This document shows positions 1 to 54,444 of a stretch of 54,444 bases of DNA, one piece after another. The notes beneath the pieces were generated by a model. That model made no database searches and was not told the DNA's origin. It saw nothing but the letters and a program-made list of their open reading frames with translations. This stretch comes from a bacterium (GTDB taxonomy: Bacteria > Bacillota_I > Bacilli_A > RF39 > UBA660), in contig JAUNNO010000002.1 in the NCBI GenBank assembly GCA_030531425.1, forward strand, positions 1 to 54,444, written 5' to 3'. The position numbers and the translations under genes are program-made. Position 1 is the stretch's first letter; each line of letters starts with the position of its first letter.

Positions 1-534
1 GTAGTATTAGATTTTACTAATCATATGAAATGTATGGTAAAAATGTCAAGAAAAAATAAAAAAATTAAATTATCTAAAGAAGATAAAATAAAATATATAG
101 ATCAGTTAACTTCATTAAAAAATAGGGCATACTTAAATAGTAAAATTGAATCATGGGATGATTCTGAAATATATCCTCAATCAATAATTATAGTAGATTT
201 AAATAATATTTCTTATATTAATGATAATTATGGTAGAGAAGAAGGAGATAAAGTTATAACTGAAGCTGCTAATATACTTATACAACATCAATTACAAAAT
301 AGTGAGATAATAAGAACAGATGGTAATGAATTTTTAATATATTTAGTAGGATATGATGAAAAGCAAATTATTTCTTATTTAAGAAAGTTAAATAAAGAAT
401 TTAAAACATTATCACATGGATTTGGAGCAGCTAGTGGATATAGTATTATAAATGATGCTATAAAGACAGTTGATGATGCGGTTAATGAGGCAACATTAGA
501 TATGAAAAATAATAAAGAAGATATTGAATACTAA
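1..534 (+). CDS. GGDEF-domain protein, C-terminal part (5' end lies outside the window); signature motif degenerate
   Basis: Frame 1 is open from base 1, so the M at 25 is probably internal. GGDEF-domain pattern VDLNNISYINDNYGREEGD ... RTDGNEFLIYL. The GG[DE]EF position reads DGNEF. Confidence 0.75.
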   Translation, partial: VVLDFTNHMKCMVKMSRKNKKIKLSKEDKIKYIDQLTSLKNRAYLNSKIESWDDSEIYPQSIIIVDLNNISYINDNYGREEGDKVITEAANILIQHQLQNSEIIRTDGNEFLIYLVGYDEKQIISYLRKLNKEFKTLSHGFGAASGYSIINDAIKTVDDAVNEATLDMKNNKEDIEY

Positions 535-596
535 TATCTTCTTTTATTGACTATAATTGTTTTTTAGTGTTATAGTTTCATTAATGTGAGGTATTT

Positions 597-1358
597 ATGA
601 GAATTAATAAAATATTAAGAATAATAAATATAAAATATTATTTGATAATGATAGTTTAATAACTTATGATAATGTTATTTTATCTAATGAATTATTATAT
701 AAAAAAGAAATTGATTTGTCTTTATATAAAAAAATTATTGATGATACTAGTTATTATGAAATATACGATAAAACTGTTAAATATATATTAAAGCGTATGA
801 GAAGTAAAAGTGAAGTTGTTAATTATATAAAAAAATACACAAATGATTTAGATATTATAGATAGTATTATTAATAAGTTGGAGAAAATTAATTTAATAAA
901 TGATAAATTATATTGTAAATCTTTTATTAATGATAACATATTTAAGTTCATATGGTATTAGTAAGATAAAAAATGATTTAATAAAGCAAAATATTAGTGA
1001 AAACATAATAGATGAACAGTTAAATGATTTAGATAAAAATATATTTTCTGAAAGATTGGAAAAAATAGTAAAGAAAAAAATTGAATCTAATAAAAAATAT
1101 TCAAATAATTTTTTAAGGCAAAAATTAATAAATGATTTAATTAATTTAGGATATGATAGAAGTGATATTATAAATATAATAGATAAGCATATAAAAAATG
1201 ATACATCTATTTTAGAATGCGAATATAATAAATTATATAATAGATTAAAATTAAAATATGATGGTATAGAATTTAAAAATAAATTAATACAAAAGCTAAT
1301 TCAAAAAGGTTTTAATAGGGAAGATATATATAATTTAATACAAAAAAAAGAAGATTAA
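597..1358 (+). pseudogene. recX: recX (RecA regulator) interrupted by two frameshifts
   Basis: SD GTGAGG plus ATG 597 opens a RecX-like N-terminus (MRINKI..) that stops at 657-659. The RecX-like reading continues in frame 2 (LFDNDSLITYDNVILSNELLYKKEID..YILKRMRSKSEVVNYIKK..FINDNI) to a stop at 959-961. It resumes in frame 0 (LSSYGISKIKNDLIKQNISENII..) to 1358. Both shifts fall in A/T runs (about 633-636 and 939-943). Confidence 0.6.
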
Positions 1359-1369
1359 TTCTTCTTTTT

Positions 1370-2674
1370 TTATTCTTCAGATGAAGTTTCATCTGATGTT
1401 TCATCTGTAGCCTCTTTTGTATCTTGATCTTCTTTAGAATCTTTATCATCAGAACCATTTATCATTGATTTATAATTTTTCTTTATTTCGTCATCTTTTA
1501 TAGAAAATTTATATTTCTTTCTTAATTCATCCCATTTAGTAGTTGTTAGGCTAGAATCACTTGATAACAAGCTTTCAGCATATTTTTGTTTTACTTCATC
1601 TTTAATATCTTTATATTTTTCTACTTTTGTTGAGCTTACTCTTAAAATTACATGATATCCATAAGTAGTTTTAACCGGTTCTTTAGTATAAGCTCCGTTT
1701 TTTAAATCAAATGCAGCGTTCCAGAATTCTTCAACAACGTCACTTTTTGAAATATCTTCTAATAATCCACCATTTGAATAAGTCTGAGAATCATCAGAAT
1801 TATCTAAAGCTAACTCATCAAATTTTTCTTCTAAACCGTCTTTCTTTGTATCATTTAAAGTATCAATTAGGCTAACAGCTTTTTCATAAGCTTCTTTATC
1901 TGCAGCATCCGCATCTTCAGCTTCACTATCAACTTCTATTAAAATATGTTTAACAGTTAATTTATCAGAGAAGTTTTCTTTATAATAAGCTTTTAATTCT
2001 TCTTCAGATGCTTCATCTCCAATATATTTAGTAACAGCTAATGTTTTTTTGTAATCCTTTGTTACAAAATCATAGAATTGATCTTCATTAGTTATTCCTG
2101 TTAATCCTACATAATTTTGTAAGAATGAAATTAAATCAGTTTTATAATAATCTGCATAGTTTTTATAATAATCGACTATTTCATCAATATATTTTTTATT
2201 ATCACTAGTTAACTTAACTTCTTTATCGGCAATATATTCATCAATCATATTAATTAAAGCTGTTGTACCATTATCATCTTTCATTGATTGATATAAGTCA
2301 TTTGCAGTAAATGTTTTTCCATTTAATGTTGCTACAACATCCTTATTATTAACTTTTGGTATTCTTTTCATACATAATACTAAAATTAATAAAGCGATTA
2401 AAATAACAATTATACAAGTACAAATAACTAATTGTGTATTTTCTAAGAAGTTATTAATTTTTTCATTTGATCCTTTCTTTTCATTTTTTACTTCTACCTT
2501 TTTAGAAATAGGTTCTACATTAATTTTTACATCATTTTTTACTTCAACTTTTTTTTCTTTAGGTGCAACTTTTTTTGTAGAATTATTTTCTTTAGGCACA
2601 TTTTTTTTGACTACATTTTTATTTGTTGTAGTCTTTTTTCCCTTAGTACTCTTTTTCGTAGTTTCCTTTGGCAT
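1370..2674 (-). CDS. membrane-anchored PrsA/SurA-like peptidyl-prolyl isomerase (parvulin type)
   Basis: 434-aa ORF with a Lys-rich N-terminus, one TM helix (LVICTCIIVILIALLILVLCM) and a parvulin motif TYGYHVILRV near the C-terminus. Confidence 0.7.
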   Translation of the reverse strand: MPKETTKKSTKGKKTTTNKNVVKKNVPKENNSTKKVAPKEKKVEVKNDVKINVEPISKKVEVKNEKKGSNEKINNFLENTQLVICTCIIVILIALLILVLCMKRIPKVNNKDVVATLNGKTFTANDLYQSMKDDNGTTALINMIDEYIADKEVKLTSDNKKYIDEIVDYYKNYADYYKTDLISFLQNYVGLTGITNEDQFYDFVTKDYKKTLAVTKYIGDEASEEELKAYYKENFSDKLTVKHILIEVDSEAEDADAADKEAYEKAVSLIDTLNDTKKDGLEEKFDELALDNSDDSQTYSNGGLLEDISKSDVVEEFWNAAFDLKNGAYTKEPVKTTYGYHVILRVSSTKVEKYKDIKDEVKQKYAESLLSSDSSLTTTKWDELRKKYKFSIKDDEIKKNYKSMINGSDDKDSKEDQDTKEATDETSDETSSEE

Positions 2675-2819
2675 TTTTGCCTCTCCTTTCCTATAATACG
2701 ATGTATTTCACCATACAGTTATATTTTAACAAATTGGAAAAGAAAATTCAACATAAACATTCACATATTTACAAAAATTTCATAAAATACTGTGAAAAGA
2801 TAAAAAAGGAGGCAAGATT

Positions 2820-2909
2820 ATGTGTTGTAATAATTCCGGTGTATCTGGTGCTGCTATAGTTTTAGTATTATTTATACTATTAATAATAATACTTGGAGCA
2901 TATATTTAG
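2820..2909 (+). CDS. YjcZ-like tiny transmembrane (sporulation-associated) peptide, 29 aa
   Basis: Below the ORF-track size cutoff. AGGAGG lies about 7 nt upstream of the ATG. Product MCCNNSGVSGAAIVLVLFILLIIILGAYI has the hydrophobic core typical of the tiny-TM/YjcZ family. Confidence 0.5.
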   Translation: MCCNNSGVSGAAIVLVLFILLIIILGAYI

Positions 2910-2918
2910 GAGGGTAGT

Positions 2919-3047
2919 ATGAGTGTAAATAATTCTTGTGATAATAATACAGTATCTAATGTAAGAACAAATACTGGCACAGGTTATATAATATTAATTG
3001 TATTATATATATTATTAGCTATAATATTAGGTTCTTACTGGTATTAG
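2919..3047 (+). CDS. YjcZ-like tiny transmembrane peptide, 42 aa (paralogue of the previous one)
   Basis: AGGAGGG SD then ATG 2919. The product ends GTGYIILIVLYILLAIILGSYWY. A terminator follows immediately. Confidence 0.5.
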   Translation: MSVNNSCDNNTVSNVRTNTGTGYIILIVLYILLAIILGSYWY

Positions 3048-3049
3048 AA

Positions 3050-3071
3050 AAGAGGTTAACCTCTTTTTTTT
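3050..3071 (+). terminator. intrinsic terminator after the two small peptide genes
   Basis: GAGG-UUAA-CCUC hairpin followed by a T8 run. Confidence 0.6.
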
Positions 3072-3082
3072 ACTTATTAAAT

Positions 3083-3850
3083 GTGGTACAATGTATTAGG
3101 TGGTACCATGATTATGTACATATCAATTCTAAAATATATGATGATATAAAGCCAGTTATAACAAAAATTAATAAAGATGATAATATAAAATCTGTAATCA
3201 ATGTGGGATTTGATATTCTTTCATCACAAGAAAGTGTAAAAATATCAGAATATAATAAAAAATTTTTTAGTTCAATTGGAATTCATCCATTATATAGTGA
3301 AAATAATTCTTGTGATAATTTATATAATTTAGTTAGTGATAAAGTTGTAGCTATAGGCGAAATTGGACTAGATTATTTAAATAAAAATATAGAGATTCAA
3401 AAACAATTTTTAATAAAACAAATTGCTATTGCAAATGCTTTAAAACTTCCTGTAATTATACATTCTAATAATATGAATAACGAAGTAATAAAAGTGTTTG
3501 AAAATTGTATTAAACCAAAATATGGCTGTGTATTTCATTGCTTTCAACTAGATATTGAATCATTAAAATATATAATAGAAAATGGGTTTTATATATCTTT
3601 TGCTGGTAGAATTACTTACAAGAATGCTAAAGAATCTATAGAAATAGCTAAATTAATTCCAAATGAATTATTTTTAATAGAAACCGATAGCCCTTATATA
3701 TCACCAGAACCAGTAAGACAAGAAATAAATCAGCCTTCTAATATAATATATATAGAAAATAAATTATGTGAAATAAAAAATATGTCTAAAATAGAGTTAG
3801 AAGAAAAAGTTAATTCAAATACAAAAAAATTATTTAAGAAAATGAGGTAA
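3083..3850 (+). CDS. TatD-family metal-dependent hydrolase/DNase (start codon uncertain)
   Basis: TatD/YabD pattern: IGIHPLY, EIGLDY, VIIHSNN, VFHCF, ETDSPY. No in-frame ATG at the 5' end. The track start is GTG 3083 without an SD, and AGGTGG (3098-3103) plus ATG 3108 is in another frame. Confidence 0.75.
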   Translation: MVQCIRWYHDYVHINSKIYDDIKPVITKINKDDNIKSVINVGFDILSSQESVKISEYNKKFFSSIGIHPLYSENNSCDNLYNLVSDKVVAIGEIGLDYLNKNIEIQKQFLIKQIAIANALKLPVIIHSNNMNNEVIKVFENCIKPKYGCVFHCFQLDIESLKYIIENGFYISFAGRITYKNAKESIEIAKLIPNELFLIETDSPYISPEPVRQEINQPSNIIYIENKLCEIKNMSKIELEEKVNSNTKKLFKKMR

Positions 3851-3854
3851 TAAT

Positions 3855-4979
3855 ATGATATATTTAGATTATAGTGCAACTACAAAAACAAGTGATGAAG
3901 TATTAGATACTTTTTGTAAGGCATCTAGTTTTATTGGTAACCCTAATTCATTACACAAATTAGGGTTAGAATCTAAAAATTTAATTGAAGCATCAACTAA
4001 CAAAATAGCAGAGTTATTAAATGTTAAACCTAGTGAAGTAATATATACTAGTGGTTCTAGTGAATCTAATAATTTAGCTATTAAAGGAATATGTGATAAA
4101 TATAAAAATAGAGGTAAACATATTATCACAACATCATTAGAACATTCATCTATATATGGACCTATAAATTATTTATTGGATAATGGATATAGTTGTGACT
4201 TTGTAAAATTAGATGAGTTTGGAAGAGTAGATATAGAAGATTTAAAAAGATTAATTACAGATGATACTATTCTTGTTAGTATAAATGCAGTAAATAGCGA
4301 AATTGGAGTACTTCAACCAATTGATGAAATAGGGCGTCTTTTAAAAAAATATCCTAAATGTTTTTTTCATTCAGATATGACACAAGCAATTGGTAAAGTA
4401 AATATAGATTTATCTAATGTAGATTTAGTAAGTTTTTCAGCACATAAATTTTTTGGAATTAAAGGTATTGGTGTTTTAATAAAAAAAGATAAAATAGATA
4501 TTACACCAATTATACATGGAGGAAAAAGTACAACTATTTATAGAAGTGGAACCCCTTGTACTCCGTTAATTGCGTCTCTTGCAAAAGCTTTGCGTCTAGC
4601 GCTTTTTAATTCATCTTCTAAATATGATGAAGTATTAAAGTTAAATAAATATTTAAAATCTAAATTAGAAAAATATGATAAAGTAAAAATAAATAGTAAC
4701 GATAAATGTATTCCGCATATATTAAATATAAGTATTTTGGGTGTTAAACCAGAAACTATGTTACATGCATTAGAAGAATATGATATATATATATCTACAC
4801 AAAGTGCATGTTCTAATACAAATACTAAGTCTAAAGCTGTATTAGCTCTTACTGGTGATATAAAAAGAGCAGAGTCAAGTATTAGAATAAGTATATCTAG
4901 TATAACTACAAAAGAAGAATTAGATGAGTTTATCAAGTGTTTTGATATATGTTATAATAAACTTACAAATATAAGGTAG
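3855..4979 (+). CDS. cysteine desulfurase (NifS/IscS-like, class V aminotransferase)
   Basis: 374 aa. PLP-lysine motif SAHKFFGIKGIG, plus TSLEHSS and an active-site loop STQSACS. Confidence 0.85.
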   Translation: MIYLDYSATTKTSDEVLDTFCKASSFIGNPNSLHKLGLESKNLIEASTNKIAELLNVKPSEVIYTSGSSESNNLAIKGICDKYKNRGKHIITTSLEHSSIYGPINYLLDNGYSCDFVKLDEFGRVDIEDLKRLITDDTILVSINAVNSEIGVLQPIDEIGRLLKKYPKCFFHSDMTQAIGKVNIDLSNVDLVSFSAHKFFGIKGIGVLIKKDKIDITPIIHGGKSTTIYRSGTPCTPLIASLAKALRLALFNSSSKYDEVLKLNKYLKSKLEKYDKVKINSNDKCIPHILNISILGVKPETMLHALEEYDIYISTQSACSNTNTKSKAVLALTGDIKRAESSIRISISSITTKEELDEFIKCFDICYNKLTNIR

Positions 4980-4985
4980 TGATTT

Positions 4986-5228
4986 ATGAAAATTATAAAA
5001 ATTGAAGCTATATGGTGTAGCAGTTGTATAATTATGAAATCTAGATTTAATGATATTATTAAAGATAAGAATATAGAAGTTATATCACTAGATTATGATA
5101 CTAGTGATATAACAAATTATAATATAGGAGATATACTTCCTGTATACATTAGATTTGATAATGAATGTGAGACATCTAGATTGATAGGAGAACATACTAA
5201 AGAAGAATTAGAAAGGTTTTTGAGTTGA
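4986..5228 (+). CDS. small thioredoxin-fold protein (WCSSC redox motif)
   Basis: 80 aa with a CxxC (WCSSC) near the N-terminus. Its stop overlaps the next start (TGATG). Confidence 0.55.
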   Translation: MKIIKIEAIWCSSCIIMKSRFNDIIKDKNIEVISLDYDTSDITNYNIGDILPVYIRFDNECETSRLIGEHTKEELERFLS

Positions 5229-6397
5229 TGAAGAAGTTTTTGTTTTGGTTAATTTTAATGTTTTTATTCATGCCTTGTATATTGGCTAAAAATGTTACTG
5301 TAAATATATTTCATAGTAATTCTTGTCCCCATTGTAAAAGTGAATTAGAATTTTTAGATAATTTAGATTTTGTAGATGTAAAAAAGTATGAAGTAAGTAC
5401 TTATTCAAAATTATATGATAAAGTAGTAGATAAGCTTAATATAAATACATCATCAGTACCTGTTACTATAATTGGAACAGATTATAAAATAGGTTATAGT
5501 GATGATATAAAAGAAGAAATTTTAGATATGATATCTTCTTACCAAGATAAAGATTATTGTGATGCGGTTAGTTTAATAATAAAAAATGAATCATTAACAT
5601 CATGTCTCAAAAAAAATAAAGGTATTTATAAAAGTAGTTTAGATAAATCTATAAAAATATTTAATAAAACTATAAAGTTTAATGTAAAAGATGTGTCATT
5701 ACCACTTATTTCTATATTAATAGGTTTTTTAGATGGATTTAATCCATGCGCTATGTGGGTATTAATATTTTTAATAAGTATGTTATTTAATATGAAGGAT
5801 AAAAAGAAGATGTGGATTTTAGGACTTACTTTCTTAGTGGTATCCGCATTAGTATATTTAGTATTCATGCTTGGTATTTTAACTGTAGCAAATAGTATAG
5901 GTAATATATTTAAATATATTATTGGAGTTGTTGCTATAGTAGGTGGTTTAATTAATTTAAAAAGTTTTATAAAAAGTTTAAATAAAGATACAGGATGTCA
6001 AGTTACAAATAAAAATCAAAGGAAAAAAATAACTAATAGAATAATTAAATATATAAATGAGAAAAACTTTATATTATCATTACTTGGTATATCAGCTCTT
6101 GCAGTATCTGTTAATTTAATAGAACTTGCTTGTTCTGCTGGACTTCCTACTATGTTTATTGAAATACTTTCTTTAAATAATTTAAATAGTTTAGAATATA
6201 TTTTATATATGGCATTATATATAATAATGTTTATGTTAGATGATATAATTATTTTTGTAATAGCAATGACTACATTAAAAATAACTGGTATATCAAATAA
6301 ATATACTAAATATTCACACCTTATAGGTGGAATTATAATGTTTATTATAGGAATACTTATGATATTTAAAACTGATTGGTTAATGTTTAATTTTTAG
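5228..6397 (+). CDS. secreted thioredoxin/glutaredoxin-like domain fused to a CcdA/DsbD-like multi-pass membrane domain
   Basis: Signal-like N-terminus, CPHC motif, then about 6 TM helices with conserved Cys in GFNPCAMWVL and LIELACSAGLP. Confidence 0.6.
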   Translation: MKKFLFWLILMFLFMPCILAKNVTVNIFHSNSCPHCKSELEFLDNLDFVDVKKYEVSTYSKLYDKVVDKLNINTSSVPVTIIGTDYKIGYSDDIKEEILDMISSYQDKDYCDAVSLIIKNESLTSCLKKNKGIYKSSLDKSIKIFNKTIKFNVKDVSLPLISILIGFLDGFNPCAMWVLIFLISMLFNMKDKKKMWILGLTFLVVSALVYLVFMLGILTVANSIGNIFKYIIGVVAIVGGLINLKSFIKSLNKDTGCQVTNKNQRKKITNRIIKYINEKNFILSLLGISALAVSVNLIELACSAGLPTMFIEILSLNNLNSLEYILYMALYIIMFMLDDIIIFVIAMTTLKITGISNKYTKYSHLIGGIIMFIIGILMIFKTDWLMFNF

Positions 6398-6428
6398 TTT
6401 ACACTAACTTGTGTAAACTTTTTATTTT
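6397..6428 (+). terminator. intrinsic terminator
   Basis: GTTTACAC-TAACTT-GTGTAAAC hairpin followed by TTTTTATTTT. Confidence 0.7.
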
Positions 6429-6495
6429 GATGATTCATTTCCTTGACAAGCTATCTTATGAATTTGTTATAATTAATGTATAAGGAAGGTATGTT

Positions 6496-7326
6496 ATGGA
6501 AATAATTGATGGAAAAACTATAAGTTTAGAAATAGAAGAAGAAATAAAACGTGATGCTAAAGGTTGTATTATAAGACCAAGCGTTGCTGTAATAGAAATA
6601 GGAGATTTTGATGAAAATAAAATACATGTTAAATTAAAAGAAGAAGCATGTTCTAAAACGGGCATTTATTTTAGATATTTTAAGTTTGATGATACAACAC
6701 CAGAACTTACTATAGTAAATAAAATAAAAGAGTTAAATAATGATGATTATGTAAATGGTATAATGATACAACTGCCAATACCAGAAAAATATAACGAAAA
6801 AAGACTTCTTAATACTATAATAAATAGTAAGGATGTAGATGGCTTAACTGATATAAATGTAGGAAGATTAATAAGTGGTAGAAAATCTATTACTCCTCCT
6901 TCTGTACTTGCTATTATGGAACTTTTCAAAAGATATAATATTGAATTAAAAGGAAAAGATATAACTATAGTTGGTAAAGGTAAATTAATAGGTAGACCAC
7001 TAATTAATGTTTTATTAAATGAAGGAGCTACAGTTACAATTTGCCATAGTGAAACAAAAGATTTAAAATCTCATACAATTGGAGCTGATATAATAATAAG
7101 TGCAACAGGAGTTAAAAATTTAATAAAAGAAGATATGGTTAAAGAGGATGTAGTTGTAATAGATGCGGGTGTAACTATAGAAAATAACAAAGTATATGGT
7201 GATGTTGATTTTAACTCTGTATCTAAAAAAGCCTCATTTATAACTAAATCAACTGGAGGAGTAGGACCTGTTAATATAGCTATGTTTTTGAAAAATGTAT
7301 TAATGTGTTATAATAATAAGAAATAA
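6496..7326 (+). CDS. folD: bifunctional methylenetetrahydrofolate dehydrogenase/cyclohydrolase
   Basis: 276 aa. FolD pattern IDGK..., IMIQLPIP, DVDGL, VGKGKLIGRPL, GGVGPVNIAM. Confidence 0.9.
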   Translation: MEIIDGKTISLEIEEEIKRDAKGCIIRPSVAVIEIGDFDENKIHVKLKEEACSKTGIYFRYFKFDDTTPELTIVNKIKELNNDDYVNGIMIQLPIPEKYNEKRLLNTIINSKDVDGLTDINVGRLISGRKSITPPSVLAIMELFKRYNIELKGKDITIVGKGKLIGRPLINVLLNEGATVTICHSETKDLKSHTIGADIIISATGVKNLIKEDMVKEDVVVIDAGVTIENNKVYGDVDFNSVSKKASFITKSTGGVGPVNIAMFLKNVLMCYNNKK

Positions 7327-7355
7327 ATTATTTCTTATTTTTTTGGGGAGGTTAT

Positions 7356-8222
7356 ATGTTAGGAGCAATTATAGGAGATGTTGCAGGATCAACATATGAA
7401 GTAGAAGAGATTAAACTATTAAAAACGAAAAATATAAATTATAATGATAGAATAAAAATATTATCAAAAGAAGTACCTTTATTTAATGACCGATCTTCTT
7501 ATACTGATGATACAGTTTTAACTACTTCTATCGCTTCATCTATTTTAAATAATAAAAATTATAATGATACTTTAAAAGAATTTGGACTTAGAGAATTAAG
7601 TCTTGGACTTGATAAATATGGAAGATGCAGATTCTCAAAGGGTTTTGTAGATTGGTTAGGTAGTGATTATGTAGGATCATCATATGGAAATGGATGCGCT
7701 ATGAGAATTAGTCCTATAGCTAATTATTTTGATTCTATACAAGATATAACATATAATACTTTCCTAGCAACATATCCATCACATAATAATGCTGAATCAT
7801 ATAAAGCTTCTCTAGCAGTATCTTATAGTATTTATCTTGCAAAATGTAAAAAATCAAAAAATTATATAAAAAATGTAATAGAGAGATTATTTAATTATAA
7901 CCTAGATTTTGATTTAAATGATTTACAACACAATTATCTCTTTTCAAGTAGAGCAAGTAAAAGTGTTCCACAAGCAATATATTGTTTTTTAATATCTAAT
8001 GATTTTGAAGACGCTATTAGAAATTCAATTTCTATAGGTGGAGATACTGATACTATAGCTTCAATTACAGGAGCTATTTCTGAAGCATATTATGGAATAG
8101 ATAAATCTATAATATGTGATGTAGAAAAATATTTACCAGATTATGTTATAGATATAACAAATAAATTTTATAAAGAGTTAAATAAAGAAGAACCATTTAA
8201 ACAAAAACAAAAGTCTATTTAG
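7356..8222 (+). CDS. ADP-ribosylglycohydrolase family protein
   Basis: N-terminal GAIIGDVAGS, YTDDT, and C-terminal GGDTDTIASITGAISEAYYG. Confidence 0.8.
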   Translation: MLGAIIGDVAGSTYEVEEIKLLKTKNINYNDRIKILSKEVPLFNDRSSYTDDTVLTTSIASSILNNKNYNDTLKEFGLRELSLGLDKYGRCRFSKGFVDWLGSDYVGSSYGNGCAMRISPIANYFDSIQDITYNTFLATYPSHNNAESYKASLAVSYSIYLAKCKKSKNYIKNVIERLFNYNLDFDLNDLQHNYLFSSRASKSVPQAIYCFLISNDFEDAIRNSISIGGDTDTIASITGAISEAYYGIDKSIICDVEKYLPDYVIDITNKFYKELNKEEPFKQKQKSI

Positions 8223-8230
8223 GCTTTTGT

Positions 8231-9361
8231 TTATTTTATTATAACACTCTGTTTAAATTCTTTTTCTATAAATTCAGTTTTATTTTTTATTTTTTTATTC
8301 ATGCTTAATATAGTATTAATTCTTAAATCATTATTTAAATATTTATCTACATATTTAGTAAGTATTTCAATATCTATTTCTTTTTTAATACTATTTAAAT
8401 ATTTTTTACCTTTACTGTTAAATCCTAATACTCTAATATATTCCAATTTCAAGTTAGAACATTCTTCTTTTGTTATAGAAAGTAGTATAAAAAGTAGTAT
8501 TCTTTTTAATCTATTATATGTATATCTTTTAGTTTTAAGCTTATTTAATAGTTCATCAAAACTAAAACAGAAGTTAATACAATTTTTAATTCTATTAGAT
8601 ATATTATCATCAACATTATTATAAATAGTTAAATCTTTTGTACTAATGATTTTATATTTTAAATAATCAAAATAATCATCTATAAATATAGCATTTTTTA
8701 TATTTTTATATGAATATCTTGGTACATATTTATTATATCTTTTATTATTTTTTATTAAATTTCTAATACTTGTCGCACTAGATATTTTACCTTCAGTTTT
8801 AACATTATTATAATTATTACACCTTTTTATTGTTATTGGTTTAATATTATAATTGTTTCTTATAATTTCTTTTATATAACAAAGAGCAAGTATATCATTT
8901 GGAGTATTAATATCATATCCTGTTATATCTTTTAATGCCCTAGATAGTGCGGTAGGATAATTTATACCAGTATTAATATATTTTTTTACTAATAAATTAT
9001 AATCTTTGTTATTTAATTGAATATTAGAAAGATTTATTAATTTATTAATATCATTACATTCACTTCCAAATATTATAGTATCACATTTAAGTTTATTTAA
9101 AACTTCAATTGCTCCTTTAGCAAAAAAGTCTGCACTTTGAATAAATTTATAAGGAAGTTCAACTACTAAATCAACCCCATAATTAAGTGCTATATCAGTT
9201 TTTTTAAATTTATCAATCATACTTAAATCACCACGTTCAGTAATCCAACCAGATAAAACTAATATAATATTACTATTAGGATATAACTCTTTAATTTTTT
9301 TTAAATGTAATAAGTGTCCATAATGAAATGGATTATATTCACAAATAATACCTATATTCAT
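8231..9361 (-). CDS. tmcAL: tRNA(Met) cytidine acetate ligase (YlbM/TmcAL nucleotidyltransferase)
   Basis: MNIGIICEYNPFHYGHLLHLKK (HxGH nucleotidyltransferase motif). Start placed at ATG 9361 behind GGTGA rather than the track start 9394. Confidence 0.8.
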   Translation of the reverse strand: MNIGIICEYNPFHYGHLLHLKKIKELYPNSNIILVLSGWITERGDLSMIDKFKKTDIALNYGVDLVVELPYKFIQSADFFAKGAIEVLNKLKCDTIIFGSECNDINKLINLSNIQLNNKDYNLLVKKYINTGINYPTALSRALKDITGYDINTPNDILALCYIKEIIRNNYNIKPITIKRCNNYNNVKTEGKISSATSIRNLIKNNKRYNKYVPRYSYKNIKNAIFIDDYFDYLKYKIISTKDLTIYNNVDDNISNRIKNCINFCFSFDELLNKLKTKRYTYNRLKRILLFILLSITKEECSNLKLEYIRVLGFNSKGKKYLNSIKKEIDIEILTKYVDKYLNNDLRINTILSMNKKIKNKTEFIEKEFKQSVIIK

Positions 9362-9414
9362 GCACATCACCAGATATACTATATCATATTTCAAAAAAAA
9401 TAAAAACTGTAAAG

Positions 9415-9465
9415 AACAAGTAAATTTTCATGATTTCTGAAAAAATTACTTGTTTTTTTTTTTTT
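9415..9465 (+). terminator. strong hairpin plus T13 tract in the divergent tmcAL/pilin intergenic region (attenuator or promoter-spacer element)
   Basis: AACAAGUAA/UUACUUGUU outer stem and UUUUCA/UGAAAA inner stem, then 13 consecutive T (9453-9465). A TAAAAT -10-like hexamer lies at 9470-9475. Confidence 0.5.
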
Positions 9466-9503
9466 GCGATAAAATAATAATGTAAAATACGAGGAGGTAA
9501 ATA

Positions 9504-10367
9504 ATGAAAGATAAAGGTTTTACATTGATAGAGCTCTTAGCAGTAATAGTAATACTAGCCATAATAGCTCTAATAGCAGTTCCAATAATAATAGATATTA
9601 TTGAAGACTCAAAAAAAGAAGCACTAAAAAGGAGTGCAGAAAATTATTTAAAGGCAGTAGAATTAGCTATTGCAAAAGAAAACCTAACTGGTGAATTTAA
9701 TCCAAATCGTTGTACTATAGAATCAGGTATAACAAAATGTGGTGACAAAACATTAAATGTCACAGTAGATGGAGAGCTACCAGATAGTGGAGAAATAATG
9801 CTTTCTAATGGTACTATAGACAAAACTTCAGAAACATTTTTAACATACAATGATAAAGATACATTAACATATGATGGAAACAACAAATTAATATTCGGTG
9901 AAGCTAAAGCTCCACAACCACAAGAAAAATATGGATATATGTGGTATACAGGATCAGATGTATCTGGTCCAAGTATCAATGGAGATGGCTCAAGTCTTGA
10001 AACAACATTACCAGAAGATAAGAACTACTATTTAAAATACAAATTAGATGATTCAAATGTAGTAACAAAAGCATATGCATGTGTTAAATTTAATGGAACA
10101 GAAGAACGATGCTTAGAAGGTGGCTCAGCAGATACATATGGTTGGGTAACAAGTAAAACAGATTCAACAGGAATAGTTGCAAAAATATATGAAATAGAAC
10201 AAGAAGGAATTTCTGGAGTTAGTTGCAACTTCGTCTTTAGCGACTCTAACTGCAGCGACGGTTCAGTTAATTTGTGTGCGGATTCGGATGGCATTGTCAA
10301 TGCGAGTGGTGCGAGTGGCTATTGCGGTGTCAGTGACGTTGGTGGTTCGGTTTGCGGAAGCTTATAG
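9504..10367 (+). CDS. type IV pilin / pseudopilin-like protein (prepilin N-terminal cleavage/methylation motif)
   Basis: MKDKG|FTLIELLAVIVILAIIALIAVPII class III signal. SD GAGGAGG. Cys-rich, GC-rich C-terminal tail. Confidence 0.8.
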   Translation: MKDKGFTLIELLAVIVILAIIALIAVPIIIDIIEDSKKEALKRSAENYLKAVELAIAKENLTGEFNPNRCTIESGITKCGDKTLNVTVDGELPDSGEIMLSNGTIDKTSETFLTYNDKDTLTYDGNNKLIFGEAKAPQPQEKYGYMWYTGSDVSGPSINGDGSSLETTLPEDKNYYLKYKLDDSNVVTKAYACVKFNGTEERCLEGGSADTYGWVTSKTDSTGIVAKIYEIEQEGISGVSCNFVFSDSNCSDGSVNLCADSDGIVNASGASGYCGVSDVGGSVCGSL

Positions 10368-10419
10368 TAGTGTTGCCCTCAGACATCTAAATGTCTAAAG
10401 AAATAGTTTGTAAATAAAA

Positions 10420-10459
10420 ATGAAGATTAACGTAATTGTTTTATAATCTTCATTTTTTT
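10420..10459 (+). terminator. intrinsic terminator of the pilin gene
   Basis: ATGAAGATTA / TAATCTTCAT 10-bp stem, 13-nt loop, T-run. Confidence 0.75.
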
Positions 10460-10534
10460 AATGTAGTATTTTATTTAGTATTGATTTTTTCTTATTTTAA
10501 ATATATAATGTAATAGTTGAAATGAGTGATTTTT

Positions 10535-11035
10535 ATGAATTATGACATAACTAGACTTAATAATAATATAGATAAATTTGTTAAAGTTAGTGAAACTTAT
10601 TCTTTTAGTAAAGAAGAGTTAGAAGGAACTGACTTAATAAAATTAAATGATGTGCTAGTTGAAGGGGAAATATCAAAAAATAGTTTGGATAATATCTGTC
10701 TTAATATAGATGTATCTGGTGTAATGGTTCTTCCTTGCGCTATTACATTAAAGCCCGTTAATTATCCTTTTAGTGTAAATATTAATGGAGAGTTAACTGA
10801 ATTATTGGAAAATTCGGGTGAAAATTCAACAAATTTTCAAAATACTATTGATATTTTACCAATAATATGGGAAAATATATTAATGGAAATTCCTTATCGC
10901 GTTTTAAGTGATGAAGTAAAAGATTCAGAAATTGACATTAAAGGAGATGGATGGTCTTTTACAACTAAGGAAGAAGAAAACTTAAGTCCACTTAGTGAAC
11001 TTATAGACTTAATTGATGATAGTGAGGTGAAATAA
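10535..11035 (+). CDS. yceD: YceD/DUF177 (large-subunit rRNA accumulation protein)
   Basis: About 166 aa, acidic, immediately upstream of rpmF (conserved pairing). Start taken at ATG 10535 (MNYDITRL). Confidence 0.75.
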   Translation: MNYDITRLNNNIDKFVKVSETYSFSKEELEGTDLIKLNDVLVEGEISKNSLDNICLNIDVSGVMVLPCAITLKPVNYPFSVNINGELTELLENSGENSTNFQNTIDILPIIWENILMEIPYRVLSDEVKDSEIDIKGDGWSFTTKEEENLSPLSELIDLIDDSEVK

Positions 11036-11218
11036 ATGGCTGTACCATTTAGAAAAGTAAGTAATACTAGAGGTAGAAAAAGAAGAACACATTATAAAAT
11101 CAGTGCAAACGAAGTAACAAAATGCCCAAAATGTGGAGCAGAAGTTAGACCACATAGAGTATGCTTAGCTTGTGGAACTTACAAAGGTAGGGAAGTAGTT
11201 AAAAATGAAGAAGAATAA
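11036..11218 (+). CDS. rpmF: 50S ribosomal protein L32 (zinc-ribbon form)
   Basis: [29 protein letters not shown]. Confidence 0.95.
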
Positions 11219-11231
11219 TCTTCTTTTTTTT
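11207..11231 (+). terminator. intrinsic terminator after rpmF
   Basis: GAAGA-AUAA-UCUUC hairpin overlapping the stop codon, then T8. Confidence 0.6.
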
Positions 11232-11276
11232 ATAATAAATCTATTAATTTGATGATAAATATGATATAATTTATTT

Positions 11277-11510
11277 AACTGATGTGGTTTGTGAATATAA
11301 AATAAATTTTATAAATAACTGTGAACAATAAATTAATTATATATTAGTAATTAGAAATTCTATGGAAGATGAAAATAGAACAAGATATATAATGAAGTTA
11401 CATATTGGGAGTTTAATGGGTAATGCCTTATAGTATAAAGATCATAAGTATTATGAAGTAGGGTGGTACCGTCTACATTAGGCCCCTATATTATAATACT
11501 TTTTATTTTT
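11277..11510 (+). promoter_or_regulatory. T-box leader, Tyr specifier (UAC)
   Basis: Extended -10 TGaTATAAT at 11262-11270. Stem I: lower helix CAAUA/UAUUG, upper helix AUUAUAUAU/AUAUAUAAU, specifier loop GAAGUUACA (UAC 11399-11401 plus A). T-box core GUAGGGUGGUACCG (11458-11471). UGGU matches an A73 discriminator. tyrS is the third gene downstream. Confidence 0.75.
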
Positions 11511-11521
11511 GGAGGATATAT

Positions 11522-12139
11522 ATGGTAAAAAATTTGGTTTTTGATTTAGATAATACACTACTTTATTGGAAAGATGAATATATAAATGCTTTATATAAAA
11601 CATTAAAAGATTTAAATTATAATTTATCTTTTGATAAAATTAATGATATAGATAATTGTATAGATAGTTATGAAAATTATTATGAATACTTAACAAAAGA
11701 ATCATTAGTAAATTTTATTAATGATAGATGTAATATGAATTTTGATATTAATTTTATAGATTTATTATTAAAAAATCATGAAGATTGTTATAATATAGAT
11801 GAAAAATTAATAGATACACTAGATTATTTAAGTAGTAAATATGATCTTTATGTTATAACTAACTATTTTACAGAAACTCAAATAGCTAGATTAAAAAATG
11901 CTAAAATATTAAAATACTTTAAAAAAGTTTATGGCGGAGATACAAATTATTTAAAGCCTAATTTAAAAGCATTTGATAATATAAAAGATAAAGAAAATAG
12001 TATAATGATAGGTGATAATATAAATTTTGATATAATACCATCAATGAAAGTTGGCATGAAAGCAATACTTATCTCACAAGAGAAAAATTTGAAATATAAA
12101 ACAATAAAAAATATTTATGAACTAAAGGAGATGTTATAA
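11522..12139 (+). CDS. HAD-superfamily hydrolase
   Basis: Motif I FDLDNTLL, motif IV GDNINFD. 205 aa. Confidence 0.7.
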   Translation: MVKNLVFDLDNTLLYWKDEYINALYKTLKDLNYNLSFDKINDIDNCIDSYENYYEYLTKESLVNFINDRCNMNFDINFIDLLLKNHEDCYNIDEKLIDTLDYLSSKYDLYVITNYFTETQIARLKNAKILKYFKKVYGGDTNYLKPNLKAFDNIKDKENSIMIGDNINFDIIPSMKVGMKAILISQEKNLKYKTIKNIYELKEML

Positions 12140-12825
12140 TGGAATTAAATAAATATATAGATCATACTAATTTAAAGAATACTGCTACATTAAAAGATAT
12201 AGAAAAACTATGTAATGAAGCAATAGAGTATAATTTTGCAAGTGTTTGTGTTTATCCATATTATGTACCACTTGCATCTAAGTTGCTAAAGAAAAGTAAT
12301 GTAGAAGTTTGTACTGTAATAGGATTTCCTAGTGGTATGAGTACTAAAGAGGCTAAGGTATATGAGGCAATAGATGCAGTTGAAAAAGGTGCTAAAGAAA
12401 TAGATATGGTAATAAATATAGCAGCTCTAAAGAATAAAGATTATAAATATGTAAAAGAAGAAATAGAAGAGGTTAGAGATGCTATAGATGGAAATACATT
12501 AAAAGTAATAATTGAAACTTGCTTACTTACACCTAAAGAAATAATAAAGATGACAGAAATTTGTAATGAAACATTTGTTAATTTTATTAAAACTTCAACA
12601 GGATTTAGTGAATATGGTGCTCGTGTAGAAGATGTAGAATTAATTAATAAATATAAAAATGATTTATTAGAAATTAAAGCAAGTGGTGGAATCCGTGATA
12701 TAGATACTATGGAAGATATGATAAATGCTGGAGCTACTAGAATTGGTACTAGTAGTGGAGTAAAAATTATGTCCGGCCATTGTGAGTGTAAAAATCATAC
12801 CTGTCATTGCAAGGAGGAAAAATAA
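12139..12825 (+). CDS. deoC: deoxyribose-phosphate aldolase with a Cys/His-rich C-terminal tail
   Basis: IDHTNLK, Schiff-base region FIKTSTGF, KASGGIR. The tail reads SGHCECKNHTCHCKEEK. Confidence 0.9.
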   Translation: MELNKYIDHTNLKNTATLKDIEKLCNEAIEYNFASVCVYPYYVPLASKLLKKSNVEVCTVIGFPSGMSTKEAKVYEAIDAVEKGAKEIDMVINIAALKNKDYKYVKEEIEEVRDAIDGNTLKVIIETCLLTPKEIIKMTEICNETFVNFIKTSTGFSEYGARVEDVELINKYKNDLLEIKASGGIRDIDTMEDMINAGATRIGTSSGVKIMSGHCECKNHTCHCKEEK

Positions 12826-14051
12826 TGAAGTGTTTTGAAGATTTAAAATGGAGAGGGCTTATTAAAGATATATCAAGTCCTGATTTAGAAAATAAATTAA
12901 ATAATGAAAGTCTAACTTTTTATATAGGAACTGATCCTACAGCAGATAGTATGCATATAGGACATTTCTCATCATTTTTAATAGCTACACGCCTTGCTAA
13001 ATATGGACATAAACCAATATTACTTATAGGTGGTGCAACAGGTCTTATTGGTGACCCTAAACCATCTTTAGAAAGACAAATGATTACTAAAGAAGAGGTT
13101 TTAAAAAATGTAGAAGGCTTAACTAGTCAGGCAAAAGATATATTTGGTTTTGAAGTAGTAAATAATTATGATTGGATAAAAGATATTAATATATTAGATT
13201 TTTTAAGAGATTATGGTAAATATATAAATGTTAATTATATGTTAGATAAAGATATAATAAATAGAAGACTAGATAGTGGAATTACTTTTTGTGAATTTGC
13301 ATATACACTATTGCAAGGCCTAGATTTCTTACATTTAAATAAGACTAAAGGTGTAACACTTCAAGTAGCAGGATCAGATCAATGGGGTAATATTACAACA
13401 GGAATAGAACTTGCAAGAAAGCGCGATGATATAGAGTTATATGGAATGACTATGCCACTTGTATTAGATTCAAATGGAGTAAAATTTGGTAAAACTGAAG
13501 GTAATGCATTATGGTTAGATAAAAATAAAACATCTAGTTATGAACTTTACCAATATTTAATAAATTCAGATGATAACTCTGTTATAGATTATTTAAAGAA
13601 ATTAACATTCTTAACAAAAGAAGAAATAGAAGCGTTAGAGGAAGAACATAATCGTGCTCCACATTTAAGAATAGCTCAAAAAGCTTTAGCTAAAGAAGTT
13701 ATAACATTCTTGCATGGAGAAGAAGAATATCAAAAAGCAGAAAAAATGAGTCAGGTATTATTCAGTGGAGATATCAGTAATTTATCTGGTGATGAAATAC
13801 AAATATGTTTTAAAGGAGTTCCGAATTTTGATATAGATGATAACACATTATTGATAGACTTATTAATAAATAATAATATATGTACTTCTAAAAGAGAAGC
13901 AAGAGAGTTTTTAAATAGTAATGCCATAAGTATTAATGGAAATATTGTTAATGATGAAAACTTATTAATAAATAAAGATATAGCAATAGATTCAAAAATT
14001 ATAGTAATAAGAAGAGGTAAAAAGAAATATTACTTATGTAATATAAAATAA
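12825..14051 (+). CDS. tyrS: tyrosyl-tRNA synthetase
   Basis: Class I motifs HIGH (SMHIGHF) and KFGKT, plus a C-terminal S4-like domain. Start ATG 12825 behind AAGGAGG, overlapping the deoC stop (TAATG). Confidence 0.95.
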   Translation: MKCFEDLKWRGLIKDISSPDLENKLNNESLTFYIGTDPTADSMHIGHFSSFLIATRLAKYGHKPILLIGGATGLIGDPKPSLERQMITKEEVLKNVEGLTSQAKDIFGFEVVNNYDWIKDINILDFLRDYGKYINVNYMLDKDIINRRLDSGITFCEFAYTLLQGLDFLHLNKTKGVTLQVAGSDQWGNITTGIELARKRDDIELYGMTMPLVLDSNGVKFGKTEGNALWLDKNKTSSYELYQYLINSDDNSVIDYLKKLTFLTKEEIEALEEEHNRAPHLRIAQKALAKEVITFLHGEEEYQKAEKMSQVLFSGDISNLSGDEIQICFKGVPNFDIDDNTLLIDLLINNNICTSKREAREFLNSNAISINGNIVNDENLLINKDIAIDSKIIVIRRGKKKYYLCNIK

Positions 14052-14253
14052 CTGTAAAGAATAAAAAAACATCTGGCTCAATAGAAGGCCTTTTGGAAAT
14101 TAAATTCTACAGTAAACTTGATAGATTAATAAAAATTATCATATAGATTTCTATATGATTTTTTTTAGATTAAAAACAAATTTTATTGATTTTTGTATAA
14201 AAAGATGATACAATTATATACAGTAGAATAGATAAGAATAAAAGGGTGAGTTT

Positions 14254-14886
14254 ATGAATGATGATTTTTTGTTAAATGGAAATAATAGTAGTAGTGCTTT
14301 ACCAAGTGATAGTTTAACAGATTTAGATAGTTTGTTTAGTAATTTATCTGATGATATTAATAATTTTAATAAATTTGTAGATACTGTAAATCAGAAAAAA
14401 AGAGTAAATGCTGATGAAGAGAGAAAAATTCAGGATGAAAGAGCTAGATTAGAGCAAGATAAAATTGATCTAGAAAAATATTTTAAAGCTAAAGAATCGG
14501 AATATAAGAAAAGAGAAAAACAAATTGATGATTATTTAAGCGATCAAAAACAAAATTTATTAAAAGCAGAAGCAGAATTTAAAACTAATATGGATAGTTC
14601 ATTATCTGAATTTGAAATTACAAGAAAAGAACTTGATATAGAAAAATCTAAGTTAGAGGAAGATAAAAATCAATTTGAAAAATATAAAACAATAGAGTTA
14701 AATCGATTACAGAATGCTAGAGAGATTTTAAATACAGAAAAAGAACAATTCGAACAATATAAAGAAGTAAATAGTAAGAAGATTGAATTAGAAAGTAAAA
14801 ATATAGAACAAAAATATGATAAGCTTAGAGAATTAATAAGTCAATTTAATTTAAGCTTCAAGCAAACGGATAATGAGGAAGAATAA
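14254..14886 (+). CDS. coiled-coil protein of unknown function
   Basis: 210 aa, E/K-rich heptad-like sequence with recurring D/E-K-x-x-F-E-x-Y-K elements. Confidence 0.5.
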   Translation: MNDDFLLNGNNSSSALPSDSLTDLDSLFSNLSDDINNFNKFVDTVNQKKRVNADEERKIQDERARLEQDKIDLEKYFKAKESEYKKREKQIDDYLSDQKQNLLKAEAEFKTNMDSSLSEFEITRKELDIEKSKLEEDKNQFEKYKTIELNRLQNAREILNTEKEQFEQYKEVNSKKIELESKNIEQKYDKLRELISQFNLSFKQTDNEEE

Positions 14887-14901
14887 AAAGAGGTGAAAAA
14901 T

Positions 14902-16101
14902 ATGGATAATTATGATGATATGTTTAGATTTTATGATACTAGTGATGATAATTCTGATAATTCCACTAATGGATTCGATTATAATTCTATAAGTGGTTTA
15001 GGAGAAAGTGATTATGAAAATGAAGATATATTCAGTAATGAAGTAAGTGAAAATACTAAAGAGGATAATTCATATAATTCATATCCAGATTCCAAGATAT
15101 CTGAGGCTAGTAGCGCTACTTTAGAAACTGATACTTCTAATACTTGGGTTGAGTCATCTTCTGAGTTAGATAATCTTCCAACTGAAGATGTGAATGTTGA
15201 AGAAAATATTCCTAATAATAATACTTTAGATAATAATTTAACAGATGAAAATACAATTGAAGAAGTTAATAATGATACTGCTTTTACTGAAATAGATTCT
15301 AATCCAGTACCATATAATGAAGAATTAATTCAAACTAGTGATTCAGATAGTATTTCAAATGTAGAAGATAATACAATAGATAATAATGAAAATACTAATA
15401 TAGAAAGTAATGTTGATGAAAAAGAAAATACTGAAGTTTCAAGTAAAAAGATAGAACTATCAGATACTCCTATAGAGGAATTAAAAGATTTAACAAAATA
15501 TAAAGAAGAAGAAATTGAGTCTACTGATATTGATTCATTATTTGAAAAAGTTAGTGTTAATGTAAAAGATGCTTCTGATATATTTAGAAAAAATACTGAT
15601 TTAAAAGCAAAAATTGATTCTAGATTTGAAGAATTAAAAAAATTACAATCTGAAATAGAAAATTCTAAGAAAAAACAAATGGATGAAATCAATAATTACA
15701 AGGCTGAAGTATACAATAAATTAAACGAAAAAAAACAAGAAATAGAAAAAAGATTAAATTTGCTTAAAGAATCTCAAGTAAAATTAGATAACGATAAAAA
15801 GGAATTTGAACAATATAGAAAAAAAGAACAAGAAAATATAGAAAGCGTACAAAAAGAAGTACAACAAGCATATGATGAAAGAAGAGAAGAATTAACTCAT
15901 ATAGAAGATATATTAAGAAAACAAAAAGATTCATTAGATGAAGAGAGAAACCAATTATCTTTAGATAAGATTCAATATGAATCAGATAAAAATGCACTTG
16001 CTAATAATTTATTGAAATTTAATGATTTAGTTGGAACATTTACTAGTGGAGTAAACGAAGTAAAAGATATAAATAATGAAGTTAGTGAGTCATCAAATTA
16101 A
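14902..16101 (+). CDS. acidic Asn/Asp/Glu-rich protein with a C-terminal coiled coil (paralogous to the preceding ORF's coiled coil)
   Basis: SD AGAGGTG then ATG 14902. The low-complexity acidic N-terminal half is followed by a coiled coil with KKEFEQYRKKE, comparable to KNQFEKYK/KEQFEQYKE in the neighbour. Confidence 0.5.
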   Translation: MDNYDDMFRFYDTSDDNSDNSTNGFDYNSISGLGESDYENEDIFSNEVSENTKEDNSYNSYPDSKISEASSATLETDTSNTWVESSSELDNLPTEDVNVEENIPNNNTLDNNLTDENTIEEVNNDTAFTEIDSNPVPYNEELIQTSDSDSISNVEDNTIDNNENTNIESNVDEKENTEVSSKKIELSDTPIEELKDLTKYKEEEIESTDIDSLFEKVSVNVKDASDIFRKNTDLKAKIDSRFEELKKLQSEIENSKKKQMDEINNYKAEVYNKLNEKKQEIEKRLNLLKESQVKLDNDKKEFEQYRKKEQENIESVQKEVQQAYDERREELTHIEDILRKQKDSLDEERNQLSLDKIQYESDKNALANNLLKFNDLVGTFTSGVNEVKDINNEVSESSN

Positions 16102-16127
16102 TGATTGCAAAAAGCAATCATTTTTTT
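16102..16127 (+). terminator. intrinsic terminator
   Basis: TGATTGC-AAAAA-GCAATCA hairpin plus T7. Confidence 0.8.
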
Positions 16128-16194
16128 ATCAAAAAAACAATATTTATCTTTACAAACATTTGTACTTATATTATAATTAATATGGTAGATAGAT

Positions 16195-17085
16195 ATGAAT
16201 GATATAATAATGAAATTTATTGATGAATTAACATATGAAAAAAAATATTCTAAGTTAACTATTAATGGATATGAGAAAGATTTAAAACTGTTTTTAGAGT
16301 ATTTACTTGAGCAAAATATTAAAAATTATAAAAGTGTATCATATCAAGATATAAGATTATATATTAGTTATCTTCATTCCTTAAATTATAATAATAAGAC
16401 TATATCAAGGCATATTAGTTCTATTAGAAGTTTTTTCAAATATTTAAAAAATAACAATTATATAACTACTAATCCTTGTATACTTATTTCAAACCCAAAG
16501 TTGGAGCACAAACTTCCAAAATATTTAAATTTTGAAGATACGGAAAAATTATTAAATGCATTTGATAATAATAATTATATAGGTCTTAGAAATAATTTAA
16601 TAATGGAAATTCTATATTCTACAGGTATCCGTGTTAGTGAATTAGTTAAAATTAGGCTAAGTGATATTAGTATTTCTTCTAGAAGTATTAGAATATATGG
16701 AAAAGGAAGTAAAGAAAGAATTGTATATTTCGGAAGTAGATTAATTGATCTATTAAATAAATATTTAAATGAAAGCTATAATAAATTAAACGTCAATAAT
16801 TTAGATTATTTAATACTGAGTAATAAAGGACTTCAAATTAACGATAGATTTGTAAGAAAAATTATAGATGATGCTGCAAAAATAGCTGGTATAAAACTTA
16901 AAATATCACCACATGTTTTAAGACATACTTTTGCAACTCATATGTTAATGGATGGAGCTGATCTAAGAAGTGTTCAAGAACTTTTAGGTCATGAAAACCT
17001 TTCTACTACCCAAGTATATACTCATTTAACAAATGAAAAAATAAGAAATGTTTATTTAAATGCTCATCCAAGAGCTAGAAAGTAG
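16195..17085 (+). CDS. tyrosine recombinase, XerC/XerD family
   Basis: 296 aa. RVSEL, HVLRHTFATHML, GHENLSTTQVYTH (catalytic Tyr). Confidence 0.85.
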   Translation: MNDIIMKFIDELTYEKKYSKLTINGYEKDLKLFLEYLLEQNIKNYKSVSYQDIRLYISYLHSLNYNNKTISRHISSIRSFFKYLKNNNYITTNPCILISNPKLEHKLPKYLNFEDTEKLLNAFDNNNYIGLRNNLIMEILYSTGIRVSELVKIRLSDISISSRSIRIYGKGSKERIVYFGSRLIDLLNKYLNESYNKLNVNNLDYLILSNKGLQINDRFVRKIIDDAAKIAGIKLKISPHVLRHTFATHMLMDGADLRSVQELLGHENLSTTQVYTHLTNEKIRNVYLNAHPRARK

Positions 17086-17090
17086 GATTT

Positions 17091-17669
17091 ATGGCAAAAT
17101 TATATTTTAGATACGGTGCAATGGGATGTGGTAAAACGACCGCATTATTACAAGTTGTATATAATTATGAAAAAAATGGAATTAAAACTATTTTAATTAA
17201 ACCTAGTATAGATAAAAAAGGTGATATGAATATTGTATCTAGACTAGGTATTGAAAGATGCGTTGATTCTTTAATAGATAAAGATGAAAAAATAATTGAA
17301 AAATTTGATCTAACAGATGTAAAATGTGTTTTAGTTGATGAAGCACAGTTTATGAGTAAAGATCAAATAAAAGAATTATGGTTTATATCTAAAGAGTATG
17401 ATATACCAGTAATCTGTTATGGCTTAAAAACAAATTTTAAAGCAGAATTATTTGAAGGTTCAAAAGCAATAATTGAACTTGCAGATGAACTTGAAGAATT
17501 ATCTACTATATGTAAATGTGGTAGTAAAGCAAGATTTAATGCTAGAGTTATTGATGGAAAATATATAACTGAAGGAGATGTTGTTGCTATAGATGGAATA
17601 GATGCTGCATATGAACCTTTATGTGGTAAATGTTATATAGATAAAGTACTAAAGAAAAAAATACATTAA
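17091..17669 (+). CDS. tdk: thymidine kinase
   Basis: P-loop GAMGCGKTT, VDEAQF, and a zinc cluster CKCG..CGKC. Confidence 0.9.
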   Translation: MAKLYFRYGAMGCGKTTALLQVVYNYEKNGIKTILIKPSIDKKGDMNIVSRLGIERCVDSLIDKDEKIIEKFDLTDVKCVLVDEAQFMSKDQIKELWFISKEYDIPVICYGLKTNFKAELFEGSKAIIELADELEELSTICKCGSKARFNARVIDGKYITEGDVVAIDGIDAAYEPLCGKCYIDKVLKKKIH

Positions 17670-17716
17670 ATAGTATTTTTTTTATTATTCTTAAATATTA
17701 TTATATAGGTGATATT

Positions 17717-17956
17717 TTGAATATAATTAATGGTATTAAGTCTTACATAAAAGAAGATGATGTTAAAATAACAATAATAAAAAATAAAATAAATATTATT
17801 AATTATACTGATATAGGTCACTTTGATAATAATAAGATTGTAGTAAAACTTTACGATAGTAATTTTACAATAAAGGGGCAAGACTTAGTAGTATCAAAAC
17901 TTTTAAATGATGAAATTTTAATAACTGGTATTTTTGATAGTATAGAATTTAGGTGA
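17717..17956 (+). CDS. yqfC: YabP/YqfC-family sporulation protein
   Basis: 79 aa, TTG start behind AGGTGA, directly upstream of a yqfD-like gene (conserved pair). Confidence 0.65.
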   Translation: MNIINGIKSYIKEDDVKITIIKNKINIINYTDIGHFDNNKIVVKLYDSNFTIKGQDLVVSKLLNDEILITGIFDSIEFR

Positions 17957-17960
17957 AATA

Positions 17961-19145
17961 TTGAAAAATAATTTATCCTTCATATTGAAAAGCAAAATTA
18001 GTATTAATGTAGTTGGGAATAATATAGAAAGATTTATCAAAAGATTAAAAAGTAATAAAATAGATATACTTAGTTTAAAAAAAATATCAAATAATGAAGT
18101 TAATATTAAAATATATAAGAAAGATTATGATAAATTATTAAAAATTAAAACTATATATGAGTTTGAAGTTTTAGATTACTATGGTTCTATTAAATTAAAA
18201 AAAGAAATTTTAAATAATAAAATTATAATAATTCTTATATTATTATTTTTAATAATTATTTATATATTATCAAATATTATATTTTATGTAGATATAGTAA
18301 CTAATGATTCTAAAATGAAAAACACTTTAAATTATGAATTAACAAATTTAGGATTAAAAAAATATACATTTAAAAAAAGTTATTTAACCCTTCAAAGTAT
18401 TAAGAAAAAAATACTTGATAATCATAAAGAAGAATTAGAATGGATTGAAATAGAAAATATTGGAACTAAATATATAATAAGGTATGAGCCAAGAATAATT
18501 AATAAAGAAAAAACGGTTAGTAAACCAAGAAATATAATAGCTAAAAAAGATGCGGTTATAAAGAGTTTAAATATATCAAAAGGAGAAATTATAAAAGATG
18601 TAAATTCATATGTAAAAAAAGGTGATGTTATAGTAAGTGGATATGTTAAATTAAATGAATCCGTTAAAGATACTATTATTAGTGATGGTACAGTTTTAGG
18701 CCTTGTTTGGTATAATGTATGTATAACATATCCTTATAAATATAATGAAGAATATGAAACTGGAAACAAGAAAATTGTATATGTTATAAAATTTTTAAAT
18801 AGAGAAATAGAATTATTTAATTTTAATAAATATAAAACAAAAAAAGTAGAAAATAATATTCTTTTAAAAAATAATTTATTGCCAATAGCGTTTATTAGAC
18901 AAAATCAGAGTGAAACAAATGTCATAAAAGATTCTAATAATGAAAAAGATATAATAAAGCGTGCAATAGAATTATCAAATAAAAAAATAGAAAAATCTCT
19001 AGATGATTTTGAGTATATAAAAGATTATAAAATATTAAATAAAACAAACAATTCGGATTCAATTACTTTAAATATATTTTATGAAGTTGTAGAAGATATC
19101 ACAGAGTATCAAGATATTGAAGAGAATTTAGATATACAAAATTAA
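17961..19145 (+). CDS. yqfD: sporulation protein YqfD
   Basis: 394 aa, TTG start behind AGGTGA, one central TM helix (IIIILILLFLIIIYILSNIIFYV), with size and context as in yqfC-yqfD. Confidence 0.7.
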   Translation: MKNNLSFILKSKISINVVGNNIERFIKRLKSNKIDILSLKKISNNEVNIKIYKKDYDKLLKIKTIYEFEVLDYYGSIKLKKEILNNKIIIILILLFLIIIYILSNIIFYVDIVTNDSKMKNTLNYELTNLGLKKYTFKKSYLTLQSIKKKILDNHKEELEWIEIENIGTKYIIRYEPRIINKEKTVSKPRNIIAKKDAVIKSLNISKGEIIKDVNSYVKKGDVIVSGYVKLNESVKDTIISDGTVLGLVWYNVCITYPYKYNEEYETGNKKIVYVIKFLNREIELFNFNKYKTKKVENNILLKNNLLPIAFIRQNQSETNVIKDSNNEKDIIKRAIELSNKKIEKSLDDFEYIKDYKILNKTNNSDSITLNIFYEVVEDITEYQDIEENLDIQN

Positions 19146-19160
19146 AATATAAATATAATA

Positions 19161-19189
19161 TTGCTAAATAAATTTTTAAATGGTATAAT
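19161..19189 (+). promoter_or_regulatory. near-consensus sigma-A promoter with extended -10
   Basis: TTGCTA, 17-nt spacer ending TGg, then TATAAT (19184-19189). Confidence 0.7.
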
Positions 19190-19195
19190 TAAATT

Positions 19196-19372
19196 GCTGG
19201 AAGATGCGACAACCCTTTATGAAAAACCTACTAATCGAAATAATAGGGAATCTGATTTATTATGGGTGTTGAAGACCTATTAATTTAGGGATCCTAAACA
19301 TAGTAATGTGATACCCACCTGGGAGACTAGGTTTTATTCGATTGAGGGACCGGTCTTTTGGCTATTTTTTTT
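19196..19372 (+). ncRNA. candidate structured RNA (6S-like rod with a central bubble; could instead be a cis-acting leader)
   Basis: 5' end GCUGGAAGA (19196-19204) pairs with UCUUUUGGC (19354-19362) just before U8. Further helices: CCCU/AGGG, AAUCGAA(A)UAA/UUAUUCGAUU, UGGGUGUU/GAUACCCA. These flank an unpaired 19-nt/16-nt bubble. Confidence 0.4.
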
Positions 19373-19383
19373 GGAGGAATATA

Positions 19384-19980
19384 ATGATTGATGTTAGTTT
19401 GACAAAAGATAGCTATGTTGTATTTGACCTAGAAACAACCGGTCTTTATCCAAATTCAGGTGATAGTATAATAGAAATTGGCGCTGTTAAAGTAAGTGAT
19501 GGAAAAATTATAGATAGATATGATGAGTTTATAAATCCTAATAGATTATTATCAGAAGAAATTATAAAAATAACTGGAATAAGTAATGAAATGTTAAAAG
19601 ATGGTAAGGATGAAAAATCTTGTGTTATAGAATTTATGAATTGGGTAGGGAATTTACCAATGGTTGCTCATAATGCAAAATTTGATATATCTTTTATAGA
19701 AAATGCTTATGATAAATATGATATTGGAGAGTTTAATAATATAGTTATAGATACATTAGGATTATCTAGATACTTAGAATCTAATGAAAGATATCATAAT
19801 TTAGCAGTATTAGTTAAAAGATATGAAATACCTTGGGATGAAGATAAACATCATAGAGCTTCTTATGATAGTGAAGGAACTGCATTAATATTTTTAAAAA
19901 TGTTAAAAAAATTAGAACTTAATAATTTTAAAACTATAAAAGACTTATATAATTATAGATTTATTGTTATAAGAAAGTAA
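19384..19980 (+). CDS. DEDDh 3'-5' exonuclease (DnaQ/PolC-exonuclease-like)
   Basis: Exo I VFDLETTG, Exo II VAHNAKFDISF, Exo III HRASYDSEGTA. ATG 19384 behind GGAGG. Confidence 0.85.
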   Translation: MIDVSLTKDSYVVFDLETTGLYPNSGDSIIEIGAVKVSDGKIIDRYDEFINPNRLLSEEIIKITGISNEMLKDGKDEKSCVIEFMNWVGNLPMVAHNAKFDISFIENAYDKYDIGEFNNIVIDTLGLSRYLESNERYHNLAVLVKRYEIPWDEDKHHRASYDSEGTALIFLKMLKKLELNNFKTIKDLYNYRFIVIRK

Positions 19981-20106
19981 AACTAATTTAAGTATTGGTT
20001 TTTTTCTTATTTAATAAAAATAAATATTATTGTATGAATGGAATATTACTTTTTATTGACAATGATTAAGTTTTGTGATAGGATATACAACATCTGGGGG
20101 GAGTGT

Positions 20107-21573
20107 ATGAAAAATTATAAATTACAAAAAACAGCTGTTGCATATTTATTAGCCGGAACAACATTATTAACAGTAGGATGTGGTAAGTCAAATAATAAAA
20201 ATAATAGTGAAGTAACTATTGATACAACAAGTTATGAAACACAAGTTGATAATTACTATGAGGATGAAGTAAAAAGTACTTTTGATGGAATAGAAACTTT
20301 ACTTCCAGGAGTAAATGATGATATTTCTTCAAATTCAACTATTGTTTTATTATTAGAATTATTAGCAAGTAAAGATGAAAATGGAAAAATAAATGCTGAT
20401 ATTATATCTAATTATAAAAATGTATTAGATGTAGATAATATCATGGATGATTTTAATTCATTTCTTGATTTAATAGAATCTTCTATGATTGATAGTAAAA
20501 CTGTTAAAAATATTAGTTTAATATTACCTGATAGTTTAAATAATGATAAAATTATCTTAAAAAATATAGAATCAATTTTGAATAATTTAATTGTTGCTTC
20601 CAATAATGGAAATAAAGATTTAGTAAATGAAGAGTTTGATAAATTATACAAGTTATTTGTCCTTGAGGATGAATTAACTATTGATGGTGTTACTTTTAAA
20701 GTTAGAGATTTAACACTTGGATCACGTGAAGTTGCAAATATGTATGCAGAAGTTGCATCTAATTATTTTGCAAAAGGATATGTAGCTGAAGATAAAAGAT
20801 CTGCTATGGATAGTAGAACTAATGATCAAAATGCTAAAGCTTATATTAAATCTAGATTAGAAATATTAAAAAATCAAATGGATGAAGTATCCGAAGAAGA
20901 TGTAATAGGTATATTTAATAATAAATATAATGCATTTAAAAATTCATTAAATTCTAAAATTAATGCAAGTGATGCTCAAATTATAGATTTAGTTAATTTT
21001 ATAAATACTCGTTATCTTAATTCTTCTAAAGTTTCATATAAAGATAGAAATACCGTATTAGGTGAATATAGCAATGAAAGTATTACAAATACATTAATTT
21101 TTATAGATGCAATTAATACATTTAACAAAAATAACCAGAATAAGATGATTGCTTATTCAAATTTAGTTATTGATGATAACGAAACAGATAAATTAGCCTT
21201 AAATTTTGTTCAGTTTAATTCAATTAAATTATTAGAGAGTATAGATACTATATCAGATTATCAAACTTTAAGAAACAATCCATATTTTAATAATTTATTC
21301 TTATATTTTACTAAACAAAATTTTACATATAAATATAAAGATTCTTCTGGTAATGTTGTAAATACGATTGTTACTTGGCAAGAGGTAAGTGATGGAGTTA
21401 ATTTTGTTAATTATGAAACAATATTATCTGTATTAAGACACCTTCCTGAGATTGATAATAAAAATAATTATATGGAAGTCTTAGAATCAAATTTAGGTGA
21501 GGCAATCCAAGCTTTACAAATAACAATAACAGGAGAATGTCAAAAAGCTGATATAAAAGATTATGTCAAATAA
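20107..21573 (+). CDS. lipoprotein of unknown function
   Basis: MKNYKLQKTAVAYLLAGTTLLTVGC lipobox. SD GGGGGAG. 488 aa. Confidence 0.65.
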   Translation: MKNYKLQKTAVAYLLAGTTLLTVGCGKSNNKNNSEVTIDTTSYETQVDNYYEDEVKSTFDGIETLLPGVNDDISSNSTIVLLLELLASKDENGKINADIISNYKNVLDVDNIMDDFNSFLDLIESSMIDSKTVKNISLILPDSLNNDKIILKNIESILNNLIVASNNGNKDLVNEEFDKLYKLFVLEDELTIDGVTFKVRDLTLGSREVANMYAEVASNYFAKGYVAEDKRSAMDSRTNDQNAKAYIKSRLEILKNQMDEVSEEDVIGIFNNKYNAFKNSLNSKINASDAQIIDLVNFINTRYLNSSKVSYKDRNTVLGEYSNESITNTLIFIDAINTFNKNNQNKMIAYSNLVIDDNETDKLALNFVQFNSIKLLESIDTISDYQTLRNNPYFNNLFLYFTKQNFTYKYKDSSGNVVNTIVTWQEVSDGVNFVNYETILSVLRHLPEIDNKNNYMEVLESNLGEAIQALQITITGECQKADIKDYVK

Positions 21574-21643
21574 AAAGTGTTAATACACTTTTTTTGTTAA
21601 CATTATTAATTATTATGATATAATTAATTGAGGAGTGATATGT

Positions 21644-23035
21644 ATGAAATTTTATAATACATTAACTAGAAAAGTAGAAGAGTTTATACCTAATAATAAT
21701 AAATTTGTTAATATGTATACTTGTGGACCTACTGTATATCATTTTGCTCATATAGGAAATCTTAGGACATATATAATGGAAGATGTTTTAGAAAAAACAT
21801 TAAATTATATAGGTTATAATGTTAAAAGATGTATGAATATTACTGATGTAGGCCATCTTACTAGTGATGCAGATACTGGTGAAGATAAGATGTTGAAAGG
21901 TGCTAAAAGAGAAAAGAAGACGGTTCTACAAATAGCAGAATTTTATACGAACGAATTTAAAAATGATTGTAATAAGTTAAATATTAAATGGCCTGAGATA
22001 GTTATTAGAGCAACTTCTATGATAGATTCATATATAAGTTTTATAGAGAAGTTATTAAGTGATAATTATGCATACATTAAAGGTGGTAATGTATATTTTG
22101 ATACGTCAAAATTAAAAGAATATTATACTCTTACAAATAATACTGATGATTCTTTAATTGAGGCTGTAAGATCTGATGTAGAAGTTGATATAAATAAAAA
22201 AAACAAAAATGATTTTGTTTTATGGTTTACTAAATCAAAATTTGATTCTCAAGAATTGAAATGGGAAAGTCCTTGGGGGTTAGGATATCCTGGTTGGCAT
22301 ATAGAGTGTTCTTGTATATCACTTAAATATTTAGGAGAATATTTGGATATACATTGTGGTGGTGTCGATAATATATTCCCACACCATACAAACGAAATCG
22401 CTCAAACAGAAAGTTATATAGGACATAAATGGTGTAATTATTGGTTTCATCCAGAACATTTAAATGATTCTACTGGTAAAATGAGTAAATCCAAAGGAGA
22501 ATTTTTAACAGTTTCGCTTTTAGAAAGTAAAGGATATAATACTCTTGCATATAGATTATTTTGCTTACAATCACATTACCAAAAACAATTAATATTTACA
22601 TATGATTCATTAACTAGTGCTCAAAATACATACAATAAATTAATAAATAAAATAAAATCTATAAAAGAAGATGACTCTAAAGTAGATTTAGAAAAAGTAC
22701 AAGATTATAAGGATAAATTTAAATATCAGTTAGAAAATAATTTAAATACAGCTAATGCATTAACTATTCTTTATGATGTTATTAAAAGCGATTTAAATAA
22801 TAATACTAAACTTTATTTAATAAAAGATTTTGATAAAGTATTAAGTCTAGATTTAATAACATCAAAAAAAGAAGATGATGAGTTTATTAAATACATAAAA
22901 GATAAAATAGAAGAAAGAACTAAAGCAAAATTAAATAAAGATTACATTCTTGCAGATAGTATTAGAAAAGAATTACTAGATAAGGGAGTAGTTTTAAAAG
23001 ATACTAGAGAAGGTACTTTATTTGATATAATATAA
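21644..23035 (+). CDS. cysS: cysteinyl-tRNA synthetase
   Basis: HIGN (FAHIGNLRT), KMSKS, CGPTVY, and zinc ligands WHIECS. Confidence 0.95.
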
Positions 23036-23045
23036 AAAGAATATT

Positions 23046-24044
23046 TTAATCTAATAAAGATTTAAAAAATTCTTTTTTTTCTTTAAAATAATCTTTTTCT
23101 TTTAATAATTCGCAGTTATCAATACTTTCACAAAATCCATCATTTACATAATTATTAATATTTTTTGTTATATACCATTTTTTTAAGTAAAGTTTTACTT
23201 TTTCCATTTGGGTATCAACTAGATTTTTAACTTTAGGAACTTTTTTAAAAATATTTCCATATGCATATTCATAATAATTTAAAATATAGTCTATAGATGA
23301 TAAAAAGTCAATGATGTTTTTCCTTTCGTCATATTTTTCTAATGTTTTAATTAATGAATTTAGATCAGCATTAAAATAAAATTTTTCCATATCCTTTTTT
23401 CCAACTATTATTTCTAAGTTTTCTGCAATTATTGTACAAATTTTATACGCTGTAATAGGATCAGTATTTACATTAAACATTCTTTTATTAAGAAGCTCGG
23501 TGTATCCTTCGTTTAAAGCGTCTCCAATTCTTTCACCTGTTTTAAGGTTATTTTGAGAAAAACCAGAAAAAACCATTTTTTTATTTTTATTATAATAAGT
23601 ACTAGCCATATGTAATAGTTCATGATTTAGAACTACATCTTTTACTAAATATTTTATTCTAATTTCATTTTTATGAAAATAATATCCTCCAGAAAGTGGT
23701 ATTCCTAAAAAATTTTCTGGAAAGACCATACACTGTTTTGCTTTTAATGTCTTAAGATTTTTATTAAATAAATTAAGATTTTTATAATCAATATTTTTCA
23801 TTAATATTTTTCTAAAATTTAGTATTTCATCACTCATTTCGCAATTTTCTTTTAATCTTTTTTTATCACTAATAGAAAACATTGCTTTTACTTTAGGTAC
23901 ATCTTCATAATCAAGTTTTAATTCATTTTTAAAATCAGCATTTGATTTATATAAAATATATATTTTTTTACCAAAGTATACACCCAAACTTATAAAAATT
24001 AATTTACCATATTTAAATGGTATGTTAGCCCAATTTTTATTCAT
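23046..24044 (-). CDS. membrane-anchored putative zinc metallopeptidase (HExxH)
   Basis: N-terminal TM helix, HELLHM motif, and a downstream NEGYTE that could supply a third ligand. Confidence 0.45.
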   Translation of the reverse strand: MNKNWANIPFKYGKLIFISLGVYFGKKIYILYKSNADFKNELKLDYEDVPKVKAMFSISDKKRLKENCEMSDEILNFRKILMKNIDYKNLNLFNKNLKTLKAKQCMVFPENFLGIPLSGGYYFHKNEIRIKYLVKDVVLNHELLHMASTYYNKNKKMVFSGFSQNNLKTGERIGDALNEGYTELLNKRMFNVNTDPITAYKICTIIAENLEIIVGKKDMEKFYFNADLNSLIKTLEKYDERKNIIDFLSSIDYILNYYEYAYGNIFKKVPKVKNLVDTQMEKVKLYLKKWYITKNINNYVNDGFCESIDNCELLKEKDYFKEKKEFFKSLLD

Positions 24045-24121
24045 AGTATCCCCTCAATGGGATTTATTATAACACATTTTTAAAATTAATCAAATTGTGT
24101 TATAATGATTAAGGTGGTATT

Positions 24122-24991
24122 ATGGATGGCATATTTATTATAGATAAACCTAAAGGAGTTACTAGTAGGGATGTTGTAAATAATATAAGTAATAAATTTA
24201 ATATAAAAAAAGTAGGGCATACAGGAACATTAGATCCTATAGCTACAGGGGTACTTGTAGTGTGCCTTGGTTCTGCTACTAAAATAGTTAGTGAATTAAC
24301 TAGTTTAAATAAAGAATATATAGCTAGTGTAACTTTAGGACTTTTAACTGATACACTAGATATTACAGGTAATGTTATAAAAGATGTTGATGTATATAAA
24401 ACAAAAGAAGAAATTAAAAAGGCATTAAAAAGTTTTGAGTTAAGTTATAATCAAGAAGTACCTATATATTCTGCAGTAAAAATAAATGGTAAAAAGTTAT
24501 ATGAATATGCAAGAGAAGGTAAAATGATAGATTTACCCAAGAGAATTGTTACAATAAATAGTATTGAACTTGATGGTGATGTGATATATGAGAATAATAA
24601 AACAAAGTTTACATTTAAGTGTAATGTATCAAAAGGAACATATATACGTTCATTAATAAATGATATAGCTAAAAAATTAAATACAGTTGGAATAATGACA
24701 GATTTAAGAAGAACCTCTCAAGGTAAATTTGATATAAAAGATTCTAAATCTTTAGAAAAATTAAATAATGATGATTTAATTAATATAACAGATGTATTAG
24801 ATTACAAAAAAATTGAGATAGATGATATTTTAAAAAAGAAGATTAAAAATGGAGCTATTATTGATAATAAATATGACTGTGATACAGTTTTATTTACATA
24901 TAATGGTGAAGGAATTGCCATATATAAAAAATATTTAAAAGATGAAACAAAATTAAAACCATATAAAATGTTAAAAGGAGGTATATTATGA
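24122..24991 (+). CDS. truB: tRNA pseudouridine(55) synthase
   Basis: GHTGTLDPIATGVLVV catalytic motif. 289 aa. Confidence 0.9.
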   Translation: MDGIFIIDKPKGVTSRDVVNNISNKFNIKKVGHTGTLDPIATGVLVVCLGSATKIVSELTSLNKEYIASVTLGLLTDTLDITGNVIKDVDVYKTKEEIKKALKSFELSYNQEVPIYSAVKINGKKLYEYAREGKMIDLPKRIVTINSIELDGDVIYENNKTKFTFKCNVSKGTYIRSLINDIAKKLNTVGIMTDLRRTSQGKFDIKDSKSLEKLNNDDLINITDVLDYKKIEIDDILKKKIKNGAIIDNKYDCDTVLFTYNGEGIAIYKKYLKDETKLKPYKMLKGGIL

Positions 24992-25875
24992 CATTAGTAA
25001 TTATGGCTGCTGGAATGGGATCTAGATTTGGAGGGTTAAAGCAAATAGAGCCATTTGGGCCAAACGGAGAATTTATAATAGATTATAGCATTTACGATGC
25101 AATTCGTGCTGGATTTAATAAAATAGTATTCGTTATAAGAAAAGAAAATTATGATATATTTAGAAAAACTATAGGTAAAAGAATTGAAAATATAGTAGAA
25201 GTAGAATATGCTTTCCAAGAATTTGATACAATACCAATTAATGTAAAATTACCAGAATCTAGAGTAAAACCATTAGGTACTGCACATGCTATAGCTTGCT
25301 GTAAAAAAGTGGTAGACTCTAATTTTGCATTAATAAATTCAGATGATTTTTATGGTTATGATGCACTAAAAAAAGCATATGAATTTTTAAATAGCAATGA
25401 GTGTAATGGTATGGTAGCGTACCAAATAGGCAAAACATTAACAGAAAATGGTTCTGTAAAAAGAGGATGCTGTGAGTCTATAAATGGATATTTAACTAAT
25501 ATAATAGAATCCAGTGTAAAGAAAGAAAATGATAAAATAGTAGCATCTCCACTTGATGGAAGTAAAAGTTTTTATCTAGATAGTAATGATTTATGTTCTA
25601 TGAATTTATTTTGTTTTAAAAAAGATATGATAGATTATATGTATAATAATCTAGAAAAATTTTTAGAAAACAACAAAAATAATTTGGAAAATGTTGAATA
25701 TCTTATTCCAGATGTTGTATTAGAAAGAATAAAACTTGAAAATTTTAAATTAAAAATAATTAATACAGATTCTACTTGGATGGGAGTAACATATAAAGAG
25801 GATAAAAAATTTGTCGTAGAAAGACTAAATAATTTAATTGAATTAGGAGAATATCCAAATAATTTGTATAAATAG
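24988..25875 (+). CDS. sugar-phosphate nucleotidyltransferase family protein
   Basis: N-terminal MAAGMGSRFGGLKQ signature. 295 aa. Confidence 0.7.
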   Translation: MTLVIMAAGMGSRFGGLKQIEPFGPNGEFIIDYSIYDAIRAGFNKIVFVIRKENYDIFRKTIGKRIENIVEVEYAFQEFDTIPINVKLPESRVKPLGTAHAIACCKKVVDSNFALINSDDFYGYDALKKAYEFLNSNECNGMVAYQIGKTLTENGSVKRGCCESINGYLTNIIESSVKKENDKIVASPLDGSKSFYLDSNDLCSMNLFCFKKDMIDYMYNNLEKFLENNKNNLENVEYLIPDVVLERIKLENFKLKIINTDSTWMGVTYKEDKKFVVERLNNLIELGEYPNNLYK

Positions 25876-25883
25876 TGCTAATT

Positions 25884-25912
25884 TTGACATGCTTTTAAGA
25901 AAGTATTATAAT
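25884..25912 (+). promoter_or_regulatory. consensus sigma-A promoter
   Basis: TTGACA (25884-25889), 17-nt spacer, TATAAT (25907-25912). Confidence 0.7.
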
Positions 25913-25934
25913 TTAAATTGTAGAGGTGATGATA

Positions 25935-26945
25935 ATGTATAGAGATATAGTAGATGAAGATCCAAGTTATATATCAGGCTTGGAAGCAGATGTAAGAGCA
26001 AAAAGAAATCCAGGATTAAATATGACAACACCAAGTTCAACATCTGATATAGAAGATCCAAGTTATATATCAGGATTAGAAGCAGATGTAAGAGCAAAAA
26101 GAAATCCAGGATTAAATATGGCAACACCAGGTTCAACATCTGATATAGAAGATCCAAGTTATATATCAGGATTAGAAGCAGATGTAAGAGCAAAAAGAAA
26201 TCCAGGATTAAATATGGCAACACCAGGTTCAACATCTGATATAGAAGATCCAAGTTATATATCAGGATTAGAAGCAGATGTAAGAGCAAAAAGAAATCCA
26301 GGATTAAATATGGCAACACCAGGTTCAACATCTGATATAGAAGATCCAAGTTATATATCAGGATTAGAAGCAGATGTAAGAGCAAAAAGAAAAGAAGAAG
26401 CTAGTTCTTATCAAAAATTAAATGATGTGTTAACAAACGGAGTTCCACAAAATTGTGAACAATTAAAAGAAATTTTAACTAGTATTAATTGTAGAGAAGA
26501 TTATGTAAAATATTTATTAGATAATGAAAAGCAAAAATTAGTAAATATATGTTATAACGTAGGTAATAAATATGATTTAGAATCATCAACTTTGTTTAAT
26601 AAAGCAATTTTTGAATATTTAGCAGTTATTAATGCTTTGATTGATATGAATGTGCCACATCTTTCAAATAAGGGAGCTTATGATCCTTATTATGTTAATT
26701 TAAATTTATCAGAATTAATTCAAGTGGTTCATATTAGAAGAAAAAATGGTGCAGATATTAATATTCAAATACCTAAAGATTATGATTTCTCAAATCCTCA
26801 GGAAATTGCGGATTTGGTTAATATTATTAATTGTACAATGATATCAATTGATAATAAAAATATTTCAAAACAGATGTGGTCTAAGTTGGGTTATAATGAT
26901 AAAAAAAATGAAGAGATTGAAGAAGAAAAAAATCAAAAATTATAA
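25935..26945 (+). CDS. repeat-containing protein of unknown function (4.5 copies of a 32-aa unit plus a C-terminal domain of about 180 aa)
   Basis: SD TAGAGG. In-frame repeats EDPSYISGLEADVRAKRNPGLNM[TA]TP[SG]STSDI. No signal peptide. The track start GTG 25926 is also possible. Confidence 0.6.
   Translation: MYRDIVDEDPSYISGLEADVRAKRNPGLNMTTPSSTSDIEDPSYISGLEADVRAKRNPGLNMATPGSTSDIEDPSYISGLEADVRAKRNPGLNMATPGSTSDIEDPSYISGLEADVRAKRNPGLNMATPGSTSDIEDPSYISGLEADVRAKRKEEASSYQKLNDVLTNGVPQNCEQLKEILTSINCREDYVKYLLDNEKQKLVNICYNVGNKYDLESSTLFNKAIFEYLAVINALIDMNVPHLSNKGAYDPYYVNLNLSELIQVVHIRRKNGADINIQIPKDYDFSNPQEIADLVNIINCTMISIDNKNISKQMWSKLGYNDKKNEEIEEEKNQKL
25956..26392 (+). repeat. 96-bp tandem direct repeat, about 4.5 copies
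   Basis: Units start at 25956, 26052, 26148, 26244 and 26340. Copies 2-4 are identical, copy 1 differs at 4 positions, and the last copy is truncated after about 53 nt. Confidence 0.95.
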
Positions 26946-27031
26946 AAAAAATGAAGTGTTAATAAGAGTTTGACACTTTATTTTTTACATCAAATTATTT
27001 ATTCAATATTATAAAAAAATTATATTAACTA

Positions 27032-27060
27032 TTGACAAAATATTAAAACTAACATATAAT
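27032..27060 (+). promoter_or_regulatory. consensus sigma-A promoter of the Asn T-box transcript
   Basis: TTGACA (27032-27037), 17-nt spacer, TATAAT (27055-27060). Confidence 0.75.
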
Positions 27061-27074
27061 TAAATAGTCAGTTG

Positions 27075-27315
27075 TTTAAATGTGGTGATTGGGAGAAGTA
27101 GTAATAAATACTAATTAAAGCGAGTTAGGTATGGTGTGAGCTAACAATAAAGTTTATTATGAATAACACCCTTGAACAGTTAATCTGAATAAAGTAAGAT
27201 TAATCGGTCGTAATCCGTTAGAAATTACTCGATTTGGTAGAATCGATAAAGTGGTCATATATTGACAATTTGGGTGGCACCGCGGAGGTAATTCGTCCCA
27301 TGATAAAGACGAATT
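27075..27315 (+). promoter_or_regulatory. T-box leader, Asn specifier (AAC), canonical antiterminator/terminator
   Basis: Specifier loop GAAUAACA (AAC 27165-27167). Stem I distal motifs AGCGAG and GGUGUGAG. T-box AAUUUGGGUGGCACCGCG (27267-27284). Alternative hairpin AAUUCGUC/GACGAAUU (27290-27315) overlaps the 3' strand of the antiterminator. Confidence 0.85.
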
Positions 27316-27334
27316 GCTATTATATAAATAAATT

Positions 27335-27410
27335 GCCCAATTAGCTCAGTCGGTAGAGCGCACGGCTGTTAACCGTTAGGTCGTAGGTTCGAGTCCTACA
27401 TTGGGCGCCA
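27335..27410 (+). tRNA. tRNA-Asn (GUU), CCA encoded
   Basis: Cloverleaf by hand: acceptor GCCCAAU/AUUGGGC, D arm GCUC-AGUCGGUA-GAGC, anticodon arm CACGG-CUGUUAA-CCGUU, T arm GUAGG-UUCGAGU-CCUAC, G73, CCA. Confidence 0.9.
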
Positions 27411-27417
27411 TTTATAT

Positions 27418-27493
27418 GCCTCTTTAGCTCAGTCGGTAGAGCGCACGGCTGTTAACCGTTAGGTCGTAGGTTCGAGTCCTACAAGAGGCGCCA
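27418..27493 (+). tRNA. tRNA-Asn (GUU), CCA encoded; second copy with a different acceptor stem
   Basis: Identical to the first copy from position 7 to 66. Acceptor GCCUCUU/AAGAGGC, G73, CCA. Confidence 0.9.
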
Positions 27494-27503
27494 TTTTAAT
27501 AGT

Positions 27504-27528
27504 AACAAGTCTTATGACTTGTTTTTTT
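27504..27528 (+). terminator. hairpin plus U7 between tRNA-Asn and gatC (terminator or processing/stability element)
   Basis: AACAAGUC-UUAU-GACUUGUU followed by T7. The gatC SD starts about 8 nt later. Confidence 0.65.
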
Positions 27529-27546
27529 GTATATAAGGAGGATACT

Positions 27547-27837
27547 ATGGTAACAAAAGAAAAATTAAAAGATTATGCAGCGCGTCTTATGTTTGATATG
27601 GATGATGATGGGTATGATAGAACTTTAAAAGAGTTTGAAGTAATAGAAAAACATATGGATTTAATAGGTAAAATAGATGGTATTGAAAATGTTGAACCTA
27701 TGACTTTTCCCTATGTTATTTATCATGCTAAATTTAGAGAAGATGAAGTTAAAGAATCATTAACTAATGAAGAGGTGTTGGCTAATTCAAAAGAGAATAA
27801 AGCTAATCAAGTAAAAGTACCTAAGGTGGTGTTATAA
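27547..27837 (+). CDS. gatC: Asp/Glu-tRNA amidotransferase subunit C
   Basis: AAGGAGG then ATG 27547. About 96 aa, directly upstream of gatA and gatB. Confidence 0.85.
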   Translation: MVTKEKLKDYAARLMFDMDDDGYDRTLKEFEVIEKHMDLIGKIDGIENVEPMTFPYVIYHAKFREDEVKESLTNEEVLANSKENKANQVKVPKVVL

Positions 27838-29282
27838 TGAAAACAATATTAGATTATAGGTCATATTTAGATGAAAAAAAAGTAACTAGTGAAGAGTTAT
27901 TTAATGAATCAATCTCTAAAGCACATATGTATCAAGAAAAGTATAATTCATTTGTAACTATACTTGATGAATATAATCATAAAGAATCAGATTCATTAAT
28001 AAATGGTATTCCATATTCACTTAAAGATAATTTTTCAACTAAGGGAATACTTACTACAGCATCATCTAATATACTTAAAGATTATGTACCAGTATATTCA
28101 GCTACTGCATATAAAAAATTACAAGATGCTGGTGGAATATTAGTGGGAAAAACTGTACTTGATGAACTTGCTATGGGTGGAACTTCAACTACCGGAGCTA
28201 CTGGTTCTGTAAAAAATCCTTGGGATCAAAATAGATTAATAGGCGGCTCATCTGGTGGATCATGTGCTGCAGTAGCTTTAGGGATTGTACCTTTTGCACT
28301 TGGATCAGATACAGGTGATTCAATAAGAAAACCTGCTTCATTTGGTGGTGTAGTTGGATTTAAACCTACATATGGCAGAATTTCAAGATATGGTTTATTT
28401 GCTTTTGCATCTAGCCTAGACCATGTTGGATGTTTTACTAGATGTGTAAAAGACGCTGCTATAGTTACTGATATATTAAAAGGGCATGACGAAAGAGATA
28501 TGACATCCCTACCTGATGAAAATATAAACTATACAGATATGTTGGATAATGATATAAAAGGTAAAAAATTATTTTATATAAAAGAAATAACAGATCCTGA
28601 ACTTTATAAAGATGCAGGAGCCATAACATTAGAAGTTTTAGATAAATTTAAAGAAGCTATAGAAAAATGTAAAAAAATAGGATTTATAGTAGAAGAAGTA
28701 TCAATAGATGAGAAATTACTTAAAGCTATATATCCTGCTTATATGACAATTAGTTGCGCTGAAGCAACAAGTAACAATTCAAACCTTACAGGAATACCAT
28801 TTGGTCCTCGTGGGGAAGGAAATAATATAAATGAAATAATGTTTGATGCTAGAACTAAAGGATTTAGTGAATTTATAAAAAGAAGATTTATATTAGGTAG
28901 TTATATATTACTTAAAGAAAATCAGGAAAGATTATTTAAAAATGCTCAAAGATTAAGACATATGATAGTAGATAAGATAAATTCATTATTTGATATTTAT
29001 GATGGTATGATACTTCCTGCTGGAGGAGGAATTGCTCCTACATTTGATGAAGAAATAGATAGATTATCAGATAGATATTTAATATTAGAAAATCATTTAG
29101 CTATTGGTAATTTTGGCGGATATCCATCTATTACTATTCCAAGTGGTTTTGTTAAAGATATGCCTATTGCTATTAACATAACAGGCCCTCAATTTAAAGA
29201 TGGTGAAGTACTTAATATAGCGAACAAAATAGAAGAAGAGTTAGGTTATAAGGGATTAATAAAGGAGGAATATGATGTATAA
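27837..29282 (+). CDS. gatA: Asp/Glu-tRNA amidotransferase subunit A
   Basis: Amidase signature GGSSGGSCAAVA..GSDTGDSIRKPA. Confidence 0.95.
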   Translation: MKTILDYRSYLDEKKVTSEELFNESISKAHMYQEKYNSFVTILDEYNHKESDSLINGIPYSLKDNFSTKGILTTASSNILKDYVPVYSATAYKKLQDAGGILVGKTVLDELAMGGTSTTGATGSVKNPWDQNRLIGGSSGGSCAAVALGIVPFALGSDTGDSIRKPASFGGVVGFKPTYGRISRYGLFAFASSLDHVGCFTRCVKDAAIVTDILKGHDERDMTSLPDENINYTDMLDNDIKGKKLFYIKEITDPELYKDAGAITLEVLDKFKEAIEKCKKIGFIVEEVSIDEKLLKAIYPAYMTISCAEATSNNSNLTGIPFGPRGEGNNINEIMFDARTKGFSEFIKRRFILGSYILLKENQERLFKNAQRLRHMIVDKINSLFDIYDGMILPAGGGIAPTFDEEIDRLSDRYLILENHLAIGNFGGYPSITIPSGFVKDMPIAINITGPQFKDGEVLNIANKIEEELGYKGLIKEEYDV

Positions 29283-30702
29283 AGTAGTTATTGGACTTGA
29301 AGTTCACTGTGAGATGAAAACAAATTCTAAAAATTTTTCTAGTGCTAAAAACACATATTCTGAATATCCTAATGAATTTGTAGATACAACTGATTTAGGA
29401 CTTCCTGGAATACTTCCTGTAGCTAATAAATATGCATTTGAAAATTCAATTAAAATGGCACTTGCTCTTAATTGTAAAGTACCAGATGTAGTAATGTTCG
29501 ATAGAAAAAATTATTATTATCCAGATTTACCTAAAGGATATCAAATAACACAAGATACAAAACCAGTAGGTCGTGATGGTTATGTAATGATAAATGTAAA
29601 TGGTGAAGATATAAAAATAGGTATAGATAATATACATCTTGAAGAAGATACTGCCTCAATGGATCATTTTAGTACTTATTCTTTAATTGATTATAATAGA
29701 GCAGGGGTACCATTACTTGAAACAGTAACAACTCCTTGTATGCATTCAGTAGAAGAAGCGCTTACATTTTTAGAAACTTTAAAAGGAATATTTCTTTATA
29801 CTGGTGTTAGTGAAGCTAGAGTTGATAGAGGACAAATGAGATGCGATGTAAATGTCAATTTACAAAATGAAGAAGGAAAATATATTACTCCAAAAGTGGA
29901 AATGAAAAATATAAATAGTTTTAATAACGTAAAAATGGCTATTGAATCTGAAGTAAAAAGACAAATAGATTGTTTAGAAAATGGTAGATCAAATGAACTT
30001 ATACAAGAAACAAGACATTTTGATGAAGAGTCTATGACTACAAAATCAGCACGTGCTAAAGCAGATGCAGTAGATTATAAATATTATATAGAACCAAACA
30101 TTCCACCTATTAAAATAGAAGATAGTTGGGTAGAAGAAATAAAAAAAAGTATACCTATGTTACAATTTGATAGAGTAGTAAAATATATGAGTAATTATGA
30201 ACTATCTCGTTATGATTCAGAAATAATAGTAAAAGATAAAAATGTATCTGATTATTTTGAAGAAACTATTAAATTAGGTGTTAATCCAAAAAGTAGCGCT
30301 AACTGGATTACTACTATGATACTTGGATATTTAAATAAAAATGATTTAAAAATAACTGATATTAGTTTTAAACCTAATGATTTAGTAGAACTAATTAATA
30401 TGGTAGACCATGGAGAAATATCTTCTAAACAATCTAAACAAGTATTTGAAAAATGTCTAACTGATAATAAGTCTCCAAAAAAAATAGTAAAAGAACTTGG
30501 TATGACGCAAATTACTGATGATAAAACAATTAGAGATATAGTAGTGAAATTACTTGATGAATATCCAAATTTAATAGAAGATCATAGAAAAGGTAAAAAT
30601 ACTTTTGACTATTTTGTAGGTCAAGTAATGAAACAAACAAAAGGTCAAGCAAATCCAGTAATAACTAAAAATATAATTAATGAAGAAATGGAAAAGAGAT
30701 GA
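29272..30702 (+). CDS. gatB: Asp/Glu-tRNA amidotransferase subunit B
   Basis: VIGLEVHCEM, NIHLEEDTA, RCDVNVN, and a C-terminal YqeY-like tail. Confidence 0.95.
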   Translation: MMYKVVIGLEVHCEMKTNSKNFSSAKNTYSEYPNEFVDTTDLGLPGILPVANKYAFENSIKMALALNCKVPDVVMFDRKNYYYPDLPKGYQITQDTKPVGRDGYVMINVNGEDIKIGIDNIHLEEDTASMDHFSTYSLIDYNRAGVPLLETVTTPCMHSVEEALTFLETLKGIFLYTGVSEARVDRGQMRCDVNVNLQNEEGKYITPKVEMKNINSFNNVKMAIESEVKRQIDCLENGRSNELIQETRHFDEESMTTKSARAKADAVDYKYYIEPNIPPIKIEDSWVEEIKKSIPMLQFDRVVKYMSNYELSRYDSEIIVKDKNVSDYFEETIKLGVNPKSSANWITTMILGYLNKNDLKITDISFKPNDLVELINMVDHGEISSKQSKQVFEKCLTDNKSPKKIVKELGMTQITDDKTIRDIVVKLLDEYPNLIEDHRKGKNTFDYFVGQVMKQTKGQANPVITKNIINEEMEKR

Positions 30703-30706
30703 TAAT

Positions 30707-32083
30707 ATGTTAGATTTAAAAGATATATATAAAGATTATAAAAGCTTTTTAAATAAAGATATCAAAATAAGCGGTTGGATTAAAAACCATAGAAAACAAA
30801 AAGAATTTGGATTTATAGATTTTAATGATGGAACATATTTTAAAAATTTACAAGTAGTATATGATAATAAATTATCTTCTTTTGAAGAAATTCAAAAACT
30901 ACATATAGGTTCTGCCATCACGGTAAAAGGAAAATTAATAGAATCTCAAGGAAGTCAAGATTTTGAAGTAACTGCTACTGATATTATACTTGAGGGAGAT
31001 TGTCCTGATGATTATCCACTTCAATCAAAAGGTAGGCCAACTCGTGAATTTTTAAGAGAGATAGCTTATCTTAGACCTCGTACTAATTTATTTAATGCAG
31101 TATTTAGAGTAAGAAGTATTGCTGCATATGCAATTCATAAATATTTTCAAGACAATGGATATGTATATTTTCATGCTCCACTTATTACAGCCAGTGATTG
31201 TGAAGGAGCAGGTGAGATGTTTCAAGTAACAACACTTGATTTAAATAAAATAGCTGAAAAAGGTACTGTAGATTATTCTAAAGATTTCTTTAATAAACAA
31301 GCAGCGCTTACAGTAAGCGGTCAACTTCAAGCAGAGACATTTGCTATGGCATATAAAAAAACTTATACTTTTGGTCCTACATTTAGAGCAGAAAATTCAA
31401 ATACTAAAACTCATGCTTCTGAATTTTGGATGATAGAACCAGAAATTGCTTTTTGCGATTTGGATGATGATATGAATATTATGGAAGATATGCTTAAATA
31501 TATAGTCAAATATGTGCTTGATAATTGTAAAGTTGAAATGGAATTCTTTGATAAGTTTGTAGAAAAAGGATTACTAAATAAACTAAATAAATTAGTAACT
31601 TCAAATTTTACAAGAATTGACCATAAAGATGTAATAACTATATTAAAGAAAGCTAATGTTAAATGGGAATTTGAACCTGAGTATGGATCAGATATAGCTA
31701 AAGAACATGAGAAATACATAACAGAATATTTTGATGGTCCTGTATTTATTAAAAATTGGCCAAAAGATATAAAAGCATTTTACATGAAACAAAATCCGGA
31801 TGGAGAAACTGTTGCTGCAGTAGATCTTGAAGTGCCTGGTGCAGGAGAGTTAATGGGTGGATCTCAAAGAGAGGAAAATTATGAAAAACTTGTATCTCGT
31901 ATGAATGAACTTAAGATGGACAAAAGCTCTCTTGATTGGTATTTGAATTTAAGAAAATTTGGTGGATGTACTCACTCTGGATTTGGTATGGGATTTGAAA
32001 GATTATTAATATATTTAACAGGAGTAGATAATATAAGAGATGTAATACCTTACTATAGAACTCCAGGAAATTGTGAATATTAA
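30707..32083 (+). CDS. asnS: asparaginyl-tRNA synthetase
   Basis: Class IIb: OB-fold N-terminus, FRAENSNTKTHASEFWMIEPE, GFGMGFERLLIYLTG. Start ATG 30707, just after the gatB stop. Confidence 0.9.
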   Translation: MLDLKDIYKDYKSFLNKDIKISGWIKNHRKQKEFGFIDFNDGTYFKNLQVVYDNKLSSFEEIQKLHIGSAITVKGKLIESQGSQDFEVTATDIILEGDCPDDYPLQSKGRPTREFLREIAYLRPRTNLFNAVFRVRSIAAYAIHKYFQDNGYVYFHAPLITASDCEGAGEMFQVTTLDLNKIAEKGTVDYSKDFFNKQAALTVSGQLQAETFAMAYKKTYTFGPTFRAENSNTKTHASEFWMIEPEIAFCDLDDDMNIMEDMLKYIVKYVLDNCKVEMEFFDKFVEKGLLNKLNKLVTSNFTRIDHKDVITILKKANVKWEFEPEYGSDIAKEHEKYITEYFDGPVFIKNWPKDIKAFYMKQNPDGETVAAVDLEVPGAGELMGGSQREENYEKLVSRMNELKMDKSSLDWYLNLRKFGGCTHSGFGMGFERLLIYLTGVDNIRDVIPYYRTPGNCEY

Positions 32084-32129
32084 AAATAGGAATTAATATA
32101 AAAGAAAAAATTGGATTTGCCAATTTTTT

Positions 32130-33599
32130 TTAATATTCATTATTAAATACGGGTTCACATATTAAATTTATAAGTAAATTTCTAAGTGCCTCTAAATCAT
32201 TTTTTTCAACGATGTATGTAGCGTATGCATCACAGTTATTTAATTTTTTTAAATTTTTTAAAGCTTTTTCAACTATAGGGTTTGTAACAGAACAAATAGA
32301 AAGAGCTATTAAAACATCATTTAAGTTTAGAGTAGTTTTATTATTAAATGCTTCTTTTTTCATTTTTAAAATAGGCTTTAAAACGCTAGGAGAAAGTAGA
32401 TCAACATCATCTGGAATATTTGTTAAATGTTTAATACAGTTTATAATTAGACTACTAGCAGGTGATAAAAGATCAGTTTGTCTACCGGTTATAATTTCAC
32501 CATTTTCAAGTTCCAACGCCATACTTTTTTTGCCTGATGTAAATTCCTTTTCATTTGCCATATATATTGTTCTCATAATTGATGTATCTATATTAAGTTC
32601 ATTCATTAAAAGTTTAATTCTTTTTGGGATTTCTGGATCGCTATCATTAAGTTTCACATCTACAAGTGCTTTATAATATCTTCTTACAATTTCTTTTTTT
32701 GCTGCATCTTGAATTAATTTATCATTAACTATACATTTTCCTATTGAATTAACTCCCATATCAGTAGGGGATTTATATATATCTTCTCCAGTTATTTTAT
32801 TAAGTATATTTTTTAAAACAGGGAATACTTCTAAATCTCTATTATAGTTAACTGCGCTTATGCCATAGGAATCTAGGTGAAATGAATCAATCATATTTTT
32901 ATCGTTTAAATCAGCGGTAGCAGCTTCATAAGCCATATTTACTGGATGTTTTAAAGGAAGGTCCCATACAGGAAATGTCTCAAACTTTGCATAGCCTGCT
33001 TTTATGCCTTTTTTATATTCGTGATATAATTGAGAAAGACAGGTTGCAAGTTTACCACTACAAGGCCCAGGAGCATTAACAACAACTAAGGGTTTAGTTG
33101 TTTCAATATATGGATTAGCGCCATATCCTAGATCAGATACAATAACGTCCACATCTGTAGGATATCCCTTAGTAGGCGTGTGAAAATAAGTTTTTATACC
33201 TATTTCTTCAAGCTTGTTTTTAAATTTATCAGCACTTACCTGGCCTTGGTAGAGTGTTATAACAACACTATTAACTTTAATACCCATTTCTCTAAAAATA
33301 TTAATTAGTCTTAATACTTCTAAATCATAACTAATACCATAATCAGCTCTTATTTTTTTCTTTTCAATATCATTTGCATTTATACAAAAAATAATTTCAG
33401 TGATATCTTTTAATTCTTTTAAAAGCCTAATTTTAGCATCTAATTCAAAACCTGGTAAAACTCTTTTCGCATGATAGTCATCAAAAAGTTTTCCCCCAAA
33501 TTCTAAATATAATTTATTATCAAACATTTTTATTCTTTCTTTAATCTTTTCCGTTTGATATTTTACATATAATTCATTGTTAAATCCTATTTTTTTCAT
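32130..33599 (-). CDS. UPF0371/DUF1846 family protein
   Basis: 489 aa starting MKKIGFNNELYVKYQTEKIKERI. Size and N-terminus fit the UPF0371 family. Confidence 0.65.
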   Translation of the reverse strand: MKKIGFNNELYVKYQTEKIKERIKMFDNKLYLEFGGKLFDDYHAKRVLPGFELDAKIRLLKELKDITEIIFCINANDIEKKKIRADYGISYDLEVLRLINIFREMGIKVNSVVITLYQGQVSADKFKNKLEEIGIKTYFHTPTKGYPTDVDVIVSDLGYGANPYIETTKPLVVVNAPGPCSGKLATCLSQLYHEYKKGIKAGYAKFETFPVWDLPLKHPVNMAYEAATADLNDKNMIDSFHLDSYGISAVNYNRDLEVFPVLKNILNKITGEDIYKSPTDMGVNSIGKCIVNDKLIQDAAKKEIVRRYYKALVDVKLNDSDPEIPKRIKLLMNELNIDTSIMRTIYMANEKEFTSGKKSMALELENGEIITGRQTDLLSPASSLIINCIKHLTNIPDDVDLLSPSVLKPILKMKKEAFNNKTTLNLNDVLIALSICSVTNPIVEKALKNLKKLNNCDAYATYIVEKNDLEALRNLLINLICEPVFNNEY

Positions 33600-33728
33600 G
33601 TTACCTCCATAAAAAATCCTAGAGAACTTTCTCTAGGCTCTTTTTAATTATAACACTTTTACAAATATCAAGTAAATATTTTATATATATTTTTTAAAAA
33701 TTCATATACTTAATTGGGAGGTTAAATA

Positions 33729-34934
33729 TTGAAACGTGTTTTAAAAAATTATAAATTTCCAATAATACTTTTAACATCAATAATTATAGGATGTATTATT
33801 GGGGTTATATTTAAAGAGGATGCAATTAATTTAAAACCATTTGGAACAGTATTTATAAATATGCTTTATACAATAGTAATTCCACTAGTATTCTTTACAA
33901 TATCATCTAGTATATCAAAAATAAAAAATTATAAAAAATTAGGTAAAATATTTTTATATATGTTTATTATTTTTATTATAACAAGCGCTATAGCAGCATT
34001 ATTTATGTTAATTGGAGTAAAAATAGTAGATCCTGTTGGAAATATTAATATACTTTTAAGTGAAGGTGTTAAAGAATCAATAAATATAGGTGATAAGATA
34101 GTTGATATGTTAACAGTAAATGATTTTTATCTATTGCTTTCAAAAAGTAGTATGTTACCGCTTATAATATTTTCAATAATATTTGGTTTTGCTGTTAATA
34201 AAGTAAAAGATGAAAGAGTAGTTAGTATATTATCAAGTATGTCAAATATAATGATGAAAGTAATTAATATAATTATGTATTATGCACCAATAGGTTTATG
34301 TGCTTACTTTGCTTCATTAGTAGGTGAATATGGAACTGAGATAATAGGAAGTTATGCTAGAAGTATGATTTTATATTATGTTATGTCAATACTATTCTTT
34401 ATCATATTTTATACAATATATATTTATATGGCTAGAGGAAGGAGTGGTTTAAAAGAATTTTTTAAACATATTTTTACTCCAACAGTAACTTCACTCGGAA
34501 CTTGTTCATCCTTAGCTAGTTTACCATCAAATATAGAGTGCGCTTCTAATTTAGGTATTGATCCTGATATCGCTAATACTACACTTCCAATAGGCGCTAC
34601 TATGCATATGGAAGGTTCATCTATGGCATCAATACTTAAAATAGCATTTTTATTTGGAATATTTGGTAAAAATTTTACTGGAATAGATACATATTTAATC
34701 GCAATATTAATAGCTGTTTTATCAGGAGTAGTAATGTCTGGAATACCAGGTGGAGGTTTAATTGGGGAAATGCTTATAGTATCCCTTTATGGATTCAATC
34801 TAGAAGCTTTTCCTATAATAGCTACAATAGGTTGGATAGTAGATCCACCTGCAACATGCCTTAATGTAGTAGGAGATATACCAAGTGCAATTTTAATAGA
34901 AGAATGTGTAAATAAAAATACTAAGCAAGTATAA
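33729..34934 (+). CDS. dicarboxylate/amino acid:cation symporter (DAACS family)
   Basis: 401 aa, multi-pass, with TCSSLASLP and GATMHMEGS reentrant-loop motifs. TTG start behind GGGAGG. Confidence 0.8.
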   Translation: MKRVLKNYKFPIILLTSIIIGCIIGVIFKEDAINLKPFGTVFINMLYTIVIPLVFFTISSSISKIKNYKKLGKIFLYMFIIFIITSAIAALFMLIGVKIVDPVGNINILLSEGVKESINIGDKIVDMLTVNDFYLLLSKSSMLPLIIFSIIFGFAVNKVKDERVVSILSSMSNIMMKVINIIMYYAPIGLCAYFASLVGEYGTEIIGSYARSMILYYVMSILFFIIFYTIYIYMARGRSGLKEFFKHIFTPTVTSLGTCSSLASLPSNIECASNLGIDPDIANTTLPIGATMHMEGSSMASILKIAFLFGIFGKNFTGIDTYLIAILIAVLSGVVMSGIPGGGLIGEMLIVSLYGFNLEAFPIIATIGWIVDPPATCLNVVGDIPSAILIEECVNKNTKQV

Positions 34935-35037
34935 CAAATACTTGCTTTTATGTTAATTATTTGATACATTTTTTTTATAAACAAAATTTTAAAATAATGG
35001 TTTTAAGTGTTATAATAAATATATATGGATGTGATTT

Positions 35038-36201
35038 ATGAACTTAAAAGAATTAATATTACAAAATGATATTCAAAGTTTTAGAAAAAAAATGATTAGC
35101 GATCAAAACTTTTTAGATTCCTTAATTCAAAATAATTTATTTTGGCCTAATATAGAATTAATATATAATAAATATGGTCAAAAACTATTTATTGAATTAA
35201 TTAAGTTATTATATGATAGAGATTCTAATTATATTATTTCAAATATTCGTAATATTTTTAAATTAGACTTATATTATACATTTTATGATTTACTATTTGA
35301 TTTTATTTTGGAAAAAAATAATAATGATTATGAATTTTTATTTAATTTATTAACTAATTCATTAATGTCAGCTTCAAATATAAGTTTTTCTATTATTTTA
35401 TATTTATATAAAGATAATTATTTTAGAAATATTATAATAAATAATTTATATAAAATATTAGAAAATAGTGAAAATTGCTTGTTAAATATAAAGAAACTAT
35501 TAGAAGATGATTATGTGTTAAGTAAAAAAGTTAATGATTATATAAATCAAAATTCTAATAGACTAATATATGAAATTATAAGTAATGGCTTTCGTATTAA
35601 TAAAACTACTGTTAACAAAGAAAATATATTTGATACTATAAAAATTATAGTAGATGAAATTTTAAATTATGAAAATAAAAAGTATTCTGATATAGAGTTT
35701 TTGGATAGTGGTTTTTATTCTTGTGTGTATTTGATAGGGAATAAAGTTTTAAAAATAGGAATTAAAAGACCAAAATTTAAAATTGAGAATAATAAAAGAT
35801 TTTTAAAACCACTTTTAAGATGTGAAATAAATAAGATAAATAGTAGTGATATACTTGGATGTATAGAAATAACAGAAAAAGTTGATACATTTAATATAAC
35901 AAATGAAGATGTTTATACTATATATAAAGAATTAAGAGATTTGGGATATATTTGGATAGATGCTACAAAAGATAATATTGGTAGATTAATAAGAAAAAAT
36001 AAAGTGTATTTTAATGATATAAATCCTACAAAAGAAGCTACAAGCTATACTACAGAGTCTACCTTAGAACTAGATAAAGGAGAGCTAGTTATATTAGATA
36101 ATGATTTTATATTAAAAAAGAAAGATGCAAAAAAACATTTGTGCTATGACAATATATTAGAATATGAAGAAAGATATAAGCATGAGAAAAAGAAGAAATG
36201 A
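35038..36201 (+). CDS. hypothetical protein with a C-terminal protein-kinase-like fold signature
   Basis: The C-terminal third has a G-loop-like LDSGFYSCVY, a VLKIG lysine, a catalytic-loop-like WIDATKDNIG and a DFG-like ILDNDF. Confidence 0.4.
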   Translation: MNLKELILQNDIQSFRKKMISDQNFLDSLIQNNLFWPNIELIYNKYGQKLFIELIKLLYDRDSNYIISNIRNIFKLDLYYTFYDLLFDFILEKNNNDYEFLFNLLTNSLMSASNISFSIILYLYKDNYFRNIIINNLYKILENSENCLLNIKKLLEDDYVLSKKVNDYINQNSNRLIYEIISNGFRINKTTVNKENIFDTIKIIVDEILNYENKKYSDIEFLDSGFYSCVYLIGNKVLKIGIKRPKFKIENNKRFLKPLLRCEINKINSSDILGCIEITEKVDTFNITNEDVYTIYKELRDLGYIWIDATKDNIGRLIRKNKVYFNDINPTKEATSYTTESTLELDKGELVILDNDFILKKKDAKKHLCYDNILEYEERYKHEKKKK

Positions 36202-36253
36202 CTATTAATTTAATAAAATTTATTATATAATACTTTAGATTGGATGTGATACT

Positions 36254-37525
36254 ATGTTTATAGATGAGGTTGTAATTGAATTAAATGCTGGTCGTGGTGG
36301 TAATGGTTGTATGGCATTTAGAAGAGAAAAATATATAGAAATGGGTGGCCCATACGGTGGAAATGGTGGTCATGGTGGAAATATAGTTTTTGAAGTAGAT
36401 GAAGGACTAAATACATTAATTGATTTAAGATATAAAAAAATATATAAATCAAACCCAGGATCTCACGGTGAAGGAAAAGGTAAAAATGGAAAAAATGCAG
36501 AAGATTTAATAATTAAAGTACCACCTGGAACAGTTATAACAGATACTGATACTAATTTAATTTTAGGCGATTTAATAAAAAAAGGTGATAAAGTTGTAGC
36601 AGCGCAAGGCGGTCGTGGTGGAAGAGGTAATATTGCTTTTGCAACCAGATCAAATCCAGCCCCTGCTTTTTGTGAAAATGGTGAACCTGGTGAGATTAAA
36701 AAAGTTAAGGTAGAACTTAAACTTTTAGCTGATGTAGGTCTAGTTGGACTTCCAAGTGTTGGAAAAAGTACATTTATAAGTAAGATAAGTGCAGCCAAAC
36801 CTAAAATAGCTGCATACCATTTTACGACACTTACTCCAAATTTAGGCGTTGTAAAAACTAAAGATAATAGATCTTTTGTAGTAGCTGATTTACCTGGTTT
36901 AATAAAAGGAGCATCCTTAGGTGAAGGCTTAGGAGATAAATTTTTAAAACATATAGAACGTACTAGAGTAATTGCTCATATAATAGATATGTCTGCATCT
37001 GAAGGAAGAGATCCATATCAAGACTATTTAACTATTAATAAGGAATTAGAAAATTTTAATAAAAAAATATTAGATAAGCCTCAAATAGTAATAGCAAATA
37101 AGATGGATATTCCATCTAGCATTGAAAATTTAAAAAAATTTACTGAAAAAGTAAAGTGCAAGGTATATCCTGTAAGCGCATTAACATCATCTGGAATAGA
37201 TGAAGTTTTAATTAGTCTTGCAGATATGCTAGATAAAATAGAAAAACAACCACTATATGAAGAAGAAAAATTTGAAAGTCATGTTTTATATAAATTTCAT
37301 CGTGAACAACCATTTAAAATATATAAAGATAAAGACGTTTTTGTAGTTACTGGTGATGAAATAGAAAAAATTCTTAAAATGACTTGGTTTTCAAGTGATG
37401 AAGCGTTTGTTAGATTTTCAAAAAAATTAAGGCGCCTTGGAATAGATGATAAATTAAAAGAAATGGGAATAAAAGAAGGAGACACTATACGAATACTTGA
37501 CTATGAATTTGAATACAAAGAATAA
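36254..37525 (+). CDS. obg: GTPase Obg
   Basis: Gly-rich Obg fold (GGNGG repeats), G1 GLPSVGKST, G3 DLPGL, G4 NKMD, and a C-terminal OCT domain. Confidence 0.95.
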   Translation: MFIDEVVIELNAGRGGNGCMAFRREKYIEMGGPYGGNGGHGGNIVFEVDEGLNTLIDLRYKKIYKSNPGSHGEGKGKNGKNAEDLIIKVPPGTVITDTDTNLILGDLIKKGDKVVAAQGGRGGRGNIAFATRSNPAPAFCENGEPGEIKKVKVELKLLADVGLVGLPSVGKSTFISKISAAKPKIAAYHFTTLTPNLGVVKTKDNRSFVVADLPGLIKGASLGEGLGDKFLKHIERTRVIAHIIDMSASEGRDPYQDYLTINKELENFNKKILDKPQIVIANKMDIPSSIENLKKFTEKVKCKVYPVSALTSSGIDEVLISLADMLDKIEKQPLYEEEKFESHVLYKFHREQPFKIYKDKDVFVVTGDEIEKILKMTWFSSDEAFVRFSKKLRRLGIDDKLKEMGIKEGDTIRILDYEFEYKE

Positions 37526-37552
37526 AATACTTGTAAAAGTATTTTATTTTTT
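37524..37552 (+). terminator. intrinsic terminator after obg
   Basis: AAAAUACUU-GUAA-AAGUAUUUU followed by a T-run. Confidence 0.75.
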
Positions 37553-37582
37553 ATATAATATTGTTAGAAAGTAGATGATTGT

Positions 37583-38500
37583 ATGAAAAATCGTGGATTT
37601 ACACTAGTAGAACTTTTAGCTGTAATAATAATAATTTCTCTTTTAGCCCTTTTAACTGGTACTGCTGTAACTAAATTAGTTAAAGATTCAAAAAAAGATT
37701 TGAGTGGTGTTCAAATAGAATTAATAAAATCAGCTTCAGAAACTTGGGGAAGTGATAACCTAGATTTATTACCAGAAGAAGGAAGTTGTGCTTATTTAAC
37801 TCTTCGTAATTTAAAAAACAGTGGATTAATTGGGGATTCTGTTATTGATCCTAAAGATACTACTGAGTTTTCTGATGATACTAAAATAAAAATATCAGCA
37901 GTAAGTAAAGGACTTGGAGTAAGCTATGAGTACGAAGTAAATCCTTCTACTATTGAAGGATGCACGCCTATTTATAATTTTATATGTGATTTTGTTGATA
38001 ATACTTATGGAAATGCAAAACAGATGGGATCTAAATATAGTTGTAAGGTAAATGATACAGATAGATTAGATTTTTATTTATTAAAAGTAAATGATAATGA
38101 TACAGTAAATTTGATTACTGCTTCTAATTTAGGTGGTACCGTTAGTTGGAGTACAGTTAACACCAATGAATATGAAGGTTCAATGCTTCAAAATACTATG
38201 AGGCAAAGAACAGAAGACTGGACTAATATAGGAGCTTCTAATATAGAAAATCCAACGGCAGATCAAATGATAGAAGCAGGATGCACTGTTAATACTTCTT
38301 GCCCTGAATTTTTAATCCAAAATTTAGATGATGTTCCAGCTCATGGATATTGGACTTCTACAGTAGCTAATTTGGATTTTAATAAGCCATACGCAGTTAC
38401 AAGTAATAATGGACTTTTTAAAGATACACTATCTATGTTAGAAACTAATATGTATGGTATTCGTCCTGTAATAACTATTCCAATAGATAAATTAGGTTAA
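37583..38500 (+). CDS. prepilin-type N-terminal motif protein with an unrelated C-terminal globular domain
   Basis: MKNRG|FTLVELLAVIIIISLLALL. The C-terminus contains GYWTST...GIRPVITI. Confidence 0.7.
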   Translation: MKNRGFTLVELLAVIIIISLLALLTGTAVTKLVKDSKKDLSGVQIELIKSASETWGSDNLDLLPEEGSCAYLTLRNLKNSGLIGDSVIDPKDTTEFSDDTKIKISAVSKGLGVSYEYEVNPSTIEGCTPIYNFICDFVDNTYGNAKQMGSKYSCKVNDTDRLDFYLLKVNDNDTVNLITASNLGGTVSWSTVNTNEYEGSMLQNTMRQRTEDWTNIGASNIENPTADQMIEAGCTVNTSCPEFLIQNLDDVPAHGYWTSTVANLDFNKPYAVTSNNGLFKDTLSMLETNMYGIRPVITIPIDKLG

Positions 38501-38524
38501 GACACATTATGTGTCTTTTTTTTT
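38499..38524 (+). terminator. intrinsic terminator
   Basis: AAGACACA-UUA-UGUGUCUU plus a T-run. Confidence 0.8.
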
Positions 38525-38578
38525 GTAATTTAATTTACTAATCTTTTATATACGTGATATAATATTTTTGGTGATTTT

Positions 38579-39304
38579 ATGTTGTATACTTCTCTTGATA
38601 ATAAAAAAATTAAAAATATAAAAAAATTAAGTCTAAAAAAATATAGGGATCAGTTTAGTCTTTTTATTGTAGAAGGATATCATTTAGTAGAAGAAGCTTA
38701 TAAGGCAGGATTGCTTAAAGAGGTTCTAATAGAAGAGAATACTAACTTTGATTTAGATGTTATAGTTAATTATGTTACAAAAGATATATTAAAAAGTATA
38801 AGTAATCTAGATACTCCAACTAATATAATAGGAATATGTGAAAAAAAGAAAGAATCTGATATAAAAAATAGAATTTTAATATTAGATTCTATACAAGATC
38901 CAGGAAATCTTGGCACTATTATAAGAAGTAGTGTAGCTTTTAATATAGACACTATAGTTTTAAATAATTGTGTAGATCTTTATAACTCAAAAACATTAAG
39001 ATCTACACAGGGAATGATTTTTCATATAAATATAATACAAAGACAGTTAGAAGAATTTATAAATAAATTAAAACTTGATAATTATAAAATATATGGCACA
39101 AAGGTAAATGGTGGAAAAAGCATAAAAAATGTTGAAAAAGTAGAAAAATTTGCTATAATAATGGGTAATGAAGGCGCTGGTGTAAGTAAAAAAATATTAG
39201 ATTTATGTGATGAATATTTATATATAAATATGAATAAATCTTGCGAAAGCTTAAATGTTGGAATTGCAACTAGTATTATCTTATATGAATTAGATAAGAG
39301 GTAG
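38579..39304 (+). CDS. TrmH/SpoU-family RNA 2'-O-methyltransferase
   Basis: ILDSIQDPGNLGTIIRS, IIMGNEGAGVS, LNVGIATSIILYE. Confidence 0.85.
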   Translation: MLYTSLDNKKIKNIKKLSLKKYRDQFSLFIVEGYHLVEEAYKAGLLKEVLIEENTNFDLDVIVNYVTKDILKSISNLDTPTNIIGICEKKKESDIKNRILILDSIQDPGNLGTIIRSSVAFNIDTIVLNNCVDLYNSKTLRSTQGMIFHINIIQRQLEEFINKLKLDNYKIYGTKVNGGKSIKNVEKVEKFAIIMGNEGAGVSKKILDLCDEYLYINMNKSCESLNVGIATSIILYELDKR

Positions 39305-39307
39305 TTT

Positions 39308-39793
39308 ATGAATTTAATTTATTTTGGTAAAATAGTAAATACACATGGATTAAAAGGCGAAATTAGAATAATTAGTGATTTTAAGTATAAGGAAGATGTA
39401 TTAAAAAGAAATAATAAAATATATATAAAAAATATGGAGTATATAATAAATTCATATAGACATCATAAAATTTATGATATGGTTACATTAAATAATATAA
39501 ATACAATAGATGCAGCCTTAAATTTAAAAGGTGAAGAAGTATATATAAATAGACTTGATTATAAGTTTGAAGGCTACCTAAATGAAGAGTTGATAGGATT
39601 AGAAGTATATGATAAATCTAATTATAAAGGTAAGGTTGTAGATATATTAAAATCTAATTTATATGATATTTTAGTTATTGATGGAATAAAAAGACATATG
39701 GTTCCAAACATAGATAAATTTATAGATAAAGTAGATTTAGAAAATAAAAAAATTAATATAAAATATATAAGAGGTTTAGATAATGAAGATTGA
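39308..39793 (+). CDS. rimM: 16S rRNA processing protein RimM
   Basis: GKIVNTHGLKGEIRI. Adjacent to trmD. Confidence 0.85.
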   Translation: MNLIYFGKIVNTHGLKGEIRIISDFKYKEDVLKRNNKIYIKNMEYIINSYRHHKIYDMVTLNNINTIDAALNLKGEEVYINRLDYKFEGYLNEELIGLEVYDKSNYKGKVVDILKSNLYDILVIDGIKRHMVPNIDKFIDKVDLENKKINIKYIRGLDNED

Positions 39794-40451
39794 TGTTTTA
39801 ACACTTTTTCCTGATATGTTTGAAGGCTTTATTAAAGAGTCAATAATAAAAAGAGCTATTGATAAAAAAATAGTAGAAATAAATTTAATTGATTTTAGAG
39901 CTTATTCGAAAGATCCCCACAAAAAAGTAGATGATTATCAGATAGGTGGAGGAGCTGGAATGGTTTTAATGCCACAACCTATATTTGATGCAGTTTCCGA
40001 TTTAAAAGGTGATAATACTAAGGTTATATTATTAACTCCTCAAGGTGAAAAATATAATCAAAATATAGCTTATGATTTAAGTCGTGAGACTCATTTAATA
40101 ATTATATGTGGTCATTATGAAGGCTTTGATGAAAGAATAAGAAGTCTTGCAGATATTGAACTTAGTATAGGAGATTTTGTTCTTACAGGTGGAGAAGTAC
40201 CTGCTATGGCGATAGTAGATAGCATAGTAAGATTATTAGATGGAGTAATTACAAAAGAATCACATATTAATGATTCATTTAATAATAATTTACTTGATTA
40301 TCCAGTCTACACGCATCCAATAGATTTTAAAGGTATGAAAGTCCCAGAAATTTTACTTTCAGGCCATCATGAAAATATAGCTAATTGGAGATATATGGAG
40401 CAGCTTAAAAGAACTAAAGAAAGAAGACCAGATTTATTAGAAAAGAGATGA
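39783..40451 (+). CDS. trmD: tRNA (guanine37-N1)-methyltransferase
   Basis: VLTLFPDMF, GGGAGMVL, CGHYEGFDER, SIGDFVLTGGE. Confidence 0.95.
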   Translation: MKIDVLTLFPDMFEGFIKESIIKRAIDKKIVEINLIDFRAYSKDPHKKVDDYQIGGGAGMVLMPQPIFDAVSDLKGDNTKVILLTPQGEKYNQNIAYDLSRETHLIIICGHYEGFDERIRSLADIELSIGDFVLTGGEVPAMAIVDSIVRLLDGVITKESHINDSFNNNLLDYPVYTHPIDFKGMKVPEILLSGHHENIANWRYMEQLKRTKERRPDLLEKR

Positions 40452-40455
40452 TTTT

Positions 40456-40914
40456 ATGATGGAATTGAATTGGTGTATATATAAAAAAAATAATTTAACG
40501 CAAATAAAAAAAATAAATTATAAAAAATTAGAAGGTATTGATTTTACACCTAAAAATAAAATAAAAAATGGAATAAATGTAAATAAAATTTTAATTATAA
40601 AACCATCTATGGTAGAAAAAATTTTAAAGAAAAAAATTAATAGAAAATTAGATTTATATTTAAAGTTAATAGTTAAATTTATAGAAAGTGATGATTCTGG
40701 TAGTGATGATACACTAAGGGAAGCATTAAATGATCTATCAAGATATAAAAGCATAGTTGAATATAAATACAAAAAATATTTAGATCAAAAATATTTAAAA
40801 TATTTATCAAAAAAAATTGCAATATTAGAATATGAATTAAATTCAAAACTTATAAATTTTGATGTATTAGAAGAACAATTTGAAGAAGAAAAGACTTCAA
40901 ACAGAAGGAGATAA
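40456..40914 (+). CDS. hypothetical Lys-rich protein
   Basis: 152-aa ORF packed 4 nt after trmD. No recognisable motif. Confidence 0.4.
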   Translation: MMELNWCIYKKNNLTQIKKINYKKLEGIDFTPKNKIKNGINVNKILIIKPSMVEKILKKKINRKLDLYLKLIVKFIESDDSGSDDTLREALNDLSRYKSIVEYKYKKYLDQKYLKYLSKKIAILEYELNSKLINFDVLEEQFEEEKTSNRRR

Positions 40915-40915
40915 T

Positions 40916-41710
40916 ATGGTAAATTATTGGTTAACTTGCTTAGATAATAAACAATTAAAAATGATTGAATTGAATGATATAATTAATGATAAAAGAATCT
41001 CTACATTAGATGAATTTACTAGTAAGTTTAAAAGTAAAGAGGAATTAAAATCATTTTTAATTAAAAATAATTATATTGATTCATCATTTTTAAAAAGTGA
41101 TATTTGTATAATTTATAAGGCAAATAAAAAAATAAATTACTTAGAAGTATTATATGGTAATATGAAAAAATATACTGAGTATGATTATTTGTTACATACT
41201 ATGTATAGTTTAACCTCTGATGTAGATTTTTTAAATAAATTAATAGAACGTTATAGTATGGTAAACCAAAGATTTAATACACAGTTTTCAAATATTTTGT
41301 CTTTAAGATATTACGTAAATGTTTTAAAATCAGATCAGGTTAACGATGATTTAAGAGAAAATGTTTATTATATTATTGAGAATATAATAAAAAAAGCTAC
41401 AACTAAATCTTCTGATTTAAAAATCGAAGGATATAAAGAAAATTATAGAGGATTAAGAGACTTAGGATTATTTGTTTATGGCTATATAAATAAAAAAGAA
41501 AAACAAATAAAAAAATATAATAACAAGGAAAAAACAGATAATGATTATAAAAATCATATGAATATGACTTTTGAATCTTTAGATAGTGAGTTATTATTTC
41601 CACCAAATTCTTCTGAAGAGGATATGTATTTAAAATATTTAGACGAGTTAGAATCTATAGCCGAAGAAGAAACAATTATTGATGATAAAGGGCATCCATA
41701 TTGTAGATAA
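40916..41710 (+). CDS. hypothetical protein
   Basis: AAGGAG then ATG 40916 (MVNYWLTCLDNK), 264 aa. No recognisable motif. A terminator-like hairpin follows the stop. Confidence 0.45.
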   Translation: MVNYWLTCLDNKQLKMIELNDIINDKRISTLDEFTSKFKSKEELKSFLIKNNYIDSSFLKSDICIIYKANKKINYLEVLYGNMKKYTEYDYLLHTMYSLTSDVDFLNKLIERYSMVNQRFNTQFSNILSLRYYVNVLKSDQVNDDLRENVYYIIENIIKKATTKSSDLKIEGYKENYRGLRDLGLFVYGYINKKEKQIKKYNNKEKTDNDYKNHMNMTFESLDSELLFPPNSSEEDMYLKYLDELESIAEEETIIDDKGHPYCR

Positions 41711-41788
41711 GAATTTCTTATCTTTTTATTTACAAATTTTTTAATTCATGTTACAATTAAGATGTATTCATAAGCGAGGTGTTATGAT

Positions 41789-42031
41789 ATGGATGATACT
41801 AAAGTATATGATTCAGATGAGTTTTCGAATGAATATGTTGCTTTAAAAATAAAAGAAGTTGCTGAAATTTTGAAGCAAAGAGGTTATAATCCTGTTAATC
41901 AAATTGTTGGTTATTTAATGAGTGGAGATCCAGGATATATTTCTAATCATAAAGAGGCTAGAAGTAAGATAACTGAATTTGATAGAACAAAAATATTAGA
42001 AACTATTGTAAAGGCATTTTTAGAAGATTAG
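41789..42031 (+). CDS. ireB: IreB-family regulatory phosphoprotein (UPF0297/DUF965)
   Basis: EILKQRGYNPVNQIVGYLMSGDPGYISNHKEAR. Precedes ruvX as usual. Confidence 0.85.
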   Translation: MDDTKVYDSDEFSNEYVALKIKEVAEILKQRGYNPVNQIVGYLMSGDPGYISNHKEARSKITEFDRTKILETIVKAFLED

Positions 42032-42480
42032 TGAGATATTTAGGGTTAGATTTAGGCACAAAAACATTAGGAATTTCTATTAGTGATACAACTTATACTA
42101 TAGCTACACCTCTTAAAATTATTAGATTTGAAGAAGATTGTTATGATTCTACATTTATAGAATTAGAAAAAATAATAAATGAATATAATATATCAAAATT
42201 TATACTTGGATATCCTAAAAATATGAATAACACAATAGGAGATAGATGTATAAAAACTTTAGAATATAAGAAAAAATTAGAGCAAAAATTTGGAATTGAA
42301 GTTATTTTACAAGACGAAAGACTAACAACAAAAGAGGCAACAACTTATATGTTAAAGGCAGATATTTCAAGAAAAAAAAGGAAGAAGAAAATAGATAGCT
42401 TAGCTGCAAATATAATTCTTCAAACATATTTGGATAAAACAAAAGGAGGAAATTATGAAGGAAGAACAAATGACATTTAA
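42031..42480 (+). CDS. ruvX: Holliday-junction-resolvase-like pre-16S rRNA nuclease YqgF
   Basis: GTG start. RYLGLDLGTKTLGISISD, DERLTT. Confidence 0.85.
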   Translation: MRYLGLDLGTKTLGISISDTTYTIATPLKIIRFEEDCYDSTFIELEKIINEYNISKFILGYPKNMNNTIGDRCIKTLEYKKKLEQKFGIEVILQDERLTTKEATTYMLKADISRKKRKKKIDSLAANIILQTYLDKTKGGNYEGRTNDI

Positions 42481-42745
42481 AGTAATTAATGATGAGGGTA
42501 AAGAGGTTGAGTGTGAAGCACTATTTACATTTGAATCAGATGAAACAAATAAAAATTATATAGTTTACACTGATAATACATTAGATGAAGAAGGTAATAC
42601 TAAAGTATATGCATCAATATATAACCCAGATGAAGATGAGACTAAATTACTTCCAATACAAACTGATAAAGAATGGAAAATAATAGAAACAATTTTAGAA
42701 GAATTGCAAAATGAAGCTTTTAATAATATGAAAGGTGAAGAGTAA
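42455..42745 (+). CDS. DUF1292 family protein
   Basis: 96 aa, acidic, behind AGGAGG. Conserved position between ruvX and mltG. Confidence 0.7.
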   Translation: MKEEQMTFKVINDEGKEVECEALFTFESDETNKNYIVYTDNTLDEEGNTKVYASIYNPDEDETKLLPIQTDKEWKIIETILEELQNEAFNNMKGEE

Positions 42746-42760
42746 TAGCTCTTTTCTTTT

Positions 42761-43834
42761 ATGAAAAAAATAGTAGTAATTTTTTTAGGCATAATCGCTT
42801 TTTCGATTCTTGGATTGTGTCTAATTTATAATATGAATTTAAAAGCTGTTGATAAAAAAGATTTATCTAAAACAGAATTCATGGTAGATAGTGGGAGTAC
42901 TTATTATAATGTTATATCTAAATTAAAAAAAGAAGACTTAATAAAAAGTGAATTATGCTTTAAATTATATGTCAAATTTAACAAAGTAAATAATGTAGAG
43001 GCTGGAACATATTTATTAAGTAAATCAATGTCTGTAAAAGATATTATAGATACATTTTCAAAAGGAAATACGTATAATCCTGATGCTGTAGTTATAACAT
43101 TTAAAGAGGGTAAAAATATAAGAAGTGTAGCAAGCCTAATAGCTAAAAACACTTCTAACTCTGAAAATGATGTATATAATTTATTAAAAGATAAGGACTA
43201 TTTAAATACTCTAAAAAGTAAATATTGGTTTATAGATGATAGTATATTAAATGATAAAATATATTATTCATTAGAAGGTTATTTATATCCAAATACATAT
43301 GAGTTTAAAAATAAAGATGTTACTATCAAAGAAATATTTGAAACAATGTTAGATGAGACTGAAAAAAAATTAGCTGATTATAAATCTGATGTATTAAATT
43401 CTAAATATTCACTTCATCAAATATTAACATTAGCTTCAATAGTTGAGTTAGAAGGTGGAAATAGTTCTGATCGAGAGGGAATTGCTGGAGTATTTTATAA
43501 TAGATTAAATAATAATATACCTTTAGGTAGTGATGTTACTACATATTATGCTTCTAGAATAGATTTAAATGAAAGAGATTTATATCAAACTGAGATAGAT
43601 GATGTAAATGATTATAATACAAGAAGTAGTAGTATGGCAGGGCGCCTTCCAATAGGTCCTATTTGTAATCCTTCTATTGATTCAATAAAAGCTGTATTAT
43701 ATCCAACCGAGTCCGATTATTTTTACTTTATAGCGGATAAAACAGGAAAGACTTATTTTTCTAAAACATATTCGGAGCACAAACAAGCAAAGCAAGATTT
43801 AATTGAGGCAGGATTATGGTACAATTACGAATAG
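42761..43834 (+). CDS. mltG: endolytic murein transglycosylase MltG (YceG)
   Basis: N-terminal TM helix, LASIVELEG, and YNTRSSSMAGRLPIGPICNP. Confidence 0.85.
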   Translation: MKKIVVIFLGIIAFSILGLCLIYNMNLKAVDKKDLSKTEFMVDSGSTYYNVISKLKKEDLIKSELCFKLYVKFNKVNNVEAGTYLLSKSMSVKDIIDTFSKGNTYNPDAVVITFKEGKNIRSVASLIAKNTSNSENDVYNLLKDKDYLNTLKSKYWFIDDSILNDKIYYSLEGYLYPNTYEFKNKDVTIKEIFETMLDETEKKLADYKSDVLNSKYSLHQILTLASIVELEGGNSSDREGIAGVFYNRLNNNIPLGSDVTTYYASRIDLNERDLYQTEIDDVNDYNTRSSSMAGRLPIGPICNPSIDSIKAVLYPTESDYFYFIADKTGKTYFSKTYSEHKQAKQDLIEAGLWYNYE

Positions 43835-44403
43835 AAGATTTGGAAGAGTATGCTATAGTTAATAATATACCTATAATGCAAAAAGATGGTATTGAATTTT
43901 TAACTCAATATATAAAAGAAAATAATATAAAAAATATATTAGAAATAGGTACTGCTATAGGATATTCTGCAATAAAGATGGCAAGAGTTTCTAACGATAT
44001 AAAAGTAACAACTATAGAAAGGGATTTAGAAAGATATAATTTAGCCATTAAAAATATAGAAAAATTTAATTTGTCTGATAGAATATCTGTTATATATAAA
44101 GATGCTTTGGATGTTGATGTTGAATCTAAATATGATTTAATATTTATAGATGCTGCTAAGGGTCAATATATTAAATTTTTTGAAAAATTTGATAAGAATT
44201 TAAATTTAAATGGTACTATTGTAAGTGATAATTTATCATTCCATGGACTTGTTTTAGATGATAGTAAAACTAATAATAGAAATACAAAGCAGCTAGTTAG
44301 AAAAATTAGAAATTATATTGAATTTTTAAAAGAAAATAAAAATTATAAAACTACATTTTATACTATAGGTGATGGAGTTTCTATTTCAATAAAATTAAAA
44401 TAA
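43816..44403 (+). CDS. SAM-dependent O-methyltransferase (YrrM/TrmR-like)
   Basis: ILEIGTAIGYSAI SAM motif and DLIFIDAAK. Position after mltG as in Bacillus yrrL-yrrM. Confidence 0.75.
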   Translation: MVQLRIEDLEEYAIVNNIPIMQKDGIEFLTQYIKENNIKNILEIGTAIGYSAIKMARVSNDIKVTTIERDLERYNLAIKNIEKFNLSDRISVIYKDALDVDVESKYDLIFIDAAKGQYIKFFEKFDKNLNLNGTIVSDNLSFHGLVLDDSKTNNRNTKQLVRKIRNYIEFLKENKNYKTTFYTIGDGVSISIKLK

Positions 44404-44406
44404 AAC

Positions 44407-44434
44407 TTGAAAAAAAAAATAATTATGTTATAAT
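44407..44434 (+). promoter_or_regulatory. sigma-A promoter with extended -10 for the Asp T-box transcript
   Basis: TTGAAA (44407-44412), 16-nt spacer ending TGt, TATAAT (44429-44434). Confidence 0.6.
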
Positions 44435-44440
44435 ATATTT

Positions 44441-44634
44441 GTATTTGCAAGAATAAGTATATATAAATAATTTAAAGAGAGTTAGTATCAGGTGTAAACT
44501 AATAATTAAATATATAGAAAAGACAACTTGCGCTAAATAATCGGGTAACTGCGTTATAAGTATAAAGGTAGATTAATCTATGAATCAAGGTGGCACAGCC
44601 TACATTAGGCCCTTGAATTTATAGATTTTTTTTG
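44441..44634 (+). promoter_or_regulatory. T-box leader upstream of aspS (specifier most likely GAC, register ambiguous)
   Basis: Stem I GCAAG/CUUGC and UAUAUAU/AUAUAUA. AGAGAG and GGUGUAA distal motifs. Specifier loop GAAAAGACAA (44517-44526). T-box core CAAGGUGGCACAGCC (44586-44600). A long hairpin and U8 end at 44633. Confidence 0.75.
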
Positions 44635-44647
44635 TAGGAGGAATATT

Positions 44648-45964
44648 ATGAATAAAAAATACGTAAATGAACTTAAAAATCATATAGGAGAAGAAATATC
44701 TTTTAGTGGATTTGTAGATACTATAAGAGATAAGAAATGGGTTATGTTTGTAATACTTAGAGATTCTACTGGTAAAGTTCAAATGACTATTGAAAAAAGT
44801 TTAGAAGAAAATAAAAAACTACTTGATATTATGTCTAATATATCAGTAGAAAGTACTGTAAAAGTAACTGGTAAATTAGTTAGTAATGAAGCTGTTAAAT
44901 TAGGTGGTATGGAAATAATACCAAGTAATATAGAAATTACTAGTATTGCTGAAAACCTACCATTTGATTATAATAATTTAGATGGTGTAAATATTGATAC
45001 TAGATTAGATTATAGATGGATAGATATAAGAAATGAAAAAAATATGTTAATAAGACAAATTGAATCTTGCATGGTTCAAACTATGAGAGACTATTTATAT
45101 TCTAAAGATTTTATTGAAATTCATACACCTAAATTAATAGGTGCTGCATCAGAATCTGGTAGTGAAGTATTTGAAGTTAAATATTTTGATAGATCGGCAT
45201 ACTTAGCTCAATCTCCACAATTTTATAAACAAATGGCAATGAGTGGTGGATTATCTAAAATATTTGAAGTAGCTCCATCCTTTAGAGCTGAAAACTCAAA
45301 TACTAATCGTCACACAACAGAATTTACATCTTTTGATTTAGAATTTTCTTATATAGATTCTTATTTAGATGTAATGGACTTAGAAGAAGATTTACTTATA
45401 GCAGGTCTTTCTAAAGTAAAAGAAAAGTATGGAGATGTAATAAAAGAAGTATTTAATACAGAAGTTGTAATACCAACTAAACCATTCCCTAGAATGGGAT
45501 TAAAAGATTTATATCAGGAATTGCATGAAAGATATAACTTTGAAATACCAGAACACGATATTGGAGATATGAATGCTGAAGCGGAAAAATTAACATATAG
45601 ATTAGCAAAAGAAAAATTTAATCACGAATTTATGTTTATAGATGATTATACTGCTACTAAAAGACCTTTCTATCATATGAGAGATGATGCTGGTCGCCTT
45701 CAAGGATATGATTTAATTTGGAGAGGTACTGAAATAACTAGTGGAGCACAAAGAGAGCATAGATATGAAGAATTAGTTAAAAATGCTAAAGAAAAAGGTT
45801 TAGGAAAAGATGTTGAATTTTATTTACAATTCTTTAAATATGGATGCCCTCCACATGGTGGGTTTGCTATTGGAGTAGATAGACTTACTATGTTACTTCT
45901 AGGTACAGGAAACCTAAAGGATACTATGTTTATATTTAGAGGCCCAAATAGATTAAATCCTTAA
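44648..45964 (+). CDS. aspS: aspartyl-tRNA synthetase, short archaeal/type-2 form (no GAD insertion)
   Basis: 438 aa. FRAENSNTNRHTTEF, GAQREHRYEEL, GGFAIGVDRLTMLLLG. The C-terminus ends ..FRGPNRLNP. Confidence 0.85.
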   Translation: MNKKYVNELKNHIGEEISFSGFVDTIRDKKWVMFVILRDSTGKVQMTIEKSLEENKKLLDIMSNISVESTVKVTGKLVSNEAVKLGGMEIIPSNIEITSIAENLPFDYNNLDGVNIDTRLDYRWIDIRNEKNMLIRQIESCMVQTMRDYLYSKDFIEIHTPKLIGAASESGSEVFEVKYFDRSAYLAQSPQFYKQMAMSGGLSKIFEVAPSFRAENSNTNRHTTEFTSFDLEFSYIDSYLDVMDLEEDLLIAGLSKVKEKYGDVIKEVFNTEVVIPTKPFPRMGLKDLYQELHERYNFEIPEHDIGDMNAEAEKLTYRLAKEKFNHEFMFIDDYTATKRPFYHMRDDAGRLQGYDLIWRGTEITSGAQREHRYEELVKNAKEKGLGKDVEFYLQFFKYGCPPHGGFAIGVDRLTMLLLGTGNLKDTMFIFRGPNRLNP

Positions 45965-45994
45965 TGAGTGAAAAAAGACAATTTGTTACTATTC

Positions 45995-46009
45995 GTAGAC
46001 GTTTTTCAA
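45995..46009 (+). repeat. 15-bp direct repeat, copy 1 (GTAGACGTTTTTCAA)
   Basis: Exact match to 46550-46564. Confidence 0.9.
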
Positions 46010-46086
46010 CGCAAATTTTTATACTAAATTCAGTTTTTTTATATACTAGGAAAGTGCATGGTAAACTAAAAAACAATAAAAATGAA

Positions 46087-46119
46087 AAAAGTGCGCAAAA
46101 AAAACTTGTGCACTTTTTG
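46087..46119. terminator. bidirectional intrinsic terminator between aspS and the convergent zinc-ribbon ORF
   Basis: AAAAGUGCGCAA / UUGUGCACUUUU 12-bp stem (one G-U pair) with A/U-rich flanks on both strands. Confidence 0.75.
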
Positions 46120-46156
46120 TATGAACTTAAACAAGCAAATAATTAATAATTGTAAA

Positions 46157-46366
46157 TTAATCTTCATTATATTCGTATACTTTACCTTTGTAATTTTTAT
46201 AATAAATTGGTGTCATAACTCCGTCACATTTTTCACAATCAAATCTTGGAGGGCAATTAGAATAACCATGATCATGTTTGTCCATCATATCAACAATATA
46301 GAATGGAATATTTTCTTTAACTTTACATTTAGGGCAAATGAAGGTTACAAAAGATATAAAAATCAA
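46157..46366 (-). CDS. small zinc-ribbon protein (CPKC..CEKC), start codon doubtful
   Basis: 69-aa ORF with two CxxC pairs. The only possible start is TTG 46366 without an SD, so it may be truncated. Confidence 0.4.
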   Translation of the reverse strand: MIFISFVTFICPKCKVKENIPFYIVDMMDKHDHGYSNCPPRFDCEKCDGVMTPIYYKNYKGKVYEYNED

Positions 46367-46549
46367 TTAATTTATTGATAACAAATAAAGATGAACTTTA
46401 TTTGTATAACTTATTATAATCAATAAGATTTAAAAATCAAGGGTTTCATAAACTCATTTCATTTGCAACTGATTTTAAAATCTTATAAACTATAATTAGA
46501 CTTATTTCCGTTTTTATATCAAAAGCTGAAATCCAAATAAAAATTAGCG

Positions 46550-46564
46550 GTAGACGTTTTTCAA
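46550..46564 (+). repeat. 15-bp direct repeat, copy 2 (GTAGACGTTTTTCAA)
   Basis: Exact match to 45995-46009. Lies 11 nt upstream of the -35 of the T7SS promoter. Confidence 0.9.
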
Positions 46565-46575
46565 AGTTAAATTGC

Positions 46576-46604
46576 TTGACAATTATTAAAAAATATGTTA
46601 ATCT
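46576..46604 (+). promoter_or_regulatory. sigma-A promoter (extended -10) of the T7SS operon
   Basis: TTGACA (46576-46581), 17-nt spacer ending TGt, TAATCT (46599-46604). Confidence 0.65.
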
Positions 46605-46627
46605 GTAAATGATAAGGAGGATGATAA

Positions 46628-46966
46628 ATGATGAACCAGAAAATTTTAAGTACACAGGAATTATATGATATGAAGTGCCATATAGCTGCTTTTTATGAGA
46701 ATATTAGTGCATTTTATAGCGCATTTGATAAAGTGTTAAGATGCTTTGAAAATCAGGAAGTAGTTCAAAGCTTTTATGAATCTGGAATTTTAGGTAGTGA
46801 ACAAAGGGAAAGATTAATTCTTCTAAGAAAAAGTGTAGGAAAATATATTCAAGAATTAGGGAATGGATCTAATAGTTTAGTAAATACTATGAAACACTTT
46901 ATAGATGAACAAACTGGTTATTTAGAAAGAACATCTCATGTGAGAAAGGCAGGGGTTCAAGAATGA
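46628..46966 (+). CDS. ESAT-6/WXG100-like small helical protein lacking the WXG motif (candidate T7SS substrate), copy 1
   Basis: 112 aa behind AAGGAGG. Helix-turn-helix size class. FENQEVVQSFYESG sits where WxGxxxxxF sits in EsxA-type proteins. The stop overlaps the partner start (ATGA). Confidence 0.6.
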   Translation: MMNQKILSTQELYDMKCHIAAFYENISAFYSAFDKVLRCFENQEVVQSFYESGILGSEQRERLILLRKSVGKYIQELGNGSNSLVNTMKHFIDEQTGYLERTSHVRKAGVQE

Positions 46967-47292
46967 ATACATCAGCAAATACTTTGTTAGAAGCTTGTGA
47001 ACATTTTAGTTACGGTGAATCGGGTACTGATTTAAAATCTGCTTCAGTTTTTTTGGAAAAACTAGAGGAATCATTCAAAGGAGTAAACGATAATTTAAGC
47101 CAAGCTTGTGCGAATTCTAAAAGTTTTTTATATCAAATAGAAACTGAATTGGAAAAAATAATTCAGGACATAAAAAATAATATTAAGGCGTTTGCTGAAT
47201 CTTCAAAGAGTAATGAAGATCAAACATTAAATGTATTAAATAATGTGAATGAACAAATAGAGGCAATAAGTGCTGAATTAGGTTATAAGTAA
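46963..47292 (+). CDS. small helical partner protein (candidate T7SS substrate/chaperone), copy 1
   Basis: 109 aa, translationally coupled. Predicted to be all-helical. Confidence 0.55.
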   Translation: MNTSANTLLEACEHFSYGESGTDLKSASVFLEKLEESFKGVNDNLSQACANSKSFLYQIETELEKIIQDIKNNIKAFAESSKSNEDQTLNVLNNVNEQIEAISAELGYK

Positions 47293-47324
47293 TTATTATA
47301 ACTAAATAGTAGAGAGGATGATAA

Positions 47325-47669
47325 ATGATGAACCAGAAAATTTTAAGTACAAGTGATTTAGATAGTATGGAATGGAAGATATCTTACATTGATGCTCTTA
47401 TATCTGGCTTTTTTACTGATTTAAATGGGGTTTTGAAATTTTTTGAAAATCAGGAAGTAGTTCAAAGTTTTTATAAATCTGGCATTTTAGGTGTTGAAGA
47501 AGCGGATAATTTGAGAACTTTAACAAATGCTATAGAAAGATACGTTAAAACATTGACAGATGGTCCAAACAGTTTAATAAATACTATAAAACGCTTTATA
47601 GCTGAACAAAGGGATTATGTCAATAGAGAAAGAACGTCTCATGTAAGAAAGGCAGGGATTCAAGAATGA
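47325..47669 (+). CDS. ESAT-6/WXG100-like small helical protein lacking WXG, copy 2
   Basis: 114 aa. The SD and first 9 codons are identical to copy 1, and it shares the FENQEVVQSFY.SGILG and TSHVRKAG.QE blocks. Confidence 0.6.
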   Translation: MMNQKILSTSDLDSMEWKISYIDALISGFFTDLNGVLKFFENQEVVQSFYKSGILGVEEADNLRTLTNAIERYVKTLTDGPNSLINTIKRFIAEQRDYVNRERTSHVRKAGIQE

Positions 47670-47989
47670 ATACATCAGCAGATGCTTTGCTAGAAGCTTG
47701 TAGAAAACTTAGCTATGAAGGTACTGCTTTAGAACAAGCTTCATATGTTTTGGAAGAAGTAGGTGAATCGTTCAAAGGAACAAATGGTAATTTATGCGAA
47801 GCTTGCGTGAATGCCAAAAATTTTATGCTTCGAATGAATAAAGATTTAGAAAAAATAATTTGGGGCATAGAAAATAATATTGAGGCGTTTGCTGAATCTT
47901 CAAAGAGTAATGAGAGTCAAACATTAAATGTATTAAATAATGTGAATGAACAAATAGAGGCAATAAGTGCTGAATTAGGTTATAAATAA
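47666..47989 (+). CDS. small helical partner protein, copy 2
   Basis: 107 aa. The last 34 aa are nearly identical to copy 1 (AFAESSKSNE.QTLNVLNNVNEQIEAISAELGYK). Confidence 0.55.
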   Translation: MNTSADALLEACRKLSYEGTALEQASYVLEEVGESFKGTNGNLCEACVNAKNFMLRMNKDLEKIIWGIENNIEAFAESSKSNESQTLNVLNNVNEQIEAISAELGYK

Positions 47990-48041
47990 TTATAACTTAA
48001 TTTTTAATTAAAATGTTAACCAATTGAACTATTAAAATATG

Positions 48042-48064
48042 AGGGCTTATTTTAGCCTTTTTTA
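48042..48064 (+). terminator. weak terminator/attenuator between the substrate genes and essC
   Basis: AGGGCU-UAUUUU-AGCCUU hairpin followed by a T-run. Confidence 0.5.
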
Positions 48065-48256
48065 TAATGTATTAAAATAAACTCATATTTTTTTATTAAC
48101 ATAATTTTAGCTTTTAAGTGCTTAAAATTATAATAATATGTTTACTTAATTTAATTTGATTTAAATATTTTTATAATTATATATAGATTTTATATATTAA
48201 ATATGTTATTATATATGTATAAAATAATATAGATAATAGGATTGCTGAGGGTAAGT

Positions 48257-51200
48257 ATGAAAATAGTTTTATTTTTATTGGATAAAGTAGTTTATTATAA
48301 ACTTCCTTCTATTGTATCAGGAAGTTATTCTTTTGATCCATATGGTGATGAAGAAAAACTAATAAATATAGATTCTATAAATGGTAATTGGATACTTCAT
48401 TCAACTGCTTTTTGCAGTATAATTGAAAATCAAAAAGTAGTTGAAGAATCTATACTTATGCCTAATAATTTTTATGTTCTTTATAAGGACAAGAAAACAT
48501 ATTTGCTTTTTGTAAATAATTTAGAAATACCTAATATACTAAAATTTTCATATAATGAAAAAATAAATTTAATTATAGGAAAAGATGATAATTGTAATAT
48601 AAAATATGACTGTGAATATTTAAAAGATAGTGTAGTAAAAATTAGCGTAAAAAATAATCAATTGTTACTTCAAAAGAATGATGATCAAATTATTTATATA
48701 AATAATTTGGCTTTAAAAAATAATTTTTATAATATTAATTTTGGCGATGAAATAAGAATTTTTGGACTAAATTTAAAAATATTAAAAGAATTAGTTTTGA
48801 TTGAAAAAATAAATGATTTAATTATAAAACCAAATGAAAATTTTAAAGTTTTTATTTATAATGATAATAATAAATTAAAGGATATTGAAATAAAAGATGT
48901 TGATTTATATCAAAAAGAAGATTATTTTTATAAATCTCCTAGATTTAAAAGAGATATAAAAACTAAAGAAATAAAATTAACACCTCCACCAAATGTAAGT
49001 GAGAATGAAGAATTGCCTTTAATTTTGGTGGTGGGTCCAATGTTAACTATGGGAATTACTTCGGGTGTGACGGTTCTTAATACAATTATTAGAATAGATT
49101 CTGGGGAAACTAATCTTCAAAAATCATGGCCTTCTATTGTTATATCAGTAGTGATGGTTATTTCTACTGTTATGTGGCCTTTGATTACACAAATTTATAA
49201 TAAAAAATTAAAAAGTAGAAAAAGAAAAAAAGCAATAAATAAATATACAGAATATTTAAATCAAAAAAAAGTTGAACTTGATTCAGAAAAGAATTTTCAA
49301 AAAGCTATTTTAATGGAAAATTTATTAACTATTAATGAGTGTATAAATTTTATTTACCATAGGAATATTTTGTTTTGGGATAAAAGAGTTGATCAAAGCG
49401 ATTTTTTGAATTTTAGAATAGGATTTGGAAATGAAAAGTTAGATGTTTTAATTGATTATTCTGAAGAAGATTTTTCGCTTGAAAATAGTGAAATTAAAGA
49501 AAAAGCAGATTCTTTAAAAAAAGAATATGAGTATATAGAAAATGTTCCAATTGGTTATTCTTTTTTTGATAATCATATTACAGCAATAATGGGAAATGAT
49601 AAAATTTATGATTTTACAAATAATATTTTAATTCAATTGTTTGCATATTATAGCTATGATGATGTAAAACTTGTTGTATTTACAAATGAAGAAAATTCTA
49701 TAAATTGGGATTATATAAAATATACAAACTATAATTTTAATAATATGAAGAATTTTAGATTTTTTGCTTCAAATCCAAAATCAATTAAAAGAGTTAGTGA
49801 ATATTTAGAATTCGAATTAAAAACTAGAATTTCACAAATGGAAGAAAAAAAATCGACAATTAAAAAGCCTTATTATGTAATTTTTGTTGATGATTATGCT
49901 AGCGTTAAAGATACTGAATTTATGAGTACTCTTGTTGAGATGGATGAGAATATAGGTTTTAGTTTAATAATATTAGAAAAGAAAATTAATAGTTTACCTA
50001 GTAAATGTAATAATTTTATTATGTTGGATGAAGCTGTATCTGGGGTTTTAAAACATTCATATGAAAATCAAGAATATTTTAAATTTAAAGATGAAATTGT
50101 TTATGGAATTGATATGAATTCAATTGCAAAAATAATATCGAATATTCCAATTGAATTTGAAGATAATGAAAGTATGGAATTACCTGAAATGTATACTTTT
50201 CTTGAAATGCAACAAGTCGGTAAAGTTGAACAATTAAATATATTAAATCGCTGGAATACTAATGATTCGATTTCTTCATTAAAAACTGAGGTTGGCATAG
50301 ATGAACGTGGTAATATAATATTTTTAGACCTTCATGAGAAAAGTCATGGGCCACATGGACTTATTGCTGGTACAACGGGAAGTGGAAAATCAGAATTTAT
50401 AATTACATATATATTGTCAATGTGTATAAATTATAGCCCTGATGATATATCTTTCATTCTTATAGATTATAAAGGTGGAGGACTTGCTGGAGCTTTTGAA
50501 AATAAGATTAATAATATTGTCTTACCACATCTTGCAGGTACAATAACGAATCTTGATAAGTCAGAGATGGATAGAACTTTAATTAGTATTAATAGTGAGT
50601 TAAAAAGAAGACAAGAAATATTTAATGATGCAAGAAATAAACTTAGAGAAAGCACTATAGATATTTATAAATATCAAAGTTTTTATAAAGAAGGAAAATT
50701 ATCAGAACCAGTTCCACATTTATTTATAATATGTGATGAATTTGCTGAATTAAAAAGTCAACAACCAGATTTTATGGACAGTTTAATAAGTGCAGCACGT
50801 ATTGGGCGTTCACTTGGAGTTCATCTTATATTAGCAACACAGAAACCAAGTGGGGTCGTAAATGATCAAATATGGTCTAATACAAAATTTAGAATATGTT
50901 TGAAGGTCCAAAGCGAAGCCGATAGTAAAGAAGTACTTAAAAGAACAGACGCAGCTTTTTTAAGACAAAGTGGTAGATTTTATTTACAAGTGGGAGAAGA
51001 TGAAATTTTTGTACTTGGACAATCTGGATGGTGTGGAGCTAAATATTATCCTTCAGATAAAGTTTTAAAACAAATAGATAAAAACATAAATATAATTGAT
51101 GAAAGTTGTACTTTCCTTAAAACTATACAATCAGATTCAAATGAGAAAAAGATAGCCCATAGTGATCAGATAACTTCAATATTAAATGAAATAATAAAAA

Positions 51201-52804
51201 TTGCAAATATTGAGAATAAATCCGCAAGAAAACTATGGTTAGATAATATACCATCTATAATATTGGTAGATGATATAGAAAAAAAATATAATTTTAATAA
51301 ATCGGAATATGGCGTATCAATTGTTATTGGTGAATATGATGCACCAGAAATGCAAAAACAGGATGTTCTTCTATTTGATTATTTGAAAAATGGGAATACT
51401 ATTATATATGGTAGTGATATTATAGAAAGAGAAATGCTTATTAATGAAATTATATATGCATCATCAAAAAATTATACTAGTGAAAATATTAATTTTTATA
51501 TAGTTGATTATGGTTCGCAAACAATGGGAAAATATTCCAAACTTCCACAAATGGGGGGAATTGTATTTCCAGATGATTCTGAAAAGTATAAAAAACTTTT
51601 TAAATATTTAGGTGATGAATTTCAAAGAAGAAAGAAATTGTTAATTGAAAGCGGTGGAGATTATTTAAATTATTTAAAACAGGGAGGTCAAAATCTTCCG
51701 ATAATTGCCGTTATACTTAATAACTATTCTTCAATATTAGAAAGTAATAACAATTTATATGATGAATTACCTAAGTTATTGCGTGACTCTGAAAGATATG
51801 GAATAGTGTTTATATTATCTACAAATTCGTCAAATGGGATTCCAACAAAAATTACTCAAAATTTTCAAAATATTTATGTTTTAAGATTAAAGGATTCTAA
51901 TGAGATGGATTTTATTTTTAATAAACATTTAAAAAAAGTTCCAAAAGAAATTATGGGAAGAGGATTTTTTAACAATGGAGAAATACTCGAATTTCAGGTA
52001 GCATCCATTTGCGATGAAAATACTTATAGTAATTTTATTAATAGTTTTATTGATGAACAAGAAAGAATTAATAGAACTCGTGCTAATCCAATACCGCAAT
52101 TACCAGAACATGTTTCTTATGACTGTATAAAACAGTTTATTAATACATTAGAAAATGTCCCAATTGGTATAGACAATTATGAACTTAGTTTATGCACTTT
52201 TAATTTTAAATCAAGTGTAGGAAATGTTATAACATCAAGTAAATTATTAAATACTAAAAATTTTGTTTTAAGTCTAATTTCTGTATTAAGAACAATATCT
52301 AATAATTTTTTATTGATTTTTGATTCAAAAAAAGAATTGGGATTATCTCAAAATAATAATTATATTACTGAAGATATAGAAAACAAATTTATACAATTAA
52401 CTGATTATATTGAAAAATGTATTAAAAATAATTCTAATATAGAAGGTACAATACTTATTTATGGATTTAGTAATGTTGTTTCATTAATATATAATAAGAA
52501 ATTACTAGAAGATTTGTTTAATTTGATAAAAAAATATGAGAAAATTAATGTAATCATTGTAGATGAAGCTTCTAAAATAAAAGATTTTTCTTACGAGTTT
52601 TGGTTTAAAAATTTATTTAGTTTTGATAATTGCATTTGGGTAGGAAAAGGCTTAGGAGATCAGTCATTATTGCGTTTATCAAATTATTCAAAAGAAATAT
52701 CATTGAATTATAATAATGATATGGGATTTTATATATCGGATGGTGAGTGCACTCTTATAAAATTACTTGATTTTATTTCAAAAGATGATAATCAATTAAA
52801 ATAG
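48257..52804 (+). CDS. essC: type VII secretion ATPase EssC (FtsK/SpoIIIE family)
   Basis: N-terminal FHA-like region, two TM helices (LILVVGPMLTMGITSG.., WPSIVISVVMVISTVMWPL), Walker A GTTGSGKSE (from 50369), Walker B LFIICDEFAEL, and ILATQKPSGVV. Start ATG 48257 behind TGAGGG. Confidence 0.85.
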   Translation: MKIVLFLLDKVVYYKLPSIVSGSYSFDPYGDEEKLINIDSINGNWILHSTAFCSIIENQKVVEESILMPNNFYVLYKDKKTYLLFVNNLEIPNILKFSYNEKINLIIGKDDNCNIKYDCEYLKDSVVKISVKNNQLLLQKNDDQIIYINNLALKNNFYNINFGDEIRIFGLNLKILKELVLIEKINDLIIKPNENFKVFIYNDNNKLKDIEIKDVDLYQKEDYFYKSPRFKRDIKTKEIKLTPPPNVSENEELPLILVVGPMLTMGITSGVTVLNTIIRIDSGETNLQKSWPSIVISVVMVISTVMWPLITQIYNKKLKSRKRKKAINKYTEYLNQKKVELDSEKNFQKAILMENLLTINECINFIYHRNILFWDKRVDQSDFLNFRIGFGNEKLDVLIDYSEEDFSLENSEIKEKADSLKKEYEYIENVPIGYSFFDNHITAIMGNDKIYDFTNNILIQLFAYYSYDDVKLVVFTNEENSINWDYIKYTNYNFNNMKNFRFFASNPKSIKRVSEYLEFELKTRISQMEEKKSTIKKPYYVIFVDDYASVKDTEFMSTLVEMDENIGFSLIILEKKINSLPSKCNNFIMLDEAVSGVLKHSYENQEYFKFKDEIVYGIDMNSIAKIISNIPIEFEDNESMELPEMYTFLEMQQVGKVEQLNILNRWNTNDSISSLKTEVGIDERGNIIFLDLHEKSHGPHGLIAGTTGSGKSEFIITYILSMCINYSPDDISFILIDYKGGGLAGAFENKINNIVLPHLAGTITNLDKSEMDRTLISINSELKRRQEIFNDARNKLRESTIDIYKYQSFYKEGKLSEPVPHLFIICDEFAELKSQQPDFMDSLISAARIGRSLGVHLILATQKPSGVVNDQIWSNTKFRICLKVQSEADSKEVLKRTDAAFLRQSGRFYLQVGEDEIFVLGQSGWCGAKYYPSDKVLKQIDKNINIIDESCTFLKTIQSDSNEKKIAHSDQITSILNEIIKIANIENKSARKLWLDNIPSIILVDDIEKKYNFNKSEYGVSIVIGEYDAPEMQKQDVLLFDYLKNGNTIIYGSDIIEREMLINEIIYASSKNYTSENINFYIVDYGSQTMGKYSKLPQMGGIVFPDDSEKYKKLFKYLGDEFQRRKKLLIESGGDYLNYLKQGGQNLPIIAVILNNYSSILESNNNLYDELPKLLRDSERYGIVFILSTNSSNGIPTKITQNFQNIYVLRLKDSNEMDFIFNKHLKKVPKEIMGRGFFNNGEILEFQVASICDENTYSNFINSFIDEQERINRTRANPIPQLPEHVSYDCIKQFINTLENVPIGIDNYELSLCTFNFKSSVGNVITSSKLLNTKNFVLSLISVLRTISNNFLLIFDSKKELGLSQNNNYITEDIENKFIQLTDYIEKCIKNNSNIEGTILIYGFSNVVSLIYNKKLLEDLFNLIKKYEKINVIIVDEASKIKDFSYEFWFKNLFSFDNCIWVGKGLGDQSLLRLSNYSKEISLNYNNDMGFYISDGECTLIKLLDFISKDDNQLK

Positions 52805-52819
52805 GAAGTTGGTAGAGAA

Positions 52820-53080
52820 ATGAAAAATAAAGTTTTGATTTCCTTGGAAATGCCTGAAATTGATGTAAAGTTTGATATGTTTATTCCAGTTAATGAAGTT
52901 GTTTGGAAAATAAAAGAATTGATTTTAAAAGGTATTTCTGATGTATTGAATTTTGAACTTGATTTGAATGATGAATTCATACTCATCAATAAAAAAAATT
53001 CGACAATATATTCTAATAATGATATTATAATTAATACTGATATTAGAAATTATACTGAGTTAATTTTAATTTCTAATTAA
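52820..53080 (+). CDS. esaB: YukD/EsaB-like ubiquitin-fold T7SS protein
   Basis: 86 aa, 15 nt after essC. Size, position and a beta-grasp-like alternating pattern (ISLEMPEIDVKFDMFIP..ELILIS). Confidence 0.55.
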   Translation: MKNKVLISLEMPEIDVKFDMFIPVNEVVWKIKELILKGISDVLNFELDLNDEFILINKKNSTIYSNNDIIINTDIRNYTELILISN

Positions 53081-53232
53081 AAAAGAAAAATTTGAGAATT
53101 AGCAGAATAATTACAGTTATTTATGTATAATAAATATATATACAAGAAAACTCTATAGAAGGTGTTCTTTGGAGTGTAAGGGTGTATATACAATAAACTG
53201 GCTAGGTTAAGTGTAAATTGGATGTAATTAAT

Positions 53233-53263
53233 AAAAAAGGTATTTAAAAAATACTTTTTTTTT
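53233..53263. terminator. intrinsic terminator closing the T7SS operon (bidirectional shape)
   Basis: A-run, GGUAUUU-AAA-AAAUACU hairpin, then T9. Confidence 0.7.
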
Positions 53264-53294
53264 GTTATAATTATATATGATAGAGTGTGATATT

Positions 53295-53630
53295 ATGAGA
53301 AATAATAAGGGACAAGCATTAGTAGAATTTATAATAGTTTTACCACTTTTATTATTAATTATTATGTCTATAATAGATTTTGGTAATATTATTACTAAAA
53401 AATATTCTCTTCAAAATGAATTAGATGTAATATCTGATATGTATTTGGATCATAAAGATGTAGCGGGTTATGTTAGATCTGAAAATATTGATATTTCTAT
53501 AACAAAAGAAGATGATATTACAACTATTAAGTTAGATAAAAACATATCTATAATATCTCCTATACTAAATATAGTATTTGGTAAGAATTATTTGATAGAA
53601 GTAGAAAAGAGTATTTATGTTTCGGAATAA
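53295..53630 (+). CDS. TadE-like pseudopilin (Flp/Tad pilus)
   Basis: MRNNKG|QALVEFIIVLPLLLLII matches the TadE/TadF G/XXXXEF processing motif plus a hydrophobic helix. Confidence 0.6.
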   Translation: MRNNKGQALVEFIIVLPLLLLIIMSIIDFGNIITKKYSLQNELDVISDMYLDHKDVAGYVRSENIDISITKEDDITTIKLDKNISIISPILNIVFGKNYLIEVEKSIYVSE

Positions 53631-53988
53631 TAAAGGTCAAGTACTAGTTATATTTATAATAGTTTTACCAATAATTATATTACTTATGTCATATATATAT
53701 GATGTTGGAATGATTAGTATAGATAAAAAAAGTCTAGATAGTACTGTTAAGGATGCAACTATCTATTATTTAAATAATATAGATGATCCTGATGTGTTAA
53801 AGAATACTGAAAAATTAATTAACAAAAATATATCTGATGGAATGATAGATATAAAAAAATTTGATAAATATATAAGTATAACTGTAGAAAAAGAGTACAA
53901 AAGTTTGTTCTTTAAAATTATTAATAATAAATACAAAGTAACTTATAAAGGTATAAAAGAAAATAAAAAGATTATAAAGGGTGATTAG
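53617..53988 (+). CDS. TadE/TadG-like pseudopilin, Glu5 replaced
   Basis: MFRNNKG|QVLVIFIIVLPIIILL has the same architecture, but the EF position reads IF. Confidence 0.5.
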   Translation: MFRNNKGQVLVIFIIVLPIIILLMSYIYDVGMISIDKKSLDSTVKDATIYYLNNIDDPDVLKNTEKLINKNISDGMIDIKKFDKYISITVEKEYKSLFFKIINNKYKVTYKGIKENKKIIKGD

Positions 53989-53989
53989 T

Positions 53990-54444
53990 ATGTCATTGAA
54001 TAAAGCAAAAGTGTTTACAGTAACATCAGTAAAAGGTGGCGTAGGAAAAACTACTACTGTACTTAATTTAGCTGGAATATATTCTAACATGGGCAAAAAT
54101 GTTTTGATACTTGATTTGGATTTATATTCTAGTGATATAGCTTCTATGCTAAATATAAATTATAAAAATGATTTATATAATTTATTTGAAGATTTAAACA
54201 ATAATAGTTTTGATTCTATAGATGATTATATTACAAGTTATAATGAAAATATTAAAGTATTGTCTGGATTAAAAGATCCTAGGCTTTCTAGAAAAATAAA
54301 CAGTAAAGTACTAGATTTAGTTCTTTATAAATCAAGTATGAAATATGACGTTATATTAATAGATACTAATCATATCTTAAGCGATATCAATCTTTTCGCA
54401 CTTGATTATAGTGATTTTATTTTGTATGTAATTAATAATGATTC
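53990..54444 (+). CDS. ParA/MinD-family ATPase, CpaE/TadZ-like (3' end outside the window)
   Basis: ATG 53990 with frame open to the window end. Deviant Walker A VTSVKGGVGKTTTVLNLA. Not in the ORF track because no stop is reached. Confidence 0.7.
   Translation, partial: MSLNKAKVFTVTSVKGGVGKTTTVLNLAGIYSNMGKNVLILDLDLYSSDIASMLNINYKNDLYNLFEDLNNNSFDSIDDYITSYNENIKVLSGLKDPRLSRKINSKVLDLVLYKSSMKYDVILIDTNHILSDINLFALDYSDFILYVINND

Follow-up and report, generated by a model that had tools for sequence, protein, structure and literature searches.

An asparagine T-box leader ahead of tRNA-Asn genes and gatCAB in uncultured low-GC gut bacteria

The locus

The bacterial DNA analysed here (54,444 nt; hereafter the window) contains the following elements in order, all on the + strand: a promoter, a T-box leader, two tRNA-Asn genes, an intrinsic terminator, and the genes gatC, gatA, gatB and asnS. 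The promoter (27032-27060) is of the sigma-70 type and matches the consensus at 12 of 12 positions: TTGACA at 27032-27037, a 17-nt spacer, and TATAAT at 27055-27060. It is the sole 12/12 match between positions 26000 and 34000.

The leader (27076-27303) matches the Rfam T-box family, RF00230, over the full model (1-219), with 135.5 bits against a gathering cutoff of 93 (E = 4.5e-30). It is the only T-box that an Rfam search of the window returns. Its parts are Stem I with the specifier loop; Stem II; Stem IIA/B; an extra linker hairpin; Stem III; and the antiterminator. The covariance model places the specifier codon, AAC (Asn), at 27165-27167, followed by the conserved purine (A at 27168), in the loop context GAA-U-AAC-A. 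The T-box sequence and antiterminator span 27271-27300, with the core GGGUGGCACCGCG at 27272-27284, the UGGC bulge at 27275-27278, and the pairings GGG/CCC and GCGGA/UUCGU. A first-pass annotation, made from the sequence alone, had described a consensus promoter, a complete T-box leader, an AAC specifier with its 3' purine, and the T-box core with a canonical antiterminator (GGG..CCC, GCG..CGU), and had proposed a covariance-model search as a check. All of these elements lie where it placed them, and the full-length Rfam match answers that check.

The same annotation had noted a competing hairpin of 8 bp (27290-27315). The hairpin is present but longer, extending to 11 bp (27287-27318; 27287-27297 pairs with 27308-27318; predicted dG −12.9 kcal/mol). 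Its tail is AUUAUAUAAAU, which lacks a U-tract.

The two tRNA-Asn(GUU) genes follow in tandem. Copy 1 (27335-27410; ARAGORN, and 72.5 bits with the Rfam tRNA model) has the acceptor strand GCCCAAU, a G1-C72 pair, discriminator G73 and an encoded CCA. Copy 2 (27418-27493; ARAGORN and Rfam) has the acceptor strand GCCUCUU and is otherwise identical. Both GUU anticodons are cognate to the AAC specifier. Because the CCA is encoded and the discriminator is G, both tRNAs end in GCCA, the complement of the UGGC bulge; on this point, too, both programs bear out the earlier reading of two tandem genes that fit the leader at anticodon and 3' end. The leader thus has the attributes of an RF00230 member: the score; the specifier loop; the match between UGGN bulge and NCCA end; the conserved antiterminator (see below); and target genes concerned with amino acids or aminoacyl-tRNA.

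An intrinsic terminator (27504-27528) lies 10 nt beyond the second tRNA and 6 nt before the gatC Shine-Dalgarno sequence. It consists of a hairpin with an 8-bp stem (27504-27523) and a U7 run ending at 27528, with a predicted dG of about −9. The Shine-Dalgarno sequence AAGGAGG (27535-27541) leads into gatC (27547-27837).

Identities of the downstream genes come from NCBIfam profile models: gatC (TIGR00135, 54.6 bits, cutoff 47.1); gatA (27837-29282; TIGR00132, 436.6 bits); gatB (29272-30702; NF004012, 560.5 bits, cutoff 338); and asnS, encoding asparagine--tRNA ligase (30680-32083; NF003037, 612 bits, cutoff 414). All three GatCAB subunits are therefore encoded, GatA being assigned by best match only, with a score below the curated cutoff of 481.1. 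A separate, functionally linked locus 12.5 kb away (44648-45964, + strand) encodes an archaeal-type aspartate--tRNA(Asn) ligase, a candidate non-discriminating AspRS (NF003483, 452.7 bits, cutoff 353; TIGR00458, 371.5 bits, cutoff 368.4). Rfam detects no T-box ahead of this gene in the window.

Recurrence and gene order

To find similar loci, a pattern was scanned against 185,579 species, one genome each: GGGTGGNACCRCG, a gap of 40-70 nt, and then TAGCTCAGNNGGNAGAGC, which represents a D-arm common to many tRNA types. The scan returned 84 matches, 68 of which are an Asn T-box with tRNA-Asn: the T-box core is followed 48-74 nt later by one to three copies of tRNA-Asn(GTT). The synteny check suggested in the first-pass annotation thus finds the same layout in 68 other species-level genomes. 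A further seven matches are truncated at the end of a contig or contain a chimeric tRNA produced by collapse. Four more, with Phe (L032, L076), His (L053) or Ala (L072) as the tRNA type, give no T-box in Rfam and were set aside as chance matches. Single-copy or chimeric tRNA calls (L009, L111, L120) resemble assembly collapse of the tandem repeat. Although the pattern allowed many tRNA types, none but tRNA-Asn was found genuinely placed behind a real T-box among the 84 matches. The five remaining matches, all in Ruminococcus, are a different thing, a tRNA-like element.

The hosts of the 68 loci are metagenome-assembled genomes of uncultured low-GC gut organisms labelled "Bacilli", "Tenericutes", "Mollicutes" or "Erysipelotrichaceae", sampled from human, rabbit, ruminant and mouse. 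The GC content of the window is 23-28%, and its nearest relatives share about 80% DNA identity over the locus. GatA identity to the window ranges from 83% down to 52% across related loci, which suggests that the arrangement is old and under selection. Judged by this comparison, the association of T-box, tRNA-Asn and gatCAB is far beyond chance and is conserved in about 70 uncultured gut species. Contigs that encode the exact GatC of the window add no context: they start 93 nt ahead of gatC, the assembly having apparently broken at the tandem tRNAs.

An alignment of 66 distinct leaders shows what has been maintained. The AAC specifier is invariant, in the context GAA-N-AAC-A; the bulge reads UGGC or UGGU, and either form is compatible with G73. 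The RNAalifold consensus structure contains Stem I, the distal Stem I helix, Stem II, Stem III and the antiterminator, with compensatory double changes in 28 of its 37 pairs. The antiterminator helix (alignment columns 301-339) is mostly invariant, and its closing pairs covary.

Several gene orders occur. The window is of type A: T-box, tRNA-Asn, hairpin with U-run, gatCAB. The tRNA is present in two copies in 47 loci, one in 13, and three in 6. In 54 loci gatC starts no more than 120 nt beyond the last tRNA, and in 59 of the 68 either gatC or asnS does. The gene after a complete gatB is asnS in 14 loci; in 15 it is one of about 580 codons, which in both cases tested encodes a bacterial-type AspRS (NF001750, 714 and 742 bits). 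In type B (L007, L018, L063, L066), the T-box is followed by one tRNA-Asn and then, about 15 nt on, by a second Asn T-box ahead of gatCAB-asnS; both T-boxes have canonical terminators. In type C, found in five loci, asnS directly follows the tRNAs. Type E (L034) has a T-box ahead of tRNA-Asn, tRNA-Glu and a terminator only. Types B and E argue that the upstream T-box serves the tRNA gene itself, and is not a gatCAB leader into which a tRNA was inserted by chance. The order is inverted on four metagenome contigs (L090, L106, L136, L182), which carry tRNA(s), T-box and gatCAB in that sequence; the neighbourhood of tRNA-Asn, gatCAB and T-box has thus been rearranged repeatedly.

Promoters, terminators and proposed regulation

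The promoter upstream of the T-box is kept in 64 related loci, with 12/12 matches in 48, 11/12 in 14, and 10/12 in 2, and its distance to the T-box core is fixed. The consensus promoter of the first-pass annotation is therefore the rule, 62 of the 64 loci having 11 or 12 matches. Between 45 nt before and 45 nt after the end of the last tRNA, no promoter-like site (at least 8/12) occurs in 57 of 64 loci, and no site in this zone scores above 9/12. Likewise, a search for hidden promoters in the 3' part of the T-box and in the tRNA-gatC spacer returns just weak matches (8-10/12), typical of AT-rich DNA. The earlier proposal that gatC has no promoter of its own accords with these counts. Comparison strongly backs co-transcription, with a single transcript probably running from the promoter through the T-box and both tRNA-Asn genes into gatCAB-asnS.

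The annotation had also made gatCAB-asnS dependent on the T-box transcript. The shared transcript stands by comparison, but a canonical terminator intervenes. The hairpin, U7 and subsequent gatC Shine-Dalgarno sequence that it described are present; the element is terminator-like by program, and it is conserved. With a hairpin energy cutoff applied, a terminator is kept in this position in 59 of 67 loci, its stem sequences differing. The other eight divide evenly: in four a second T-box takes the position, and in four the same hairpin and U7 are there but fall just under the cutoff. The plan is constant, with about 50-65 nt from the last tRNA to the start codon: about 10 nt; the hairpin; U4-U8; 6-15 nt; and the Shine-Dalgarno sequence. 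Because a canonical terminator follows the tRNAs in essentially all loci without a second T-box, gatCAB-asnS can presumably receive a read-through fraction only. The terminator may thus be a partial stop that sets a ratio of high tRNA to low mRNA, and its hairpin may, after processing, also stabilise the gatC mRNA from the 5' end. Since this terminator looks efficient, gatCAB-asnS might be only slightly coupled to the T-box.

Might gatCAB-asnS instead be driven by an unrecognised promoter, overlapping the 3' end of the second tRNA or the terminator, so that the T-box regulates the tRNA genes alone? The retention of a strong canonical terminator (27504-27528 in the window) in nearly all loci speaks for this arrangement, as does L034, whose T-box unit holds tRNAs only. 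It is nonetheless quite unlikely, given the promoter statistics around the last tRNA end and the type B loci. The Shine-Dalgarno sequence comes just 6-15 nt past the terminator, and in four genomes the second T-box occupies the very position that such a promoter would need; starting about 15 nt after the tRNA, that T-box requires transcription from upstream.

A second puzzle is the terminator of the T-box itself. A T run of at least five follows the T-box hairpin in 14 of 69 leaders (U5-U9). The other leaders, about 55 of the 69 and including the window, have mixed A/U or A-run tails and hairpins of about −4 to −12 kcal/mol; in the L002 group, an A-run follows the T-box stem. The poor U-tract remarked on in the first-pass annotation is thus real, and general. 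The TTCGTCC segment, which forms the antiterminator 3' strand, is still base-paired within the predicted hairpin in most of the 69 leaders; across leaders, the hairpin ends 10-20 nt from the tRNA 5' end (16 nt in the window). T-boxes directly before gatC in the same lineage have stems of 16 bp (−15 to −20 kcal/mol) with U7-U9 behind them, and for this reason classical termination at the T-box of the window may be weak or absent. It appears, then, that T-boxes ahead of tRNA genes have mostly lost the U-tract, while the overlap of hairpin and antiterminator has been kept in most. On our preferred reading, such a hairpin is an attenuator kept leaky by design, serving a gene whose basal output has to be high.

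Two other readings of the missing U-tract bear on the function of the leader. In one, the T-box would still bind tRNA-Asn and switch, but without intrinsic termination: the choice between antiterminator and hairpin might determine how the tRNA precursor matures or how stable it is, for example by setting how readily an RNase reaches the region of the tRNA 5' end, 16 nt downstream, or the leader released by RNase P might itself act as a tRNA-Asn-binding RNA. Three observations lend this reading some weight: the hairpin is complementary to the antiterminator 3' strand in most leaders, yet only the minority noted above carry a T run; the same organisms use clear U-tract terminators after the tRNAs and in T-boxes before gatC; and the hairpin ends merely 10-20 nt from the tRNA. 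Some lineages, however, keep canonical terminators at the same position, and in a genome of 24% GC, weak termination may still occur at a tail made up of A and U alone. Nor does the predicted fold contain a specific alternative pairing between leader and tRNA. The minimum free energy structure does pair GGGUGGC with the downstream tRNA 3' end, but this sole cis pairing is the trivial, expected UGGC/GCCA complementarity and proves nothing. We regard this reading as unlikely. Very improbable is the other, in which the T-box in the lineage of the window is a decaying relic without regulation, and the tRNAs and gatCAB-asnS are expressed constitutively from a strong promoter. Loss of the U-tract in most leaders would fit decay, and the perfect consensus promoter, which resembles those of stand-alone tRNA-Asn genes, is as expected for constitutive stable-RNA genes. 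A relic would hardly show covarying helices, though: the 66 divergent leaders keep the specifier, the bulge and every helix, with compensatory changes, and the predicted hairpin still pairs the antiterminator strand in most. Moreover, a non-functional 230-nt leader would not be expected to last in reduced genomes.

The leaky-attenuator reading forms part of a model in which T-box logic is probably applied to the gene of the ligand itself, so that tRNA-Asn would raise its own synthesis together with that of its charging enzymes. Uncharged tRNA-Asn would bind the leader at two points, its GUU anticodon pairing with the AAC specifier and its free GCCA end with the UGGC bulge. Binding would stabilise the antiterminator over the competing hairpin, and more polymerases would enter the tRNA genes. 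RNase P and 3' processing would free both tRNAs; the hairpin and U7 beyond them would halt most transcripts, and the fraction that reads through would supply GatCAB and AsnRS. Given a T-box terminator without a U-tract, a high basal level and modest induction are expected, which would suit a stable-RNA gene. The circuit had been labelled a feed-forward loop in the first-pass annotation. It is more properly described as positive autoregulation: the ligand would promote its own synthesis, its charging enzymes would be induced with it, and the positive loop would be closed by a negative one through charging.

Known systems and tRNA-Asn identity

Among RNAs that sense tRNA charging, the T-box is the textbook case; under its control are synthetases, biosynthetic enzymes and transporters. 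The general view of individual bacterial tRNA genes is that they answer only to global growth-rate and stringent control. As a sensor, the leader in the window resembles classical transcriptional T-boxes (Bacillus subtilis tyrS and glyQS; RF00230) in its Stem I specifier loop, Stem II, Stem IIA/B and Stem III, in its UGGN bulge that pairs with the tRNA NCCA end, and in its mutually exclusive antiterminator and hairpin. It differs in two respects: its first target genes are the cognate tRNAs, rather than a synthetase, biosynthetic or transporter gene; and its competing hairpin, like that of most relatives, lacks a U-tract.

Mixed tRNA-mRNA operons are known, as in Escherichia coli thrU-tyrU-glyT-thrT-tufB. 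There, as predicted here, tRNAs are co-transcribed ahead of a translation-related protein gene and freed by processing. The E. coli operon, however, has no riboswitch, and its tRNAs are not cognate to a sensor; in the window, an internal terminator also separates the tRNA and mRNA parts. In Clostridium acetobutylicum, the subject of work by Saad et al. in 2012, an Asn T-box reportedly controls the genes for tRNA-dependent amidation, namely gatCAB and the aspartyl/asparaginyl-tRNA synthetase. We know of no tRNA genes within that operon. The two systems share an Asn-specifier T-box upstream of gatCAB, and relatives of the window also carry aspS after gatB; the difference is that here the leader is separated from gatC by one to three tRNA-Asn genes, or these genes have their own T-box.

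The published T-box surveys consulted list as target classes synthetases, biosynthetic genes, transporters and regulators. The first-pass statement that T-boxes normally precede synthetase, biosynthetic or transporter genes agrees with these classes, and a tRNA gene in first place lies outside them. Wels et al. state that they found no T-boxes ahead of genes for amidotransferases (PMC2494555). TBDB matches T-boxes to tRNAs located elsewhere in the genome, and is silent on tRNA genes as targets downstream. The full-text literature searched holds no description of a T-box directly upstream of a tRNA gene; coverage was incomplete, and a prior mention is possible. The sensor itself is an ordinary T-box, and the system is best classed as a variant. 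What appears to be new is the target, the gene of its own ligand, within a conserved two-terminator operon, and possibly also the expression platform.

If the model holds, a tRNA regulates transcription of its own gene through a riboswitch, across about 70 species of a genome-reduced, uncultured gut lineage. This would be a concrete, testable case of tRNA-specific and charge-specific control over tRNA supply, and a natural positive-feedback circuit joined to charging-enzyme induction. The lineage also offers natural T-box variants (with a U-tract, without one, and duplicated) in which to study how an expression platform is tuned or repurposed.

The tRNAs raise a question of their own. The Asn-transamidosome comprises tRNA-Asn, a non-discriminating AspRS and GatCAB (PMC3367201). 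The present locus encodes tRNA-Asn and GatCAB side by side, and in 15 relatives AspRS as well. The identity element by which bacterial GatCAB recognises tRNA-Asn is U1-A72 (Bailly et al., PMC1635274), and in Neisseria a G1-C72 pair lowered amidation 102-fold (PMC1635274). The T-box-linked tRNAs depart from this substrate rule: all 129 copies examined, both copies in the window included, have G1-C72, and none has U1-A72. With the exception of a single ARAGORN call, G73 and an encoded CCA are always present. Nearly all differences between tandem copies fall in the acceptor stem, whose two types are conserved: most loci have GCUCAAU in the first copy and GCCUGAU in the second, where the window has GCCCAAU and GCCUCUU. 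Either recognition by GatCAB differs in this clade, or GatCAB here serves mainly Gln. The earlier proposal that both charging routes are induced therefore stands in part: gatCAB and asnS do lie downstream, but G1-C72 complicates the indirect route. The linkage of G1-C72 tRNA-Asn with gatCAB and aspS also questions the generality of the GatCAB identity rule.

The peculiarities of platform and acceptor stem can be combined. The T-box might no longer be a terminator switch, its conformations instead governing processing or stability of the tRNA precursor, or its leader binding tRNA-Asn; the G1-C72 isodecoders might then be specialised, one for the direct route (AsnRS) and the other for the indirect (AspRS/GatCAB). 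This combination is speculative, and we consider it improbable. If true, it would mean a riboswitch that governs production of its own ligand through a new expression platform, alongside a GatCAB that breaks the U1-A72 rule.

Finally, other tRNA-Asn copies were sought by scanning metagenomes with the 60-nt tRNA body of the window, which matched at least 120 contigs. Among the matches listed, five are T-box-linked and nine lie at contig edges; about 100 are stand-alone units of promoter, tRNA-Asn and terminator, or belong to tRNA clusters, and the 110 nt ahead of them contain no T-box core. These contigs are not assignable to genomes, so that the stand-alone and T-box-linked counts are not per genome. 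All of the listed matches have G1-C72, in hosts of 23-35% GC (all but one at or below 32%). Constitutive tRNA-Asn genes thus exist in the wider low-GC lineage. With so many stand-alone genes in related low-GC organisms, the T-box-linked copies need not be the main supply of tRNA-Asn.

Aspartyl-tRNA synthetase genes and the Asn T-box

In 15 relatives of the window locus (other low-GC, uncultured gut Bacilli or "Tenericutes" MAG loci with an Asn T-box and then tRNA-Asn), an aspS gene of ~580 codons follows gatB under the Asn-specifier T-box, at the place that asnS holds in the window. These loci, from a species-genome scan for T-box core plus tRNA D-arm, include L014, L016, L044, L057, L005, and L023; both of the aspS products tested among them are bacterial-type AspRS. 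Such placement implies that the AspRS of those genomes would act on tRNA-Asn. The window itself encodes, 12.5 kb downstream of asnS, an archaeal-type aspartate--tRNA(Asn) ligase (44648-45964, plus strand; NF003483, 452.7 bits), which is a candidate non-discriminating AspRS. Rfam searches found no T-box ahead of this gene; the Asn T-box is the sole one within the 54-kb window.

Acceptor stems and copy number of the linked tRNA-Asn genes

The tRNA-Asn pair of the window (27335-27493) and every T-box-linked tRNA-Asn of loci L002-L084 carry G1-C72. In bacteria, the GatCAB identity element is the U1-A72 pair of tRNA-Asn (PMC1635274); despite this rule, the G1-C72 tRNA-Asn adjoins gatCAB (plus aspS in relatives). 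The two copies in tandem are isodecoders, both of them conserved, and nearly all of their differences lie in the acceptor stem. Three loci (L009 and the metagenome contigs L111 and L120) have a single tRNA-Asn that combines the 5' acceptor strand of one tandem copy with the 3' acceptor strand of another (for example, GCTCAAT...AAGAGGC). These chimeras are probably tandem repeats collapsed in assembly, and some "single-copy" loci are therefore likely artefacts.

Tandem T-boxes and a T-box-linked tRNA-like element

Four scan loci (L007, L018, L063, and L066) contain two Asn T-boxes in one predicted transcript, the second ~340 nt past the first core, with a tRNA-Asn gene between them. Their 3' halves are nearly identical, suggesting recent duplication or gene conversion.

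Five Ruminococcus MAG loci (L001, L017, L022, L041, and L068; for example, L017 7010-7339) fall outside the Asn group. Three of the five T-boxes score 95-97 bits; L001 and L022 gave no T-box match at or above the gathering score. The T-box has a canonical terminator, and a tRNA-like element, conserved among these loci, comes next. Its acceptor stem is GUGCCGU/ACGGCAC with A73 and CCA, and its D and T arms are normal; the anticodon region is aberrant and varies, but contains a GUCUUGUAUAAGAC hairpin that is conserved. L017 and L041 have G3.U70. Directly 3' lie an SD and an ORF beginning MQWTGLNDLREKYLSFF, which we take to be AlaRS-like. The element may be a tRNA-Ala mimic within an alaS leader.

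Other features of the window

The plus strand also encodes 6S RNA (19191-19368; RF00013, 76.7 bits); cysS (21635-23035), with no T-box upstream; and a 1520-aa EssC-type type VII secretion ATPase (48242-52804; TIGR03928, 920.7 bits), whose host genome is very AT-rich (~24% GC).
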